In this document: positions 1 through 64,000 of the stretch, piece after piece | Layout of the letters: each line of letters begins with the position of its first letter | Position numbering within the stretch: the stretch's first letter is position 1 | Source: a virus | Length of the DNA stretch: 64,000 bases | IMG/VR virus record: IMGVR_UViG_3300001390_000008 | Location: 29,805 to 93,804 of that record | Direction: 5' to 3' (one strand) | Notes under the pieces: generated by a model | What the model was told of the DNA's origin: nothing | Database searches by the model: none | Seen by the model: only the letters and a program-made list of their open reading frames with translations | Made by a program: the position numbers and the translations under genes

Positions 1-267
1 CCGATGGGTTCCCCTTAAGTATGGACACATACACTTCATCCTCCCCTAATGTAATAATTTTATTAAGTAGGGTAGCCATCTGCATACAATCATTTCCTTT
101 TATCTTGTTATGCACTATTACTGATATACGGCATCTATCCGCCCTGGCTGACATTGCTTCTACCATTCCATATAACTCAGAAAATGTGGGGGTAGTCTGC
201 GCTCTAGCATAAGCGGATAATACTAGTAAAATAAATAGACCCTTTGCTATATTTTTTATCTTCATTT

Positions 268-699
268 CTAATCTCCATGTTGTTCATGTACGTCCCTCAT
301 GTCTTTAGCCTTTGTAACTGCTACTACGGCATCTTTCATAAGTTCTGTGCTGATATAAACACTATACTTCCCCCGTGGAAAGTTATAGCCCCTCTCATTG
401 TTTATAATAGTTTCCAGTATATCTGTCATCCTGGCCAGCAGCCTGTCTCGCGCCCATCTTTCATCAGCACATGGTGGGTGACTGTTGCCGCCTATCGTCC
501 TTTCCAGCGCCAGTAGCCTGTTCTCTAGCTGTGTGATGGTATCGCTACATTCTTTTTGTGCAGAAAGTAGCCCAGCATTAGCCCAGACCCTTTCCAGGAA
601 ATCGCGCTCTACCCTTATTTCTCTATGATAGTCGCACTCTCTAATCCATTGGCCGCCGTCCTCATCAGGCGGTATACAATCACAACTTGGCATCCCCAT
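268..699 (-). CDS. hypothetical phage protein
   Basis: 143-aa ORF with GGAG RBS, abutting the next minus-strand ORF. Confidence 0.6.
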   Translation of the reverse strand: MGMPSCDCIPPDEDGGQWIRECDYHREIRVERDFLERVWANAGLLSAQKECSDTITQLENRLLALERTIGGNSHPPCADERWARDRLLARMTDILETIINNERGYNFPRGKYSVYISTELMKDAVVAVTKAKDMRDVHEQHGD

Positions 700-701
700 A
701 A

Positions 702-1214
702 TTATTCTCCTATATTTTGTTTTAGATTATTTATAGCTAATTCAAGCCTGTTCATTAATGGTATTGTGCCACACGTTTCATCAACAATATCTGATGATAG
801 AAATGGTGTTGCAGCTTCGATTAGCTCATTAACTAGATCAACATATCTGTTATGAGATTCCTGAGCTTTTAGCAATCCAGCATGACTGCAAAGTTTTTTT
901 AGCCCAGTCTGCTCTGCATCTAAAATCGCATTTGCAAACTGTATGCAAAATTTATCTGCTGCTGGATGATTAAGATGGTGTGCATCATTCAATTTTGCTA
1001 TTTCAAGTATTTTTTCTGTATTCATCTTTTCCAATACTCCAATCACATTATCTATCAGTAGGGTAGCGTCGTTTAGCTCTATCAACCCGTCTCCCTTATC
1101 TATTTCTTCCTTGCGGTCTGCATATAGGACATAATCCCCCTCTACACACTCATCCATTGGGGGGGCCCAGAAGCTATTAGACCTGTATCGTTTTATATAC
1201 CCATCGCCCATCAC
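702..1214 (-). CDS. hypothetical phage protein
   Basis: 170-aa ORF, GGAGG RBS; N-terminal IKRY...YVLYADRKEEI motif shared with other small ORFs in the window. Confidence 0.65.
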   Translation of the reverse strand: MMGDGYIKRYRSNSFWAPPMDECVEGDYVLYADRKEEIDKGDGLIELNDATLLIDNVIGVLEKMNTEKILEIAKLNDAHHLNHPAADKFCIQFANAILDAEQTGLKKLCSHAGLLKAQESHNRYVDLVNELIEAATPFLSSDIVDETCGTIPLMNRLELAINNLKQNIGE

Positions 1215-1383
1215 TTACCTCCTTTGTAGCTAATTTACCCCCATATAATCCACAAAGTAACAATGGCCGCAATTGCTATTACCACTAAAGCGACTATTGC
1301 AAAATTTTTCTCACTCTGAGAAAGTGTTTCTGCCACTCTTTTTACTGGTTCCTTATTCATTTTAATCCCCTTTTATATAGTTA

Positions 1384-1623
1384 TCAGGCTTTTCCCGAAG
1401 CTACATCGGAAACAAAGCGGTGGCATTCATCATGCACCCCCTCCAATATGGCTATCGCCGCATTTACACTAACCTTTTCATTACTTATAACATCTTCAAT
1501 ATGCATCATTGCTGTAACACCTGCGTAAAATGCCAATCGCATTTCATTAATTTGTATATCTGCCGCATCTTTAGGCACCACCTGTGCTAAAAACGTACTC
1601 CATTGTTCCTGTATTGTATTCAT
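1384..1623 (-). CDS. hypothetical phage protein
   Basis: 79-aa ORF in a tightly packed minus-strand run. Confidence 0.6.
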   Translation of the reverse strand: MNTIQEQWSTFLAQVVPKDAADIQINEMRLAFYAGVTAMMHIEDVISNEKVSVNAAIAILEGVHDECHRFVSDVASGKA

Positions 1624-1631
1624 TTAAATTA

Positions 1632-1901
1632 TTACTCCTCTGCAATTCCTTCAAATTCAATACACATGTAACGTAATCTTTTTGCATCTTCTCTGGTCAA
1701 TATCCAACAATCCCAATGCCCATATTTGCTCTTATAATTAAAGATATATTTAATGCCAACCCATACCCTTTTCCATAAAGGCCGCCACTGGTTTAAATAG
1801 ACCTCTGTATGTAATTCCCCGTCTTCCTTATCCAGCACAAACCGTAACGTATGTTCAGAACTACCACACCGGCACTCAAAATAATGTGTTCCATCTAGCA
1901 T
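1632..1901 (-). CDS. hypothetical phage protein (CxC..H motif)
   Basis: 89-aa ORF, AGGTG RBS. Confidence 0.6.
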   Translation of the reverse strand: MLDGTHYFECRCGSSEHTLRFVLDKEDGELHTEVYLNQWRPLWKRVWVGIKYIFNYKSKYGHWDCWILTREDAKRLRYMCIEFEGIAEE

Positions 1902-1906
1902 CTATT

Positions 1907-2227
1907 TCACCTTTCCCTTTCTTTATATTTGACTATTAAAGCTAGTGCATTTAGGTACTCGCCTTTAACACTAAGCGATTCTTTGTTGTAGTACGAGGAG
2001 GCCCCCATTACATTTGTTATGTAGGACAGGCTATATACTAGTTCGTTAATACTACCACGATGTTTTTTTACTTTTTCATTAAGTCTACCTTTATCCCTTA
2101 CTAATTCCCTGTAATCATCGCATAATAGCCCATAGTCTGTTTTCATATTCTGTATTGTCCTAAGTAACCGGGTAATACGCTTCTCTTTATCTCTTATTTC
2201 AATAAGTGCCTTATCGTATTCAAGCAT
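1907..2227 (-). CDS. coiled-coil hypothetical protein
   Basis: 106-aa ORF with a heptad-like N-terminus. Confidence 0.55.
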   Translation of the reverse strand: MLEYDKALIEIRDKEKRITRLLRTIQNMKTDYGLLCDDYRELVRDKGRLNEKVKKHRGSINELVYSLSYITNVMGASSYYNKESLSVKGEYLNALALIVKYKERER

Positions 2228-2387
2228 GATATTTAATTCCTCTTAGTTGTTTCATACCAATCTCCTGCTAAAAGTGGCGGGTTAGGGTAGAATCGAACTA
2301 CCTTTTTAATCCAAATCGGTTCATATATCACCAGTGCTATAGTAGCTTTATACTTGCCTACTAACCCGTGTGTATTTTCCTCGTATC

Positions 2388-2708
2388 TTAGCTGCCAACA
2401 ATCTCGTGGGTTCTCTCCCATACAAACTCATCAAGTGGGAAGTGCTTTTCGCATTTAATACAAAATGTTCCACCATAAAATTTAGGATCTCGCGCATATG
2501 TTTCCGCAATCGAACGAGCCATTTTTGTGACGGCTCCACATTTATTATGAACATAATAAAGTCTTAATGGCCGTACATATCCCTTTGCTCGTTCTTCTGG
2601 GCATAGCACAACATAACCTTTTTGTTGGCCTGTTTTTGAATCAATGTCCCTATGGTCATCTGTCACAGGGCCGCCGTCTGCTAAACAAATTTTTTCTTTA
2701 TCGCTCAT
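2388..2708 (-). CDS. hypothetical Zn-binding phage protein
   Basis: HxxC...CxxC, AETYARDPKFYGGTFC motif typical of a widespread phage hypothetical family. Confidence 0.65.
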   Translation of the reverse strand: MSDKEKICLADGGPVTDDHRDIDSKTGQQKGYVVLCPEERAKGYVRPLRLYYVHNKCGAVTKMARSIAETYARDPKFYGGTFCIKCEKHFPLDEFVWERTHEIVGS

Positions 2709-2925
2709 TTTTTAATTTCCCTTTGTTTTCTCTGCACTCTTTCTGCGCTTTTTCAATAAATGGCTGTAATTTTGCAACAAAATCATACTCAACCATTAAA
2801 TTAACAGTGTTCTCGGTTAGACCGGGGGCTTGTTTATAAACATAGCCAGCATCATCCAGTATCCGTTTGAATATAGGGAGCTTCCAATCATCTATCATTA
2901 CTCCTACTTTTTTACTCATGACCAC
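2698..2925 (-). CDS. hypothetical phage protein
   Basis: 75-aa ORF overlapping the next start. Confidence 0.55.
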   Translation of the reverse strand: MVMSKKVGVMIDDWKLPIFKRILDDAGYVYKQAPGLTENTVNLMVEYDFVAKLQPFIEKAQKECRENKGKLKNER

Positions 2926-3149
2926 CCCAAAACGGATAGGGTGGTGTGCTTTATATTTCGCTTTTTCATATCAGTATTTCCTCAACAATAATAAACTCAA
3001 CTCCATGACATTTTAAACATTTCCGCTCCTGTATAAGCGGGGCATCTTTAGGGATATGGTGCATGGTATTCGTCGAACTCCAGCGTTTGTGGGGTACTCC
3101 TACATTTTCCCATTCATGTGGGCAATCCCAAAGAGGCTGTGGCGTATAA

Positions 3150-3521
3150 CTAATCGTCATTTTTGACCCCAAGTGTATAAGTAATTTTCGCGTATGCGCG
3201 TTCACTTGAATCAGGTACTATCGCTCTGAGATGTTCTTCTTGCCTAACAAACTCTATAAACCTGTTAATATCAAGAAATTCTGACCGCCTATTATCGTTT
3301 CTTACGCTTACCCAGTATAGTATTCCAGCGTACCCGTACCTCCAAAAAAGTTCTGCTACTTCTGGTAGGCACTCATCTGGTACGTACTCACCATCCGCAA
3401 ATGCCCAGGCCCACGTATCATTCATATTGAGCGTTTGCTCTGCCTTTGGGTCTTCTTCATCTAGGTAGTAAAACGCTAAAGTTAAAAGCTCTTCTGCTTC
3501 TTTCTGTTTAAACATTGCCAT
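3150..3521 (-). CDS. hypothetical phage protein
   Basis: 123-aa ORF. Confidence 0.6.
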   Translation of the reverse strand: MAMFKQKEAEELLTLAFYYLDEEDPKAEQTLNMNDTWAWAFADGEYVPDECLPEVAELFWRYGYAGILYWVSVRNDNRRSEFLDINRFIEFVRQEEHLRAIVPDSSERAYAKITYTLGVKNDD

Positions 3522-3573
3522 CTCTAATTACCCCCAATATTCCCCTGAGTTCTCGGATTGTCTCATTCTGCAA

Positions 3574-3825
3574 CTAGTCATCTTTGACCCTATAGGCATA
3601 TTCACCATTTTCTGCCCTCATTAGGCCCATGCTTATATCATACCCATCAAGGTTCTTCGGTGGCTTTTCCATACCAATATCCATCCATGTGTTAAGTAAA
3701 TAGGCTGCAGAATCAATTCGCATTTGTAAGTACGCCCCATCAGGTAGGTTTTCATCGACCATTTCAAACGAGCCAAGAAAAAAATCTCTATTCCTGTCCA
3801 GCCACTTCAAGTTTTGTTTATTCAT
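3574..3825 (-). CDS. hypothetical phage protein
   Basis: 83-aa ORF, ATGA overlap with the upstream gene. Confidence 0.55.
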   Translation of the reverse strand: MNKQNLKWLDRNRDFFLGSFEMVDENLPDGAYLQMRIDSAAYLLNTWMDIGMEKPPKNLDGYDISMGLMRAENGEYAYRVKDD

Positions 3826-4355
3826 TTTTCAATTTCCTCCACGAATTTAACTTGTCCTAGGCAACTGGACATAGCTGCTTGTACTGCGTCATCAAGTGTA
3901 TTGTAGCTCTCACAAGCAAGATAGTTAGGGTACTTGTTTCTCCAGCATACCTCAGGTTCACATTTCACTCCCTCATCATCCATACCATCGTCAAATGATA
4001 TTAAGTGAGATAAATCCTTAATCTTTGTTACTGGGGCTATTTCATCCCAGCCATTTAGCATCCCAGAAATATCTTCCGTAATAAACTTCCCTTCAAACAT
4101 ACCGCGATAGATACACCCAAAATCTTTAAACGGTGAGCCCGCTATTTTAACCAGTACTGGCTCCCCTACATCAGCAGCCCATTCTTCTACTTCCTCGATG
4201 AGGCGGTATCTAAAATTAGCGTTTACATTTTTAGATGTTTTCCGCCTCCACTTTGGCTTTGTTGGCGTCGGGTATGTATCCGCCCATTCAACATACTTGC
4301 CATCTTCAAGCGCCTGTGCCGTCTCGACAAAGGTTAAATCTGTATATTTTTTCAT
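3822..4355 (-). CDS. hypothetical phage protein
   Basis: 177-aa ORF with AGGGG RBS. Confidence 0.65.
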   Translation of the reverse strand: MKKYTDLTFVETAQALEDGKYVEWADTYPTPTKPKWRRKTSKNVNANFRYRLIEEVEEWAADVGEPVLVKIAGSPFKDFGCIYRGMFEGKFITEDISGMLNGWDEIAPVTKIKDLSHLISFDDGMDDEGVKCEPEVCWRNKYPNYLACESYNTLDDAVQAAMSSCLGQVKFVEEIEK

Positions 4356-4695
4356 GTTATTGCCCCTTCTTGTGTCCCATCATTTAAATTTATCAAGCAA
4401 TAGATGGTAACCGCCGTCCTTGGCAGTAAATTAAATTATCAATCCTTGTTTTTAATGGCATCCAAGGTCAATGCTGTGTTCGCCAAATTCAGCGCGGATT
4501 GGCTCAACTGCATAACCTCGTGCGCTTTAAAAGACTTATCAGGATTGTCAATAAGATCGTTTATCTTCTTTATAGTTTCTTCTATATTCATCTGGTTCTA
4601 CCTCAGTTAAATGCCACGTTTTTGCTTGTCGTGACTAACAAGTAAATCAAATCTACCTTATGGGATGTGTACTTTTCCTGTCATTGCCCCTTATT

Positions 4696-4905
4696 TTATG
4701 GCTGCTCAACAGCACTATTAATCAAGTCTATTCGTATGGCTATTTTATCACCTGTGGATCTTTCATTATAATCAAGCATTGCATTTACTTTTCCATCAAC
4801 AATAATGCCGCTCGCCCACACATCACAATGATTATCTACACGCATAACAAAGACGCCCTTACGGGGGTGGTCAATCAAATATGTTTTACCGTTTTCTAGT
4901 TTCAT
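4696..4905 (-). CDS. small hypothetical protein, paralog of 15806..16042
   Basis: LENGKTYLIDHPRKGVF vs LENGKRYLITHSRKGTF. Confidence 0.65.
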   Translation of the reverse strand: MKLENGKTYLIDHPRKGVFVMRVDNHCDVWASGIIVDGKVNAMLDYNERSTGDKIAIRIDLINSAVEQP

Positions 4906-5611
4906 GTTATTCCCCTTTTCAATAGATCTTTTGCCCCTGCTGCATAACCGGCTTTATATCTTTCTTTACAAGTGCATTCATACTCCCCATCAAGGAAGTC
5001 CTGAAATTTAGCTGCAATTTCTCTAATGGTAGAATTATTGCTAAACCCCATTTCATGCAGTAGCTCTTCCTGTGTCATTGCAGAAATTGGAAGTATCATG
5101 TTATTTTCTTCCCTATGTATGTTATATTCTTCGGATTAGTGCACACTAACTAAATAACTCATCGGGCCAATCAATGCTCAGGAAATGAGTTATGTGTGGT
5201 ATCCACGTCTTCATTGACACGTGGTCATACCCAAAAACGTCAACCCAATCACCGTTCAGCAAGGTTCCTAAATACAGCAGCTTTCTTCCAGTAGCAGAGG
5301 ATTCAACTAATACAAAATAAGTCCCACCTCCCGCCGGTGTTTTACTCACTGGTAATAGGTTGCCAATAATTTCATCACTATTCATCTTGTGTCCCTCTCT
5401 ATCAGTACCCCTATGGCGGGTTTCTTGAAATGGCCAACAGGAAATACATCTAGCCTGGTACGACAAAATCCGCACCAGCAAAAACCGACTGCCCCTGACT
5501 CCAGTGGCTCTTTAAGTTCATACGTCTCAAGAAACAAATGGCCACAACTGCATTGTGCTGGGTAAATTACATTCATATTAGTTCCCCCTGCTATAGCCAA
5601 CTCTTTTTGAG

Positions 5612-5884
5612 TTATACCAAGCGCACCCCATCTTCTGAATACCCATGAACCCAGAGCCTTTCGTTTAAATAATCGCCTTTTCCACTTTCAAGTGTCAATG
5701 AATATAATGGCGTCCCGTCACAATCACGAGTATGCTTTGCTGTGAACAGTCTCACACCATTACTAAGTTCAACCAGTACCCCAAGCCCGTATTTGTGCGG
5801 TGTGGCGTTATTCACCTGCCTATATGTACGACCTTGTTGGTCGTTAGGGTCTTTTAAATCCGCAACATTTATCATTTCAATCAT
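5612..5884 (-). CDS. hypothetical phage protein
   Basis: GGAGATTGATATG start junction; HTRDCDGTPLYSL motif. Confidence 0.65.
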   Translation of the reverse strand: MIEMINVADLKDPNDQQGRTYRQVNNATPHKYGLGVLVELSNGVRLFTAKHTRDCDGTPLYSLTLESGKGDYLNERLWVHGYSEDGVRLV

Positions 5885-5912
5885 ATCAATCTCCTTTAAC
5901 CTTAACCATTAC

Positions 5913-6115
5913 ATTTACAGAAGCACCCCGTGGCCTTAATTCAACGGCTATTAGTGTTTTGCTTTCATGGGGGGCTACCCCATTTATACTTAGCACTATG
6001 TTACCGCTTCATTGCACCACGGGACGGGCCGGAGGCGGGAGTCGAACCCGCTCATTCCAAAACCAGCCCACTCTCGTCAGAGCTGCGTCTATCTTCCGCC
6101 AGTGCTTCTGTAAAT
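5913..6115 (-). ncRNA. putative structured RNA containing a tRNA-like (Leu-like) domain
   Basis: 14-bp perfect terminal inverted repeat (5913-5926/6102-6115); T-arm GCGGG-TTCGACT-CCCGC; D-region TGGCGGAAGATAGACGCA; further nested stems. Confidence 0.55.
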
Positions 6116-6390
6116 ATAATCTTCATATGTCATACCAATCTCCTGTGGTGGTTACTTGCTTACGATTCAATATCAAAGCACGTTAAGATAATTCCTTTAC
6201 TGCTTTCTGTCATTGCCTCTAATCCTTTAATAATTGACCCCCACTTGCCATTATTAATTTCTCTAACAACTTCAACATGCACTGGTAAATCGTCATTTTT
6301 TTCAGCTAAATATTGCTTTAGTTCTTTAACTGTAAATCCGTCATTTTCTTTATTCATCATAGTTGGGCACATGTTTTAATCCTGTAGTGG

Positions 6391-6612
6391 TTATTTGCCA
6401 GCCCTGTATGGTTTAACCGTATCAACCAGACCATCATATTCATCTGGCAGCAATGTATTTTCATACCCATGTATTTGCGTCTGGTCAATGAAGCCGATAG
6501 CAGTGGTGATTACCTTATCTTTAGCGGCCATTTCAGCATCTACCTCAGATTTCTGGTAAAACAATCTGCTCTCTTCTGTTAATCCAGCCCCGCCGAAATA
6601 TCTTGTTTTCAT
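6391..6612 (-). CDS. hypothetical phage protein
   Basis: 73-aa ORF, GAGG RBS, ATGA overlap. Confidence 0.55.
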   Translation of the reverse strand: MKTRYFGGAGLTEESRLFYQKSEVDAEMAAKDKVITTAIGFIDQTQIHGYENTLLPDEYDGLVDTVKPYRAGK

Positions 6613-6899
6613 TTCATAACCTCATTAGCCCGTTGTATAATTTCTTTTGTCGCGCCAAGGATTGTGTAATCAGCTATACCAATAAGTGCGTTTACATACT
6701 CCTGTAATTCCTGTGACATTTCTTTAACCGTGCCTCTTAGATCGCTTATCAGCCTATCACTGGCTGCTATTTCTTCTTTGTGGTCTTTGAATAGGACTAC
6801 AGTTTCTGTTTTTGCGTGGTGATACTTACCATCGCAATCATACACAGTTGCACTATAGTGTTTAATCATTTCACCAGCTCCCTTGTTTCTGCACACCAA
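6609..6899 (-). CDS. hypothetical phage protein
   Basis: VVLFKDHKEEIAA motif shared with 702..1214 and 20464..20889; true start may be the internal MIKHY. Confidence 0.55.
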   Translation of the reverse strand: MVCRNKGAGEMIKHYSATVYDCDGKYHHAKTETVVLFKDHKEEIAASDRLISDLRGTVKEMSQELQEYVNALIGIADYTILGATKEIIQRANEVMK

Positions 6900-7072
6900 T
6901 TATCTTCATTATAAGCCTGTGGCAGGCGGCCAGTTCTTTAATTGCTTTTTCGCCCTCTTTAATTCTGCTGGCGGCCCATTCAGGCTCTCGCAGTATCATT
7001 TGCTGTATGTTGCAATTATTTCCGCCAGAATCAACATATGTGTTGCTCATTTCTCCCCCCTAATAGAGTTTG

Positions 7073-7252
7073 TTATATTTTGGTTGCACACTGGATTTAC
7101 ACCAGTCGGCATTAATATGTTCGTTTCCATCTGGCCCGGATAGCTATCCTGCCTGTACTGGCCAGGTATCGCAATTCTGCGAATTTATATATTTTAGACC
7201 AGTTTCCCGTACCTGCTACCGCGTATAGCAGTTCGGTGCAACCAAAATATAA
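7073..7252 (-). ncRNA. putative structured RNA
   Basis: 17-bp perfect terminal inverted repeat (7073-7089/7236-7252), several internal hairpins, T-arm-like ACTGG-TGTAAAT-CCAGT; strand assumed from operon context. Confidence 0.45.
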
Positions 7253-7543
7253 AATTTCTCATTTCTCCACTTCAATCGGCTCAATATCTACACCAGACCT
7301 TAACCCAATTGTAAAAAACCTTATCTTTAGTATCGAAAGATGCACATACCGCAGCCCCAAAAACTGCATTAATTATTATATAAAGTAGATATTCCATGAT
7401 TTACTACCCCTATGAATTCTATACCTATAAAATTAGAAATTAAATTCTGGGTGTAGAGTGAATTAGTGCTTTTACTTTTTGTAATTGATTTCAATATATG
7501 TTTCATCTTTACGCCCCCCTTGAGTCCACTTGATTGATAACCC

Positions 7544-7573
7544 ATTATATATCTTTGTGTCTTATGCTGTCAA
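7544..7573 (-). promoter_or_regulatory. sigma70-type promoter
   Basis: TTGACA-N18-TATAAT. Confidence 0.65.
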
Positions 7574-7583
7574 CTATGGTATT

Positions 7584-8003
7584 CTATATAGACGATTCAT
7601 ATTTTTTTCTACGTGTACACCATTTTTTTCTACTATCGTTATACCATCTGAATATAGTACGTGATGATACCTTACAAGCTTCTGCTGCATCATCTGTTGT
7701 ATTATATTCTATCCCATGTATTACCCATATAAATGACGTTGATCTATTGTTAGCTTGTTCTACACTTGTAGACCATTTACAATTATTTAAATTATAGTTA
7801 CCATTATTATTTTTCCTATCTAAAGTTTTGCCCTCTGGTTTTTCCCCCATGTCTTCTAAAAAATTTTCAAATTTTTCCCATCTTTTACATACTCGTATTC
7901 CTCTAGCCCCATAATATTTATTATTAATATTTTTAGTTCTAGTTATCATACTGCTCCATATATTGTATGTACTTGTTCCTGTCATGCGATGTGTTGTACC
8001 CAT
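7584..8003 (-). CDS. HNH-type homing endonuclease with C-terminal DNA-binding domain
   Basis: YGARGIRVCKRWEKFENFLEDMGEKP..TLDRKNNNGNY...NCKW...EQANN signature; start set at MGTTH after a G-rich RBS. Confidence 0.85.
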   Translation of the reverse strand: MGTTHRMTGTSTYNIWSSMITRTKNINNKYYGARGIRVCKRWEKFENFLEDMGEKPEGKTLDRKNNNGNYNLNNCKWSTSVEQANNRSTSFIWVIHGIEYNTTDDAAEACKVSSRTIFRWYNDSRKKWCTRRKKYESSI

Positions 8004-8315
8004 TACTCCCCCCCCTTCGTTTTTATTACTATAATATACCAGTTTATTTATGTCAACTATGGTATTATATGTAGATGAATTGAAAGTGGCTATGGCGCGG
8101 AGAGTTACTACAGAAAAAATTACAGATTTTTTATGTATGGCTACGCTCAATTTATTGTAATATTATAATATACTTATATGCCAGCATGTAAGCTGATCTA
8201 AACAATTAATTGCAGCACCCCTAATGCTACTATTAATAAAAATAGATCGTTGATTTTCACTTATTGGCATGCACCTTGCATTATGAAATTATATGCCAAC
8301 TTAATAATTAACAAT

Positions 8316-8348
8316 AAAAAAAATGAGCCACCAATTACGGCGGCCCAC
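8316..8348 (-). terminator. rho-independent terminator
   Basis: GGGCCGCC-GTAATT-GGTGGCTC hairpin followed by a T-run on the minus strand. Confidence 0.6.
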
Positions 8349-9249
8349 ATTAAATACTAATTATTACAGCCGTAGAATTTTGGCTGTAATAACCAGGATA
8401 ATAATAATCAAGATTACTATATCCATTTAACTATGCACCCACCCAGTCGGATCAATACCACATAATATATTTTCCCACCATACAATGGCCGTATCATGTA
8501 CGCCCACCATCGGGCTTATTGAGCGCCTGAATGCAAGATATGATATGCCCTGCCCCTTATATTCCCATAGATAGAATAGTGCCTTAGATTGTTGCTTATT
8601 CAGTTTCATGCGATGCGCTCCATAGACCATACAGGGCTATCGGCGGGCAGCTTATCCATAAAACATAATATATCATCATAATTATGAATGTATGTATTAC
8701 CGCCCATAATATCTCGCAAATATTTATGACGCGAATCGTCCGCGTTTGTTGTATAAACTTGCTGTATATTATTATCATCAAGATAAAATGTACTTACATT
8801 AGTTTGCTTTTTCATTTTTGTTACCCCTGCTTTAATAAAATAACTTACTATATTGTATATCCCTAGGTACGTGGTTTCTCCACCACAACAAAGCTCTCTT
8901 TAGTCAGAGTCTTATCCATAAACATTTTAGAATCCCCGTAGCGAGCGATCCATTTACTACCGCGTTCGATGCTCCATGTTATGCAGTGTACTGCCAGCGG
9001 GTTATCCTTCTCTATTACTTGATATTCCATTTTGTTACCTCACATATTTAATAAGTAGATAAACGGCGGTAACGACTATAATCGCTGAGTATAGAATTGA
9101 TACAAAATCGTGTATTAACATTTTACCCGCCTTATTTAAGATAGCCGTTTTTTATACAATAGATAATTGTACAAATTGCGGCCCCCGTTATTATTAATGC
9201 AATAATCATTTTAGTTTCCCCTGTTTAAATTATTTACTAGCCATACAGT

Positions 9250-9279
9250 ATTATACCCACATTTTGCAATTAATGTCAA
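9250..9279 (-). promoter_or_regulatory. sigma70-type promoter overlapping a 16-bp palindrome
   Basis: TTGACA-N18-TATAAT; the -35 lies in TTGCAATTAATGTCAA. Confidence 0.7.
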
Positions 9280-9299
9280 ACATAATTCTACAGATTAAT

Positions 9300-9520
9300 T
9301 AGATATTTTGAAATCGCTTGCAAAATAGAATATTAGAATATTAGAATTTAATTACATTATTATATTATTATATTAGAACTTAATTACATTATTACATTAG
9401 AGTTTAATTACATTATAATATTAGAATTTAATTACATTATTATATTAGAATGTTAGAATAGTATTCAGTATACCCTGCGAGCAGTATTCGGTATGCCCTG
9501 CGAACATAACCGGGTGTCCC
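9300..9520. repeat. composite AT-repeat/iteron element, copy 1
   Basis: TTGAAATCGCTTGCAA, tandem ATTAGAATTTAATTAC units, two CTGCG-N9-NGGTRT boxes. Confidence 0.8.
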
Positions 9521-9539
9521 CCCATTTATAATTTTGGCG

Positions 9540-9568
9540 TAAAAAAAGCCCACGTATTAGGTGGGCTA
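9540..9568 (-). terminator. rho-independent terminator downstream of radC-like gene
   Basis: AGCCCAC-CTAATAC-GTGGGCT followed by a T-run on the minus strand. Confidence 0.75.
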
Positions 9569-9593
9569 AACAACCATGAGGCAAACTATAAAA

Positions 9594-10076
9594 TTATATT
9601 AACCCATGCTCAGAAAACGTGTAAGTATCTTCTCCAATGATTATATGATCTATCACCCGCACGTCTATAAGTGCTAGCGCGTCCTTTAGTCTTATAGTCA
9701 GGGCCTTATCCGCTTCTGAAGGTGTACTGATACCGGCTGGATGATTATGCGCCAGTATAACGGCGGCGGCATTATGTTCCAGCGCCCGCTTAACTACCTC
9801 TCTAGGGTATACACTGGCCCCATCTATTGTACCGTGAAACATAACATCAAAAGATATTACACGGTGGCGGTTATCCATAAACAGCACCGCGAATACCTCG
9901 GATTCATTGTGCGCTATACATGCCCTTATATAATCCTGCGCATGTTCGGGTGATGTGAGGCCCACAGATTCACGGATAAAATATTCCTGTGCATTGTCTA
10001 TTAATATAGTAGCCAATGCGGCGGCCTCATATGTTCCGTTGATTATAAACTTACCGTCTTTTGTTTTGGTTATCAT
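9594..10076 (-). CDS. radC: RadC-like JAB/MPN-domain protein
   Basis: EVFAVLFMD...[32 protein letters not shown]...PSEAD...VIDHIII; intact JAMM motif. Confidence 0.92.
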
Positions 10077-10077
10077 T

Positions 10078-10317
10078 TTATTGCCTCGCACTAATCAGAT
10101 GCAGGTTAACGCTATCTAGCACCTGTAAGGCTAGTTTATCGTACTTGTGGCCTAGTAGATCATCGGTAACTATAGGTGTACTAGAGGGGCATTGTGTTAA
10201 TAATTGTGCCATTATTTCAAGCACATTTATTTTTGACTCAGTAGTCGCGTATTGCCAGTCAATACTTTTTTGCAGATTATCGTATGACTTAGCTGTTTGG
10301 TTGTTTGCGATACTCAT
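10078..10317 (-). CDS. hypothetical phage protein
   Basis: 79-aa ORF, GAGG RBS. Confidence 0.55.
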
Positions 10318-10626
10318 TTTATTGCCTCGTTTATATATTTATATTTATATTTTGAAATTATACACTAACATATTTTGAAATTGATTACAAACATTTATTT
10401 AATGACAATATTTACCGCCCATATTCCGCCTGTATTCCCATATCTTTATTTTCTGCTTTCCGCATTCATTCGGCGGGACACAACCTAACTTCCCCTCATA
10501 ATCTGTTCCTTTGTTTTTTAAAGTTTCTGTAAGTATTAATTTACCCTTGCGGTATATTTTATGTATACATTTACTCACGTAGTCCCCCTTGATTTTAATT
10601 AGCTAAGATGTAGTATTTATTTGTTC

Positions 10627-10895
10627 TATTATTAGACCATAATTTGTAATTAATTACAAGAAAACATTTTTATACGAACATAAATTTAATCTATATTAGA
10701 ATTTAATTACATTATTATATTAGAATTTAATTACATTTTGCAAGCGATTTCAAAATATTATTATATTATAATATTACTATATTATTAACAGTGAGGCGGG
10801 ATTCTGCGAATGGTATTAGGTATGCCCTGCGGGGGCGAGTAGGTATAGTAAGGTATGAGGCCCGGCCCCGCGAATACTTGAGGGGGGGGGTATAT
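10627..10895. repeat. composite AT-repeat/iteron element, copy 2
   Basis: 10627-10768 is near-identical to 17689-17838; followed by CTGCG-N9-AGGTAT boxes. Confidence 0.85.
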
Positions 10896-11199
10896 AACTA
10901 CTTACCCCTTCCCTCTATTCTCCACACTGCTATAGATATGTAGGCGGCGTATAGCATACACAACTCAACTCTAAGAAGAGTCAATCTACTATAGAGAATT
11001 ACTACTTTAAATATATTTTTTATACTAACCACCATGACTCCTTTTTTTTGGGGCGCATATATCCTTATGTATATTATACTACTATAGCAAGTCAAGTTTA
11101 AGTTAAATAAATATTATTTTATGTAATCAATGTCAAATAAAATTTACTATTAAATTATTATAGATAAATTCAATTTTGGTTGTCGACGGAAAATTTGCT

Positions 11200-11330
11200 A
11201 CAAATAAGTAAATAAGTAAATAAGTAAATAGACAAAACAGGGTATATACTGCCACACGTAATTAATTACAAATAAGTAAATAGGTAAATACAAAAAGGGA
11301 TATACTGTCACAGGTAGACAATTACAACTA
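11200..11330. repeat. AAATAAGT tandem repeats inside a duplicated ~60-70-bp unit
   Basis: caaataagtaaata...gggtatatactgccacacgta and caaataagtaaata...gggatatactgtcacaggta. Confidence 0.7.
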
Positions 11331-11984
11331 ATATAAAAGACTAGCTGTTTATATCTATCTCTCTATTACTCTCTATCTATATATTATGTTATGTGGCCCC
11401 CCAAACTTTAAACATACATTCTCTGTAGGAGAAGAACTAATATAGCGATGCAAGTAGACGCCCACCCAAAAGTTGCAGTAATGTTTTTATCCCTTATCCC
11501 TAGATATACGTTGATTATAGATACAGCAAACCACACATAAAGAACAATATTCGCTATTACTTTAGTGTCATAATAAGTCATTTCATTTTCCCCTGTTTAG
11601 ATATAGCAAAATAGTGAGTAGTTTTCCATCATGCTCAGGATGTCGAATGCTTGTTTCATGTACGCTCCTAAGGGAGAGAATCCGATAGTACTGGTCGGCT
11701 GCCATCCTTTTTATCACATAGCCTGATCCCGTGATCCGTTTGTTATCCTACGCTATAATAAGCAAGGGACTAAAATACCCGTGAGGGCTATAGCTGCATT
11801 TCACTAATAAGATTCACCGCCAGGGTGCGCGTCATGTTTTCCCGCACTCTATTTAATGTTTACTCCTATTTAATACCAAATAACCAGACTCAAGTATAAC
11901 CCTGTCTATATTAGTAGCCATAATTGCCGCAAGCTCTAAAAAGTCATAAGTAGGATAATCCATGTAATGCCCCCTATAGTTTAA

Positions 11985-12248
11985 TTATACACAGTATATA
12001 TTTATATGTTTACTTTCCATTGAATACCCGTGCCCGATTGACCCGCCGCCTTTAGATAATCTATGCCCTGTTTTGTCTGATATGATTTTACAGGCCTCGG
12101 CATAGTTCCCCTTAGTTGATGCTGCGTTTATTTTATCGTTATGCCCTATATATAAGGGTTTATTATGACCTAGTAACTGGTATACCATCACTGTTCGATT
12201 AAACCCTCTAGCACCCCTCTCTGATCCCATATAGATAAATGTTTTCAT
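11985..12248 (-). CDS. hypothetical phage protein
   Basis: 87-aa ORF, AGGGG RBS. Confidence 0.6.
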   Translation of the reverse strand: MKTFIYMGSERGARGFNRTVMVYQLLGHNKPLYIGHNDKINAASTKGNYAEACKIISDKTGHRLSKGGGSIGHGYSMESKHINIYCV

Positions 12249-12297
12249 GATATGCCCCTATCAGTATTTGCGCCTAGATAACTGCACTATCTAGTTG

Positions 12298-12579
12298 TTA
12301 ATAACTCAATCCTAGGTTATCAAGGCGCGATTCATATCTGTGTAAGATTAAACCAGCCTCTATTAATACGCTGGTATCATAATCAATCAATACTTGATGC
12401 CAGTAGTCACCTGTACCAATACTGGCGCTCGGTTTATAGCCCCATGATGCAGGGGTATATTCACCGCGATCATTTAATTGATCGCAGATTGAAAAATGCA
12501 GGTTCATACTTGATCCCCATGGATCTGCAATATCCCGCACAAGCTTATATTCTGCCAGCAGTTCTTTATAGGTATACAT
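12298..12579 (-). CDS. hypothetical phage protein
   Basis: 93-aa ORF, GAGGT RBS. Confidence 0.6.
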   Translation of the reverse strand: MYTYKELLAEYKLVRDIADPWGSSMNLHFSICDQLNDRGEYTPASWGYKPSASIGTGDYWHQVLIDYDTSVLIEAGLILHRYESRLDNLGLSY

Positions 12580-13394
12580 AATAATTACCTCAGTTTGGGG
12601 GTATCAGGCCGCTGGTGTATCATCTTTGTTTCCCTTTATTTAAATCGTAGTGCTTAGCGTTTCTTTGTATATCCGACCAGCCGTCGAGCATGTTCAGAAG
12701 ACCGTGTAGAGCATCAAAGTTAGATTTTCCAACGCGCAATATATCAAGCCCATGAACATGCCTGGCTAGAATTAAGCGTTGTTTTTCTAACAGTTCAAAG
12801 TCTACACCTTGAATTACTAAAGTCTTTTTAGTCATATTACCTTCCCCATATTAATAGCTTCTTGCAGTGCCTTCGCTATAGTTATTTCCAGAACATCTCT
12901 ATCTAAAACTATTTGCCCCATGAACTCATGAGACGTAACATAGCGTATACTGGTTATTTCACCACTATAGTTAGTTGTGGTTAAAATGTCGGTTATCTGT
13001 TAGACATAACGGAGGTCTTTGATCTGCCTATTGCGATTAGTTAATCGTTGAAACTTTTGCCCTATTTTATATTTTGGTGTTTTCATGATATGCCCCTATC
13101 AGTTATGCCCCTGCTTATACCATGACGTTTCAGCCATCCGCATACGGTACTTTTTATACCTATTACAAATTCTCCTCCGATCTTTTTTAACTGGTTTTAA
13201 GCCGTACAAATTAACTCCCTCATATTTTAGTTGCCCGTATAACTCACGTATTGGCCACAATTTTTCATCGTGTAACATACAGACATGTCCGGCAGCATCG
13301 CGGCGCGGATTCATCTATCTGGTTTAGTAGCCAGTGTATATTTGTTTCCGGTAAAGTTTTCATTTTAATCAACTGCCTCCCATTCTATATTTTA

Positions 13395-13841
13395 TTACTT
13401 AGGTGTCACTTTTAACTGATCTGGTTTTTGCGTGGTGTGCCCAGTAATAGTAATCTTATCAACCTCTTTTTCTGATAACACCTGCTTAACTTTACCCATA
13501 GGCACAGTAGCCGTATTAAAAAAATCCTTCTTCGATACCTTGCTAAAGAATTTTTTTATATCAACACTATTAGAGGCCCGTATTGGCGGCGTATATATTT
13601 CACCCACCCCCTTACTAGTCTCTACTAAACGTGCCCCGGCCTCTACCATTCTGGTTTCCAGCTTTTCCTCATTCTCTTTAATACGGGCCGCCAGCATTTT
13701 CTGGAGTTTCATATCTTCAGATATTTTATTGACTAACACCTTAAGGTCTTTCGTATCTGTGCTTGTCTGTTTACGTGCCCTGTTATTACTAGTTGTCTTT
13801 GCTACTGTACTTTTACGTGTACGTGTTCTTACTTGTGCCAT
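13395..13841 (-). CDS. basic hypothetical protein
   Basis: 148-aa K/R-rich ORF, GAGGA RBS, preceded by a palindrome copy. Confidence 0.7.
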   Translation of the reverse strand: MAQVRTRTRKSTVAKTTSNNRARKQTSTDTKDLKVLVNKISEDMKLQKMLAARIKENEEKLETRMVEAGARLVETSKGVGEIYTPPIRASNSVDIKKFFSKVSKKDFFNTATVPMGKVKQVLSEKEVDKITITGHTTQKPDQLKVTPK

Positions 13842-14189
13842 GTTTCTGTCCTCTTTGTTTATGTATCTATTATATGAAATTAATTACAAAATATATAATT
13901 AAAATTATCTATAACCCTATTAATAAATACCTATCTAATTGAGCAAAAAGGGTACGATGTTGCACATTTTGCCCAGTTTCACAGTTTAATAGCATTATTG
14001 CTATTTTTACTTACCCCTCCTCATATGAGTCAAAAGGCATTCCTATGGCCTCAACTAATTCATCATCATCCAGATCTTTTAGCCTTTTTATGATAGCTTC
14101 TCTAAACATAATTGGTGTAATATCTTCGCCGCCTTTACTAATTGAGTGTGGTATGGCGAAGGCAATGTCATAAGCGTGGTTATATGTAA

Positions 14190-14495
14190 TCATAATATTT
14201 TCCTAGCCCATCGAGGCAAATTTGAGTTTGTGTAATACCATAAATCGTATAGGCCGTTATGCGTTTCAATTCCAAAAACCCACCGATTATTTAATTTTTC
14301 TAAGTACAGCCGGGTATCCCTAGGCTCAACCTTACACACCTGATAAATCATGAGATAAAGTGCGGATGGCATGTAGATAGATATTTTACCTACATATTCA
14401 GTTGCATTATCTTTATACAAATACAGTTGCCTGCCTTTTTTTTCTTTGCCCTTTCCTCTAATAATTATTGGCCACTTTGGCGTATCGAAAATCAT
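14190..14495 (-). CDS. hypothetical phage protein
   Basis: 101-aa ORF, ATGA overlap with 14011..14193. Confidence 0.5.
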   Translation of the reverse strand: MIFDTPKWPIIIRGKGKEKKGRQLYLYKDNATEYVGKISIYMPSALYLMIYQVCKVEPRDTRLYLEKLNNRWVFGIETHNGLYDLWYYTNSNLPRWARKIL

Positions 14496-14837
14496 GCAAT
14501 AAATATTACTGCGAAAGAAAACCCCACCTTAAGGATATAGTAGAGTATAGTTAACACTAATGATATAAACGGCGAGGCTATTATTACCACTGCTATAATA
14601 ACAAACACCACCGCCATGCTTTCAGATTCATCATAGTTCATCAGTGCTTGCCCCATCTTTCATTTCGTCTACAGACATCACCCAGTCCCCGCCAAAATAC
14701 TCCTGATATTCCGTAGCTAGATAGTCGGCATCTTCCTTACATGGCAGCCCCCAATCTATTACATGCACTTCATCCAGTCCAAGTTCCCTACCTATTACCC
14801 TCCAATACATAATTTTACCCCTATTTATAAAACAGTT

Positions 14838-15440
14838 TTAATGCGGTCTACCGTCTATATCAAATTCATACTCATTATTTTCTATAGTTTCTTCTACAGA
14901 TTCGTTTGATGTGAGGTATTCATAATCGTTTTGCAGTCGTGTATAGATCCATCTCATTAATTTCCTTAGCTCTTCTGCAATACTCTTTTCAGTATCAGCA
15001 AAAGTATCGGAGTATCTAGTACACCCCAGATCAACATCAATATCTGTACAATATTCATGGTAATAGTATCCCCTGTGTTTAATGTTAGCGGTTAATCTAT
15101 AAAAATAAGGCAGCTGTACTTCCCTCAATTTTTTTGCAATCGCCTGCAATATTTCATCTTTAGGGGCATATTCTTCTATGGCCTTAACTGATCCCTTCTT
15201 ATACTGATAGCTACCCTCAAAGCAAGCACCATCCCCTTGATTCCAGAAACCAGTAAAGAGGATTTTATCTATCTCTATTCCCATCAGTGCGGCGGCTGTA
15301 GTAACGTCTTCATCTATGCCTTCGTGCCAAAGCTCATACCCTGTATTGATGTCTCGTAAATTATCTAATACAGTGGCCTTTACTTCGCCGGGCAATTCAG
15401 CATATTTATATAAATTAGTATGTGTTGTTTGTACTCTCAT
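14838..15440 (-). CDS. conserved mobile-element/phage hypothetical protein
   Basis: FTGFWNQGDGACFEG and YEYLTSNESVEETIENNEYEFDIDG motifs. Confidence 0.75.
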   Translation of the reverse strand: MRVQTTHTNLYKYAELPGEVKATVLDNLRDINTGYELWHEGIDEDVTTAAALMGIEIDKILFTGFWNQGDGACFEGSYQYKKGSVKAIEEYAPKDEILQAIAKKLREVQLPYFYRLTANIKHRGYYYHEYCTDIDVDLGCTRYSDTFADTEKSIAEELRKLMRWIYTRLQNDYEYLTSNESVEETIENNEYEFDIDGRPH

Positions 15441-15618
15441 TTTGACATTTCCTCTATCTTGCTGCTGACTTTACTACTATGGGTTCACGGCTACTCTCTA
15501 TTGTATCCGCATAATACCGGGCCTGTTCATAGGTGTGGAAAGTGCGGCCAACTATGCGCATCTTCCCGCCTTCGCTAAAATAAATAACATAATAACTATG
15601 AGGAAGTTTAGCCATAAT

Positions 15619-15813
15619 CTACCCTCTTTCAGTCGCTTTTTCCCAAATAGTATTCAATATATCGCTTTGCTTCCTAGACAAACCGATACTTTTAAATAAT
15701 TGATCATTAATTGAGTCTATAAAATTAGTCTCCCAATCAGATAACCTTGATTCCCTAGCCTCACAATCTTCTACCATTTGTTGCCATTCTTCTTGGTCTT
15801 TAAAATTAGGCAT
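15619..15813 (-). CDS. hypothetical phage protein
   Basis: LSDWETNFIDSI...LSRKQ motif. Confidence 0.6.
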   Translation of the reverse strand: MPNFKDQEEWQQMVEDCEARESRLSDWETNFIDSINDQLFKSIGLSRKQSDILNTIWEKATERG

Positions 15814-16042
15814 TAGTTTCTTCCGCGCTTACTATAAAACTACGATGGATAATAATTTCATCCCCCGGCCTTTTTGTAATATACCCACATAATGTTTTTG
15901 TCTTACCTTTTATAATTACACAGTAAACCGCCTCATCTTTCTGCGATTTTACCTCTACCGTGAAAGTGCCTTTACGTGAGTGTGTTATTAAATACCTTTT
16001 ACCATTTTCTAACTGTATATCTGATTTGTTGCTTTTATTCAT
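15806..16042 (-). CDS. small hypothetical protein, paralog of 4696..4905
   Basis: sequence similarity to 4696..4905. Confidence 0.65.
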   Translation of the reverse strand: MNKSNKSDIQLENGKRYLITHSRKGTFTVEVKSQKDEAVYCVIIKGKTKTLCGYITKRPGDEIIIHRSFIVSAEETNA

Positions 16043-17199
16043 TCACCCTTCCCCCACCCATCAGATATATCGATCTCAGTAACCTCAACCCCTAAAAGAC
16101 TAGCCCAATCGTCTGCGGTACGTTTAGGACACCTATATATCTCATTCGTATAATCTAGCCATTTTGTTTCCCCATTACAGCCTATTATCTTAGCCTGATA
16201 ACTTATTTTAGGGGCAGTTCCGTGCCTTGGTATTCTAGAGTCTGGCCTGTACTTAACCAACACTACTTTTAATTTATTACTCGTTGTCATAATCAACCTC
16301 TAATGATTCATAAGGGTATCTATTATCGTCTATCCCACAATTGGGGCAAAATCCAACCTCGTCATGTTTCCCCTTAGACGCCCATTCATGCCCACATTCC
16401 GGGCATCTATAGTGATTAGCATACATAAAGTAAGGCTTAGGCATTATCATCTAACTCCCTTAGTACCATGTCTGCGTAAAGGTCTGTATCATCTACTGAT
16501 ACCGCCCAGCCACTTAACAAATTAAGCCCAAAGTACCTATGTATACGATAACTGTCTTCCTCTTCGTGCTTTAATACTACACGAACACAACTCTCTGTAG
16601 TTATCTTACATATTACTGTAAGCCCCTCCTCCCATTCTTTCCTAAGTTCTTCTAGTGTCATTTATCCACACCTCTTTATTAATTATGAAATACGCCCCTT
16701 CTAACCACAAAGCTACTTCAAAGAGGTTATCAAAATAAATTATAGGCTGGTGCTTGTCGCGTATTACAAAATTATCATTTACTACAGATCGACTAACTAC
16801 CTCTACCTCCAAATTTAAAGCCTCCGCTAACTGCTCAATTCGTATCCATGTCTTTACTGTTTTTGCTGCACACGCCATTTATCTACTCTCTTTTATTAAC
16901 TGTTATGTATATTATATTGTAATTAATTTCAATTTACCAATAGAAACTTTTTATGGGGCCATTTTATTTTCCTTTTAATAGCGCATTTAACTTAACTACA
17001 CAAGCGGGTATATTACAACGAAAAACATAGTCATACGAATAGCGCCCTATGGGCGGCTGTAGCTTCAAACTGTCCCCGGTTCTTGACCGTATTTTACACC
17101 AGTAGTCAAAATCCCCATCTGATGATAAATAATATTTTTCATCAGATGTCATTATGTGTCCTTTTTTAGAAATAATGTCCTTTGTTGTATATTCCATTT

Positions 17200-17598
17200 T
17201 TACCCCCAATTTGCGGCTTTGTACCCTGGAGCTTCATCTAACAAATCTTCCATGATGGTTACCAGGATCTTATAAGCGTCGGTTTGGTAGTAGTCGTCAG
17301 TTTCGCAAGACTGATACTCTAAACAGCTAAGGTGCTTAGCTATCTGCCCCGTAGACACCGAGACACTACGCTTTACAAGTTCCTTGCACTGGTTAATATA
17401 CATAAAATCCGCTTCGTCGGGCTCCCTCTCGTAACGTGCGCTAACTGACCTAATGTTTTCCTCGGCTAAAATTTCAGCTATTTTTTCAGGCTCAAATATG
17501 CCCCGCCCCGCTAAAATTCCATAGTTACAGCATTTGTGGGCCGCTGCATAACTTGCCAGTGCTGCGATAGTTTCGGCTTGTACTAAAAATGCACTCAT
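17200..17598 (-). CDS. conserved phage hypothetical protein
   Basis: ENIRSVSARY...CLEYQSCETDDY motif; first gene after a promoter; GAGGT RBS. Confidence 0.75.
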   Translation of the reverse strand: MSAFLVQAETIAALASYAAAHKCCNYGILAGRGIFEPEKIAEILAEENIRSVSARYEREPDEADFMYINQCKELVKRSVSVSTGQIAKHLSCLEYQSCETDDYYQTDAYKILVTIMEDLLDEAPGYKAANWG

Positions 17599-17688
17599 AA
17601 TTTTTACCTCACCTTAATAGTATTAATCTTTATACCAATAGCCATAAATACAACGCCAGGTTTAGATGTAAATCCGTCATTATATGCT

Positions 17689-18030
17689 TATTATTAAACC
17701 ATAATTTGTAATTAATTACAAGAAAACATTTTTATACGAACATAAATTTAATTTATATTAGAATTTAATTACATTAGAATATTAGAATTTAATTATATTA
17801 TTATATTTTGCAAGCGATTTCAAAATATTATTGTATTAGAATATTATGATATTAGAATACTCTAATATTACTAGTGATACGAAATCTCTGCGATGGCAAG
17901 TGGGTGTCGTAAATATGACTAGTGGTGAGAAATCTCTGCGACCAGAGATGGGTGTGAGGTACAGCTCTGCGACCAGAATCGGGTGTCGTACTAGTGGTGG
18001 AAAATCTCTGCGGTGGTGAATGGGTGTTTA
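17689..18030. repeat. composite AT-repeat/iteron element, copy 3
   Basis: near-duplicate of 10627-10768 plus four CTCTGCG-N9-GGGTGT boxes (17886, 17934, 17965, 18006). Confidence 0.85.
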
Positions 18031-18709
18031 TTTTACTAACCTAATAGCAGATCTTAATATTATATTCTCTTTTTGTATTCTTTCAATATCTACTTCCATC
18101 CCAGCAGCCCACGACATTAAAAGATTAAAAGAATCTTCTACATCGGTGCCTTTTACTGCTTCCTGTACATCAAAAATATGGTCTTGTATACTCATGTTTG
18201 CCACTCCTTGCTAATGTATTAAAAACTGTGTGTGCAGTAATCGGTATCCCAATATACGGAGGCCCACGTATTTATGTCTAAATGCCCCATATAATTACCT
18301 CACCTTTGCTAGCCATATTCAGATATTATTTCTATTGCCCTTTTTCTTAGTAGCTTAAGACTGCTACAGATTATTTCCTCCTCAATATTTCCATTAGCCT
18401 CATACTGCAATTTGTATAGATTTACATCTATTTTAGAAATATCCACTGAATAATAAGAGAAGCCCTCTATATCTAATGTAGCTTTAAATATCGTTATTAA
18501 TGCCATTTGTTTTACTGCCCCGCCTTCTGCATATCTAGATATATTTAGTCAATGTGGTGGATTACTTTATCTGCTATCTCACTGGCAATTTCAGATATAT
18601 ATTCTTTTTCTTCACAGTCGCTTCTCTCAATTGCCTTCATCTTCACTTCCTCGTGTAGTTTTAGCGAACATGTTGCATTACAGTAATGCTCGGTATGTAT
18701 GCGTGGCTG

Positions 18710-19426
18710 TTAGGCATCAGAAATTCTGTCCTTTGCCGTATTAAAATAATCATCATCCAATTCAATACCAATAAAATCTCTACCTGTTTTTTTGCAGGCC
18801 GCGCCAGTTGTCCCAGTCCCCATAAATGGGTCTAAAACAACTGAATCAACTTTGCTAAATAATCTAATTACTTTTTCTGCTAATTCCTGCGGAAATACCG
18901 CGCCATGGTCTTTGCTTACTTTCTTTCCGCGCTTTATACTCCAAACATTTGAAAGCACCCCTCTATCAAACTGTGCAGTTTTAAATGACCTGCTTTCAGG
19001 CGCACTGTTTTGAAGCACAATCAAAACCTCAAATTGGCTATTCATTACGCCTTTCCCTATTGCAGGCTGCGCGTTTAACTTATCCCATATAATAAATTCT
19101 TTTACTTTGCCGCTAAATTCACCAAGCAGTTTAAAAAGAGCAGGTTTGTTACCTGTGAGGAATTGCACATTGTAAAAAACCAAATCAGAAACCCTTAAAC
19201 ACTCATTTAAAACTTTCTTGTTAAACTCAAAATAATCGTCAATAGGCAAATTATCGTCAAAGCTTTTATATTTTGTACTTATCTCTTTAACTATCTGCCT
19301 AGAGCAATATTTACCATTTCTAATCCTGAGATTCATATTGTACGGCGGGCTGGTTAATACAATATCAACACTTCCGCTTGGTATTTCTTTCATTTTTTCT
19401 AAACAATTACCTCTTAATAATTTCAT
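18710..19426 (-). CDS. DNA methyltransferase, N4-cytosine/N6-adenine beta class
   Basis: TSPPY motif IV, HGAVFP, VLDPFMGTGTT motif I, FIGIEL. Confidence 0.92.
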   Translation of the reverse strand: MKLLRGNCLEKMKEIPSGSVDIVLTSPPYNMNLRIRNGKYCSRQIVKEISTKYKSFDDNLPIDDYFEFNKKVLNECLRVSDLVFYNVQFLTGNKPALFKLLGEFSGKVKEFIIWDKLNAQPAIGKGVMNSQFEVLIVLQNSAPESRSFKTAQFDRGVLSNVWSIKRGKKVSKDHGAVFPQELAEKVIRLFSKVDSVVLDPFMGTGTTGAACKKTGRDFIGIELDDDYFNTAKDRISDA

Positions 19427-19431
19427 TTGTT

Positions 19432-19782
19432 TTACTGCCTCGCCTTTTTTGCTATTTCTACTAGCTCATTCCAGTCACGATGGCCTGTGTTACAATGCTT
19501 TATAGCTAAAACTAATAGTCTACCCCGCTCAGGTTCAAGAGAGAATATGTAATTTCTAAGCCCCTGCATTTCTGCGGTCTGTGTTCCGGCCCCGCCGCAG
19601 ATACACTTCTTTCCGCTTACTGGCTTTCCCTGCCCGGCACAAACACTACACATAGCCGACTCTTTAGTACACTCTATGTGTCTCAATGTAAATTCAACCA
19701 TTTCATCCGCACCTAGATTATCCCATCTATTTAACTCATCTGCCTGCTTATTCCAGGCTTCTATAATATCGTTAATTTGCAT
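19432..19782 (-). CDS. hypothetical protein with CxxC..CxC cluster
   Basis: 116-aa ORF; its ATG lies in the degenerate core of an attC-like site. Confidence 0.6.
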   Translation of the reverse strand: MQINDIIEAWNKQADELNRWDNLGADEMVEFTLRHIECTKESAMCSVCAGQGKPVSGKKCICGGAGTQTAEMQGLRNYIFSLEPERGRLLVLAIKHCNTGHRDWNELVEIAKKARQ

Positions 19783-19878
19783 AGTAATTAGCTCCAGCCG
19801 ACGTAGTGTGCGTCAGTATTTTCGTTAAATTTAAGCTCATGTGCCCCGCCCATTACGCGGCTGAGCATGGCGTTATAT
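19779..19878 (+). mobile_element. integron attC-like recombination site (near complete, R'' degenerate)
   Basis: GCATAGT-AATTA-GCTC(C)AGCCG(A)CGTAGTG ... CATTACG-CGGCT-GAGC-ATGGC-GTTATAT; hairpin with two extrahelical bases. Confidence 0.7.
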
Positions 19879-19894
19879 TGCTCGTTCCCCGCTT

Positions 19895-19930
19895 GGACTG
19901 CTTCGCCGCCAGTTAATTCAGTCGTTATAA
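19895..19930 (+). mobile_element. attC-like right half
   Basis: GGACTGCTTCGCCGCCAGTTAATTCAGTC-GTTATAA. Confidence 0.55.
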
Positions 19931-20467
19931 ACCTTTCTGCTCAACAGTAACAATAGTATCGTTATGCCATCCGCCATGCGGTACTAGCAGTATTTCAAGT
20001 TGCTTAAAACCCGCTGTTTTTCCTATCCCACCGCTATTCCATCCGCATGTAATCGCCTTCCCTTTTGGCCTTACAATTCTGCTGATTTCTTTTTTCATAC
20101 TGCCCCAAAAGCTTGCTTGTGTTGTTTGCATATTCACACTCATATTAAGCGACTTATAACATTCACTTACTTGTCTTGGCGAATATGGCGGGTCAAAAAG
20201 AACAGTATCAATACTTTCATCTTCAAACATTTTTAAAAAATCAAGCGCATCTAAATGGTGACATGTATCAAATTCAGTATTCAGGTCATTAGTCACGGTT
20301 GCTAGTTTATTACTATTTGCAAACGGATCAATGCTCTTGCCTGATAAATGCCTTTCTATTAACTCTCCTATAGGTTTTATACTAAATGTGTTTTTATTAG
20401 GCATAGCCCAAACACGGCTTATAACAAGTCGCTCAACCGGACTCGTCTCTTCATTCGCTTCACTCAT
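19925..20467 (-). CDS. putative adenine-specific DNA methyltransferase
   Basis: SIDPFAN, LDALDFL, VLFDPPYS motifs. Confidence 0.75.
   Translation of the reverse strand: MSEANEETSPVERLVISRVWAMPNKNTFSIKPIGELIERHLSGKSIDPFANSNKLATVTNDLNTEFDTCHHLDALDFLKMFEDESIDTVLFDPPYSPRQVSECYKSLNMSVNMQTTQASFWGSMKKEISRIVRPKGKAITCGWNSGGIGKTAGFKQLEILLVPHGGWHNDTIVTVEQKGL
20419..20467 (+). mobile_element. attC-like left half
   Basis: TTATAAC-AAGTC-GCTCAA-CCGGAC...TTCGCTTCACTCA. Confidence 0.65.
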
Positions 20468-20889
20468 TTCACCATGCTCCTTGCTCTCCTGAGTAGTTTA
20501 TCTACGCCCCCAAAAGAAGTGGGGTGCACGAATCTTGGGTTTTCTATTACGGCAATCATCTCACCTATCAGCTTGCCTCGGGCGGCTATTTCTTCCTCGT
20601 GCTCTGCCCTTGCCTCCTCAAACAGTCGATTACCATCAAAGGTTGCCGCTTTGTAGCCTTTTGACCAATCCTCTTCAATCTGCTTCATGTGTTCTTGCAA
20701 CCTTGTAGCTGACTCTTCTGGTTTGTTCAGAGTCTCTACCCCTTTTTGCAGGGCCATATACAAAAAACTATTTATAGACATGTTCCTATGCTCTGCCTCC
20801 CTTTTTATCTCACCATATTCTACTCTGGGCATCCTGATGGCCGCTGTAGAGAGTGCCCGTTTACTTGTTAGAGGTGCTTGTTTAGTCAT
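20464..20889 (-). CDS. Arc-like ribbon-helix-helix DNA-binding protein
   Basis: AIRMPRVEYGEIKREAEHRNMSINSFLYMAL matches the Arc/Mnt pattern. Confidence 0.65.
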   Translation of the reverse strand: MTKQAPLTSKRALSTAAIRMPRVEYGEIKREAEHRNMSINSFLYMALQKGVETLNKPEESATRLQEHMKQIEEDWSKGYKAATFDGNRLFEEARAEHEEEIAARGKLIGEMIAVIENPRFVHPTSFGGVDKLLRRARSMVK

Positions 20890-20908
20890 ATCAATTTCCA
20901 GTGTTGTG

Positions 20909-22948
20909 TTAACCAGAATCGCTCAGGTACATGATAACCCTATTATGGTTAAGTCCGAATTTATCAACTATAGCGAAAAAAGCCTCGTCGTTATAAGCTA
21001 TAGATTCACCTCGATGCAATCTTCCCTGGTTTTCTGCTTTCATCCCCTCAATCTCTGCCAGAGCACAAACTGCCTGAGAATTAATAAATGCTATCAGCTG
21101 CTCTTTGTCCATATCAATCACCTGCTACCTGTTCGTAATCTTTACATTTCTTCGCGGCAATAATATGCTCCCTATATTCCTCTAGTGACCCATAATTATC
21201 CATTTCCCAATAATTTTTATTGCATGATATTGTCGCACCATACCCAGGGGTAGCTTCAGAATACCCTGGGCAACCCATGTCAAAATAGAAATGTTTGCAA
21301 AACACACATAAAACATCTTCACTCATATCAATCTCCTAATTTATTAGCTAATTCCCTGAAATGTATACCGTCCAACCTCATGTCCTCGGCTAACTTATCA
21401 AGATAATGCTCAAGCTTCCGTGTGCTTATCGTTTTCTGGGTTTCGCAAATGCCATATAAAACATTAAGCCTGGTGCCTGACACTAAAGAAGCCGCCTTCA
21501 CTACGGCGTTTCGTTTCACATATGTCATATCAATCTCCTGAACTATCTGTTTGCTGACTACGCAGCTGCAAATACTCGATCAATCCTAATGCCTCCTTAG
21601 CAACATCATTAATTTGTATAGTGCAATAGCCATCTCTGCCCAGTTCGTCCTCACCATAAATTTCATAATCATTAGATTCAATCTGGTATGGTTCTGCTGC
21701 CCCCAGCTCGGCTAGCATCCATTTAATAGATGCAATGTCATCTTCAGTCATATCAGCCTCCTGTCTCTAGAAACCTCTGAATTATTTCAAAATCTTCAAA
21801 TGGCATTTTGTTGCCTACTGCCTCCAGCTTTGCATAAGCCGCATCTTCCCACGTTTGGTTTCGCAGAATAGACAATTCAAAGGCTAACCGCCTCACGATA
21901 TCCCTGCCCGGCTCCAACATGTTTTCATCACTCATTAGCCGCGCTATTTCTATCTCAGTTACTTTTGTTTGCAGTTGTTTACTATCCATATCAATCTCCG
22001 AATAGCTCTATTAATTCTCTTGCCCTTGTACTTGCACAATTACAAGTAAATGGGTGCTTACATATTTTTGGCCCCCCGCAATTACTGTTATATAGGTCTT
22101 CGAGGGCGGAATACAGTTTGGCAATATCACGGCTATATTGCTTCGTCATGATTAAGTATTTTTCTTTGTAGTCGATTTCATATTCTGGCATATTAGTCCC
22201 CAAATTTACCCTATATTGCTATATGTGGGTACCTCTTCATCTACTGCTGTCTGTGGTCTTGGCCCATTCTTTTTTTTCCACCATAAGCTATATTCTTCCA
22301 GCCATTCAAGTGTGTATGGGTTAAAATAACTATCATATTTTTTTGAATAGATCTTATCCACCTGCCTACGATACCCGCACCAGGGGCAATATTTAAAAAT
22401 AGGGGCAGTGTACTTAGGTGCGGATTCGCGGCCACAACAATATATCGTCATATCCTCTATTTCATGTATGCCTATGCGCCAATCAGGGCAATCACAAGTT
22501 TTCAAATGTATTCTATTTTCCATTACTTACCACCTGTATGTAATTTATGTTTAGGTCTATTGCGTAATTGCCATTTAGTTTTTTTAGGTCTGGCATACTC
22601 TATAATAGTGCGAGGGGGCAGGCCCCAAGCTATCTGTATTCCGTGCAGTAGGCATATAGGTATATGGTGCCCCGTATTATTTTTAATTGATCTGGAGAGC
22701 AAATACGCCCGCCACTCTATACTGTATGGTTCAATCATATTGTGATTACTCTACTCTACCGCCTCGTGTTGATTAAGCTCATCACATTCAATGCAAACAA
22801 AACTACAGTTTTCTTTTTTACACCCGACACCCCCAAAGCTAATGGAGAAAGGTTGTGTTGAATTATTTGCAATCGGATAGATCTGCGCGTTAGGGTTATA
22901 ATCAAGTAATTCTTTTATCAAATCTCGTACAGTCATATTAATCTCCAA
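20909..22948 (-). other. array of ~9 small, translationally coupled hypothetical CDSs
   Basis: ORFs 20909, 21114, 21328, 21530, 21753, 21991, 22206, 22523, 22751; several joined by GGAGATTGATATG-like junctions. Confidence 0.65.
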
Positions 22949-22955
22949 AATTGTA

Positions 22956-23032
22956 TGGTGGACTAGCAGGGACTCGAACCCCGATAGTATGGATTATGAG
23001 CCCACTGCATTTTCCAATTATGCTACCAGTCC
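22956..23032 (-). tRNA. tRNA with CAT anticodon (Ile2 or Met), CCA encoded
   Basis: GGACTGG/CTAGTCC acceptor, GCAT/ATGC D-stem, GTGGG-CTCATAA-TCCAT, CGGGG-TTCGAGT-CCCTG, A-CCA. Confidence 0.92.
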
Positions 23033-23230
23033 ACTGCATTTTTATGTAACTCGCCTGTTCTTTTTTAAATACTTTTGGGGTGTCTTCTATTACTTTCCTA
23101 GAATATGAAATTGCTTGCAAAATGTTATTTGTCGCACTGCCGCCCCCAATACTTTGTCGTTGCCGTGCTGCCCCTTTAAATTCCCCTTAACTAAATAGAA
23201 TGCCTAGTTTACACTATGAATTACATATAG

Positions 23231-26158
23231 TCAATGTCTATCCGTATCACTTCGCTCACCTGCATCACTTCTGCCGTCGTCATGCATATCACTATCTGTC
23301 CCCCCATTTGGCATAACCCACGAAGAGGCCCTACTAAGTAATAAATTATATGCACCACATAAAGAATCGGCTGCATCCTTTGCCCCGATTATACTATGAT
23401 CAACTTTTCCTTCTTTACCTTTATTTTCATCAAATTCTAAAGACAATAATTCTTCCAGTAGTACGGGCTGATTATATAGCAGTATGCGCCCATCATAAAA
23501 GGCATCACGTAATTGGCGGTAAGGGGTGGGGGATCTGTCTACGGATATAAGGCCGGTCTTCATCCCCTGTCTCTTCCATGCTTGCCTGGATTCAACACTA
23601 TTATACCCATCATAACTGACCGCCTTAATAGGATACCCATATGTGCTATATAGTAGCTTTATCCATGAACGTATATTTGCCACATCTACTTCATTACCGT
23701 GGTCTGGCTGAACGGTCATACACATTTCCATGGATACAAGGGGCAGTGCCTCCTGCTCCCCGTCCACCCTCTCTACCCATTGTAGGCCGTCAAACCTAAC
23801 CATACATATCCCTGTTCTATCTTGTGTAGAGCTTAAATCAATATGTACATATCTGGGTTTACCTGGATTACTACAAAAATGCCCCTTAATAGGTAGAGGT
23901 AGGCCTTGGTGCCTTAGTATTATGTTATCTTCCGGTAAGAAGGACTTTAAGCCCGCTTCTTCGCCTTTTGCCACACATTGCATAACCTTCTGGGGCTGCC
24001 TTATAAAAGGCGATATAGCGTTCGTAGAGAGGCCGGATATATCCCGTAGTGCTTTGGTGGGGTTTTTAACGAATTGCTCTCTGTACTCCACGGGCACCTG
24101 TATAACGCGGCCCCCAATAGCCTTCTCATTATCCCCCATAACACGCACAGACATAGCTGCATCACTACCAATAAACAAGTTAAACTTATCCCCACAAAAC
24201 CTGTTCTGCGGAACTACTTCATATTGAGCATACCCGAACACAAAAGTAGTGCTTATGTGCTCCCTGCGTACAATCTCTTCTAAGCGATCGGTGTAGTCCC
24301 CCTTGTACCTTGTAGAAGATGAGCAGATAATCATCCCCACCTGTGGGCCTGGCAGGGTAAACCGGCTTTTACGACGTGTGCTAAGGGCATCATGTATAGC
24401 TTCTGCCTGATCATACTTAGATGATCTGCCCATACTGACGCGTACCTTCTTTGATCTCTCAATAACACTCATGAAATTTACTTCATCTATTAGAGCAAAA
24501 ATCATAGCTTCGCCTAATGCCGCATCATCATCTGCCCCGCCTGGAACCACACGAATGTTTTGTTCTACAAAATACATTTCAGAATCTAATAGTTTATCGG
24601 GCCTCATGTTCTTGCGAAACCACGGCATAGTCTCTATATACTTTCGTAGGGGGGCATAAACTACTTTCTTGGTAACGTGTGGTTTTGCCGCTTGAATAAT
24701 AAATAGAATAGAAGTAGCAGAGGGTAGGCCCCAATAGGTCTGGGGGGTTTTCATGCACCCTAATATATGCAAATGATAGGCTATTGTAATTTTAGCTAAT
24801 TCCGTGTTGTGTGTGACAGTAAAATCGCCCAGCAAATATCTATGATCCCCCCCAATTACAACCCCATAATAATTACCCTTTCCTATAGGCTCTACCTTAA
24901 ACCCTGTTACAAGTACATCTTTTTTCTGCCCCCTTACCGGTGCCTTTTTATTAATTGATAATGTAGGTATTAGATGACAATCGCCACTTATAAATACACG
25001 ATAATAGATGCCAGTAAATCCTGTTGATTTTATACCTTTAATTACCTCTTTCTTATATGCAGCGAACCCTAATGATCTGCATAAATAAACAGCCTGATCT
25101 GCAAAGCATTCATCCTTAGCTATAAAATCAAACCCACCACATGATAGGCGGCCACCCCCGTCTAATATCCCGGCTAATAATTGTAATCTATTTTTCCTGC
25201 TGTTTATTAAATACTCTTTTGGTATCCTTCTTCTATGTAGATAATCCGTTAATGACTCTCTTATATCGGCAAATCCCAAAAGGCTAATATCCCATGCACC
25301 TCTGTCGTAGTTTACCTGTCCTATCTGTACATGCTTCTTTACCCGCTCTAGGCAAAGTAATTTATTACCCCCCAAAGACAGAGCACTACGGTATTTACAA
25401 CCATCCGCTAAATACAGACCTATGGTGTAAGGGTCAAATACTTTAATCTCCAGGAACTCTACGCCTACACGATATTGTTTATGCAAGTGTTTAAATGTCT
25501 TTGATTTATTCAAATATTCTTTTACTGTAATATTTACTATATCCCCTGCATACCTGTCCCCACTTCTTATTTTAGTACGTTTAAGGCTCAGTATATGATC
25601 TGCATTACATGTCCATGATTCCCCTTTAACAGGGGTAATACGGTACATATCGCCATAACTTTCATTAGCTTGTAATACTGGTTGCGGGTTTGACTCCGGC
25701 CCCATTAAAACATCGCCCTTGTTTATATTCTGGGATAGCTTTATACCCCCATCATATAATAGTACAGGGACGTCCACCCCTAAGCACTTTCCGGTACCTG
25801 TTGCGCGAGAGAATATAGCCTGGTCATAATGTTTATCCGCGCCTTTCCACCAATGGCTATTAAGCTCAATAACCGCCTCTCTTACTTTAGGCCATAGTTT
25901 TAGATCTGTGGAGCCCATAAACTGATCAGAATCTATAAATTCTTCTATGGATACGGGGGGCTGTTTTAAGTGTTCTATGAAATTTAAAAAGTTATGGTTA
26001 TTATGCATTGCTGCTTGCTTTATTGCATGAACATAAAATTCAGCAAACATTTTATTATTTAATGTACTAACAGAGGCCTCGGCAGCATCTATCATTAACT
26101 GCGCTTTTCTTGTCAGATTACCGCTCTGGGTAGCCAACTTTCTTTTACGTCTAGTCAC
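23231..26158 (-). CDS. terL: terminase large subunit, intein-containing
   Basis: Walker A ATGTGK|T split by an intein, Walker B ALIDE, C-terminal nuclease YVHIDLS...KVDH...KDAADS. Confidence 0.88.
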   Translation of the reverse strand: MTRRKRKLATQSGNLTRKAQLMIDAAEASVSTLNNKMFAEFYVHAIKQAAMHNNHNFLNFIEHLKQPPVSIEEFIDSDQFMGSTDLKLWPKVREAVIELNSHWWKGADKHYDQAIFSRATGTGKCLGVDVPVLLYDGGIKLSQNINKGDVLMGPESNPQPVLQANESYGDMYRITPVKGESWTCNADHILSLKRTKIRSGDRYAGDIVNITVKEYLNKSKTFKHLHKQYRVGVEFLEIKVFDPYTIGLYLADGCKYRSALSLGGNKLLCLERVKKHVQIGQVNYDRGAWDISLLGFADIRESLTDYLHRRRIPKEYLINSRKNRLQLLAGILDGGGRLSCGGFDFIAKDECFADQAVYLCRSLGFAAYKKEVIKGIKSTGFTGIYYRVFISGDCHLIPTLSINKKAPVRGQKKDVLVTGFKVEPIGKGNYYGVVIGGDHRYLLGDFTVTHNTELAKITIAYHLHILGCMKTPQTYWGLPSATSILFIIQAAKPHVTKKVVYAPLRKYIETMPWFRKNMRPDKLLDSEMYFVEQNIRVVPGGADDDAALGEAMIFALIDEVNFMSVIERSKKVRVSMGRSSKYDQAEAIHDALSTRRKSRFTLPGPQVGMIICSSSTRYKGDYTDRLEEIVRREHISTTFVFGYAQYEVVPQNRFCGDKFNLFIGSDAAMSVRVMGDNEKAIGGRVIQVPVEYREQFVKNPTKALRDISGLSTNAISPFIRQPQKVMQCVAKGEEAGLKSFLPEDNIILRHQGLPLPIKGHFCSNPGKPRYVHIDLSSTQDRTGICMVRFDGLQWVERVDGEQEALPLVSMEMCMTVQPDHGNEVDVANIRSWIKLLYSTYGYPIKAVSYDGYNSVESRQAWKRQGMKTGLISVDRSPTPYRQLRDAFYDGRILLYNQPVLLEELLSLEFDENKGKEGKVDHSIIGAKDAADSLCGAYNLLLSRASSWVMPNGGTDSDMHDDGRSDAGERSDTDRH
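24806..25786 (-). mobile_element. intein (327 aa) with LAGLIDADG-type endonuclease
   Basis: CLG... start, CNADHIL block B, GLYLADG and LAGILDGGG, ...VTHN end, +1 Thr. Confidence 0.92.
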
Positions 26159-26205
26159 AGTAAATTATCTAAATTGTGGGCGGCTTTTTCTAAAACATGT
26201 ACTTT

Positions 26206-26919
26206 TCATATTATCTGTATTTCTTGTTCCTCTTCCCCAAGAAAATCTTCATTAGTAATCGACTCTATATCTTTTGCTGTCATGGAGTCTGTACCCTCAT
26301 TAAGGATAGCTTTAGTAATGGCTACCATTTTTTCTATATCGCTTTGCCCTTCATTCTCCACCGACTGATACCGAAGAACATCAAGAACCCCCGCACTATT
26401 AAGAAACCGAAACTGATCATTCTTCGATGCTAGTGCAGTGCGCAAGGCTGCTAGCCGCATATTCATAGGGGCTTTTTTCATTGTAGCCATCCTCAAACTC
26501 ATGGCCTGTAGCTCCTGATAGAACCCTAATGTATCGCCTATAAGGTGGTTAATATCTAGATTTTTAGCCTCATCCTGTAGACGCCTACGCAATTCTTTTC
26601 TGTCTCGCATAATCGTATGTATAGAGACATCCATCTCCTCTGCTATAGTGTCCAGAGACACGCCCCTCATTAACATACGATGAACCATCTTTAGTCTATA
26701 CTCTTTAGCATAAGACTTAGATCCAACTGCTATACCTGCTATTCTATCTTTTATATCAAGTACATCTTCCTGAGAGGGATCTGGGGTATTAGTTTTGTCT
26801 CGCACACTGGTATTGAGGTCTGCATCTATTAGTCGTAGCCCTTCTGCTTTACTTGCTGACGAACTACTCCCTAGCTTTACTCGCCTCTGTCTACGCTTTC
26901 CTTTCGGGGCTTCTTGCAT
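26206..26919 (-). CDS. putative terminase small subunit (HTH)
   Basis: HTH RGVSLDTIAEEMDVSIHTIMRD; immediately upstream of terL. Confidence 0.65.
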   Translation of the reverse strand: MQEAPKGKRRQRRVKLGSSSSASKAEGLRLIDADLNTSVRDKTNTPDPSQEDVLDIKDRIAGIAVGSKSYAKEYRLKMVHRMLMRGVSLDTIAEEMDVSIHTIMRDRKELRRRLQDEAKNLDINHLIGDTLGFYQELQAMSLRMATMKKAPMNMRLAALRTALASKNDQFRFLNSAGVLDVLRYQSVENEGQSDIEKMVAITKAILNEGTDSMTAKDIESITNEDFLGEEEQEIQII

Positions 26920-27078
26920 CAAATACTCCCTATAACGCTGGATACCCCTTTTATAGCACAAAAAAACAAAGGCTACATTAATAAAGCAATAAGAAGAAAG
27001 CTATATCCCACACAGCTAAAGGCCCCGCCCCTTATATAAATTAGAGGCAGAGCCCTTTTTACTACTATTTTTTTACTT

Positions 27079-28449
27079 TTACTTCTTTTTACTTCCTTTA
27101 CCTTTACCTTTTGTTTGCTTCTTAACATTAAGATTCTGTGCTGCCCACTCAGCCATAATGTGCTCGAATGCTTCATTTTCATTTGTAAGGCCGAGCATTT
27201 CCATGCCTGCTTCCAAATACCCTTTAGTAATATCTGCGGCATCTTCCTCCAGACGAAACTTGAAAGTAATACGCTTAACCAGCTTGCCCGCTTTACGGCC
27301 AACTTCAACATAGCTTTCTTTAATAGTTTCCTTTAAGTCCACCACCGTATTTTCTTTAGCAAGCAATATCAACTCTTCGGCATTATCCATATCCATGACC
27401 TGTGCAATGTCGATAGCCTTAGTCCAACCAACAGCACCAAGCTCTTCGGGGGATAAGCCGAATTTATTCCACTTAGCGTAAATTTTTATCAAATGCATAG
27501 CTTTACGGTAGTGTACCCCCAGCTCTTTTTCTGTATAAAGAGCGAACCCTTTATTGCCCGCATACTCATCATTCAATTCTTTGTATGCTTTGCTTATGTA
27601 TACATGATACAAAATACCGCCTAGCTTATAATCGGAGTTAGAGGCCTCTTCCGCTATCTCTTCAGCCAGTTCACATAAATCATCAGCAGCATTGATCAGA
27701 GCAAGTATTTCTTCATCCTCTTCATCTTCTTTAAGTATGAGAATGCCCTTGCTATCTACCTCACTAGAAGACTCATTACTATCCTTCTTCTTTTTCTTAC
27801 CCTCTTTCTTACCCTTCTTCCCTGACTTAGCTGTTTTCTTTTTTTCGTCTTTTTTACTATCCTTTTTCTTCTTACCCTTAGCTTTACTTTCAGTAATAGG
27901 CTCTTCGGCTTCCTCAGCTTCCTCAGCTTCTTCGGCCTCTTCCTCGCCTGCTTCTTTAGGTATATAAGAAATACGCTGAATTTCCTTATGCTTTAAGCGC
28001 AAATACCCTTCCTCATTACCGTCATCAATATCTACACTGGCTTTTAGTAGCTTAACTACTTCACCAATTATCTCTTCGCCATTACCATCCACAAAAGTAT
28101 AAGTATTACCGACTTCAAGACTATCCACTGTAGTTTCTGGTGGGGTTTCCTCTGGCTTGGTGGGCGTACCCTCTACCTCCCCAGAAATTTCATCCGCGTA
28201 GACTTCAACATTAATAAATTCCTTGTTGTTTTTTGTCTTACGCTTTTCTGGGTCATAATCAGGGTTCGGTACCGGCAGGCCGTAGCAGGGCTCATCATCA
28301 TCCTCCCCTGCGTCCACTACAGCTATTGTGTATACCGTGCCTTCTTCCAGCAATTCAGCATTATCTGGTTCATCCCCTTTGTCCCCCGTAAATCCTACAA
28401 ATACTACTTCTTGGCCTTCAACAAATTCATTACTCTTAGTTTTACCCAT
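27079..28449 (-). CDS. acidic/lysine-rich multidomain hypothetical protein
   Basis: 456 aa; EAE repeats, K-rich linker, helical C-terminal domain; GGAGG RBS, hairpin downstream. Confidence 0.8.
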   Translation of the reverse strand: MGKTKSNEFVEGQEVVFVGFTGDKGDEPDNAELLEEGTVYTIAVVDAGEDDDEPCYGLPVPNPDYDPEKRKTKNNKEFINVEVYADEISGEVEGTPTKPEETPPETTVDSLEVGNTYTFVDGNGEEIIGEVVKLLKASVDIDDGNEEGYLRLKHKEIQRISYIPKEAGEEEAEEAEEAEEAEEPITESKAKGKKKKDSKKDEKKKTAKSGKKGKKEGKKKKKDSNESSSEVDSKGILILKEDEEDEEILALINAADDLCELAEEIAEEASNSDYKLGGILYHVYISKAYKELNDEYAGNKGFALYTEKELGVHYRKAMHLIKIYAKWNKFGLSPEELGAVGWTKAIDIAQVMDMDNAEELILLAKENTVVDLKETIKESYVEVGRKAGKLVKRITFKFRLEEDAADITKGYLEAGMEMLGLTNENEAFEHIMAEWAAQNLNVKKQTKGKGKGSKKK

Positions 28450-28545
28450 TTTACTGCCTCCTGTTCACCATTCACCGAATAGGTAAGTGTAGCTGCCCTT
28501 AATTATCCGATATTATTACATAACTATGAATTCTATGCAACTAGA

Positions 28546-29094
28546 TTATTTGCATAATTGCATAGAACATCCGTTTAGCGCATCAATTCTGTACTTTTTC
28601 CTAGCTTTTCTACAATCTATATAAGCTATGCCCATTTGCATTAGAGCAAAAGCATCCGCTTCATCATTGTGCGGGATATTGTACCCCCATACATCCATGA
28701 TTGATTTAATAACATCATCTTTAGTTGAATTCCCCTTTCCTGTAGCAAATTTTTTAAGACTGTGCGGCGGGACTAATAATACATCAACCCCTCTCCTATA
28801 TGCAATCAATTTCAATAATCCAAGCTCACCTATATCAAAAAATCGGCCAACACCGCCCCCCCTTTTCTTAGGTATACCCATAGCATACCCCTCATAAACA
28901 ACTAAGGGCGGGGCCTTATAGTAGATGACCATAGTATTTAATATAGACTCAAAAGACTCCGCCACAAAATCCAGTCTGGGTGCCCCCCTGGTCTTTGGTC
29001 TTATCCTGCCTGTATGCACCTCACCGGTACTGTCAGTATACGCAAAACCAGAGCTGGTCAATGAGGGGTCAAACCCAACTACATTACTATTCAT
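28546..29094 (-). CDS. ruvC: RuvC-like Holliday junction resolvase
   Basis: VGFDPSLTSSG, VYEGY, LKKFATGKGNSTK, NEADA. Confidence 0.88.
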   Translation of the reverse strand: MNSNVVGFDPSLTSSGFAYTDSTGEVHTGRIRPKTRGAPRLDFVAESFESILNTMVIYYKAPPLVVYEGYAMGIPKKRGGGVGRFFDIGELGLLKLIAYRRGVDVLLVPPHSLKKFATGKGNSTKDDVIKSIMDVWGYNIPHNDEADAFALMQMGIAYIDCRKARKKYRIDALNGCSMQLCK

Positions 29095-29782
29095 ATATTA
29101 CCCATTACACTTATTATTTATTACATGTCATAAATAATAGAGGCCTCACGACTAGCGCACATTTTAAGTTTATTTAATATCTTCAACTCTCTTGAGTGGT
29201 ATTTAATATCAATATCTATTTTACTAACTTCTTCAGCCAACTTAACTAATCTGTTAAGCAGCTTAGTTTTATGATAAATCAATACATTAATTTCATTAAA
29301 TTTAATTTTGCGTTCAATACTACCCATGTTTGCCAGCTCTTCAATAAAGACTTTTTCATTAAACATTACTACCCCCTTATTATTTCCGTTTTACCCTAAC
29401 CGCATTCACTGATATTCAGTCTTGGTGGGTCTCGGTATTGCTATGATAGTAAGACCCCTCTCGCGGAGAAGACTATATAGATCCACTGCACTACTACTAT
29501 ACTTACCATTCTGCTTTTCTATCCAGTCTACCTGATCCTGGTATAAATAGATGGCAGTAGGTCTAGGGACAACTTTCAAATATTTGTAAATCAGGCCAAA
29601 AATATCACCCATTTTTGGGGGCGGATCACGAAAAGGGTATTTATGGTATGTTACCCTGGTCTTTCCTATTGTCAGCATATTGTAATGATAATAACACATA
29701 GTTTACTCCCTCTATTGATGTAAATAATACTATAGATATCAACTACACAAAGCCTAACTTTTTACTTAAGTACGACATTCTC

Positions 29783-30712
29783 TTAATCCTTCCAAGCAAA
29801 GCACACACTGCACATCTCACAACTCACAGCCCGCTTATCCCCCTTTGTACGACATGCTTTATAGGGTAATTTACCTCCCTCTCTGGCTATTTTTAACTCC
29901 ATTGCTTCCTCTTTATAATCCTCTATTCTACACAAATATTCTTGAGGATCTAGGACAAATTCCTTGAAAGGTGATTTACCGAATACATAACTCTTAGTAA
30001 CATAAAATACGGACACTTGTTGGTGTATTGCATACCCCATTTCTTTTGCCAGCCACCAGTAAAATATAATCTGTAATATATGCGCGGGCAATGGTGCAGT
30101 TAATGCCTCCCACGCTTCATGCTTTATAGACTTGATTTCACTAAGATATAGCAGACCGTTTATCAGATGGGCTAGATCAACCGCCCCACTTATCATGTAC
30201 TCGTCATTTGTTAATAGTAGTTCTTCATACTTGGTAGGAAGCTCTCCACATTTAGAGCAGGTTGCTGGCCCTTTCTTTGTGGACATAGCCTTATTGTATG
30301 TCCCTACTACCTCTGTCCCCCCACAATAGCACTGCCATCTACCATATATTTCCTCTGGGTTATTTCTTATTGCTTTAGCCTTAACATAGTCATGTATGGC
30401 ATTACCTATAGCGAAAGTAACCCCAGTATTATCGTAGAGTGCCTCACCGTGTAAATCTACCTTTGTAACGTATGACAAGGCAACCATACGCATACACTTA
30501 CCTATAATATCAGATACATGGGTATACTCACCGTACCTAAACCCATTCATCTTAAATACCCCAGATAGCCTGCTTATAAGCACCTCTGGATCATCCATGG
30601 GTAGTATTATCCCATCGGTTTCACACCCTTCTTTATCCCGTCTATTACGGCGTTTAAGCATCCTGGATACACTAACCCCTCCCGAACTTACCCTTGGTAT
30701 TCTTCTAGCCAC
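29783..30712 (-). CDS. PD-(D/E)XK (Cas4/RecB-like) exonuclease
   Basis: GNAIH, SGAVD, EIKS, Q...Y and C-terminal Cys cluster. Confidence 0.75.
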   Translation of the reverse strand: MARRIPRVSSGGVSVSRMLKRRNRRDKEGCETDGIILPMDDPEVLISRLSGVFKMNGFRYGEYTHVSDIIGKCMRMVALSYVTKVDLHGEALYDNTGVTFAIGNAIHDYVKAKAIRNNPEEIYGRWQCYCGGTEVVGTYNKAMSTKKGPATCSKCGELPTKYEELLLTNDEYMISGAVDLAHLINGLLYLSEIKSIKHEAWEALTAPLPAHILQIIFYWWLAKEMGYAIHQQVSVFYVTKSYVFGKSPFKEFVLDPQEYLCRIEDYKEEAMELKIAREGGKLPYKACRTKGDKRAVSCEMCSVCFAWKD

Positions 30713-30724
30713 TAACTCACTCCT

Positions 30725-31078
30725 TTATCTCTCTATAAAATGTAGTGCATAAGTAGGAATAATAGCTATCTCCATCTCGGGGGCTCCCCTTTCATCAATG
30801 AACTCTATAACTATGGCTGGTATCTCTGTATTACATAGAGCAGCCTCCTCTATCTTGTTAAGCATATCTCTGGTAACACTAAATGATTTATTCTTAGTAG
30901 TCTTTGCCTCTATGCGGATAATACCATAGCACCCTTTAACATCACCTTTTTGGTGCCCAGACCCAGAACCGGGAACTAATGCACCTTTAAACCTATTTGC
31001 TAATTCTAGCTCCTGTTTGGGGGAGCGTACATGGGATACACTCTGCTTACCCCGTTCGCTTTTAGGTATCTTAAGCAT
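30725..31078 (-). CDS. PD-(D/E)XK endonuclease (Hjc-like)
   Basis: PGSGSG..KGDV...RIEAKTT. Confidence 0.75.
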   Translation of the reverse strand: MLKIPKSERGKQSVSHVRSPKQELELANRFKGALVPGSGSGHQKGDVKGCYGIIRIEAKTTKNKSFSVTRDMLNKIEEAALCNTEIPAIVIEFIDERGAPEMEIAIIPTYALHFIER

Positions 31079-33258
31079 TAAGTAATCCTACATATAAACT
31101 CATTAGGCATACCTAACTTTTCTGCCTGCTTGCGTATAATGTGGGTACGTAATTCCCAATATATATCGGGCTCCTCACGTAACATTTGTATAGCATCTTC
31201 CTGTAGACTAAACTTAGTTTTATAGTCTAGAAATTCTAACCACTGATTTGCCCCCGCCCCACCCACAAAACCAAACTTCTTTGCTACTGAAAATACAGTA
31301 CGTGCATCATCTACATCCCCTACACCCATACCTGTTTTTTCATCAGGATCCCTTATTATAGTAAACTCACCTGTGCGAGGGCCGTTATTCATTTTATTTT
31401 TAGTTATAGTATATGAATGTTCATTATGTGTGATGGTTTCCATTGCATTAGTATCGTTACCTTTTATCTCCCTATTTTTCATAATAATATCAAAACTAGT
31501 AGCGTGGCCCAGCGCCCGGCCCCCTGGAACCTTTCTAGGGTTCATACCATGACCTCCAATATCACTCCTAAATTGATTGGTATTAACTAGTGTTACGTAG
31601 TGATTTCGCCGCCTTTCCTCTATCATAATAGAAGTAGTCTTGCGTACAAACTCTGCAATAAGCCTGGCGTGGAAGGCAACAAGATGATCTTCTGCGCTGG
31701 ATTCTCTTTCTTTCATTGGTTCCATAGCTGCGATAGAATCTACGACTACTAGGGAGGTTTCTACGGACTGTAGTATAGCATCTGCAATATCAAGTGCCAT
31801 CTCACCTGTCTCGCATTCAATAACCTCTAAAGCATCTATATCCACCCCCAACTTTTCTGCCCATACACTTTCAAAAGTACCTTCGGTGTCTAGTACAATA
31901 ACTTTTTGATCTGGAAATTGCCTCTGTGCATTAGCTATTATCTTATTAGACAACATACTATTATGTGTAACTATATAGTCTTGTGTAATGTATAAATTGT
32001 CTTCTGCCTCAATGCTAATACAGACCATATCACAATCTTCATCTGGCACTATATGTGAGATGGATCTTACTGGCCCTCTACGCTTTCTACCGCCATAAGC
32101 CTCTACCTTTTTCTTACACGCCTTAAATGTGGGCACCCCCAAAGGCAGCACAATAGAAACTGTTTGCTCGTACACCTCATCTTCTTCTCTGTAACTTTGA
32201 CTAATAGATGCAGTTCCCCCTAGTGACTGGGCTAACTCCTGAACACCTAATGCTAATTGCCTTGAGTACGAGTGATATCTAGCCCCTGCATAATGTTTAT
32301 CTTCTTCCTTATTTAAATATACTGTAGACCCATCACAATCCATTAACCCGTTTAATAAAGAAATTCTGTCATCAATAGAGGCTCTTAAGTAGACTTCTGG
32401 GATAAACTTATCCCTAGATAATTTTCCCCATATACCTAAAACTCTAAGACTACTTATTGTCGTATTCCTTTTCTTTTTTTCTACATCAAATACCTTCCAG
32501 TGTCTAGTACCCTCCACGTAGGTTCTTTCTGCTACGATTACCCCACTGCCTCGTATTAGGCTATTTACATAAGCTAAAACATCTACATCATTTGTTGCTA
32601 TATCTATACTCCCGGCCAAATTACCATTAGCTAACATTACCCCCATAAGGTAAGGGTTTATAGGTAGATTCTCACTATCAAAAACCACAGGAGATACCAA
32701 AGGTATCCTATATTTACACATACCAGAATTCTTATCCCTTAGCCTACTATGAAATAATTCATCAGTTGTTTTTATAAAATGATTACCTGAGGTATGCGCT
32801 TGTTTCCTAGACTGAACATGCCATAGATGATCTTTCCCAACTACAAGCTCAGACTTATCAGTAAACGCTACTTTGTATGTGTGTATTCGCCCTCTCGGAT
32901 ATACTCCCGTGACTCTGGTTGCATGTCCGTCTGCCCCAATAACTAAATCGCCTACGGACAAATCTCCAAATAAACACCACCCATCAGGGGTCAGTATATT
33001 ATCCGTATATTTTTGGGCCTTCCCACAGTGTTTTTCCCCGAGTATGTGTGAGGATCTACTACACCCTATTCCACCTAGTGTTGAAAAATCTAGAACAAAG
33101 ATGCCCATAGAAATTCTATCTGGCTGTAGTATCTGCGAGCCCTTCCTTACAGAAGTATCCCCATACCTTTTTCTGACTTGATTTAGTGTATCCTTTAGCT
33201 CATTAGTCTTTTTTTCTTTCTTAACTGACTTCTTAGTAGACTTTCTACGCCTAGCCAT
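31078..33258 (-). CDS. recA: RecA-like recombinase, intein-containing
   Basis: GEKHCGK|S Walker A, LDTEG, VVVDSIAAM, NQFR, PGGRAL, KNK; start set at MARRRK. Confidence 0.9.
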   Translation of the reverse strand: MARRRKSTKKSVKKEKKTNELKDTLNQVRKRYGDTSVRKGSQILQPDRISMGIFVLDFSTLGGIGCSRSSHILGEKHCGKAQKYTDNILTPDGWCLFGDLSVGDLVIGADGHATRVTGVYPRGRIHTYKVAFTDKSELVVGKDHLWHVQSRKQAHTSGNHFIKTTDELFHSRLRDKNSGMCKYRIPLVSPVVFDSENLPINPYLMGVMLANGNLAGSIDIATNDVDVLAYVNSLIRGSGVIVAERTYVEGTRHWKVFDVEKKKRNTTISSLRVLGIWGKLSRDKFIPEVYLRASIDDRISLLNGLMDCDGSTVYLNKEEDKHYAGARYHSYSRQLALGVQELAQSLGGTASISQSYREEDEVYEQTVSIVLPLGVPTFKACKKKVEAYGGRKRRGPVRSISHIVPDEDCDMVCISIEAEDNLYITQDYIVTHNSMLSNKIIANAQRQFPDQKVIVLDTEGTFESVWAEKLGVDIDALEVIECETGEMALDIADAILQSVETSLVVVDSIAAMEPMKERESSAEDHLVAFHARLIAEFVRKTTSIMIEERRRNHYVTLVNTNQFRSDIGGHGMNPRKVPGGRALGHATSFDIIMKNREIKGNDTNAMETITHNEHSYTITKNKMNNGPRTGEFTIIRDPDEKTGMGVGDVDDARTVFSVAKKFGFVGGAGANQWLEFLDYKTKFSLQEDAIQMLREEPDIYWELRTHIIRKQAEKLGMPNEFICRIT
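31960..33018 (-). mobile_element. class 3 (Ala1, WCT) intein (353 aa) with LAGLIDADG endonuclease
   Basis: starts AQK, block B DHLW, block F MVCI, ends IVTHN, +1 Ser; LNGLMDCDG. Confidence 0.88.
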
Positions 33259-33586
33259 TATCACTCTCAGTACTAATGTACTGCTCCACTTCATTCTCAA
33301 GCATCTCACTTACCTGATCTGCAATAGCCTCATAAGTCTCGTTCACCATTTCTTTATAACATGGCATCATAATAGATACATCTACCCGCAGGAACTCATA
33401 CTGAGCTAAACTACGCGTTACCCCTGCCTTAACACTGACATAGGCGGGATCGACATCAAACACTTCAACCTCTTTTGTTACTAGTTCGGTTTCCTCGCCC
33501 TTTACTACTGAAGTAGTTACCGTCTTTGTAGACATAACTACTATCTTTTCCTTACTTTTTCTCTTACGCTTTTTCCGCTCTGCCAT
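33251..33586 (-). CDS. conserved phage hypothetical protein
   Basis: GVTRSLAQYEFLRVDVSI motif. Confidence 0.7.
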   Translation of the reverse strand: MAERKKRKRKSKEKIVVMSTKTVTTSVVKGEETELVTKEVEVFDVDPAYVSVKAGVTRSLAQYEFLRVDVSIMMPCYKEMVNETYEAIADQVSEMLENEVEQYISTESDNG

Positions 33587-33597
33587 TATCTTGCCCT

Positions 33598-34143
33598 CTA
33601 TATTTTTTGTTTACGATATGCCTCGATACCCTGCCACATAAGATGCACTGTTTGTACATGCTCGGTAAGAAAATAGGTATACTCTTTTTCGTGGTTCCTT
33701 AGTATTGTTGCAATCACTTGCAATTCCCCAACACTATAATGATTAAATCCCCTTATAGTATCCTGTAAAATAGGGGGTGGTATCATTTCATCCTTTATCC
33801 ATCGCTTAAATGCTAGAGGGGTTTTACCCAAAGCGTTAGCCGCTTCCGTCATATTATAGACAGGGACTACGATAGGGTATTCTAGTTTATCCCCAACAAC
33901 CTCCTTATCCAGAGCATCAAATAACAGCCCACGGGTAAGCTTACTTTCTTTCTTTGGGTTATTACGTCTATAGTTTTTTCTATTACCCTCCTTTACCCGC
34001 TCGCGATACCCCTCATTACTACTGTATTTTTCCCGTCGGGGGCTATGACTATCCTCGCCTTCTTTAACTCCGCCCCTCTTCTTATTACCTCTGTTCGTAG
34101 CTTGCTTGTGTTTATTTTTCGTGTGCCTTTGCGTGGGTGCCAT
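33598..34143 (-). CDS. HTH DNA-binding protein (MerR/Xis-like)
   Basis: YNMTEAANALGKTPLAFKRWIKDEMIPPP. Confidence 0.65.
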   Translation of the reverse strand: MAPTQRHTKNKHKQATNRGNKKRGGVKEGEDSHSPRREKYSSNEGYRERVKEGNRKNYRRNNPKKESKLTRGLLFDALDKEVVGDKLEYPIVVPVYNMTEAANALGKTPLAFKRWIKDEMIPPPILQDTIRGFNHYSVGELQVIATILRNHEKEYTYFLTEHVQTVHLMWQGIEAYRKQKI

Positions 34144-35573
34144 TGGTATATCTCCGCGTTGCTTTCCTCGTATTCGGATATGCGTTTAAGGAATTTAAAC
34201 TCTGCCTTATAGGACATAATATCCCTGATTGTTACCCATAATGGGGTTTTTTTCCCGGCCATTGTTCTAAGTATACGCCCGTGTACCTGTTGCGCTTTTG
34301 CCCTTGGGGTGGCGTCTATGCCGGTATCCACGGCGGGGACATCAACCCCTTTTTTGAACATGGAATATGTAGAAAACCGTACACGGCGATTATCCCTCCT
34401 ATCCTCTAACTTAGCTTTGGGTATTTTCTTTTTTAGCATCTGCAACTTAACCGGGGTATATTCTGCATCTTTGATTAACCCGGCAGGCTTATGGGAGGGG
34501 GTGGCATCTTTAGCGTACTTCCATATATGGTCGTAGGTTGTTACTACCCCCATCTCTTCTGAGGGTATACCCTTATCTGCACACATACAAAATAAATTAT
34601 GCAGATGCTCTGCACGATCACTAACTACTAACACAGTACGGCCACGGCCATACAGCTCTTTAACTGCCCATACAAGCAAAGCATTTCGCCTATCGTCTCT
34701 GGAGATTTCTGTAATAAATCTACCGTCTTTTGGCGATACATTAGCATACCAGCTCAGGACACCATCGTACTCAATATAACTTGCCATAGATTTTTTATGC
34801 TTATTTTTTATCTTGACTTCTACATCACCAAGATTAACTTCAAGTAATTTTTGTAGCTTATCATCTCTATCCGGGGTGGCTGATACCCCAAATCTTACAC
34901 TTGCAGAAAATTGTAATAATACCTGTGAAAATTTCTCTGCACCAACGGTATCGCATTCGTCGAATACTACTGTACCAAAATAATTATATAAATCATCCTC
35001 GTATTTTCTGTTATACAGAGTTTGTACCATACCTACTACTAATTTTTTACCTCGATATTCACATAATTTACCCTGCACAATACCTATATCATTATCTTTA
35101 AGCCCGAATTTATTTTTAGCCTCTGATATCCACTGATCCCGTAAAAACTTCTGGTCTACTACTATCAATGCTGTCCTGCCCCGCCTGCGTATATACTCCA
35201 GACTACAGACAGTTTTTCCAAATCCTGCATGAGCTCTTACACGACAATCGTATTTAGCCGCATGGGGGCTAAAATAACTCTCTAACTCCTCAATAAATTT
35301 ATCCTGCCCTTCTCGCAATAGTAGCTTCTTCATACCCCCTATAGATTCCCCCTGCGAAGTCCTATCAACTACTGTTATGTTGTTATCATTAGCATAGGCC
35401 GCCCCGTACTGCCGTGGTGTATAGATAAATTTATGATCTACCTTATAGGCTGTAACAGTTGTTATTTTTTTCTTACTGTAATCCCATAACTTTATTGTTA
35501 GATCCTTCTTTACCTTTTTAAGGTCTACCTGATCTAACAAAAATCTTACATCACTGGTCAGTACCGCCTGCAT
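33993..35573 (-). CDS. superfamily 2 DNA helicase
   Basis: AHAGFGKT, VFDECD, SATPDR, GVDVP, QVHGRILR. Confidence 0.88.
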   Translation of the reverse strand: MQAVLTSDVRFLLDQVDLKKVKKDLTIKLWDYSKKKITTVTAYKVDHKFIYTPRQYGAAYANDNNITVVDRTSQGESIGGMKKLLLREGQDKFIEELESYFSPHAAKYDCRVRAHAGFGKTVCSLEYIRRRGRTALIVVDQKFLRDQWISEAKNKFGLKDNDIGIVQGKLCEYRGKKLVVGMVQTLYNRKYEDDLYNYFGTVVFDECDTVGAEKFSQVLLQFSASVRFGVSATPDRDDKLQKLLEVNLGDVEVKIKNKHKKSMASYIEYDGVLSWYANVSPKDGRFITEISRDDRRNALLVWAVKELYGRGRTVLVVSDRAEHLHNLFCMCADKGIPSEEMGVVTTYDHIWKYAKDATPSHKPAGLIKDAEYTPVKLQMLKKKIPKAKLEDRRDNRRVRFSTYSMFKKGVDVPAVDTGIDATPRAKAQQVHGRILRTMAGKKTPLWVTIRDIMSYKAEFKFLKRISEYEESNAEIYQWHPRKGTRKINTSKLRTEVIRRGAELKKARIVIAPDGKNTVVMRGIASG

Positions 35574-35576
35574 TAA

Positions 35577-36548
35577 TTAACGACTCCTACGGGAGCGCCT
35601 ACTACTGCGTTCACCCCCAGAATCACGATCTTTCTTACTTGCTTCCCGTCCTGTTGCTTTACGACTACTTGATGAATCTCCCCCACTATTGCGCTTACCT
35701 GAACTAGAAGACTTTTTCTCTTTCCCTCGCCCTTTACGCCTTTTATTGGAACTACTACTATCATCGTCTTTATCCCATGGTTCATCATCGCCACCGTCAC
35801 CCCAGCTATCTTTATCCAGGTCACGATCCTGTTGTTTTTTAGAACCCATAGGTGGATCTACCCCCAACATAGCCCGGATACTATCTGCATCTGGTTTTTC
35901 AAAAATATCGGCATAAACAAAAGGCTCGCCCATATTTTCTACGTGTTCTTTATTCTCACGATCCTCCCATGTGCGAATAAATTTGCTCATCAATTTCTTC
36001 TCTTTTACCCACTCAAGTAATTCCATATCATTACCAATAGCAGCATCCTTTGGCCCATCACGACTAGTCTGGAATAAGGCACCACGTAAAGACCCTTCAC
36101 GGCTCATAAGTCTGTCAAACTTCTTTTGCTGGCTCTGCTTAACTGCCATCAATTTACGGCTGGCGTTATGCTTAACCCCATTTTTATCCTTAAAGGGGGT
36201 CAGGTCTATTACGGAAAGAAATAATACATAGGGGGATTCCCCATACTCCGTGCAAGCTGCACAATCTTCAGTCTCCTTTGGGCAGGTAACATGGTTAGTG
36301 AACTTACCAGTACGCGGGTCGGGGAGCGTATGTTCGTAGAGGTAACAATCAGGGGCATCATCAAGTATAATAAACTCTTTAGTCTCTCCTACAGGAACAA
36401 AGAACCTGAATATTCTTCCTTTACTTGCCTGCTCCCTGCGTATTTTAGATTTTACCCTCTCATCTGCCGCACGATTTCTGCCCTCTTTACCGCTATGAAT
36501 AAAAGACCTGTTACCACCACTTGCTACTCTTTGTTTTTTATCACCCAT
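35577..36548 (-). CDS. putative single-stranded DNA-binding protein
   Basis: H..C..C..C Zn motif, predicted OB-like core, charged low-complexity tail, position in replication block. Confidence 0.6.
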   Translation of the reverse strand: MGDKKQRVASGGNRSFIHSGKEGRNRAADERVKSKIRREQASKGRIFRFFVPVGETKEFIILDDAPDCYLYEHTLPDPRTGKFTNHVTCPKETEDCAACTEYGESPYVLFLSVIDLTPFKDKNGVKHNASRKLMAVKQSQQKKFDRLMSREGSLRGALFQTSRDGPKDAAIGNDMELLEWVKEKKLMSKFIRTWEDRENKEHVENMGEPFVYADIFEKPDADSIRAMLGVDPPMGSKKQQDRDLDKDSWGDGGDDEPWDKDDDSSSSNKRRKGRGKEKKSSSSGKRNSGGDSSSSRKATGREASKKDRDSGGERSSRRSRRSR

Positions 36549-36565
36549 AACTATTCTCCTATAAA

Positions 36566-36898
36566 TTATTTACTAAATATTTCATTAATTTCCTTTACTA
36601 ATATAAGAGATGCTTTCATAGTCATCCCCAGCCTATATAACTGTATTGCCTTTATTCCCTGTAGATTAATAAGCTCTGCCCCATAACCCGGTATGCTGAA
36701 TAAAAAAAAAGTATCTTCATTATTATCTCCGTATAAAGACACTGGGGCTATCATTAATACCGGATGTTGTGCCCGTTTTTTTAGGCGCATTTTTTTATCC
36801 CTAATTGATAAAACAACACAGGCATTATCTTTAAGTGCAGTTAATGGGCTATCAACAGGAATACTATTTTTAAAAGGAAATTCGACTATATCAAACAC
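36566..36898 (-). CDS. hypothetical protein
   Basis: 110-aa ORF between primase and SSB. Confidence 0.55.
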   Translation of the reverse strand: MFDIVEFPFKNSIPVDSPLTALKDNACVVLSIRDKKMRLKKRAQHPVLMIAPVSLYGDNNEDTFFLFSIPGYGAELINLQGIKAIQLYRLGMTMKASLILVKEINEIFSK

Positions 36899-36900
36899 AG

Positions 36901-37893
36901 CTATAGCAACCTGGCATCATCTATCATATTATAATACTGCTCTAAAGCCAGTTCACCAGGATCTTCTGGTGGCCTCATATTTCCTGTTTTTTTATCCCTT
37001 ATGGTATTCTCTTTAGGGTACTGCACTTTCATTAAAGGTATATGCAAAGCAAGCCTATCCTTTACAGTAGACCTACCCATTCTCCCCGCTTTATCATCAT
37101 CGAACATGGTATACACCGACACCCTCATATCTTTCAATATCGCCGCCTGCTCAGAGGTTATACTTGAATGTAAAGCAGCTACAACTGGGGCACCTAATTG
37201 ATACAGATTAGCATAATCAAACAACCCTTCTACCAGCACTACATAATTATATTCCTGCCGGTTTATTAAATGTGCACCAAGCAACAAATTCTTTTTTGGT
37301 AAACCAAAATAATCCCTTACTTTAGGTTTTGCATCTCCCGTTGCCCTACTTGTATACCCATAAAAACCACCTATAATAGAGAACACAGGAAATAATATAC
37401 GCTCAACCCCATGATCATCGGGGTCTACACACAAACCCAACTGATCTACTACCCAATCTTGTATCCCTCTCTCTACTAAGTAGGGATGCCCTTTTGCCGA
37501 TTCATATAAATCCAAATAATCTTCAGATATAGGTTCCCCTAGTTTTTTATATTTACTATTATACGTAGTCCTTTTGTCCCAGATAGGTAAAGTAGCATTA
37601 AGATCTTCATCTCTGTCTATACTGCTTATCTCTTCACTATAGTCTTCCCCTGTGTATTCCCCCAAATCTTCCAATAATGTCTTTAACACCCCCTTAGCCT
37701 TACAGGTGAAACAATGGAACACAGAACTGTCGTGAGGGTTGACCTTAATACCAAAACTAGCATTATTATCAGTACCCCCTTCGTGCAGGTATGCAGAGAG
37801 GGGGCAGTTAGTCATTACCCACTCCCCCTCATCTTTCACCATGCTTTGGCATAAGGTACCATGAATGAATTCATGTATGCCTTCCCTGTCCAC
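36901..37893 (-). CDS. DNA primase (Zn finger + TOPRIM)
   Basis: CP...H...HCFTC, VLVEGLFD, FDDDKAG. Confidence 0.9.
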   Translation of the reverse strand: MDREGIHEFIHGTLCQSMVKDEGEWVMTNCPLSAYLHEGGTDNNASFGIKVNPHDSSVFHCFTCKAKGVLKTLLEDLGEYTGEDYSEEISSIDRDEDLNATLPIWDKRTTYNSKYKKLGEPISEDYLDLYESAKGHPYLVERGIQDWVVDQLGLCVDPDDHGVERILFPVFSIIGGFYGYTSRATGDAKPKVRDYFGLPKKNLLLGAHLINRQEYNYVVLVEGLFDYANLYQLGAPVVAALHSSITSEQAAILKDMRVSVYTMFDDDKAGRMGRSTVKDRLALHIPLMKVQYPKENTIRDKKTGNMRPPEDPGELALEQYYNMIDDARLL

Positions 37894-38134
37894 CTCGTAC
37901 TCCTATCTATCTCGCCGGGCTATAGCTTTATCGAATATCTTTTTACCGTCTGGGATAGCACTCTCTAATGAAGACAACACCTCTGGTGTGATTGTGCCAA
38001 ACACTGCATAGTTGCCTGTTGTTGTGCGCTGTGCATTCTCTAGAATAAATTTTATCGCCTCTACCCTTACCCTTTTAACTTCTATTTCATTCATTTTGTT
38101 CCCCCCTCTATTACTAAGGATTGAGTATACTTGA

Positions 38135-40759
38135 TTAATAGGTAAGTTGCAAATACTCAGGTTGCTTTACCCTGCCATTATTGCGTGGTATTTTCTGCTT
38201 AGGCAGCTTAAATAGCCTATTGCCCTCTTCGTCCTTATTTATTTTACTAAATTTATATTTCTTATCAAGAGATAGCCCCTCCATTTCAAATGTTTCCCCG
38301 GCATTCCACCCAAAACTCACATCAGCAATTATTGGAACTTTTAAATCTAGATCAAACCATTTTTTAAGAGGATTTGTTTCCATGTAGTGCTTTAATGTCT
38401 TAGCCCCCCACTCTACATACTCCTCTTTAACAAGCACATAAATAGCATCATGTACAAACCCTGTAGGGGCCATAAACTTCTCATCTATTTCTTGATCTAT
38501 ACGTGATATGGCCATAACACCCAGACTAGAAGCAAACTCCTGGATGGTAGCATTTATGGCCTGCCTCAGAGCGTCAGCTACGACACCCTTATCTTGTGAG
38601 TAAACCATAGGTAGATGGCGTATACGCCCATCATAAGACCTCACATAGCCGTGTTTTAGTGCAAACTCTTTAACTGCATCATGCCAATTAGGTAATGTAT
38701 AAAACTTATTAAAAAAAGTATTTCTAATATTCTGTGCTTCTCTTGGAGTGAACTCTACACCATATTGTGTTTTTGCGTATATAATAAAATTTCTCCACCA
38801 CATACCAAAAACAAAACCAAAGTTTACAGCTTTAGCCTTAAACCTGCTTAAGGCCTGTTCCTCCTTCGGCAATTCTCTAAACTGCTCCAGTGACAAGCCT
38901 GTAACCTCAAGTGCAGTAGTTATATGTATATCCCCATTACTATTATAGATGTCTATCATAGTCGGGTCGTTAGCTGTGTGCGCTATTATCCTTAACTCCG
39001 CCTGACTTAGATCTGCCTCTAGAATTATATACCCTTTGGGTGCTTTAAATATTTTCCTATACGCTTTTGCATGTGATCCTCTCTTTGGGAAATTCTGCCC
39101 ATTTGGTGAATATGAATTTACCCTGCCGGTTACCGCCGTCCACAACCCATATGTAGGGTTTATCTTTCCCTCTACTATATAATTCTCCCTAAATCTACGG
39201 ACATTAGTTCCGAGCAATCTATCTACCTTCATCCATTCTGCAAGATCAATACAAAATTCACCTGCCCTTTTATGGTCAAAAAAGAAAGGTAAATGATCCT
39301 TTGATGAGGTTGAGGGTACCTGAAACTTAGACTCCAACTCCTTAGTAGTTTCTGTAAACACTAAGGGTTTTAGTCTAAAACCTTTTTTATGATCAAATAA
39401 TATATCTAATAAAAATGCTTTCCTGCTAAATTTTAGCCCGGCCTCTACATGCTTCCTTTTAATAGGCCGTGGCACCCTTTCCATTAAACTAACCCTAAGC
39501 CCCTCCACATACTCTGCTAACACTTCCTCGAAATCATCTAGTGCCTTTTCATCAATAAGCATACCTCTATGGTCTATCCGCATAAAAGCATTAATGCCGG
39601 GCATTGATACCCTACGATAGTGGTTGTATAGCTTAGAATCAGCATCCACTATATTTATTAGCTCAAAAAATAAACGTAGTGTTGCATCTGTGTCACCTAC
39701 ACCGTAGCTGACTATTCTATGTAAAGGTACTAAATCCATCCTACTTTTATCAAACTCTGCATTAAAGCGATCTGCATATCCCCCCATTTCAGGTACGTAC
39801 ATCTTAGTAAGATTATCTAAATTCTTCTGTTGCAAATTCTCATCAACAAGAGCCGCCAACATGATAGTGTCGTGATCTAATCTGTATCTAAATTTAAGAA
39901 AATGATATACCCACACCATATCGTATTTGCCATTTTGCCCAATAACACTTGTCTTTGGGTTCTGCAATAACTGTTTAAGTTGCCTTTTTAATCTTTTCTT
40001 CGCCCTTATTCCTGCGGGGGCATCGGGATGATCCCACGATAGTAGGTATCCGCTGCCCACCTCTACAGTAAACTGCATTGTCATTATCTTGCCTTTCTTA
40101 ACCCTCCAATCAGTCCCCACCGTCTCAAGATCAAAAGCTAAATACTCAGGCTGCATATCAATTAAAAACTGTAGGTCTGTTATTACCTTATAATCGCCCA
40201 GCGCATCTTCCCCGGCTTTATCTAAATCATAATCATACTCAACTATACGCTGTAATGTTTTGCAGTCACTTGCAAACAGTGGCTCATTCTGTGGGTATCT
40301 GACAGCAAGTATCGGGTCTAGTATTGGGCATACATAGGCATTATGCTCCTCATTGAAGACGGCTACCCCCCGCACTTTGCTAATTTTACACCTACGGCCC
40401 TGTACTGCACTTGCCGCATCTGCCCCTAGTGGTATGATTACTTCTGGCTTAAGTCTCTGTATCGTGTCTGTGAGGTGGTTTCTACAAGCGTTTTCTATAG
40501 TCTTTCTATCTTTAGCCCTCCACTTCTTAGGGTCATACCCACACCGCACTGTATTTGAGAAAACAAAATCTTTCCTGTTGAACCCACACCCCCTCATATA
40601 CTTAGCAAGCATTTCATTTGCCGCAGGGGTTATATTTTCTTTACGCAAAGACATACTGTGCGACACACCCTTGCTAACTATAAGAAATCTCGCCCCTTTA
40701 CTACCTGTTGGGGTAACTGGGTTATACCTCAACAAGCAGGCATCGCATGGATTACTCAT
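38135..40759 (-). CDS. polA: family A DNA polymerase with N-terminal UDG-like and 3'-5' exonuclease domains
   Basis: CDAC/NTVRC/IIPLG UDG-like region; FDLET exonuclease; DLSQAELR, KAVNFG, VHDA polymerase motifs. Confidence 0.92.
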   Translation of the reverse strand: MSNPCDACLLRYNPVTPTGSKGARFLIVSKGVSHSMSLRKENITPAANEMLAKYMRGCGFNRKDFVFSNTVRCGYDPKKWRAKDRKTIENACRNHLTDTIQRLKPEVIIPLGADAASAVQGRRCKISKVRGVAVFNEEHNAYVCPILDPILAVRYPQNEPLFASDCKTLQRIVEYDYDLDKAGEDALGDYKVITDLQFLIDMQPEYLAFDLETVGTDWRVKKGKIMTMQFTVEVGSGYLLSWDHPDAPAGIRAKKRLKRQLKQLLQNPKTSVIGQNGKYDMVWVYHFLKFRYRLDHDTIMLAALVDENLQQKNLDNLTKMYVPEMGGYADRFNAEFDKSRMDLVPLHRIVSYGVGDTDATLRLFFELINIVDADSKLYNHYRRVSMPGINAFMRIDHRGMLIDEKALDDFEEVLAEYVEGLRVSLMERVPRPIKRKHVEAGLKFSRKAFLLDILFDHKKGFRLKPLVFTETTKELESKFQVPSTSSKDHLPFFFDHKRAGEFCIDLAEWMKVDRLLGTNVRRFRENYIVEGKINPTYGLWTAVTGRVNSYSPNGQNFPKRGSHAKAYRKIFKAPKGYIILEADLSQAELRIIAHTANDPTMIDIYNSNGDIHITTALEVTGLSLEQFRELPKEEQALSRFKAKAVNFGFVFGMWWRNFIIYAKTQYGVEFTPREAQNIRNTFFNKFYTLPNWHDAVKEFALKHGYVRSYDGRIRHLPMVYSQDKGVVADALRQAINATIQEFASSLGVMAISRIDQEIDEKFMAPTGFVHDAIYVLVKEEYVEWGAKTLKHYMETNPLKKWFDLDLKVPIIADVSFGWNAGETFEMEGLSLDKKYKFSKINKDEEGNRLFKLPKQKIPRNNGRVKQPEYLQLTY

Positions 40760-42078
40760 TCCATGTGGCTCATGTCTGGTGCGGGTGCCTCACGTCTAGC
40801 CCCTGTGGCTTCTTCTAAAGGTACCTCTGAAAAATTAGTGGGGGCAAAACTAAAATTAATACCAAACTCACCACCTTCCCCATCTCTCCCTTTCATAAAC
40901 TCTATATGCCTGAAAGGGTAGGTCTTTACTGTTTTTACTACTGTTATTTCACCCCCATATTCTTTTTTTATATTTTTATAAATGGACTTGCCCATCTTTA
41001 TACCAATAACGATAGAGGCATGTGTGCCTATTGTGTCTGTATACCCTATGTTTTCTAATGACCCCTCAGCCCCGCCCTTACCTGCCGCCCTGCCAAATTG
41101 TGTGGTGGCGATAATGGGTCTGTCTCGCATTAAAGTTATACGTTTTAATTCGTCTGTGACATAAGCCGAGGCCTCAAATCTACCCATACCTCTTCTGCCA
41201 CTGCTCGGTCTCATAAGATACATGCCATCAATGAATATAACATCAGGGCCCAGCTCCTGAACCAGCATGTCTACATCCTCTACTTTTTTATTGAAATTGC
41301 CTGCAAATAAATGGAAGTTATTAGCTGAGGCATAATGATCTACAGCATCCGCTAGTGCTTTACGCCCCCAATAAGATAATTTACCTTTACGTACTAACCG
41401 TGGATCAAGGTTTGCCTGGTGACATGCTACACGTGCTGCAAGCTGCTTTAATGTCATCTCCATAGAAACTATAAGTACCGACTTCCCCTCTCTATGGGCG
41501 GCCCTTGCTGCATGTAATAGAAGCATCGTCTTACCCGTAGCAGGCCTCCCCGGCCATACAATCAAATCCCCGTTCTGATATCCATGAGTCTGTTCATCTA
41601 TGTAATCAAACCCAGTAGGTATACCTGCCATGCCAGGTAGACTGTGCACATAGTCATACTCTTCTAAGACACTACTGGATAAATCCCCCAGGGTAAGTAA
41701 CTCTTTTGTATCTGATGAGTAGGGTACACAAGACTGATATATAGACTGTGCTTCATCCCGTATAGCGTCAATATCTGATTCTGAAATTGCATCTCGTAGT
41801 GGCCTAAACTTAGCCCTTACTTCGTTATATACATGTCTGTTATGGACTTTCTGTAAATAGAAATCAACAGACTCTGGCGTATTAGGAAACCTAACCTTTG
41901 TCTCTTCTTCTACCGTAACTATCTCTGGCAATTCCCCGTACTTACGAAAATGCCCCCTGGAGTATTCGTATGCATGAACCTCCTCCTCATCAACAAAAAA
42001 CGCAGACTCAAGCATACGAAAAGTCATAGTGCTGCCGTTCTCTAGAATAGAGGCGATAAGCTTCAGCCCATCAGACAC
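40756..42078 (-). CDS. dnaB: DnaB-like replicative helicase
   Basis: GRPATGKT, VSMEM, FIDGMYLM, TTQ. Confidence 0.9.
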   Translation of the reverse strand: MSDGLKLIASILENGSTMTFRMLESAFFVDEEEVHAYEYSRGHFRKYGELPEIVTVEEETKVRFPNTPESVDFYLQKVHNRHVYNEVRAKFRPLRDAISESDIDAIRDEAQSIYQSCVPYSSDTKELLTLGDLSSSVLEEYDYVHSLPGMAGIPTGFDYIDEQTHGYQNGDLIVWPGRPATGKTMLLLHAARAAHREGKSVLIVSMEMTLKQLAARVACHQANLDPRLVRKGKLSYWGRKALADAVDHYASANNFHLFAGNFNKKVEDVDMLVQELGPDVIFIDGMYLMRPSSGRRGMGRFEASAYVTDELKRITLMRDRPIIATTQFGRAAGKGGAEGSLENIGYTDTIGTHASIVIGIKMGKSIYKNIKKEYGGEITVVKTVKTYPFRHIEFMKGRDGEGGEFGINFSFAPTNFSEVPLEEATGARREAPAPDMSHME

Positions 42079-42080
42079 GG

Positions 42081-42632
42081 CTAATCGCCAGACCGGGTAA
42101 TAACTAAATAATCACTATAATATCCAAAGAAGGCCTCATTAAAGAATTCATCAATATCAACTTTATTGCCAATACTGGCATACAAAATAAACCCTACCCC
42201 ATATCTCCCAGTTACATAAGCCATCCACCGCAACACAGATATGGCCTCTATACCTAGATATTTATCCCTATAAGTTTTTGTAAAAAAATCAGGTATAGTA
42301 ATAAAATCGACATTAATATCTATGTCGTATCTTCTCTTATTCCCCATCTTTAATAGATCCACCATCATTACTTCCTTAACGGGCATATTTAACACATAGC
42401 ATTCTTTATGGAATATTTCATAGAGTATCCGGGATCTAATTATCTCAGCCTCTCCCCCCTTATTACCCGGCACAAATAGATGCCATACTCTATGATCTTC
42501 GCACGTTTTTTCCTGATTAAGTCTAGCACCCAGCTTAGTCTCGCCCTCAGATAGATATGTTTTGTTTAGTACCTGAAATGATATGCCGTGATTCAGCATA
42601 TCCTGCTCACGCTCAGTTAATTGGTTTTTCAT
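42081..42632 (-). CDS. hypothetical protein, possible degenerate helicase loader
   Basis: lies between initiator and DnaB; no intact Walker A seen. Confidence 0.45.
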   Translation of the reverse strand: MKNQLTEREQDMLNHGISFQVLNKTYLSEGETKLGARLNQEKTCEDHRVWHLFVPGNKGGEAEIIRSRILYEIFHKECYVLNMPVKEVMMVDLLKMGNKRRYDIDINVDFITIPDFFTKTYRDKYLGIEAISVLRWMAYVTGRYGVGFILYASIGNKVDIDEFFNEAFFGYYSDYLVITRSGD

Positions 42633-42640
42633 TACCGCCC

Positions 42641-43906
42641 CTAATTAACTCTATTTTGTAGAAAATCCCTATGCTCAGGTAAATCCATTGACATTAACTC
42701 GCTATCAGAAAGCTGTGGCAAGGAGTTGTAGTATTTTTTCTTAGTCTCCTTTATTTTACTCAACTTAGATGAAAGAGTATTGTTTTTTGTTTCAATATTT
42801 TTTACTTTTATTTTTTCTTTTTGTAATTTACTTTCTAATTCTTTAATCTTACTAGTCATACTACCCATTATTTTTTTATTTATTGTAATATTTTTATTTC
42901 TCTTTTTCTGCGTTGCCTGATTACATGCATTTATTTTTAGTTGCTCCTGCTGCGACTCAATAACCTGCGGGTAAAAAGAACGAACAAATTGTAGACTCGG
43001 TACTGAAGGCGCTCCACCACCAAAACTACTACTGCTTACCCAGGTAAAATGCGGGACTAATAAATCCCAGTGGCTAACAGCTTCGTATAATACCTCTTTC
43101 CATGAACTATCTTTAAAAATTTGTTTAGTCCTGTGAACAAATAAAATTAATTCTTTTTTCGTAGGATTAATGACGATTGCATCTTTATGATTTGCCTTGT
43201 AGGACGAAATAGCATCTGCCCAAATTATACTTACATTTTTAATTGTAGGTACTACTATCTTTTCTATAATTTCTTTATGTTTTTCCCTGTGTTTTTGTTT
43301 TGCTTTTTCCCCTACTGAAATAGAATTAGTGCGAAGCGAAGTCTTCGCTTTGTTTATTGTTTTTAATGATTCTGTTCCTTTTACTTCTGTTCCTTTATTA
43401 CCTACTGCTATGTTGCCACCCAGGGTGGTAAAATTTACCCCCCTCAATTTTCTCTGTTTTTTGGGTATTTTAAGCATTTTTTTCATCTCCTTTACGATTA
43501 GTTTTTTTAACTTTACAAATATAATAGACACCTCACTATATCCCCTACCACTACCTATAATTACGTATTCAATACCCTTTTTTACAAGCCCTTTTCTAGC
43601 ATTTCTTACAGACCTGTCACTAAGTCCTATAGGCCCAATAATTGCCGTACCTTCGTTAGATGCTATGCCCGATTTATAGACACTATAGGGGATGTTTTCT
43701 TTTGATTTAGAAAATCTAAAAGTTCTGTCTACGTCAAATAGTAGAAGCATGAACTCTGAGGGGGTAAGAACTTTGCGCAGGAACCGGTTAATGTGGAGAA
43801 TAGACCAAATATACTCTTCTTTAGTTATCGCAATCACAGCTTTTCCTTGTAGTAATTGCTGCGTTTTACTGCGAATAGTGGTATTTATTGTAATTATTGT
43901 TGACAA
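42641..43906 (-). CDS. replication initiator, lambda O-like N-terminal domain
   Basis: DRTFRFSKSKENI...GLSDRSVRNARKGLVKKG wHTH pattern; upstream of DnaB; start uncertain (TTG). Confidence 0.65.
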   Translation of the reverse strand: MSTIITINTTIRSKTQQLLQGKAVIAITKEEYIWSILHINRFLRKVLTPSEFMLLLFDVDRTFRFSKSKENIPYSVYKSGIASNEGTAIIGPIGLSDRSVRNARKGLVKKGIEYVIIGSGRGYSEVSIIFVKLKKLIVKEMKKMLKIPKKQRKLRGVNFTTLGGNIAVGNKGTEVKGTESLKTINKAKTSLRTNSISVGEKAKQKHREKHKEIIEKIVVPTIKNVSIIWADAISSYKANHKDAIVINPTKKELILFVHRTKQIFKDSSWKEVLYEAVSHWDLLVPHFTWVSSSSFGGGAPSVPSLQFVRSFYPQVIESQQEQLKINACNQATQKKRNKNITINKKIMGSMTSKIKELESKLQKEKIKVKNIETKNNTLSSKLSKIKETKKKYYNSLPQLSDSELMSMDLPEHRDFLQNRVN

Positions 43907-43995
43907 TTATATTACAATACAATAAAATTACACACTGCTTCGAGTGGATACGCAAGCAAGGTTTTAAGACCCTCTTTTATCGGAGGGTTTTTTAT
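43900..43995 (+). ncRNA. putative antisense RNA (promoter to terminator) in the initiator leader
   Basis: TTGACA(43900)-N17-TAAAAT, then ACCCTC..GAGGGT hairpin and T-run at ~43969-43993. Confidence 0.5.
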
Positions 43996-44021
43996 GCCCA
44001 CTTATGGGGCAACGACAACCC

Positions 44022-44094
44022 AATATACGGGTTTACTATGTACGAGTCAAATGGATTACCCGTACTTGACAATAGGCCTTCTATACTATAGAAT
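44022..44094. promoter_or_regulatory. divergent sigma70 promoter pair
   Basis: minus: TTGACT-N17-TATATT (44050-44022); plus: TTGACA-N17-TAGAAT (44066-44094). Confidence 0.6.
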
Positions 44095-44099
44095 TATTA

Positions 44100-44237
44100 A
44101 TTATTACAGTCTTCTACTCCCCTTGATTGCTGTAATAATGTACGCCTTATGAAGGCTATGGTTGATTATCTGTTTTATACTTTTCACGGATAACGCCTAA
44201 TGAAGAGCCCCCCCCCATATCGGGGGTTTTTCTTTTT
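44100..44237 (+). ncRNA. putative ~135-nt small RNA
   Basis: follows the plus-strand promoter; three hairpins then a C/G-rich terminator with T-run. Confidence 0.4.
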
Positions 44238-44241
44238 AAGG

Positions 44242-44580
44242 CTATTTTACTTTGACAGCATACTTTTCAGCTACACCTCTTGCTGCGGTATACCCCTCCT
44301 CAGATAAAGGACTACATCCTTGTTTTCTACATTCCTGTAACCACGCCACCTCAAACTTCCTGGCTAAATCGTACCCGCAGAAGCCTCCCACAGTTTTAAC
44401 GAAAACAGACCCATGAGGGATGCCTATATCCCATCTCTGTGTATTACTGTTGTATTTGATTTCACTTGCACGAGTAACGTGCATTTTACCTAAAAAGGAT
44501 AATGGAAACTCATCCATGTGCAATGCTTGAACCCTTCCATCTATAGACACATCTATCACCAATTCATTCATTTTATTCAC
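44242..44580 (-). CDS. hypothetical protein of the AAA/DUF1257 module
   Basis: LGKMHVTRASEIKY...EVAWL motif; last gene of the module. Confidence 0.65.
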   Translation of the reverse strand: MNKMNELVIDVSIDGRVQALHMDEFPLSFLGKMHVTRASEIKYNSNTQRWDIGIPHGSVFVKTVGGFCGYDLARKFEVAWLQECRKQGCSPLSEEGYTAARGVAEKYAVKVK

Positions 44581-44660
44581 CTTTAAAATGTCTGGTCTAA
44601 CTATTACCGTATACAGTAGCGGCTAAATGTACCGAGCTACCACTAAGACCATACTTTATA

Positions 44661-44864
44661 CTAAAAAGTCATTCTTCCTATTTGTGTGGAAGATACCGGA
44701 GAAGCATAATAGTCTGGCTTCTCTTTACGCTTTACTGCGCCACCCCCTAAAACTAGTTCAATTTGCTCTGTGGCCTTAGCACACGCCTTACCTTTAAAAC
44801 CATCAACATCTATTTTAATGCCACCGGCAGGCGATATGTCTATGATTATAGTGCCTTTATTCAT
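44661..44864 (-). CDS. DUF2997-like protein
   Basis: IDISPAGGIKIDVDGFKGKACAKATEQIELVLG...KPDYY. Confidence 0.75.
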   Translation of the reverse strand: MNKGTIIIDISPAGGIKIDVDGFKGKACAKATEQIELVLGGGAVKRKEKPDYYASPVSSTQIGRMTF

Positions 44865-44873
44865 AGTACCCCC

Positions 44874-45311
44874 CTATGCGGATATTTGTAATTGTATGGT
44901 GCCGTCGTTTTTATTATGGCGAATTACCCTGTAACCTTGCTGTATAGCCTTACGGGTAGCCGCATGAATACTATACATCTGGTATAATTTGCCCATTCTA
45001 CTTTGGTTTTTACTCACAGAAGAGTCTTTAACCCCTAATTGATTTTCTACACTATCCATATAGAAATCAGTACGGGCTTCCATGCCTGTACTATCTTTAT
45101 TCTGGTATAGACCTACATCATACTGTGCATCATGCAGCTTAATAACAAAGGGTGCTTTACCCATACCTGTTTGATCCATACTATAGGCACGTGGTATTGC
45201 ATTCTCTAGTAGCTCGCAATTAATCCCCATAGTTTTTAATTCTTTGACCGCAGATTTTAATGCACATATATCTGAAATCACAATAGACGAAATTGTACTA
45301 GTGTGTGACAT
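44874..45311 (-). CDS. DUF1257 (Ycf35-like) protein
   Basis: MSHTSTI...DICALKSAVKEL...YDVGL...LYQMYS...QQGY...DGTIQL. Confidence 0.8.
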   Translation of the reverse strand: MSHTSTISSIVISDICALKSAVKELKTMGINCELLENAIPRAYSMDQTGMGKAPFVIKLHDAQYDVGLYQNKDSTGMEARTDFYMDSVENQLGVKDSSVSKNQSRMGKLYQMYSIHAATRKAIQQGYRVIRHNKNDGTIQLQISA

Positions 45312-45382
45312 TATCTTTTCTCCTTTTCTATTTGACCTACATTATACAGATAAATATATCTATATGCAAATCATAGTTAATA

Positions 45383-45988
45383 CTAGGTTATACGTATTAT
45401 TCTACGTTTTCCTTTTGGCATACGTATATTTTTAGTCTTTCCTTCGCCTGTAGGCACTAACACCATTTCAGGTCTTGGTACCCCCTCTTGCAGATTTCTA
45501 ATTGTATACAGTTCATCTATTTCCTCTGCATCAAAAAACCTGGATAACATTCCCTTAGGGTAGTTAATATTAAAATCTAGTAGTTCTTGTGTTTCTAGAA
45601 TATCCCCTCTCCCAATAAAAGCATTAATTTTTTTAAATCTAGCAACTTTATTTGGGCTAAACACTTTAACATCTATGGTTATCAGTGGGGCTTCTTTTCT
45701 TAATGATACCAACAATACCCCTTCTGCATATACCCTGCCTAATCTGGATACGGAAGAACTGACAGCAACTACTGTACCCTCCTTCACCTCCATACAACTG
45801 GAAAACCAACACCCATTAGTTTCTATATCCTTGTCTGAGGCACATATTTTAGTATAGCGGCCTACTATCTTTCCTGCCTTGCTAAGGAATACCCTGTCAT
45901 ACCCGCCATTGCACATCATTGCAAATAAATGAATTTTTGCACTGGTGCTCTGAAACGACTGCGAGCCGTACATTGTATTTACTATCAT
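45383..45988 (-). CDS. hypothetical protein
   Basis: 201-aa ORF. Confidence 0.65.
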   Translation of the reverse strand: MIVNTMYGSQSFQSTSAKIHLFAMMCNGGYDRVFLSKAGKIVGRYTKICASDKDIETNGCWFSSCMEVKEGTVVAVSSSVSRLGRVYAEGVLLVSLRKEAPLITIDVKVFSPNKVARFKKINAFIGRGDILETQELLDFNINYPKGMLSRFFDAEEIDELYTIRNLQEGVPRPEMVLVPTGEGKTKNIRMPKGKRRIIRIT

Positions 45989-45993
45989 CTATA

Positions 45994-48516
45994 TCACTTA
46001 TTTTTCTTTATACGGGTATGCCTTTTATGGCCTATTTTAGTTACATTATCCGGGTCTGTGGTTTCTTCATAAATCTTTGATGCTGGGGTAGCATTCCCCT
46101 TTATCCAAACGGCCATTTCCTGTATTTCTTTACTATAGGTTTTTGATAAAGGAACCATATTCTGAAGAGCCTCATATACATACTTCATGCTAAATTTTTT
46201 ACCGGCACTAAATGCGTCAATAAGCCCGTCCTTTACGGCAGATTCAATTTCGGCTGGTACATACCCTAAAGATATATCAACTACTTTGCTTTTATGTAGA
46301 TCACTAAATTTATCTGGGTTATATCCTCTCTTGGCTAAATGAATATTAAGCACTTCAAGGCGCTCTCTGCCTGTAGGTAGGCCTGCACCGAAGATAGCAT
46401 CGAATCGTCCACGACGTAGAAGCTCAGGGGGCAGCCCTTGTATATTATTAGCCGTTACAATTGTGAAAATTGGTGATTTATTATCTTGTAACCATGTGAG
46501 GAAATACCCTAATACTCTGCTCGATGTTCCAGAATCGCCGCCCCCCGAACCTATACCACCAAGTCCCTTGTCTATCTCATCGACCAGAATACAGCAAGGA
46601 GCCACAGCTTGGCACATTGCTAAAGCTGTTCTCATACGCTCTTCTGATTTTCCGATAAAACTGTTAAACATTCTGCCAAAATCTAATCGTATCAGAGGTA
46701 CACCAAACTCCCTAGCTATTGATTTCGCTGCAAGGGACTTGCCTGAATTATGTACAATTAATCCGTTAGCTACAAAATTGTTACTAGGGCTTTTCATTTG
46801 TATATCGTAGGTATCTCTTTCGCCTATGTACTTTATTCTAATTATCTTCTGTAGTCGTGGAGCATTACGGTACCTGTTTATATTGCCGCCCTCAGACATG
46901 TGCCGCCTAGCATGTTCTTCTTTAGTAAGTGTCTCTAGGTTATCTATAGTATTATTAGATCTATCCTTATCTTTGTGATGTACTTCCATACTATTAGGCA
47001 AAAAATCCAATAAAGACACATCCTCTTCTAGTGCATAAAGAAAGTCCTCCAAAGGCATTTCGTTGTTATGTGCCTCTACTACTAATCTATGCAAAGGGTG
47101 GCTTGTATACTCTAGCCCATTTATACACCTAGTACGTGCGTTAGGGTGGTTACCCACATTATTCATCATACGCTGTGCAGGGGTTTTATTCCTCCCCCCC
47201 GAATTATCGTCAAGCAAAGAGCCCTTCTTATAGGCAAGGATACTTCTACTCACGGATAGATCACATAATCGCACATAACCGTATCTTGTACGGAACTTAT
47301 GATCTTTTGTAACAGGCAAATATGCCCCATAATCGGTCTGCACCTCATATACTTTTTTCTTACCTGAATAAACAACCCCTTCTATCTCATTAAAGCCTAT
47401 GTACCCTTCCCCCTCTATCAGACTGTGTGCCTTTGTCGCTTTAGTTAAGTCCCACTCTCTGTGTGTTTTATTTAGTAGTCCTAGCTCCACAGCCTTATCA
47501 TGCATACCGTTAAACCTATAGTACAGCGTATCTAACCTCATCCCCCTGTAAGACCCTGATTTCTGCCTCCTGCATACGTTTATCATTGCCTCGCCCGCCA
47601 GACACCCAGGAATACCGACGAAAACTAAACCACGAGGAGGTTCAATACCAAAATCCCGCGCTTCATCGGAATAGCATTTAGCACGTTTGCTTACCCATTC
47701 TTTTAGGTTCTCCATACCACCTACATCTTTCATATCCTCTGGATGATAAATTTCTAGAATATCATTTTTATTAACGATATCTATCTTACCCTTATTGACC
47801 CCTTTAATTATATCTTCAGCAGAAATATGTTTTAAGGTAGTAGCCGCTTCGACAATCGCATGTGCTGCGTACATTTCAAAATTAGCTTTTGTCATGCCTG
47901 CGCCCACATGACATATATCATCATAGTCCTCTTCATCAAGTTCTATTGACCCTTCCCCGCCTTCCCAACCGACAACCCCCTCAACTATGTCATGCAAATA
48001 CTCTACAAGCTCACTATGAGAAGGCGGATTAAAAGGCAGGGTTATTATTAGATCATTAATAGAATCAGGCATAGGTGTATCGGGGGTTATCAGCAGTATC
48101 CTTACTTTACTGCAAGGCAGGGCATCGTTATACCTTTCTAAAAAATGTATGAGTACGGGGTTATCCTCTAACCAATATTGCACATTTACAAAAGCTATAT
48201 ATAGATACTTTTCTCTATCTTTTTCAAGTTCCTTTATGATACTGGCTATTGCATTTCCTATATCTATATTTCTATCCCCTTCTACATTAATATCCTTCAT
48301 CGTAGCTATAGTATATGCAGTAAACCCCTCTACCAGATCCCACTCTAGATAATCGTGCCCTTCTATTAATATAGTCTTACGTGTAGCTGCACATGCACGA
48401 ACTATTTCCTGTGTTCTGACATGTATAATTGCAGCCCCCGCATTAGATAAAAGTCTAAGACGGCAGGCGAACTCATCCTCAGAGTGCCGACTAATATGTT
48501 CTGCACTTATTTTCAT
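45994..48516 (-). CDS. Ycf46-like AAA+ ATPase, intein-containing
   Basis: DVGGMENLKEW, GIPG|SGKS, LVDEIDKG, TANNI..LPPELLRRGRFD. Confidence 0.9.
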   Translation of the reverse strand: MKISAEHISRHSEDEFACRLRLLSNAGAAIIHVRTQEIVRACAATRKTILIEGHDYLEWDLVEGFTAYTIATMKDINVEGDRNIDIGNAIASIIKELEKDREKYLYIAFVNVQYWLEDNPVLIHFLERYNDALPCSKVRILLITPDTPMPDSINDLIITLPFNPPSHSELVEYLHDIVEGVVGWEGGEGSIELDEEDYDDICHVGAGMTKANFEMYAAHAIVEAATTLKHISAEDIIKGVNKGKIDIVNKNDILEIYHPEDMKDVGGMENLKEWVSKRAKCYSDEARDFGIEPPRGLVFVGIPGCLAGEAMINVCRRQKSGSYRGMRLDTLYYRFNGMHDKAVELGLLNKTHREWDLTKATKAHSLIEGEGYIGFNEIEGVVYSGKKKVYEVQTDYGAYLPVTKDHKFRTRYGYVRLCDLSVSRSILAYKKGSLLDDNSGGRNKTPAQRMMNNVGNHPNARTRCINGLEYTSHPLHRLVVEAHNNEMPLEDFLYALEEDVSLLDFLPNSMEVHHKDKDRSNNTIDNLETLTKEEHARRHMSEGGNINRYRNAPRLQKIIRIKYIGERDTYDIQMKSPSNNFVANGLIVHNSGKSLAAKSIAREFGVPLIRLDFGRMFNSFIGKSEERMRTALAMCQAVAPCCILVDEIDKGLGGIGSGGGDSGTSSRVLGYFLTWLQDNKSPIFTIVTANNIQGLPPELLRRGRFDAIFGAGLPTGRERLEVLNIHLAKRGYNPDKFSDLHKSKVVDISLGYVPAEIESAVKDGLIDAFSAGKKFSMKYVYEALQNMVPLSKTYSKEIQEMAVWIKGNATPASKIYEETTDPDNVTKIGHKRHTRIKKNK
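46747..47604 (-). mobile_element. intein (286 aa) carrying an HNH endonuclease
   Basis: CLAG start, TKDH block B, LHRLV...VHHKDKDRSNNTIDNL...EH, TYDI...FVANGLIVHN end, +1 Ser. Confidence 0.9.
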
Positions 48517-48593
48517 TAAGTTTTCCCCTTTATCAAATAAGCCAGTAGTATACTCTAGAAATTATCTATATGCAATTCATAGTTTATATATGG

Positions 48594-48630
48594 GCAAAAA
48601 AAAACCCGTAGCGGTGAGGCTACAGGGTTA
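48594..48630 (-). terminator. rho-independent terminator ending the late/lysis transcript
   Basis: CCCTGTAGC-CTCACC-GCTACGGG followed by a T-run on the minus strand. Confidence 0.65.
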
Positions 48631-48695
48631 AATACCCAAGAAGGATAAGGAGGTAACAAAATGAATCCATATATTAAAATACCTACTCTACTTTG

Positions 48696-48965
48696 TCAAT
48701 ATTTCTTTTTACGTAATTCTTTCAGGTTATCCCGTAGTATATCTAATTCATATTCTAACTCTTCTTTAGTTTGCCTTTCATACTTGCTGGGATTAGGTAT
48801 CGTGCGTAAACCCCGTAATTCACTTCGTTTGTCTGTTATCTGCAATAGTATTAATGATTGATCACTAGTATTTTGATACCGTGCAAAATCCTCAGCAGAT
48901 ACTGTATTTGATTGTATCCATAATAGACCCCCTATCGCCCCTGCGGCCACAACTGAAAACTGCAT
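48696..48965 (-). CDS. membrane-anchored coiled-coil protein
   Basis: N-terminal hydrophobic helix; start uncertain. Confidence 0.5.
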   Translation of the reverse strand: MQFSVVAAGAIGGLLWIQSNTVSAEDFARYQNTSDQSLILLQITDKRSELRGLRTIPNPSKYERQTKEELEYELDILRDNLKELRKKKY

Positions 48966-48985
48966 AATAACCTCCAGTGATTTAT

Positions 48986-49531
48986 TCAAGCAATGCCCCC
49001 TATACTTGCGCCCTCTGGTAATAGTATAGAAGTACCACACCAGCCTAGCCTCTTCCCACGAAAATATACCCGAGCATACCCCTTATTAACAAGAAGGTCT
49101 GCAAGGCTTTCTAAGTCCTTACCCCCGGTCTGTACCCATATTCGTATTAAAGGCCTGCCTCTAGCCCCTCTGGCGGGCTGTACGTCTACTAGAAGATGCT
49201 TCTGCCCCTCCAATAATTTAGTTACATAGCTAGTAGCCTCATCCGCCATTATAGCTTCTCTTGGGCATTTTGCTCTCCACCCCTTCTCCGGGGTATCTAC
49301 CCCATATAATCTCATATTCTCAATGGCATATAACCCTGTAGTTTTAGAAGTTGAAGGCCATAGCCAGACCTTTAATGTTATAGAGTCTGCATCATAATTA
49401 GTTAAATATTCTGCATCATAATTACCAAAAGCATTCGCATCACTATTATTGAATAGGTATATTAATACTAATAGTATAGATACAGCCATCACACCACACT
49501 TAGTTAATCCCCCAGGGTTGCATTTGCTCAT
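48986..49531 (-). CDS. thermonuclease (SNase-like), membrane-anchored
   Basis: YDADSI, RLYGVDTPE, GRPL, LVNKGYARVY; N-terminal TM segment. Confidence 0.82.
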   Translation of the reverse strand: MSKCNPGGLTKCGVMAVSILLVLIYLFNNSDANAFGNYDAEYLTNYDADSITLKVWLWPSTSKTTGLYAIENMRLYGVDTPEKGWRAKCPREAIMADEATSYVTKLLEGQKHLLVDVQPARGARGRPLIRIWVQTGGKDLESLADLLVNKGYARVYFRGKRLGWCGTSILLPEGASIGGIA

Positions 49532-50007
49532 ACTGCTTCTGCCCTCATTAAAATAACCTGTTTATCCCATTCTTTTTTAGACATCCATTCCCATTTAGCT
49601 TTAAGATTAAATACAACCCACTGAGCTAGCCTTAGCTCTAACCACCCCATTTCACCTGTGGCTATATTAGCTGCATGGAACATATGGTCGGCTTCCTTTT
49701 TAGTCCAATATCGCCCACTAAGCATGTCATACATACATCTAAAAGGGATACCTTTGGAGTGAGCCAATAGCTTATAGATCATATCATGGGGCACTGCACC
49801 GTTGCTGATAGGGCCTGTATTATCAATAAGGTAGTCGGGTACTATAGGAGGTATAGAAGCATGATCTGTAAGAAACTCCTTCCATACAGTTACAGTAATA
49901 CCCTTCGCTGCCCAATAAAACCAAAACTCCTCAGCTACTCTCCAATCCGTTTTGTCAAATTGTTGTAGAGTTACTCTACCTCTGGGGAATGCTTCTTCAT
50001 ACGTCAT
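49528..50007 (-). CDS. DUF1353-family protein
   Basis: FLTDHASIP...AVPHDMIY...KEADHMF. Confidence 0.75.
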   Translation of the reverse strand: MTYEEAFPRGRVTLQQFDKTDWRVAEEFWFYWAAKGITVTVWKEFLTDHASIPPIVPDYLIDNTGPISNGAVPHDMIYKLLAHSKGIPFRCMYDMLSGRYWTKKEADHMFHAANIATGEMGWLELRLAQWVVFNLKAKWEWMSKKEWDKQVILMRAEAV

Positions 50008-50263
50008 GGTATAGATAGATTTTGTTAATACAATGCAGGCTCCTGTACCTATTACTTATTATCTTTGTTAGCATAATAAAACCCCAGATGATACCGCCTA
50101 AAGGTAACCACACATACTATAACGCTAGACAACTGTGATAGTGCAAACAGCCAGTGTCTTGTAAAAATACCAGATAAAAACCCACCCCACTCTTGTGACA
50201 TTACAAACGCATAACAGGTGGGGTGTGTTTTACGTGGTACACATAAAAGTAATGGTATTACCC

Positions 50264-51109
50264 TCATTTAAGCAGTCGTGCACTATTATTAGACCCATCA
50301 TTTTTATCATCTATGATGGCTCCTGATGGGCTTCCACTACCATCAAGATTTGAGCTACCGCGTATGGGTGTGGTTAGGTTTTTATCTATTCGTTTAGCTG
50401 TTTGCGCCTGATCTGTTGCAGACTGCCCACTGCCTATAGTTATAGATTGCCCGCCTATACCACCTGTACCTCCACTACTTTCGCCACCTATTGAAGGGTC
50501 ATCAGACTTGGTAACATTTATATCTCCCGTAGATATAGTGTCGCCCTGCCCAGCAAGAGCTGTATTCATAATACCCATAGCTGTGGTTAGCACCGTGGCA
50601 ACCGGTATGGCGATAGCTGTAGTAATCCCTACCTTACCCCATTGTTTAGCCTGCACTTTTTCTTTCTCCATGTAAGATTCTACGGCCATTACTACAGCCC
50701 TCTCACATGTAATTTCTTCCCTACCAAGTGCCTTTGCCAGTATTTCTGTTTGCCTGGTGGAGTTCTGTAATATACCTAGCATAAAGTTTCTATCTATATA
50801 CTTAGCCTGTGCATCTGCCTTAAGACCTAGAACCTCTTCGGGGGTTAAATATAGGACTGCCTGTTGTGGGGCCTGCTTACGCCCCTTTACTATTTTTCTA
50901 CAAGCAGCAATAGCCGGAGCCATAGCTTGCATAACCATGGCATTTTCAGAGGTTTTTGTGTCGCCTTTTTCTATGAGGTTATTGTTGCTGTCAAATTTCT
51001 CATAGGTAGATTTACTGGATGTGTTGCAAGCCCCGAGAAGGATAGTAAAGAAAACAAGTATAATTGAGTAATACAATTTTCTAGCTACTGGTGAGGTGTA
51101 TATTATCAT
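50264..51109 (-). CDS. putative lipoprotein
   Basis: signal peptide with LLGAC lipobox; Gly-rich C-terminus. Confidence 0.6.
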   Translation of the reverse strand: MIIYTSPVARKLYYSIILVFFTILLGACNTSSKSTYEKFDSNNNLIEKGDTKTSENAMVMQAMAPAIAACRKIVKGRKQAPQQAVLYLTPEEVLGLKADAQAKYIDRNFMLGILQNSTRQTEILAKALGREEITCERAVVMAVESYMEKEKVQAKQWGKVGITTAIAIPVATVLTTAMGIMNTALAGQGDTISTGDINVTKSDDPSIGGESSGGTGGIGGQSITIGSGQSATDQAQTAKRIDKNLTTPIRGSSNLDGSGSPSGAIIDDKNDGSNNSARLLK

Positions 51110-51111
51110 TA

Positions 51112-51327
51112 TTATTTCCTCTCAAGTATAGAGGTATTTGTGACAGTTCTAAGAAGCAAAACTACCGCAGTATATACCCCAATACCCGCCTGCCAGTAAG
51201 CTTTTGCTGTCTGTTCTGCCCAGGATTGAAAGTCAGCATCTACTGTACCAGAACTCATAAGAAGCATTATCAAAGTAGGCCAAACGGCCCAAATGATTGT
51301 TTTATATCCCTTAATTTTTTTTAGCAT
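51112..51327 (-). CDS. holin-like membrane protein
   Basis: two hydrophobic helices, KGYKT start, LRTVT end; next to endolysin. Confidence 0.55.
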   Translation of the reverse strand: MLKKIKGYKTIIWAVWPTLIMLLMSSGTVDADFQSWAEQTAKAYWQAGIGVYTAVVLLLRTVTNTSILERK

Positions 51328-51826
51328 AATCGTAGTCCTCTATCAAGTCCCTCCAAGACACACCAAGATCCTGTGCATGAGGGTACTCTCTCTTTTTTAT
51401 AGACCACGTGCCCGCCCACTCAAGACCTACATTTGCGCAAACATTGCCGTATACATACCATTCTACAGAATCCTCACTCCATTGCAACTTCCCATTAACG
51501 ACAGGTACTGCATCGAAAGCAAAACGATAATTGTGCATAGATTGACCGGGGGCGGCATGTGTAATAATTCTCTTACCGTATTGCGGGCCTACATTTAATA
51601 AAAGATCACCCAGGTCTACCCTGCCATATTTCTCTGTTAGCTCTTTAGCTTTTTTTTCTATAGCAAGGATACCCCGGCCATTACGATATAACTTAGCCTG
51701 CTCCTCTATTGGGCGAAAAGTACAATAAATTAGTATTTCTACATCCTGATCCTTACACCCGTTAAGAACCTGCATAGCCTTAGAGGCTACACTAATAGAT
51801 AAATCACGTAGCCTTCGGCTTGCCAC
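51311..51826 (-). CDS. endolysin, M15 family peptidase
   Basis: TFRPIEEQAKLY, AAPGQSMHNY..AFD, LEWAG.W...EYPH. Confidence 0.9.
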   Translation of the reverse strand: MASRRLRDLSISVASKAMQVLNGCKDQDVEILIYCTFRPIEEQAKLYRNGRGILAIEKKAKELTEKYGRVDLGDLLLNVGPQYGKRIITHAAPGQSMHNYRFAFDAVPVVNGKLQWSEDSVEWYVYGNVCANVGLEWAGTWSIKKREYPHAQDLGVSWRDLIEDYDYAKKN

Positions 51827-52223
51827 TATGTACCCCTTTATTTTGCTGTATTTCTATTAATATGCCAGTAATAAGAAAAGACAGGAAGAAACTTACCACT
51901 ACTATTTCTACCGAAATAGCAAAGTTTTTCATATCCATGGTTAGTACCATAAATAGATTAACCTGTGCTATAAAGGTAATAGTAGAGGCCACTATTATTT
52001 TGCCTAGCTTAAATGGGGATTGCATAAAGGTATACGCCATCATCCCCCATAGTATTATAGTAATAGATGTTATAAGAGTTTTAGCTAGTATGTTAGAGAA
52101 AGTGCCGCCTTCGCTAACTATATAAGAAGCACCTAATGATACTGCTAGAGCGACGATCACATAATCTGCTATAGGGCCATTTTTCATATAATTCTGTAAT
52201 ATTTTAATTATTTTATTTTCCAT
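51804..52223 (-). CDS. 4-TM membrane protein (possible holin)
   Basis: four hydrophobic segments; directly upstream of the endolysin. Confidence 0.5.
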   Translation of the reverse strand: MENKIIKILQNYMKNGPIADYVIVALAVSLGASYIVSEGGTFSNILAKTLITSITIILWGMMAYTFMQSPFKLGKIIVASTITFIAQVNLFMVLTMDMKNFAISVEIVVVSFFLSFLITGILIEIQQNKGVHSGKPKAT

Positions 52224-52224
52224 A

Positions 52225-52545
52225 TTATTTACTTCCTTCTAATGAGTTAAGACGCTGTTCTATAAGAGCCCCTTTTGTTTCAAAGCTATCTAACCTATCA
52301 TCCATTACATTTTCCAGATCATCCACTTTAATCCGAGTATACGCATCATCTCTGGCTATCTTTACTACAGATGTCTTAATACTTGCAATATCTGCTTTAA
52401 GGGGGGTAATAATAATATAGACATACATACCTATACCCATGGCTGCCAGAGCGGCCATAATATTCCAGCCTATCTTTATACCATCTGCCTGTACTGAAAT
52501 ATCTTTAGAAGTATTTGGTGACATAGTTGCCCATCTATAAAACAT
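52225..52545 (-). CDS. TM + coiled-coil protein
   Basis: one TM helix followed by heptads. Confidence 0.5.
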   Translation of the reverse strand: MFYRWATMSPNTSKDISVQADGIKIGWNIMAALAAMGIGMYVYIIITPLKADIASIKTSVVKIARDDAYTRIKVDDLENVMDDRLDSFETKGALIEQRLNSLEGSK

Positions 52546-52849
52546 CCTCTACACGAAAGGTACCAATAGAAGAACTCCATTTTCCTGCGGGCATTTCTAC
52601 ATACCCCTGTAGCTTCCATGTACCTAGTTCAACTAAGAAACCCGCCTCTACCACATATTCTAGTTTACCATCCGTCCCATCTGTAGTTAAAACAACCGAC
52701 TTCTCTATTTTTCCGCTGTCCGGTCTAAAAAACCGGATAGTCCGTATAGTAGAGGTACTTATATCCACTGGGGTCTTACCCCTCATCAAGGTTATTCTGA
52801 GTATAGTGCCTTCATCATTTAGCCGTACATCGTGGTCTTCACTACTCAT
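52535..52849 (-). CDS. BppU-like Ig-fold virion protein
   Basis: RPDSG...DGKLEY...GTWKLQGYV pattern. Confidence 0.6.
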   Translation of the reverse strand: MSSEDHDVRLNDEGTILRITLMRGKTPVDISTSTIRTIRFFRPDSGKIEKSVVLTTDGTDGKLEYVVEAGFLVELGTWKLQGYVEMPAGKWSSSIGTFRVEDVL

Positions 52850-52864
52850 GGTTATGCCTCCGTA

Positions 52865-54406
52865 TTACCTGTGCTCATTAAATATTTTGTAATCGATTTC
52901 AATTAATTGATTCATCTGTAATGTAAAAGTTAAAGTTGTATATAGCGAAAGTGTAGAATCAAGTATTTCTACATCCAGTGAATTTACCCATCTAGGTATA
53001 GCATCTATACCGCTAATTGTATACGCGCCAGGTTCCGCCAGTAGGGTGTATACATTTCCATATACGAGGGCGACATTTTGCCCAGTGATAATGAAACTAC
53101 CTGAATCCGCCGCAAGGAGAAAACCCCCTGTTGATAAAAGCGAAAGGGCCGCATCAGTACCTGTAAGACTATAATTACCGGGGGCTGCTTGTACGGCCCT
53201 ATGCACTAATACCCCGGCATCCGTACCTGATAGGGTAAATACCCCCGAATCTGCTATTAGGGCGTAGGTGTGAGCTACTGAGGCGTCTTGCCCCACTAAT
53301 GTATAGCTGCCCGATTCTGTTGTTAGATATCTATTAAATATTACTGATGCATTAATACCTGTAAGAGAAAAGGCCCCTGACTCGGCTAACAATATTTTAT
53401 TATTACCGTATAGCAGAGTAGCGCCTTGCCCGGCGAGGGCAAAGCTTCCACTACCCGCTGCTAAAGTATGCTGTAATAAAAGAAGGGTATCTTGCCCAGA
53501 TAGGCTAAATATTCCTGAATTGGCTGTAAGTGTATATGCTTTGGATAAAGTGGCACTCTGCCCCGATAGATTAAATGCCCCAGAACTTGCCGGTAGATAG
53601 CGATTATATGGTAGGGCAGCATCTGGGCCTGTAAGGGTAAAGCTACCAGTCCCCGCAACTAATGTTTTTAATGTGCCGTAGTTAAGTGCGGCTGCCTGCC
53701 CCGCTATAGAAAATGTACCCGAGTCGGCGGCCAGAGCATAGGTGTATGATATTGCTGCATCTGCGCCAGCTAGAGCATAAGCCCCGCTATATGCATATAC
53801 AATCTTGTTACTTAGTAGAGTTGTGTCTGTCCCACTTAAGGAGAAACTGCCGGACTCGGCTGGGAGTGTTTTGATACTTCCGTAGGATAAGGCTGCCGCC
53901 TGTCCTGTTAAATTGAATGTACCGGAGTTTGCTGAGAGGTATTTATTATATGTTAGAGGGGCGGGGGTTCCTGATAGAGTAAAAGCACCTGAGTCCGCAA
54001 TAACCTGATAGCTATATGTAAGATTCGCTACAGTTCCCGCAAGTATAAAAGAGCCGGAGTTTGCGGGTATATAATAGATTTTTATTAAAGTAGCGTCTGT
54101 GCCTGACAGGGTGAATACCCCTGACTCTGCCGCAATATAGTAATTATGTAATAATGATGTGGCAGTCCCGGATAGGGCAAATGAGCCAGAGTCGGCAGAC
54201 ACATAATAACTACGTGATAGTGCGGCAGTAGTCCCTGTTAAATTAAATACGCCTGAATCAGATACGAGGGTGTATATTGTGGCCGGTACATTGTAATTTA
54301 ATACTGCACTAGTACCTGATAGATTAAATGTACCCGTATCTGCTACTAGTGTGTATGCCCCCGTTGCCGTCTTGGCACCGATAAAGCGTAAAAATGGAGA
54401 TCTCAT
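52865..54406 (-). CDS. repeat-rich putative tail/fibre protein
   Basis: 20 repeats of AxSGxFxLxGxxAxL, ~22-27 aa each. Confidence 0.7.
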   Translation of the reverse strand: MRSPFLRFIGAKTATGAYTLVADTGTFNLSGTSAVLNYNVPATIYTLVSDSGVFNLTGTTAALSRSYYVSADSGSFALSGTATSLLHNYYIAAESGVFTLSGTDATLIKIYYIPANSGSFILAGTVANLTYSYQVIADSGAFTLSGTPAPLTYNKYLSANSGTFNLTGQAAALSYGSIKTLPAESGSFSLSGTDTTLLSNKIVYAYSGAYALAGADAAISYTYALAADSGTFSIAGQAAALNYGTLKTLVAGTGSFTLTGPDAALPYNRYLPASSGAFNLSGQSATLSKAYTLTANSGIFSLSGQDTLLLLQHTLAAGSGSFALAGQGATLLYGNNKILLAESGAFSLTGINASVIFNRYLTTESGSYTLVGQDASVAHTYALIADSGVFTLSGTDAGVLVHRAVQAAPGNYSLTGTDAALSLLSTGGFLLAADSGSFIITGQNVALVYGNVYTLLAEPGAYTISGIDAIPRWVNSLDVEILDSTLSLYTTLTFTLQMNQLIEIDYKIFNEHR

Positions 54407-55140
54407 TGTGGTATTAAGAACTGATAAGGATCACGGCTTATTTCTGTGCCGTAATTTGTCCATACATTTCTATCCCATATAAACAGATAGCGGTTAATAC
54501 TGCTCGCAAACAATGATGCGTTATTTCTGCAATTTATATATAGTGTGCTATTGGCATAGTTTGCTACCGGGACTAATGGTGAAGTTGCAGAAGCAGCGAT
54601 GCTTTTACCGTCAACAATTAGCCCAAGACCGCTAAACTTATTAATAAAAGCAAAACAATAATCGTGATACCCAACAGAGGGTCGAGGGTATCCGGCTGAA
54701 GAAACCACCCCAGGGTTCATTGCTAATTGGAAAAGCCCGGTATAGGGCGCCCCTGAATTCGGGTCTATAAGTATGCCGTTACTAGCACCAAAATTTGGCG
54801 TGAATTCAGCGGCTAAATCATCTGTATTATTATAGGCAGATATATCCATTCCAATTGCAACAGTTATATCACGTGTATTCGACAGATCAATCTGCAAACT
54901 TGCTCCATCTGCTGTACCATCAAACGTATAATTATTGGTGCTTTTTGTTGGTGATCCGACTTTTGTCAACACCTGCCCCGTTACTAAATCGCGTATGTCC
55001 GGGTAGTATAAAATAGCTGCGCGCAACCCTCGCGCTAAAGGGTGGCTCCAGTCTATCTTTACCTGTCCAACCGGCTTCTTACCCGGAATCCGCAGATTCG
55101 GTTCAAGTAAATCAATATTGTCAACTATTACCTGGCCCAT
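54403..55140 (-). CDS. LamG/ConA-like putative receptor-binding protein
   Basis: IDWSHPLARGL, TFDGT, IVDGK, FIWDR, RDPYQF pattern. Confidence 0.55.
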   Translation of the reverse strand: MGQVIVDNIDLLEPNLRIPGKKPVGQVKIDWSHPLARGLRAAILYYPDIRDLVTGQVLTKVGSPTKSTNNYTFDGTADGASLQIDLSNTRDITVAIGMDISAYNNTDDLAAEFTPNFGASNGILIDPNSGAPYTGLFQLAMNPGVVSSAGYPRPSVGYHDYCFAFINKFSGLGLIVDGKSIAASATSPLVPVANYANSTLYINCRNNASLFASSINRYLFIWDRNVWTNYGTEISRDPYQFLIPQ

Positions 55141-55580
55141 TAGACTGCGGTATTCCAGCCTCGTGACGCTACTGCAAGAGCTATTGTTAGAGTCGCCCCT
55201 GATTGGTTTACAAGATAATAAGTAGCATTAGGATCAGGGTTTACTACGCTATCAATGTAATAATACTGGGGGCCAGCTAGAGCGTTAAGAACAAAACTAT
55301 CGACAAATTTATGTAGATAAGTTGCAGTTACTGCCGGGGCCTCGTTAGTCCCGTCCATTTTCGGTCTACGGTACAAATCTACTGTTTGGTACACTACAGG
55401 AGTACCGACAGATATATAAAGCCTAAAATCTAGTGACGGGTATTTGCGCTCATTAACGCTAAGTGCCGTTGCATTTATCGCAGTCCGTACTCCGGCTGAT
55501 ACGGCGGCATCGAGTGTGGATGCAGCGGCTTGTATCGTGTACCACGCGGTACTCGGTTGATTAATTGTTTCTCCGGCCAT
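55140..55580 (-). CDS. putative virion protein
   Basis: beta-rich 146-aa ORF in the structural block. Confidence 0.55.
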   Translation of the reverse strand: MAGETINQPSTAWYTIQAAASTLDAAVSAGVRTAINATALSVNERKYPSLDFRLYISVGTPVVYQTVDLYRRPKMDGTNEAPAVTATYLHKFVDSFVLNALAGPQYYYIDSVVNPDPNATYYLVNQSGATLTIALAVASRGWNTAV

Positions 55581-56035
55581 TAGCTTTGCCTCGATTTGTT
55601 TACATCATTATTGGTGATGATTGTATTAAGCCCAAATAGTACCTCAGCACGTGATGCAGGTTTCGGAAGGAGTGCTTTTATTGCCAGAAATGTAGGAGAG
55701 GTAGGAGAGAATAACTGTCTTAGTTTTACCCTGTACGACCGAATACTCTCGTCCGTAGGCCGGTTTATAAACATCTGTATCCACTGTTTGTTGTAAGCAT
55801 TAAGACCTGCATAATCGGCTTGGGCAATGACATCTGCAACTTCAAGTATCGTCAGATCACGTATCTTTCTATTTATTGACTCCCCGCCTATATTTTTATT
55901 AGGCCTGTTCAACTTACGAGTAATACGATATGTCGCATCGTCATTAGCTGTGAGTACATAGCCCATGCCTATAGGATCTGTAGTGATCTCTGTTTTAAGT
56001 ACCTGCAAATTTGCTTGACTGTTTACATTAAACAT
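55580..56035 (-). CDS. hypothetical protein (LKTEITTDP...SRAEVL family)
   Basis: 151-aa ORF, GGAG RBS. Confidence 0.6.
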   Translation of the reverse strand: MFNVNSQANLQVLKTEITTDPIGMGYVLTANDDATYRITRKLNRPNKNIGGESINRKIRDLTILEVADVIAQADYAGLNAYNKQWIQMFINRPTDESIRSYRVKLRQLFSPTSPTFLAIKALLPKPASRAEVLFGLNTIITNNDVNKSRQS

Positions 56036-56368
56036 TCAGTTCTCCTTATAATAAATTACATTAACTAAGAAAGACACTAAAAATGAATATCATTTAATTC
56101 ATCAAAAACTATTGTAGTGACAACTTACTATTAGGTAATCCGGGCCGAATACATAATACTCATTATTTCTTTCCAATCATCGTCTATAAGCCCTGTAGAA
56201 TCAAAAGAGTATTTTAAAACCCTTATTTCATGTGTTAAATGATTCAGCTCTTGCTCTACATATGCCAAATGCTTATAGGTTTGAAAAAGATGTATACGAA
56301 TCTCTTCCTCAGTATAGCTTTCAGAATACGGGTCGATAAGACGCACAAGGTGATTGACCTACTAACTA

Positions 56369-56806
56369 TTAAGTATTTGTTAGGATAGTTACACCGAAGT
56401 CCACCTCAAATGTTTCCCCGGCGGCCATAGTAATAGGACTTGCATAAGACCAGTAGCCTATTAAAGGGCCGACCTTAACGACAGTACCACTATTATATAG
56501 AATGACATGCTGGAAGGGGCCTATAGCACCTGTTGCAGTAACCATCGCCCCCGCCCCTGCGGCAGTAAGGTCTGCTGCGGCGAGTTCATAGGTAGCCACG
56601 TTTAGAACAGAAGTTACAAGGGTTAATGCTACCGGGCCGGTATATCCACCTCCTGCGACTATCTCAGCAAGATCCGCCTTAACCAAATCCAGAACAGCGT
56701 CCGGGGCCGCATTAGTTAGATATACACTTAATGTATCAGTATTGAGGGTGTGTACGCCTTCCGCCATATCTTTGACGAAGTTATTAAATTTATTAAAAAT
56801 TGCCAT
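56369..56806 (-). CDS. putative tail-associated structural protein
   Basis: EIVAGGGYT...GETFEVDF motif common in phage structural proteins. Confidence 0.65.
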   Translation of the reverse strand: MAIFNKFNNFVKDMAEGVHTLNTDTLSVYLTNAAPDAVLDLVKADLAEIVAGGGYTGPVALTLVTSVLNVATYELAAADLTAAGAGAMVTATGAIGPFQHVILYNSGTVVKVGPLIGYWSYASPITMAAGETFEVDFGVTILTNT

Positions 56807-56992
56807 GTGTGTTGTCTCCTAATGGTTGACAAGTAATATGCCCCGCTTTACACCACCACCAAGAAACGAAACCCTAACGTATATTCACCCTGAGTATATA
56901 ACTTTAATGCAATCTATTGCAATATCCGCACATACTACTACTAGTGTGAAATTGATTGCAAGATTTCCCCTTACTGCATTGAAGATATTTAA

Positions 56993-57226
56993 TCAAACAA
57001 CATAAACCCTAACACCAGTTTCACTGGCTATTTTTCCTATTATTATCTGCCCCTGCACCTGTACCCTATCGCCGGGGCGGTATTTAGTAGCGCCTGTCTG
57101 TGACATAACCTGCGCCCCATTTGCGGTACTAACCATTAAAACGCCTGCTTTCGTAGATATTATAACCCCTGTAGTAGCTTTTTGGCCACTAGATAATTTC
57201 TTTATTAGCTCGGTTACTGAACTCAT
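56993..57226 (-). CDS. small OB-like tail-associated protein
   Basis: YRPGDRVQV motif; ATGA overlap. Confidence 0.55.
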   Translation of the reverse strand: MSSVTELIKKLSSGQKATTGVIISTKAGVLMVSTANGAQVMSQTGATKYRPGDRVQVQGQIIIGKIASETGVRVYVV

Positions 57227-57522
57227 TGTGGTCTCATTATAGTCAACCGTGTAAGTAATTCAGGGCCTTTACTTCTATGTGAAATACTGGAAATCTTCCC
57301 CCTCCACACACTACCCTGTAAAGAATCATGTACTTCGACTATTTGGCCCATCTCCACATTATTTCTATATACTGTTTCAAGAGTGGTGGGCCGCATACCA
57401 CTAGCCTCATTTATCTCAAATCTCCCTCTATCCAATGCAACGGCTACACTGGTAATCATAGGGTCTACAACATCCTCCCCTTGATGATCGCCTGCGTCAC
57501 GTATGACAATTAGGTCTATCAA
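57223..57522 (-). CDS. tail-associated protein
   Basis: GQIVEVHD...WRGKISSISH, resembling a hub C-terminus. Confidence 0.55.
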   Translation of the reverse strand: MIDLIVIRDAGDHQGEDVVDPMITSVAVALDRGRFEINEASGMRPTTLETVYRNNVEMGQIVEVHDSLQGSVWRGKISSISHRSKGPELLTRLTIMRPQ

Positions 57523-58022
57523 GGTGCCGTACCTACTATATAGATAAGCACAGGAAACGAGGTTTCACCACCCAAAGTTATAGGTACCCCAGTAAGTCGT
57601 CGGGCCATAGCCTGAGAGGTGTAAGTTACTTTGAGTACAGCTACCCCCTTTGTTGCTGCGGTAAGATTTTGCTCACTACCTACTGTGACCGCGCCCAGAC
57701 TGTTACCTATCCATTGGTAGGTAAAGTTAGCGGTTACCGGGTATGCAGTATTAGCCGTTTTACTATCCTCAAAATTAATGAATTCATCTTTAGTAATATT
57801 AACTGTATTGGATAAGAAGAGTATGCTGCCGGAGGATGGGGCAATACTATCCAATGCTACATTCGACGTTTTAAAAATGAGGAAAGCGGGTTCTTCTCCG
57901 GGGGCAAATTGGGCATCCCCACTGTTATACCCCGTAACTCTATCATCTATCTCTGCCGTTAGTATGCCACGGTCAGTTTGCCCGAATTGTACAACAAGTG
58001 AAGTAGTTATTAAATTAGCCAT
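57519..58022 (-). CDS. putative virion protein
   Basis: 167-aa beta-rich ORF. Confidence 0.55.
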   Translation of the reverse strand: MANLITTSLVVQFGQTDRGILTAEIDDRVTGYNSGDAQFAPGEEPAFLIFKTSNVALDSIAPSSGSILFLSNTVNITKDEFINFEDSKTANTAYPVTANFTYQWIGNSLGAVTVGSEQNLTAATKGVAVLKVTYTSQAMARRLTGVPITLGGETSFPVLIYIVGTAP

Positions 58023-61000
58023 TTATCCTAGATCCTCTACTAAGAACTGTGCATCTGTGGTAGGCGGGGCACTAGTATCATACTCGACCGCCTCCGTTGT
58101 ATATGTAATCTCGGCAAGACCATACCCACTGTTTACTGTTAAGGGTGTAGTTATTTCAGTACCATGTCCTTCATGTACCAATGCACCTAAAGAGGTGGAT
58201 CTCCAATCTATACTATCTATAGAGACAATAGGATAGCTTACATTACCCACCCCTTCCACAAATTCTACTAATTGTACTTCTTCCCTCTGCACAACTCCGC
58301 GAATAGCTAGAGTAATTGAGGGGCCATTAGTTTGTATAACCCTTATAGTGAGTCTCCACGGATCAGGGTATACCCTTAATATGCCACGTAAAGAGTCTCC
58401 ATCTATGTCATCGTTATCATAATACTCTATCTTATCAGAGAAGACACCACTACCCTCCCTGATTCTAAATTTATTCCATAAAGCAAAAGGCTGCGTTTGC
58501 TCGAATGCAGATAAATTATCTGCTACATCTGTATATATTTGATCTGGTGTGGCCGCAGTATACTGATTAGTATCAATTCCCCATGTATACCGTATCTGTA
58601 AAGTACCATCCTTTAAGGTTTCCGGGATAGCCCCGACAGTTTTTACTATTTGTGAGACCAGTTTTATAGGGGATATATCCTTAGCGGAAACCCTATAGGC
58701 GGGTATTAGCCAATTTTGTATATTCCATGTAACCAATTCACCTAATATAGTCTCTACAACATCTTTAGCCATCATAGCTGATGTCATTTCAAAATTAATA
58801 GAAGCCGCCCTAGGTACTTTATGTTTTATGGCCGGGCTCAGCCCCGTAATTTTTAAGGTTTCTTTTGATGGTTTACTTCTATCTATCGACCTTTCTTCCA
58901 CCACCATCTCATAGGAGTCTGTACCTATATTCACAGTAAACGGGCTATCCTGTATAAATTGATTATATGCCCCCAAATTTTCTAATATTACTGTAGATGA
59001 CCATATAAATGACCCTTCTCTCATCTCTACAGATACTGATGAAACTTTTATTTTTTGCCCGCTCACCATCACATTTACATCATCTATAGAGGTTATTACT
59101 GTTTCGTCCAATAGGGAGTATCTATAGATGAAATCAGTAAGTGCCCGATCTCTCAAATCAATAGAATAAACAAATCTCATATCAGAAACCACCGGAGATA
59201 TGCTCACATAAGGGAAGATCGTCTGCATTATGGGGTGCGAACGTAAAGAGTATGGAAAGCTCTTCTGAGTAACTACTGAATCCGCATCTCTATAAATAAA
59301 GATAGTCTGTGTTGTTACTTTAACACTGTATACATAGCCTATAGAGCTAATTGCATAAGGGGGTTTAAGGGCATAGGGGAAAGTTATCTGGCCTAATACA
59401 GGAACTAAGCTTGTGTATGGGAGAGTTATGGCGGTTAGCACAGAATAATGTATAGGAAATCTTATCTGTAGGGCGACCCTGGTCTGGTACGGAAAAGAAA
59501 AGTTGTTAGATACATATAACGCGTAGGGTAACCCTATCTGTAATCTAACATCCTGCCATGCTGCTATAGAGTATTGTGCATAAAATGCAGTAATCTCGGC
59601 CCCGGTTAGTTGATATTCATTAGTCCATGTTCTATCCATTTCATTACCTCCTAGAGGTACACTAAAATCTAAAAATTGTTGTGCGGCCCAATTAGCCGCA
59701 AAACCGGATGCTATATCCATAGGCCAAGACCAGTCTATAGAACCTAAATAATATATATAATCTTGTCTGGCTACGCCCCAGTCATAAAGCATATTGGCTT
59801 TATGCCCCGGACTAGCCCACCATGCATCAAAATGTTTCTGAGATATGTCTTCTATAGTAGGAAAAAGTACCGTGTCGGGATCTGCATAGTATAGCCCTTG
59901 ATCCAGGTTCTCTGAATGACCGTAGATAGTATCGGCTAGCATAGTATCCGCTTTTTGCTGATATGTTTGAAAACCAAAATCAAAAGAGGGGTCGAAATGC
60001 CAGTACACCGTATCATGTTTAATGATCTGCCTTAGTATAAGGTAGGCATAATCATCAGATATGGGGGGCGCTCCTGCCGCAAACAAAGACTTAAAAGGAG
60101 TTAGTGGTGGAATTTCTGCTAATCTTGCGGCATTAACAAGGTTCAGATTGTGGGTATAGTATGTACTTCCTACTATATACTCTTCATGACTCTCTTCTCT
60201 GAATTGCCCTCTTGACCAGTCCTGATCTAATGTCCTAACAAACCCGGTTAGATTACCCTGTGCAGATATTACTAGATCCGCCCCCCCTAGTATTTGTATT
60301 GTGGCGGTACCGGCCAAGCTTACAATCTCATTCATTTCAATACCAAATACAGGCTGCATTACTATCTGCCCGTTGGCGACCATATAGATACTAGTATCCC
60401 TAGAATCCCAGTGATATATCCGGGCAGATTCATAATATTTATAATTAGTCCATGGTGTCATGCTCCCCGCTAAACCTACAACAGAATCAAGAGCGGAATC
60501 AGAATCAGAGTCCCCATAAGTAGAAGTTATACGGTCTAGTTTTGGGTATTGCCCCCCAGCATAATAGGCAAAGGCCTCGTTTAGGGGGTCATCTATCTCC
60601 ACCCAACCAGACCAATCTAAGGTAGGCCTAAAGGCGTCTGCAAAGTTAAACCAGTACCTCCATACTTGTGAATTAGCTGCATTTGTTAACCCATAGGCAA
60701 CTATGTATGTAGTCCCTAATTTTCTCTCTAAAGAAACCCCTAGATAAGTATTAGTAGGCCCGACCCCATATTCATCGAAATTCCCGGCAGTTAGTTCATT
60801 TAAAAAATTAGTATTCTCTGTACTATAAGACAGAGAATCTGCATTAATGGTATACCATATTTTTGTTGTTAAACCAGAACCCGCAATATCAGATATAACT
60901 ATATAATTAGTCGTTCCACCATCTGCACTAAAATACTGATTTATTGGGGTTTTATACCCTTTAACCACAGCATCTACCACAAGAGGTAGTGGGGAACTAG

Positions 61001-61826
61001 TATGCTCTGCATAAACACCTGTGTCTGCATCTACTTTTACCACCATAACTGCACTGGTACCTAGTATATACAAATGCCATATATTAGTTCCCGGTACTCT
61101 TACTGTAAGCATAGGATTTCGTAGGTAAAAACTAGTATTTAGGGCGATACTTATGTTTATTGATCCGTCATATACTACTGTGTTAGTTGTAAAATTAACT
61201 TTATACAACTTTAAAGTAGAGTTTGGGGCAGTTGCTGGGTGAACAGCCGCTACCCAAGTATTTGTAGCACCTGTACCAAAAATACCTACCATATTTCTTT
61301 CAGAAAATGAATCTATATGCAAAACACCATTATTGCCTGCTACTTCTTCATTCCATACAACAAATAAATTACCGCCCTCTTCAAAGGCCCCTGCTCGATA
61401 GTCTGGGTATATGGCCCCCGCCCCTCTTTGGCGTATAGTTCCTACCCCCCCATCCCAAGTAGTTGCATTATTGTCTGCTGTGCCTGCTGTGGAAAGGGGG
61501 GCAGGGGAAAAGAAAGAATTACGGTATCCGTCATTTAGGTATGTATAATCTGCCACTAAATAGGCCCCAGCTACGTGCATCCCTGCATGTATACGAGAGC
61601 CACTAGCATTTCTTGTATATCCTGTAAGTAGTATGTCATCTACATAATAGCCGTAGGTTGTCCAGCTAAAGCTAGACACTTCCCCTACATCAAATTTGCC
61701 GGTATCGCCCCCTTTGCCATCCAACATCCATGTCCACCCTATAGGGTCTTTAGCAGGCAATACTGGGCCCACCTTAGTGCCATCCATGACACTGTATGCT
61801 CCTGCGGATAGATCAATAATAGCCAT
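58023..61826 (-). CDS. large tail/baseplate protein with internal CAP/SCP-like domain
   Basis: 1267 aa; VNAARL..PPL and FDAWWASPGHKANML; xFPY repeats. Confidence 0.7.
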   Translation of the reverse strand: MAIIDLSAGAYSVMDGTKVGPVLPAKDPIGWTWMLDGKGGDTGKFDVGEVSSFSWTTYGYYVDDILLTGYTRNASGSRIHAGMHVAGAYLVADYTYLNDGYRNSFFSPAPLSTAGTADNNATTWDGGVGTIRQRGAGAIYPDYRAGAFEEGGNLFVVWNEEVAGNNGVLHIDSFSERNMVGIFGTGATNTWVAAVHPATAPNSTLKLYKVNFTTNTVVYDGSINISIALNTSFYLRNPMLTVRVPGTNIWHLYILGTSAVMVVKVDADTGVYAEHTSSPLPLVVDAVVKGYKTPINQYFSADGGTTNYIVISDIAGSGLTTKIWYTINADSLSYSTENTNFLNELTAGNFDEYGVGPTNTYLGVSLERKLGTTYIVAYGLTNAANSQVWRYWFNFADAFRPTLDWSGWVEIDDPLNEAFAYYAGGQYPKLDRITSTYGDSDSDSALDSVVGLAGSMTPWTNYKYYESARIYHWDSRDTSIYMVANGQIVMQPVFGIEMNEIVSLAGTATIQILGGADLVISAQGNLTGFVRTLDQDWSRGQFREESHEEYIVGSTYYTHNLNLVNAARLAEIPPLTPFKSLFAAGAPPISDDYAYLILRQIIKHDTVYWHFDPSFDFGFQTYQQKADTMLADTIYGHSENLDQGLYYADPDTVLFPTIEDISQKHFDAWWASPGHKANMLYDWGVARQDYIYYLGSIDWSWPMDIASGFAANWAAQQFLDFSVPLGGNEMDRTWTNEYQLTGAEITAFYAQYSIAAWQDVRLQIGLPYALYVSNNFSFPYQTRVALQIRFPIHYSVLTAITLPYTSLVPVLGQITFPYALKPPYAISSIGYVYSVKVTTQTIFIYRDADSVVTQKSFPYSLRSHPIMQTIFPYVSISPVVSDMRFVYSIDLRDRALTDFIYRYSLLDETVITSIDDVNVMVSGQKIKVSSVSVEMREGSFIWSSTVILENLGAYNQFIQDSPFTVNIGTDSYEMVVEERSIDRSKPSKETLKITGLSPAIKHKVPRAASINFEMTSAMMAKDVVETILGELVTWNIQNWLIPAYRVSAKDISPIKLVSQIVKTVGAIPETLKDGTLQIRYTWGIDTNQYTAATPDQIYTDVADNLSAFEQTQPFALWNKFRIREGSGVFSDKIEYYDNDDIDGDSLRGILRVYPDPWRLTIRVIQTNGPSITLAIRGVVQREEVQLVEFVEGVGNVSYPIVSIDSIDWRSTSLGALVHEGHGTEITTPLTVNSGYGLAEITYTTEAVEYDTSAPPTTDAQFLVEDLG

Positions 61827-61838
61827 TAGCTATTGCTT

Positions 61839-62264
61839 CTACATCCCAATCCATAGTTGTGTATCTAAGAATCTTGGGGTGTTGCCCGTTTCTATTAATT
61901 TAGGGGTCGTTAAATCAATAATGTGGTATACGTTACCCGCCCCAGCAGAAGCGTCTATAGTGAATGCTGTTGTTATTGTCCCCCAAGAAGCAGTAGCATC
62001 CGGGAAAAGAACTGTTCCTGTTATAAAGCTTTTACCTGCACTATCCGCTACAGCCCACGGGTAACTTGACCCTACCCCTATCTGAATTCTGGCGTACCCT
62101 GAACCTACAGTAGTCACCTCATCTGTTATTAGATTATTTCTTAAATTTGTAGATGCTGTAGCGAGGCCTAGATACATCACTGAATAGCCGGGCGTCCATT
62201 GTGATTTTAAATTAACCTGATCTAAAATCTCTTTTGCTACCCATAATGCAAATTGTGTGGCCAT
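61839..62264 (-). CDS. tail-associated structural protein
   Basis: YLGL...EV..SGYARI...FPDATASWGTIT...AGAGN motif. Confidence 0.65.
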   Translation of the reverse strand: MATQFALWVAKEILDQVNLKSQWTPGYSVMYLGLATASTNLRNNLITDEVTTVGSGYARIQIGVGSSYPWAVADSAGKSFITGTVLFPDATASWGTITTAFTIDASAGAGNVYHIIDLTTPKLIETGNTPRFLDTQLWIGM

Positions 62265-62273
62265 AATATTCTC

Positions 62274-63869
62274 CTAAATAAATGTTCCTATATGAATACG
62301 CATAGAATTAAATAAAGTGAAATCTGTAGTATTGGCCGCTACTGTTCTTTTTACCCATATAGCTACGGCCTTCTGTGCATTTAACACTCCTATAGTCAGT
62401 GGAGTATTTTCTGTTGGGCTAATAAAAGTTACCCCTATGGGGGCAGTATACTCATCGCTTATCGTTGGTGCTATACCATTTGAAGTTCCATTACCTTCCC
62501 CTATCGGGTCTGGCCCAACCATAAAAGCAGTAGCTACCACAGGCTGTGGGTCTATCCAAAGAACCAATCTGAGTGTTTTATTACTAGCATTATTTTTAAC
62601 ATAAAAACAACGATAGCTGTCTCTCCCGGAATGGCAATCAAGGGGTGTTGCTACCCTGAATAATCTATATCTCGGGTTATTAACTTCTATAATCTGGTTT
62701 GTACTAGAGACGGGGTAAGTTCCATCACACTTTACCGTAAGAAATCCATGTTCTATATCACCTAATAAATAAACACCTAACCCACTGGAAATATCTACTG
62801 CTTGTGTATCCCCAAAAGAATACCCGTGGGGTGTCCACATATACTGTTTCGGTGGGCCTGATATAAAATCTAGTCTGCCACTGTTCCCATGTGGGTTATC
62901 ATAAGCATTAATTATTGTAGCACCAGTCATAACAGTAGCAGTAAAGTGCTGAAACTTTGAATAAACCTCTTTACCCGCTGCTGTAGATAATGGGCCCCCC
63001 AAACTATCATATTGATCTTCTGTAGCTGCCCCCGAATAATATAATTTTATATCTGATACATCCCCCGATCCGTCTGGGCTTAAGGAGTCTGTAACAAGGT
63101 TAGCCACTAATCCTATACTGGCAGTTTTTACATAAACTATAGACTGGGGTACCTTTAACCCTGTAAGAGATATATCTGGAGTCTTTATATATGAGAGAGC
63201 TAATGCAGAAGCTCGTATTCCAGTAAGATTTATCTCGCTAGCTCTCGCCTCTACATTAAGATAATGCGGAAAGGCCTTTACCCCATTCATGCGTAATTTT
63301 GAAACAGAAGCCACCCGTGCTGATCTTGCGGTTACTAATACCCCGGACAAGCTAAGACTAGAAGTTTTTGGCTGTAGTACATCCTCATTATTTACTGGGC
63401 GTACAGTCAGGGTTAGCTTCGGGGTATTCACCCGTGCAACTTGTGGGCCGACGCTTGTCTTTAATGCAGTCAGTCCTATTTGCGATGATTTTATTGTAAG
63501 TACATTAAGTGGATCTTCGTGGAAAATCCTGCACTCTACTACATCGCAGTAACCATTCTTATTATCTGATAGCTGTGTATTGTATAATGATAAGTAAGTA
63601 GAAAAATCAGTACTTCTTACATCTACATCTGTAAGATTATCCCAGCCCCATTCAAACAAAGAATAATCAAACTCTCTTTTTACATAAGTAGTCTGTAGTA
63701 GATAAGCATCTGCATTATTAGTTCCAGCAGGAACTCCCCCCTCTGCAATAGCTTGGGTATCTATATGGCAGGCATTTACCTCTATCTGGTCGGCAGTCTG
63801 CGCCTTTAACCTAAACCTAATCGCCACTCTGCCTATATAATTACCTGATGGAATATCGGACAACCACAT
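62274..63869 (-). CDS. putative tail protein
   Basis: 531 aa; SLGG, YRCFYVKNN, AIWVKRTVAA motifs. Confidence 0.6.
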   Translation of the reverse strand: MWLSDIPSGNYIGRVAIRFRLKAQTADQIEVNACHIDTQAIAEGGVPAGTNNADAYLLQTTYVKREFDYSLFEWGWDNLTDVDVRSTDFSTYLSLYNTQLSDNKNGYCDVVECRIFHEDPLNVLTIKSSQIGLTALKTSVGPQVARVNTPKLTLTVRPVNNEDVLQPKTSSLSLSGVLVTARSARVASVSKLRMNGVKAFPHYLNVEARASEINLTGIRASALALSYIKTPDISLTGLKVPQSIVYVKTASIGLVANLVTDSLSPDGSGDVSDIKLYYSGAATEDQYDSLGGPLSTAAGKEVYSKFQHFTATVMTGATIINAYDNPHGNSGRLDFISGPPKQYMWTPHGYSFGDTQAVDISSGLGVYLLGDIEHGFLTVKCDGTYPVSSTNQIIEVNNPRYRLFRVATPLDCHSGRDSYRCFYVKNNASNKTLRLVLWIDPQPVVATAFMVGPDPIGEGNGTSNGIAPTISDEYTAPIGVTFISPTENTPLTIGVLNAQKAVAIWVKRTVAANTTDFTLFNSMRIHIGTFI

Positions 63870-64000
63870 ATTAAAGTTATATGCACGTAACCAATATGAA
63901 TTTTCTGTTTTATCTATATTAGTGTCGGCATCTACAGAATCTTCTGCTGTTATATTAGCAGTATTTGACCATATTGGTGGATTGGGGTCATTGAGAACTA

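Follow-up and report, generated by a model that had tools for sequence, protein, structure and literature searches.

Integron components have been found in phages before. Qi et al. (2023; Qi, Rajabal, Ghaly, Tetu and Gillings, Front Microbiol, PMC9892861) detected them in 21 of 10,705 phage genomes. Among the finds were clusters of attC sites lacking an integrase (CALINs) in virulent phages, and five methyltransferase cassettes; IntI1 recombined five of the six phage attC sites tested, and it was argued that the methyltransferases shield phage DNA from restriction. The association of phage attC sites with methyltransferase cassettes is, therefore, already known. By the rule used in IntegronFinder and by Qi et al., it takes two or more attC sites to make a CALIN. 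Loot et al. (bioRxiv 10.1101/2022.09.11.507474) have described isolated attC sites that occur singly (SALINs), together with insertion at attG sites.

The locus examined here belongs to an uncultured phage known from a 93.8-kb IMG/VR virus record with an estimated completeness of 98%. The window, i.e. the whole stretch of 64,000 nucleotides that was analysed, comprises bases 29805-93804 of this record. Its genes lie nearly all on the minus strand, and its GC content is about 40%. Distant kin (38-47% amino-acid identity) are 93-kb Pseudomonas siphophages of the PaMx31/SM1 type. A megablast search for close relatives gave no match in the phage collection, and neither the 116-aa protein described below nor the large terminase had relatives that could be found in IMG/VR. 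The terminase (window 23231-26158, minus strand) is 975 aa long; its residues 129-195 match Hom_end-associated Hint (intein), and its PaMx31-type relatives align to it in two pieces, with 65% covered. A tRNA-Met (CAT) gene is situated just downstream of the terminase gene, at 22956-23032 on the minus strand.

In this genome, positions 18709-20443 of the window are likely to be an eroded remnant of integron cassettes, acquired by a virulent-type phage lineage, in which attC sequence has since been reused for expression signals. The genes concerned, and their upstream neighbour, are as follows.

20464-20889, minus strand: 141-aa open reading frame, upstream neighbour of the 180-aa methyltransferase gene
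19925-20467, minus strand: 180-aa DNA methyltransferase with a DPPY motif (phrog_11619, E 3.6e-54)
19783-19924: gap of 142 nt between the 180-aa methyltransferase gene and the 116-aa reading frame
19432-19782, minus strand: 116-aa open reading frame with CxxCxGxG zinc-finger-like motifs
18710-19426, minus strand: 238-aa N6/N4 DNA methyltransferase (PF01555 at 3.7e-37; phrog_67)

The cargo would thus have consisted of a pair of orphan DNA methyltransferases plus one small zinc-finger protein. The family of the 180-aa methyltransferase is widespread in phages, and the 238-aa enzyme probably belongs to the same captured block. The 116-aa protein carries CxxCxGxG and CxCxGxG motifs that resemble the cysteine-rich zinc finger of DnaJ. 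Word-index searches returned no close relative of it; its core (residues 42-88) is common to 325 distant relatives of many lengths, which indicates that the protein is real. The attC features occupy the gap and both ends of the 180-aa methyltransferase gene. Within the gap, a 50-codon frame (19788-19940, minus strand) was considered as a coding sequence and rejected: it has no ATG, GTG or TTG before an ATG at 19868, and it matches no protein family.

The contig is metagenomic and the GC content of the gap (51%) is above that of its flanks (38%), as might be expected if bacterial integron DNA had been joined to phage DNA during assembly. Such a chimera is scarcely credible. The coding GC of the three genes is 38%, in keeping with that of the phage; the genes point in the same direction as the phage genes on either side, and an ATGA overlap at 20464-20467 couples the 180-aa methyltransferase translationally to the 141-aa reading frame upstream. 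Moreover, the stretch lies within one 37-kb Logan contig whose depth is uniform, at about 730x, and it is found again in a second run. Across the Logan contigs of the two runs, window positions 18600-20900 are carried at about 730-875x word depth. One of these runs is labelled as a hydrothermal vent metagenome; the second, from a different study, is labelled only 'metagenome'. These two runs are probably the source of the phage DNA, and the phage is abundant in these probable source samples. Two further runs hold only an identical 168-nt contig.

The central feature of the locus is a full-length attC-like site, recognised by covariance models, by its fold and by the identity of its L boxes. 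It is made up of the following elements.

19779-19878, plus (top) strand: attC#1, the full-length site
19779-19785, plus strand: R'' box GCATAGT, degenerate
19786-19790, plus strand: spacer AATTA
19791-19803, plus strand: L'' box GCTCCAGCCGACG
between L'' and L': variable loop of about 50-52 nt
19851-19866, plus strand: 3' arm CATTACGCGGCTGAGC
19857-19866, plus strand: L' box GCGGCTGAGC
19867-19871, plus strand: spacer ATGGC
19872-19878, plus strand: R' box GTTATAT

The 5' arm reads GCTC(C)AGCCG(A)CGTAGTG from 19791. In the minimum-free-energy DNA fold, 19791-19808 pairs with 19851-19866, and the covariance-model alignment pairs every position of the L box. The plus strand leaves a C and an A unpaired, in the order 3 bp, C, 6 bp, A; they are the counterparts of the extrahelical G and T that attC sites have on the bottom strand. 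This is the bulge pattern of aadA-type attC sites (the aadA reference sequence was verified against about 2,500 plasmids) and of the model consensus, <<<-<<<<<<-<. The R' box contains the GTT and agrees with the consensus GTTRRRY at six of seven positions; R' boxes beginning with GTTAT exist in real sites, GTTATGC being found in 7 of 123 reference attC sites. Both spacers are 5 nt long, and the total length of 100 nt falls within the reference range of 55-141.

The R'' box is the one element that departs from the pattern. The consensus is RYYYAAC with a conserved AAC, which is present in 119 of the 123 reference sites; attC#1 has GCATAGT. As both substitutions are transitions, G·T wobbles remain in the top strand. 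IntI recombines the bottom strand. In the folded bottom strand of attC#1, the two pairs beside the AA|C cleavage point are A·C and C·A mismatches. Since the near-invariant AAC is missing, the site is probably inactive and, judged from its sequence, probably inert or very weak for IntI today. An earlier note, made from the letters of this DNA, had reported the hairpin with its unpaired C and A as well as the degenerate R''; all the strings that it quoted are in place and the predicted fold is as it described.

In terms of hairpin energy, attC#1 is strong; its fold has a z-score of -1.9 to -3.2 and ranks among 100-nt windows of the genome in the top 0.25% (minus strand) or the top 2% (plus strand). 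Folding energy cannot decide the matter by itself, however, as the genome has other hairpins of this strength. The test was, therefore, made with models derived from real attC sites of independent origin. From bacterial genomes, 80 loci with IntI1 or relatives 73-100% identical to it were taken, and attC sites were pulled from the cassette side of each locus by a structural grammar. Alignment of 28 of these gave model R1, which recovered 123 sites in 61 loci at 20-73 bits, nearly every one of them on the strand and the side of intI where cassette sites are expected. Model R2 was rebuilt from these 123 sites. Both are home-made models, distinct from attC_4.cm of IntegronFinder, and the E-values that they give are approximate. 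Genuine attC sites that had no part in the training obtain 20-57 bits.

With filters off, 19779-19878 (plus strand) matches R1 at 24.8 bits (E 0.001) and R2 at 26.4 bits (E 5e-4), in each case over the full model length. It is the sole match of either model above background in the 93.8-kb genome, and it is found on one strand only. The next best match in the window scores 13.8 bits, and the remaining 30 kb of the genome stays at or below 10 bits. That 13.8-bit match (36137-36171, plus strand; GCTTAAC...GTTATGC) and a second one at 29240-29259 are short GCTTAAC...GTTA palindromes without an L box, and were treated as chance. Also with filters off, about 260 kb of other phage DNA gave no more than 13.8 bits, and about 115 kb of phage contigs, comprising carriers of methyltransferase homologues and others, no more than 12.8 bits; with default filters, 630 kb of other phage contigs with homologues of the same methyltransferase gave no match. 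With these home-made models, the covariance-model check that the earlier note had proposed thus came out in favour of the site, which reaches 26 bits while the background does not exceed 14 bits.

The L boxes provide a further line of evidence. The L'' and L' strings of attC#1 are identical to those of two real attC sites (L075:983-1054 and L063:3506-3577); GCTCCAGCCGAC and CGGCTGAGC recur letter for letter as L boxes in arrays of Methyloversatilis and Thauera.

An ordinary intergenic hairpin without integron ancestry, for instance an RNA-processing site or a translational operator in which the 116-aa gene has its GGAG hidden, would nevertheless explain why the ribosome-binding site of the downstream gene lies in the hairpin, and it would suit both the non-unique folding energy and the finding that a single site passes the models. 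The whole 166-nt intergenic RNA, moreover, folds no better than shuffled sequences (z +0.2). Against this, the full-length model match lies about 12 bits over all background, the bulges are strand-specific and at canonical positions, and the L boxes share an exact 12-mer and an exact 9-mer with real attC sites. No promoter-like or terminator-like site is found on the coding strand in the gap, and the region belongs to no Rfam family, the only match being a chance CRISPR-DR (E 7.7). Two further observations, set out below, also speak against chance resemblance: the best half-site matches of the genome cluster alongside attC#1, and independent attC sites flank homologous methyltransferase genes in other contigs. 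Taken together, these points make an origin by chance improbable.

Half-sites were sought with weight matrices for left and right halves, derived from the reference alignment, with which both strands of the whole genome were scanned. Together with a possible lone R' box, the elements are as follows.

20419-20443, plus strand: left half of attC#3, R''-spacer-L'', TTATAAC-AAGTC-GCTCAACCGGACT (weight matrix 20.1 bits)
19908-19930, plus strand: right half of attC#2, L'-spacer-R', GCCAGTTAAT-TCAGTC-GTTATAA (weight matrix 11.1 bits)
18709-18715, plus strand: GTTAGGC, possible lone R' relic or left junction (stop-codon context)

The left half of attC#3 (TTATAAC-AAGTC-GCTCAACCGGAC) is the top left-half match of the genome, and about 1% of shuffled genomes reach its 20.1 bits. 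The left half of attC#1 (19779-19803) ranks second at 16.7 bits, and the third-best match scores 7.4 bits; the two best are on the same strand, 640 nt apart. The 12-mer in the L'' box of attC#3 is identical to that of four real attC sites. This left half, for which no corresponding right half was found, sits inside a 15-codon N-terminal extension of the 180-aa methyltransferase. Homologues align to the enzyme only from residues 14-16 onward, so the extension is peculiar to this lineage.

The right half of attC#2 is the best right-half match on the plus strand. It is not significant by itself, since its 11.1 bits lie below the mean maximum of shuffled sequences (13.1), and 19879-19907 contains nothing that can be recognised as a left half. 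Support for its position comes from a related contig (L165, discussed below), which has a full attC site there that ends in the same GTTATAA. Of the two half-sites proposed in the earlier note, the left one at 20419 is thus borne out as the best in the genome, while the right one ending in GTTATAA owes its standing to the complete site at the same position in the related contig rather than to its own score. Read antisense, the TTA in the R' box of attC#2 is the TAA with which the 180-aa methyltransferase gene stops.

The same relationship is seen at 18709, where the TTA of GTTAGGC is the antisense stop codon of the 238-aa methyltransferase gene. Among 60 long minus-strand frames in the window, this gene is the only one with a RYYTAAC stop-codon context. 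The right-half matrix gives -5 on the flank of 18709, and no attC is recognisable upstream of it; the evidence that 18709-18715 is a lone R' relic or a left junction is weak. The matches of attC#1, attC#2 and attC#3 are all on the plus strand within 665 nt, and these sites, like the possible lone R' box, have their top strand on the plus strand, antisense to the genes.

Contigs that carry relatives of the 180-aa methyltransferase show comparable arrangements. Those closest to it in metagenomes have attC sites of 18.6-45 bits beside the gene; phage homologues at a greater distance have no attC. On contig L166, the methyltransferase is 82% identical, and an attC site stands on either side of the gene and antisense to it, one of 37 and one of 30 bits. 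The TAA that ends the gene falls within the R' box (G-TTA-GGT), and its ATG is 30 nt from R''. L166 is clearly a phage contig, encoding a replication initiator, NinB, PAPS reductase, an HNH endonuclease and further methyltransferases; relatives of its flanks are too distant for breakpoints to be compared (43-68% identity) and show neither synteny nor attC. On L165, the methyltransferase is 85% identical, and a complete antisense attC of 18.6 bits stands where the window has the right half only. The terminal GTTATAA of this site and the 15 bases that follow it are both as in the window, and the N-terminal extension of the enzyme retains a left half, TTATAAC-AAAAC-GGTCAAGCGGAAC. The similarity of the L boxes between L165 and the window could reflect a shared consensus and not shared descent.

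Of the remaining contigs, L168 has an attC of 27.5 bits, and L169 is an array-like contig of 1.6 kb (1-1567) with attC sites of 45, 33 and 22 bits. These are located at 54-158, 673-730 and 1115-1237 (inverted), and a fourth begins at 1541. The attC adjoining the methyltransferase gene of L169 is sense-oriented. A 78-aa CxxCxGxG protein (749-985) follows the methyltransferase cassette, as in the gene order of the window. The same 23 nt (CTAATCAGCCGCTTAACTCTGAG) occur at both ends of L169, which means that the contig is circular or else has repeated attC sites as its boundaries. On L171, methyltransferases like the 238-aa and the 180-aa enzymes alternate between attC-like elements of the form TCATAAC...GTTATAT (212-272 and 790-852, minus strand), and both stop codons lie in G-TTA-TAT. 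These elements were recognised by eye. Their L boxes are unlike the class-1-type consensus and the home-made models give them at most 13 bits, so they may represent another type of attC.

One clear though damaged attC, with fragments of others around the methyltransferase genes, indicates that these genes are probably cassette-derived, i.e. that they arrived as integron gene cassettes. What counts against this is that only one site passes the models, that its R'' box has no AAC, and that the right half and the relic at 18709 are weak. The antisense orientation of all three genes is also atypical for integron cassettes. The most likely reading is that of a cassette array that has decayed within a phage genome, namely a SALIN with remnants of neighbouring sites. 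There is one full attC with an adjacent coding sequence and no other full att site or intI nearby, which is the pattern of a SALIN; a CALIN, which likewise lacks intI, would have two or more attC sites within 3-4 kb, and the locus has one full site, halves and a possible lone R'. The half-sites suggest that the site was once more than a single one. The decaying array proposed in the earlier note on the basis of integron-type attC features is supported, and the same methyltransferase is found between well-scoring attC sites elsewhere, including on a phage contig.

A history in three steps may be proposed. In the first, IntI of an integron-bearing host would have recombined cassette DNA into the phage genome, possibly by insertion at a secondary (attG-type) G|TT site. 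The G|TTAGGC at 18709, with its stop codon and without an upstream attC, fits an IntI-catalysed insertion of this kind. Alternatively, illegitimate recombination may have brought in part of a cassette array; this route is equally possible, and the evidence for attG is thin. In the second step, the methyltransferases would have been retained because they protect phage DNA from restriction by the host, a role that is plausible from their family membership. In the third, recombination would no longer have been selected and the attC sites would have decayed, parts of them being taken over as expression signals. The R' boxes (antisense G-TTA) would have come to provide the TAA stops of both methyltransferase genes, the R'' box of attC#1 the ATG (19782-19780) of the 116-aa gene, and its L'' box the GGAG ribosome-binding site (19795-19792), while the left half of attC#3 would have become the N-terminal extension of the 180-aa methyltransferase. 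With the ATG in R'' and the GGAG in L'', the hairpin is predicted to be able to damp translation of the 116-aa gene.

It is also conceivable that the attC sites still work, and that a host integron integrase excises and inserts cassettes at 19779-19878 and its neighbours in an active exchange of accessory genes. The L box, extrahelical bases, spacers and R' box of attC#1 are all intact, IntI tolerates much sequence variation, and phage attC sites that score far lower with the home-made model are known to work. In Polaribacter phage P12002L (L253), for instance, the best R2 match has only 13.5 bits and lies between methyltransferase genes at a CALIN of Qi et al. (PMC9892861); it may or may not be one of the six sites of which IntI1 recombined five. 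This present-day activity is, however, unlikely. The AAC that nearly all reference sites possess is absent and the bottom-strand pairs beside the cleavage point are mismatched; the genome offers no second complete site as a recombination partner, and attC#1 has come to supply a gene with its start codon and its ribosome-binding site. Neither the window nor the whole 93.8-kb genome encodes an integron integrase, in agreement with the earlier note, or any other tyrosine recombinase. Alternative joints, i.e. excision or presence-absence variants at the attC sites, are likewise missing from the Logan contigs of the two source runs, although Logan contigs drop rare variants. The present-day shuffling envisaged in the earlier note is thus not upheld: the sole full site has lost the AAC of R'', the others are halves, and no excision is seen in reads or contigs.

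A wider suggestion, which is offered only tentatively, concerns the methyltransferase itself. The eroded cassettes of the window might belong to an inverted, phage-adapted family of DNA-methyltransferase cassettes that moves between unrelated phages (and integron arrays) by means of host IntI. The gene would be antisense to its attC, with the R' box giving the TAA stop (as in the window, L165, L166 and L171) and the R''/L'' side giving start or ribosome-binding signals; expression would therefore depend on phage read-through and not on the integron Pc promoter. Such a recurrent inverted cassette, with its stop codon in the R' box and common to several phage and metagenome contigs, may be new.

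Known attC sites of the class 1 or betaproteobacterial type (aadA; Methyloversatilis, Thauera and Dechloromonas arrays) are among the closest counterparts of the site in the window. Architecture and bulge spacing are the same, and L'' GCTCCAGCCGAC, L'' GCTCAACCGGAC and L' CGGCTGAGC are identical to real sites. The window differs in having AGT in place of AAC in R'', AT-rich R boxes (GTTATAT, GTTATAA, TTATAAC), a 3' spacer of 5 instead of 6 nt in attC#1, and adjacent genes that are antisense to the site.

The locus resembles a SALIN in that it has one attC, a coding sequence associated with it, and no integrase in the neighbourhood. Recombination of attC with attG would leave a left-end junction of the G|TTAGGC type without an upstream attC, as seen at 18709; the right junction, in contrast, is not preserved. 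The work of Loot et al. concerns bacterial chromosomes, whereas the present locus is in a phage. It also holds remnants of additional sites; the captured DNA may therefore have been part of an array and not one cassette.

The phage CALINs of Qi et al. are likewise among the closest counterparts. In both cases, attC sites without an integrase occur in virulent-type phages together with orphan DNA methyltransferase cassettes, including the N6_N4_Mtase family; the P12002L match mentioned above (30005-30059, plus strand) is, as in the window, antisense between two minus-strand methyltransferase genes. The window departs from these CALINs in that it has one full site with a broken R'', the rest being halves, and so falls short of the two-site rule; its attC sequence has been absorbed into start, stop and ribosome-binding signals, and its phage is an uncultured 94-kb vent phage. 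A hydrothermal-vent phage thus joins the short list of phages with integron recombination sites. It illustrates what may become of attC sites after capture, namely erosion and reuse as stop, start and ribosome-binding signals while the anti-restriction methyltransferase cargo is kept. The phage-integron route of gene exchange advanced in the earlier note is not new, having been reported by Qi et al. (PMC9892861). The meaning proposed for their CALINs and for this locus is the same, that phages tap the integron cassette pool, and the occurrence of one methyltransferase between good attC sites both in another phage contig and in an array-like contig adds concrete material on whether phages and integrons share a cassette pool.

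Follow-up and report, generated by a model that had tools for sequence, protein, structure and literature searches.

Clusters of attC sites without an integrase (CALINs) occur in virulent phages, with DNA methyltransferases as typical cargo (Qi et al. 2023, PMC9892861); integron sites in phages, and methyltransferases as their cargo, have been reported only recently. The attC sites of virulent phages that are recombined by IntI1 carry the boxes TATAAC and GTTATA(C/T), and PH101_attC2 from Pseudoalteromonas phage H101 is one of the sites recombined by this integrase (PMC9892861). That study discusses neither gene orientation relative to attC polarity nor starts inside attC. In other cassettes, a recombination site is known to take part in translation: ORF-11 in attI1 lends a translation start to cassettes, and partial loss of an attC fuses cassettes (PMC8876359). 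A limited literature search found no antisense cassette ORF that is translated through its own attC arm. Here we describe such a candidate in a stretch of 64,000 nucleotides of viral DNA (the window), whose segment at 18.7–20.5 kb would be the relic of an integron cassette array without an integrase (CALIN-like), captured by a phage of about 94 kb. In all probability the array was built back to front, one attC arm being translated as the leader of a methyltransferase and the decayed sites being reused.

The window is part of a virus record of 93,804 bp that is estimated to be 98% complete. All genes surrounding the locus are on the (−) strand and form a dense block upstream of a large terminase gene. 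The central one (19925..20467, −) encodes a small putative DNA (amino-)methyltransferase of 180 aa (MTase), in which the core begins at about V15/I16 and residues 1–14 are an added leader. Upstream of it is a phage gene for a 141-aa protein (20464..20889, −), with its 3′ end over a decayed attC and its TGA overlapping the ATG of the MTase. Downstream are the gene for a Cys-rich protein of 116 aa (19432..19782, −), with an SD (GGAG) and an ATG inside an attC relic, and a second DNA methyltransferase gene (18710..19426, −; N6_N4_Mtase, PF01555, E 3.7e-37), the Cys-rich ORF thus sitting between two methyltransferase genes. The cargo of the array would be of the anti-restriction type, comprising both of these DNA methyltransferases and the small Cys-rich protein. 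The Cys-rich protein matched no Pfam or PHROG family and had no relatives among the viral contigs; it contains two CxxCxGxG-like motifs (CSVCAGQG and CICGGAG), reminiscent of DnaJ-type zinc fingers. The PHROG matches of the 141-aa protein are weak, and no relatives of it were found in the viral contigs. Since the search of the viral contigs with the neighbour proteins found no relatives, there is no empty site for comparison. A megablast of the region against phage records gave no match, an Rfam search of 18500–21200 gave no family, and the base composition shows no island at the locus. The TAA of the N6_N4 methyltransferase lies in GCCTAAC (18709–18715; G|TTAGGC on the top strand), a candidate box of the textbook type found by eye only; the covariance model described below found no attC downstream of this gene. 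Two further features were noticed in the block: a run of small genes at 20887–22946 (−), with products ending in ..GD or ..GG and overlapping stop/start signals, and a terminase-like ORF of 975 aa at 23231–26158 (−), which by eye appears to be split by an intein-like insert (..GTGKC.. to ..THN).

The MTase matches the phrog_11619 family, annotated as "DNA methyltransferase" (E 3.6e-54), and a Pfam search with its 180 residues gave no match. Its homologues number more than 7,900 (26 phage records), and the catalytic motif D92-P-P-Y95 is invariant among those aligned. Relatives with 55–66% identity are found in phages of Staphylococcus, Streptococcus, Erwinia, Serratia, Yersinia, and Croceibacter. 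The family (166–180 aa), which has neither a Pfam model nor a solved structure, is unusually conserved across phages of Gram-positive and Gram-negative hosts. No shared synteny was seen among the 80 viral MTase loci compared. The AlphaFold model (pLDDT 75.7) is poorly defined at residues 1–25, and the leader is likely to be a disordered tail that the enzyme can do without. A Foldseek search with the model found the class I SAM-methyltransferase fold, with Trm11, TrmN, M.BseCI, and N4-cytosine methyltransferases among the matches (probability 1.0, TM only ~0.5); tRNA m2G enzymes are among the closest folds, and a PDB sequence search returned no solved relative. DNA is the putative substrate, from the annotation, and the enzyme would most likely methylate phage DNA and so allow escape from host restriction. 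Inside the ORF, a 13-mer at 19996–20008 (−), TTTAAGCAACTTG, coding for F-K-Q-L, is identical to the Colwellia-type attC arm consensus; it is the fifth match of the attC profile (E 5) and may be either a chance occurrence or an internal remnant.

Protein alignments show that most homologues of the MTase, including all 80 viral loci, begin with M-x-I-(N/S)-R-V-W-x-M-P-N, and thousands start with M-x-I-N-R-V-W. The corresponding residues in the window, L14-V15-I16-S17-R-V-W, lack the Met and are preceded by MSEANEETSPVER; the leader MSEANEETSPVERLV, translated through the attC arm, stands in place of the native Met. The tblastn matches begin at residue 13–16. Both comparisons confirm what had been expected from a reading of the sequence only, namely that homologues align right after the leader. 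N-terminal extensions occur only in the nearest relatives (P0002, P0003, P0004, P0006, and P0008), where they differ upstream and converge on ..(P)x(E/D/Q)R(L/I/V/F)(V/A)I. A regular-expression search for [VL][ED]R[LIV]V[IM] leaders in the phage genome and the 80 MTase loci returned only the query. At the DNA level, homology to the closest contig (L082, 85% amino acid identity) runs from about 16 nt before G|TTATAA to just past TTATAAC at the stop, and the sequence outside is unrelated. In this contig, the same TTATAAC covers the MTase stop and precedes a weak attC (13.1 bits), and weak attC alignments are found on the gene strand at both ends. The most likely translation start of the MTase in the window is the ATG at 20467, because a good AAGGAG site lies 9 nt upstream of it and it forms an ATGA overlap with the TGA of the upstream gene; M22 is the alternative start.

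The whole genome of 93.8 kb was scanned on both strands, without gaps, with the two 25-nt arms of PH101_attC2. The best matches genome-wide, at 20419–20443 (20/25) and 19854–19878 (21/25), are both on the gene strand and flank the MTase gene on either side, the runners-up reaching 16–18/25. An nhmmer profile of 88 attCs, none of them from the window, placed its top genome match at 20420–20443 (E 2.8e-4) and its second at 19853–19877. In addition, a covariance model was made from 36 attC sites (17 pairs, 9 with compensatory changes); both models were built from genomes other than that of the window. The covariance model recovers untrained sites at E 1e-8 to 1e-5 and gave no match in the 630 kb of the 80 viral MTase loci without the leader. 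In the phage genome, its sole match is 19779–19878 (−), at 24.3 bits, a score far under the 65–100 bits of bacterial attC sites; the E-values, about 0.003 for a search space of 125 kb and 1e-4 for that of the 4-kb region, are rough due to a shortened calibration. Its second-best alignment covers 20419–20502 (−) at 9 bits (E 0.83), with one arm near the consensus and the other gone. The window therefore has one site with a significant full-length attC score (19779–19878), one significant half-site, and one weak remnant.

As judged by sequence, the arms of the window, near-identical to those of PH101_attC2, are members of a genuine attC family, the Alteromonadales-type chromosomal integron attC, which includes the validated sites of phage H101. 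A 21-nt arm pattern common to the window and H101 was found in five viral contigs and at no fewer than 120 positions across GTDB genomes, chiefly of Colwellia, Pseudoalteromonas, Psychromonas, Alteromonas, Shewanella, and Vibrio, where it forms the end of hairpins of 92–100 nt arranged in dense arrays. Three of the four complete genomes tested contain an integron integrase with a TIGR02249 score of more than 450 bits, and in L291 three attC sites lie directly beside such an integrase. Assignment of a host or donor from the attC subtype was considered and rejected, the GAGCGACTT subtype occurring in several phyla. A viral contig (L166, 54.6 kb) contains at least six attC matches within about 4 kb, a phage-borne array with ORFs on both strands.

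The best-preserved part of the locus is the attC arm at 20419..20443 (−). Its bottom strand consists of the L-arm, a spacer, and the box G|TTATAA, and encodes residues ~9–17 of the MTase (SPVERLVIS); on the (+) top strand, the same arm reads R″ TTATAAC, spacer, and L″. The rest of this attC, the former loop and the distal arm (20444..20502, −), is decayed; the upstream gene has its last 13 codons there, and the stretch also contains the AAGGAG and, in the ATGA overlap, the MTase ATG. Together, the remnants of the attC encode about the first 16 residues of the MTase. At the other end of the MTase gene, the box G|TTATAA (R′ of the top strand; 19924..19930, +) marks the second cassette boundary and contains the MTase stop. 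Next to it is a possible truncated second attC remnant (19879..19923, −), a weak one made up of a loop motif and the box at 19924–30: here AGCGGGGAACGAGCA agrees with the loop motif of the 98–100-nt attC class at 14/15 positions (empirical p ~0.01), within the 47 nt that separate the MTase stop from 19878, a segment missed by the models. The near full-length relic at 19779..19878 (−) keeps the L stems with their bulges, and the hairpin of its L arms has a z of −2.4, its R boxes no longer pairing. One of these boxes, G|TTATAT on the top strand (19872–78), is intact, and the other reads ACTATGC in place of GTTATGC, a GTT to ACT change at 19779–85 that destroys the GTT crossover triplet. The ATG of the Cys-rich gene (19782–19780) aligns to the ATG of the GTTATG box of the model, here ACTATGC, and its SD-like GGAG is found in the attC arm, where the consensus ..TTTAAGC.. 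has become CTGGAGC. Several details of the sequence-only reading hold at this level: the MTase stop does lie in the left box, its N-terminus reads the bottom-strand arm, and the ATG of the next gene is indeed in an attC box, albeit a decayed one. Its proposal that the MTase starts at the hairpin apex fares less well, as the derivation of the N-terminus from an attC arm stands and the position at the apex depends on the 9-bit alignment of 20419–20502.

That reading had also presented the segment as an excisable cassette. A cassette still excised and reinserted at its complementary boxes by a host integron integrase would explain why G|TTATAA and TTATAAC are intact and why the arm at 20419–20443 equals the family consensus at every conserved position; phage attCs of the PH101 type are recombined by IntI1 (PMC9892861), and the hosts of this attC type carry integrases. 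This alternative is nevertheless improbable. A folded attC needs both arms, and 20419–20502 has one arm and yields no hairpin on folding (z −0.03); 19879–19930 is at best half a site; and 19779–19878 carries the GTT to ACT change in one box. The phage has no integrase of its own, as neither PF00589 above the cut-off nor TIGR02249 was found in the record (98% complete by estimate). Excision is thus unsupported, and low or no integrase-mediated recombination is predicted from the sequence. As every site in the window has lost at least one arm or box and an integrase is missing, the locus is best called a domesticated relic.

The orientation of the cassette depends on the polarity of the attC model. 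In L291, the integron integrase is on the (−) strand, the first cassette ORF on the (+) strand, and the attC model matches on the (−) strand. Over about 120 bacterial loci, 50,537 ORF codons near the arms are on the strand opposite to the model and 9,093 on the same strand. Because of the L291 array and this strand bias, the model was taken to represent the bottom strand, and its bulged bases are in the 3′ arm. The attC matches in the window are all on the gene strand, so that the genes of the array are antisense to the polarity of a classical cassette. On the top (+) strand, the MTase cassette begins at G|TTATAA (19924|19925) and ends in its own attC with R″ TTATAAC (20419–25). A classical cassette has its ORF on the top strand, followed at the 3′ end by the attC; here the attC is at the 5′ end of the gene. 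The inverted cassette suggested earlier is thus borne out by the integrase array, the bacterial ORF strand counts, and the strand of the window matches. Were the polarity misassigned, the gene would lie on the top strand in the classical orientation; attC sites are near-palindromes, and a true site scored on its reverse strand retains about 28–33 bits, which gives this idea some ground. We consider it very unlikely, since it is contradicted by the integrase-adjacent array in L291, by the 85:15 ORF strand bias, and by the bulged bases in the 3′ arm of a model that matches the window on the gene strand only.

The same design was found at other loci. In the metagenome contig L086, an MTase homologue is in a canonical cassette, with the attC on the opposite strand, and a strong attC (31.7 bits) has a loop containing GGAGGAG and an ATG. 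The ORF that reads out of this attC encodes MTTETQTTTESEAGGRAASAVERLVI|WIDARYELPH, that is, ..AVERLVI|WIDARYELP. A full HMMER search with this ORF found DUF551-like relatives that begin with MEWISVKDRLP and align from residue 26–27; a word-based homologue search had returned only the ORF itself, and Pfam gave nothing for it or for the ORF of L164. The segment L086:170-1440 thus shows a classical-orientation MTase cassette followed by a reverse-built DUF551-like one, their attC sites facing each other. In the viral contig L167, the ORF encodes ..SPIKPLVM|LPCPFCGG, with a Lar restriction-alleviation domain (PF14354, E 7e-9) from residue 27. In the viral contig L164, a small membrane-like protein begins with MSEDTESPFKRLVM|RVWWW (..KRLVM|RVWWW), and its stop is in a GCATAAC box; the one homologue of this protein retains KRLVM. 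L088 contains, all on the bottom strand, an N6_N4 methyltransferase, an attC, a phrog_11619-type methyltransferase, an attC, and a further N6_N4 methyltransferase, with stops in ATATAAC boxes and a middle gene that has its own start. In this contig (L088:150-900), the three methyltransferase genes are separated by short attC-like hairpins of about 60 nt.

ERLVI/RLVM-type leaders had been anticipated on unrelated proteins, and they are found beside attC matches on the DUF551-like protein of L086, the Lar-like protein of L167, and the L164 protein. In bacterial arrays with the attC type of the window, ORFs that leave the arm in this frame number 7, vs 3 and 6 in the other frames, of 113; as they are not commoner than in the other frames, the design is rare in these arrays. 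Its generality in phages rests on few cases. A "phage-adapted" class, as the layout had been termed, is accordingly only suggested: the genes of H101 are inverted, but the methyltransferase cassettes of TJE1 and P12002L (PMC9892861) have the canonical orientation, unlike the window, as does the MTase cassette of L086.

The boxes that delimit the segment carry little information by themselves. GTTATAA at 19924–19930 and TTATAAC at 20419–20425 are complementary, as had been reported for the segment ends, and the right one codes for V15-I16-S17 (GTT ATA Agc). However, the TTATAA that they share is palindromic, the window has 10 copies of GTTATAA vs 23 expected, with a third copy within the MTase ORF, and 43% of random 543-bp segments of the phage genome show a perfect inverted repeat of 7 nt within ±50 nt of their ends. 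The two heptamers taken alone are not above chance, so that their presence and complementarity stand and the meaning ascribed to them alone does not. Neither of them fits a strict RYYYAAC/GTTRRRY scan. That consensus is too strict a filter, because the boxes of validated phage attC sites are TATAAC/GTTATA, and the window boxes GTTATAA, TTATAAC, and GTTATAT (19872–78) fit the TATAAC/GTTAT(A/G) boxes of the attC family. By these sequence comparisons, the significance of the heptamers comes from the flanking sequence. An ordinary gene with chance AT-rich heptamers and an ordinary lineage-specific N-terminal extension, free of integron ancestry, would agree with the chance level of the heptamers, the unmet strict consensus, the N-terminal region without a hairpin, and the lack of an integrase, and was rejected as scarcely tenable after comparison with the validated phage attC sequences, given that the genome-best matches to both validated arms flank the MTase gene on one strand, that an independent profile finds the arm (E 2.8e-4) with a full-length covariance-model match next door, that unrelated proteins beside strong attC matches are also preceded by this arm, that the failed consensus is stricter than the validated boxes, and that the covariance model is silent over 630 kb of viral MTase loci.

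The organization and origin that we propose for the back-to-front array are as follows. Its genes lie on the attC bottom strand, and each attC therefore precedes its gene, the reverse of the classical layout, so that every gene has its own attC in front and the box of a neighbour behind. The cassette boundary G|TT falls at codon 15 of the MTase, where the native M-x-I-N-R-V-W start is missing, and translation, most likely from the ATG at 20467, passes through the conserved attC arm and yields the leader, fused in frame to the core. The MTase stops in the opposite box, and the following gene now takes its SD and ATG from the next attC relic. The array probably entered the phage genome through insertion by a host integron integrase, possibly at a GTT secondary site, a route reported in 10.1101/2022.09.11.507474, or through illegitimate recombination. 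Afterwards, the sites would have decayed for recombination and the parts serving translation would have been kept.

The locus is a fossil, an example, and a lead rather than a working system. It displays the anatomy of a cassette segment after capture, in which the recombination hairpin appears not to be simply lost but to be reused as coding sequence, ribosome site, and start and stop codons. The back-to-front layout together with the ..ERLVI / ..RLVM leader constitutes a traceable signature; the leader is present on at least three unrelated protein families and could reveal cassette-derived genes where the hairpin has decayed past detection by integron finders. If the layout is general in phages, it bears on how cassettes without promoters or start signals are expressed, and on the flow of anti-restriction genes between host integrons and phages. 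A more speculative possibility, less likely than not, is that reverse-built cassettes are a distinct functional class favored in phages, the attC bottom strand acting as a portable translation-start module. The loop of such a module would supply the SD and an ATG, its arm would serve as a short leader, and translation could alternatively begin at the ATG of a GTTATG box. Any ORF that has been trimmed in its first codons could thus be expressed at whatever position the cassette is inserted, and phages and host integrons would exchange anti-restriction genes (methyltransferases, Lar) in reverse-built form.

Among the described systems, the phage CALINs (PMC9892861) share with the window arms of the H101 attC2 type (21/25 and 20/25), the absence of an integrase and, in H101, genes on the attC bottom strand. 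They differ in that the window sites are decayed and partly overwritten, with one arm translated as the N-terminus of the cargo. The sedentary chromosomal integrons of Colwellia, Pseudoalteromonas, Psychromonas, and Vibrio have attCs of the same sequence and structure family, beside TIGR02249 integrases; in contrast to the window, about 85% of their coding sequence is on the top strand, ORFs out of the arm are rare, and their sites score 65–100 bits vs 24. The reverse toxin–antitoxin cassettes of the Vibrio cholerae superintegron are likewise antisense to their array, whereas they have their own promoters and other cargo, and starts inside attC are not described for them in the literature searched. 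The resemblance to ORF-11 and fused cassettes (PMC8876359) concerns translation, as in both a cassette ORF takes its SD, start, or N-terminus from the sequence of a recombination site, and in fused cassettes partial attC loss also welds neighbours together. In those cases, the sequence is provided by attI or by the upstream cassette, in the classical orientation, whereas the ORF of the window runs antisense through its own attC arm.
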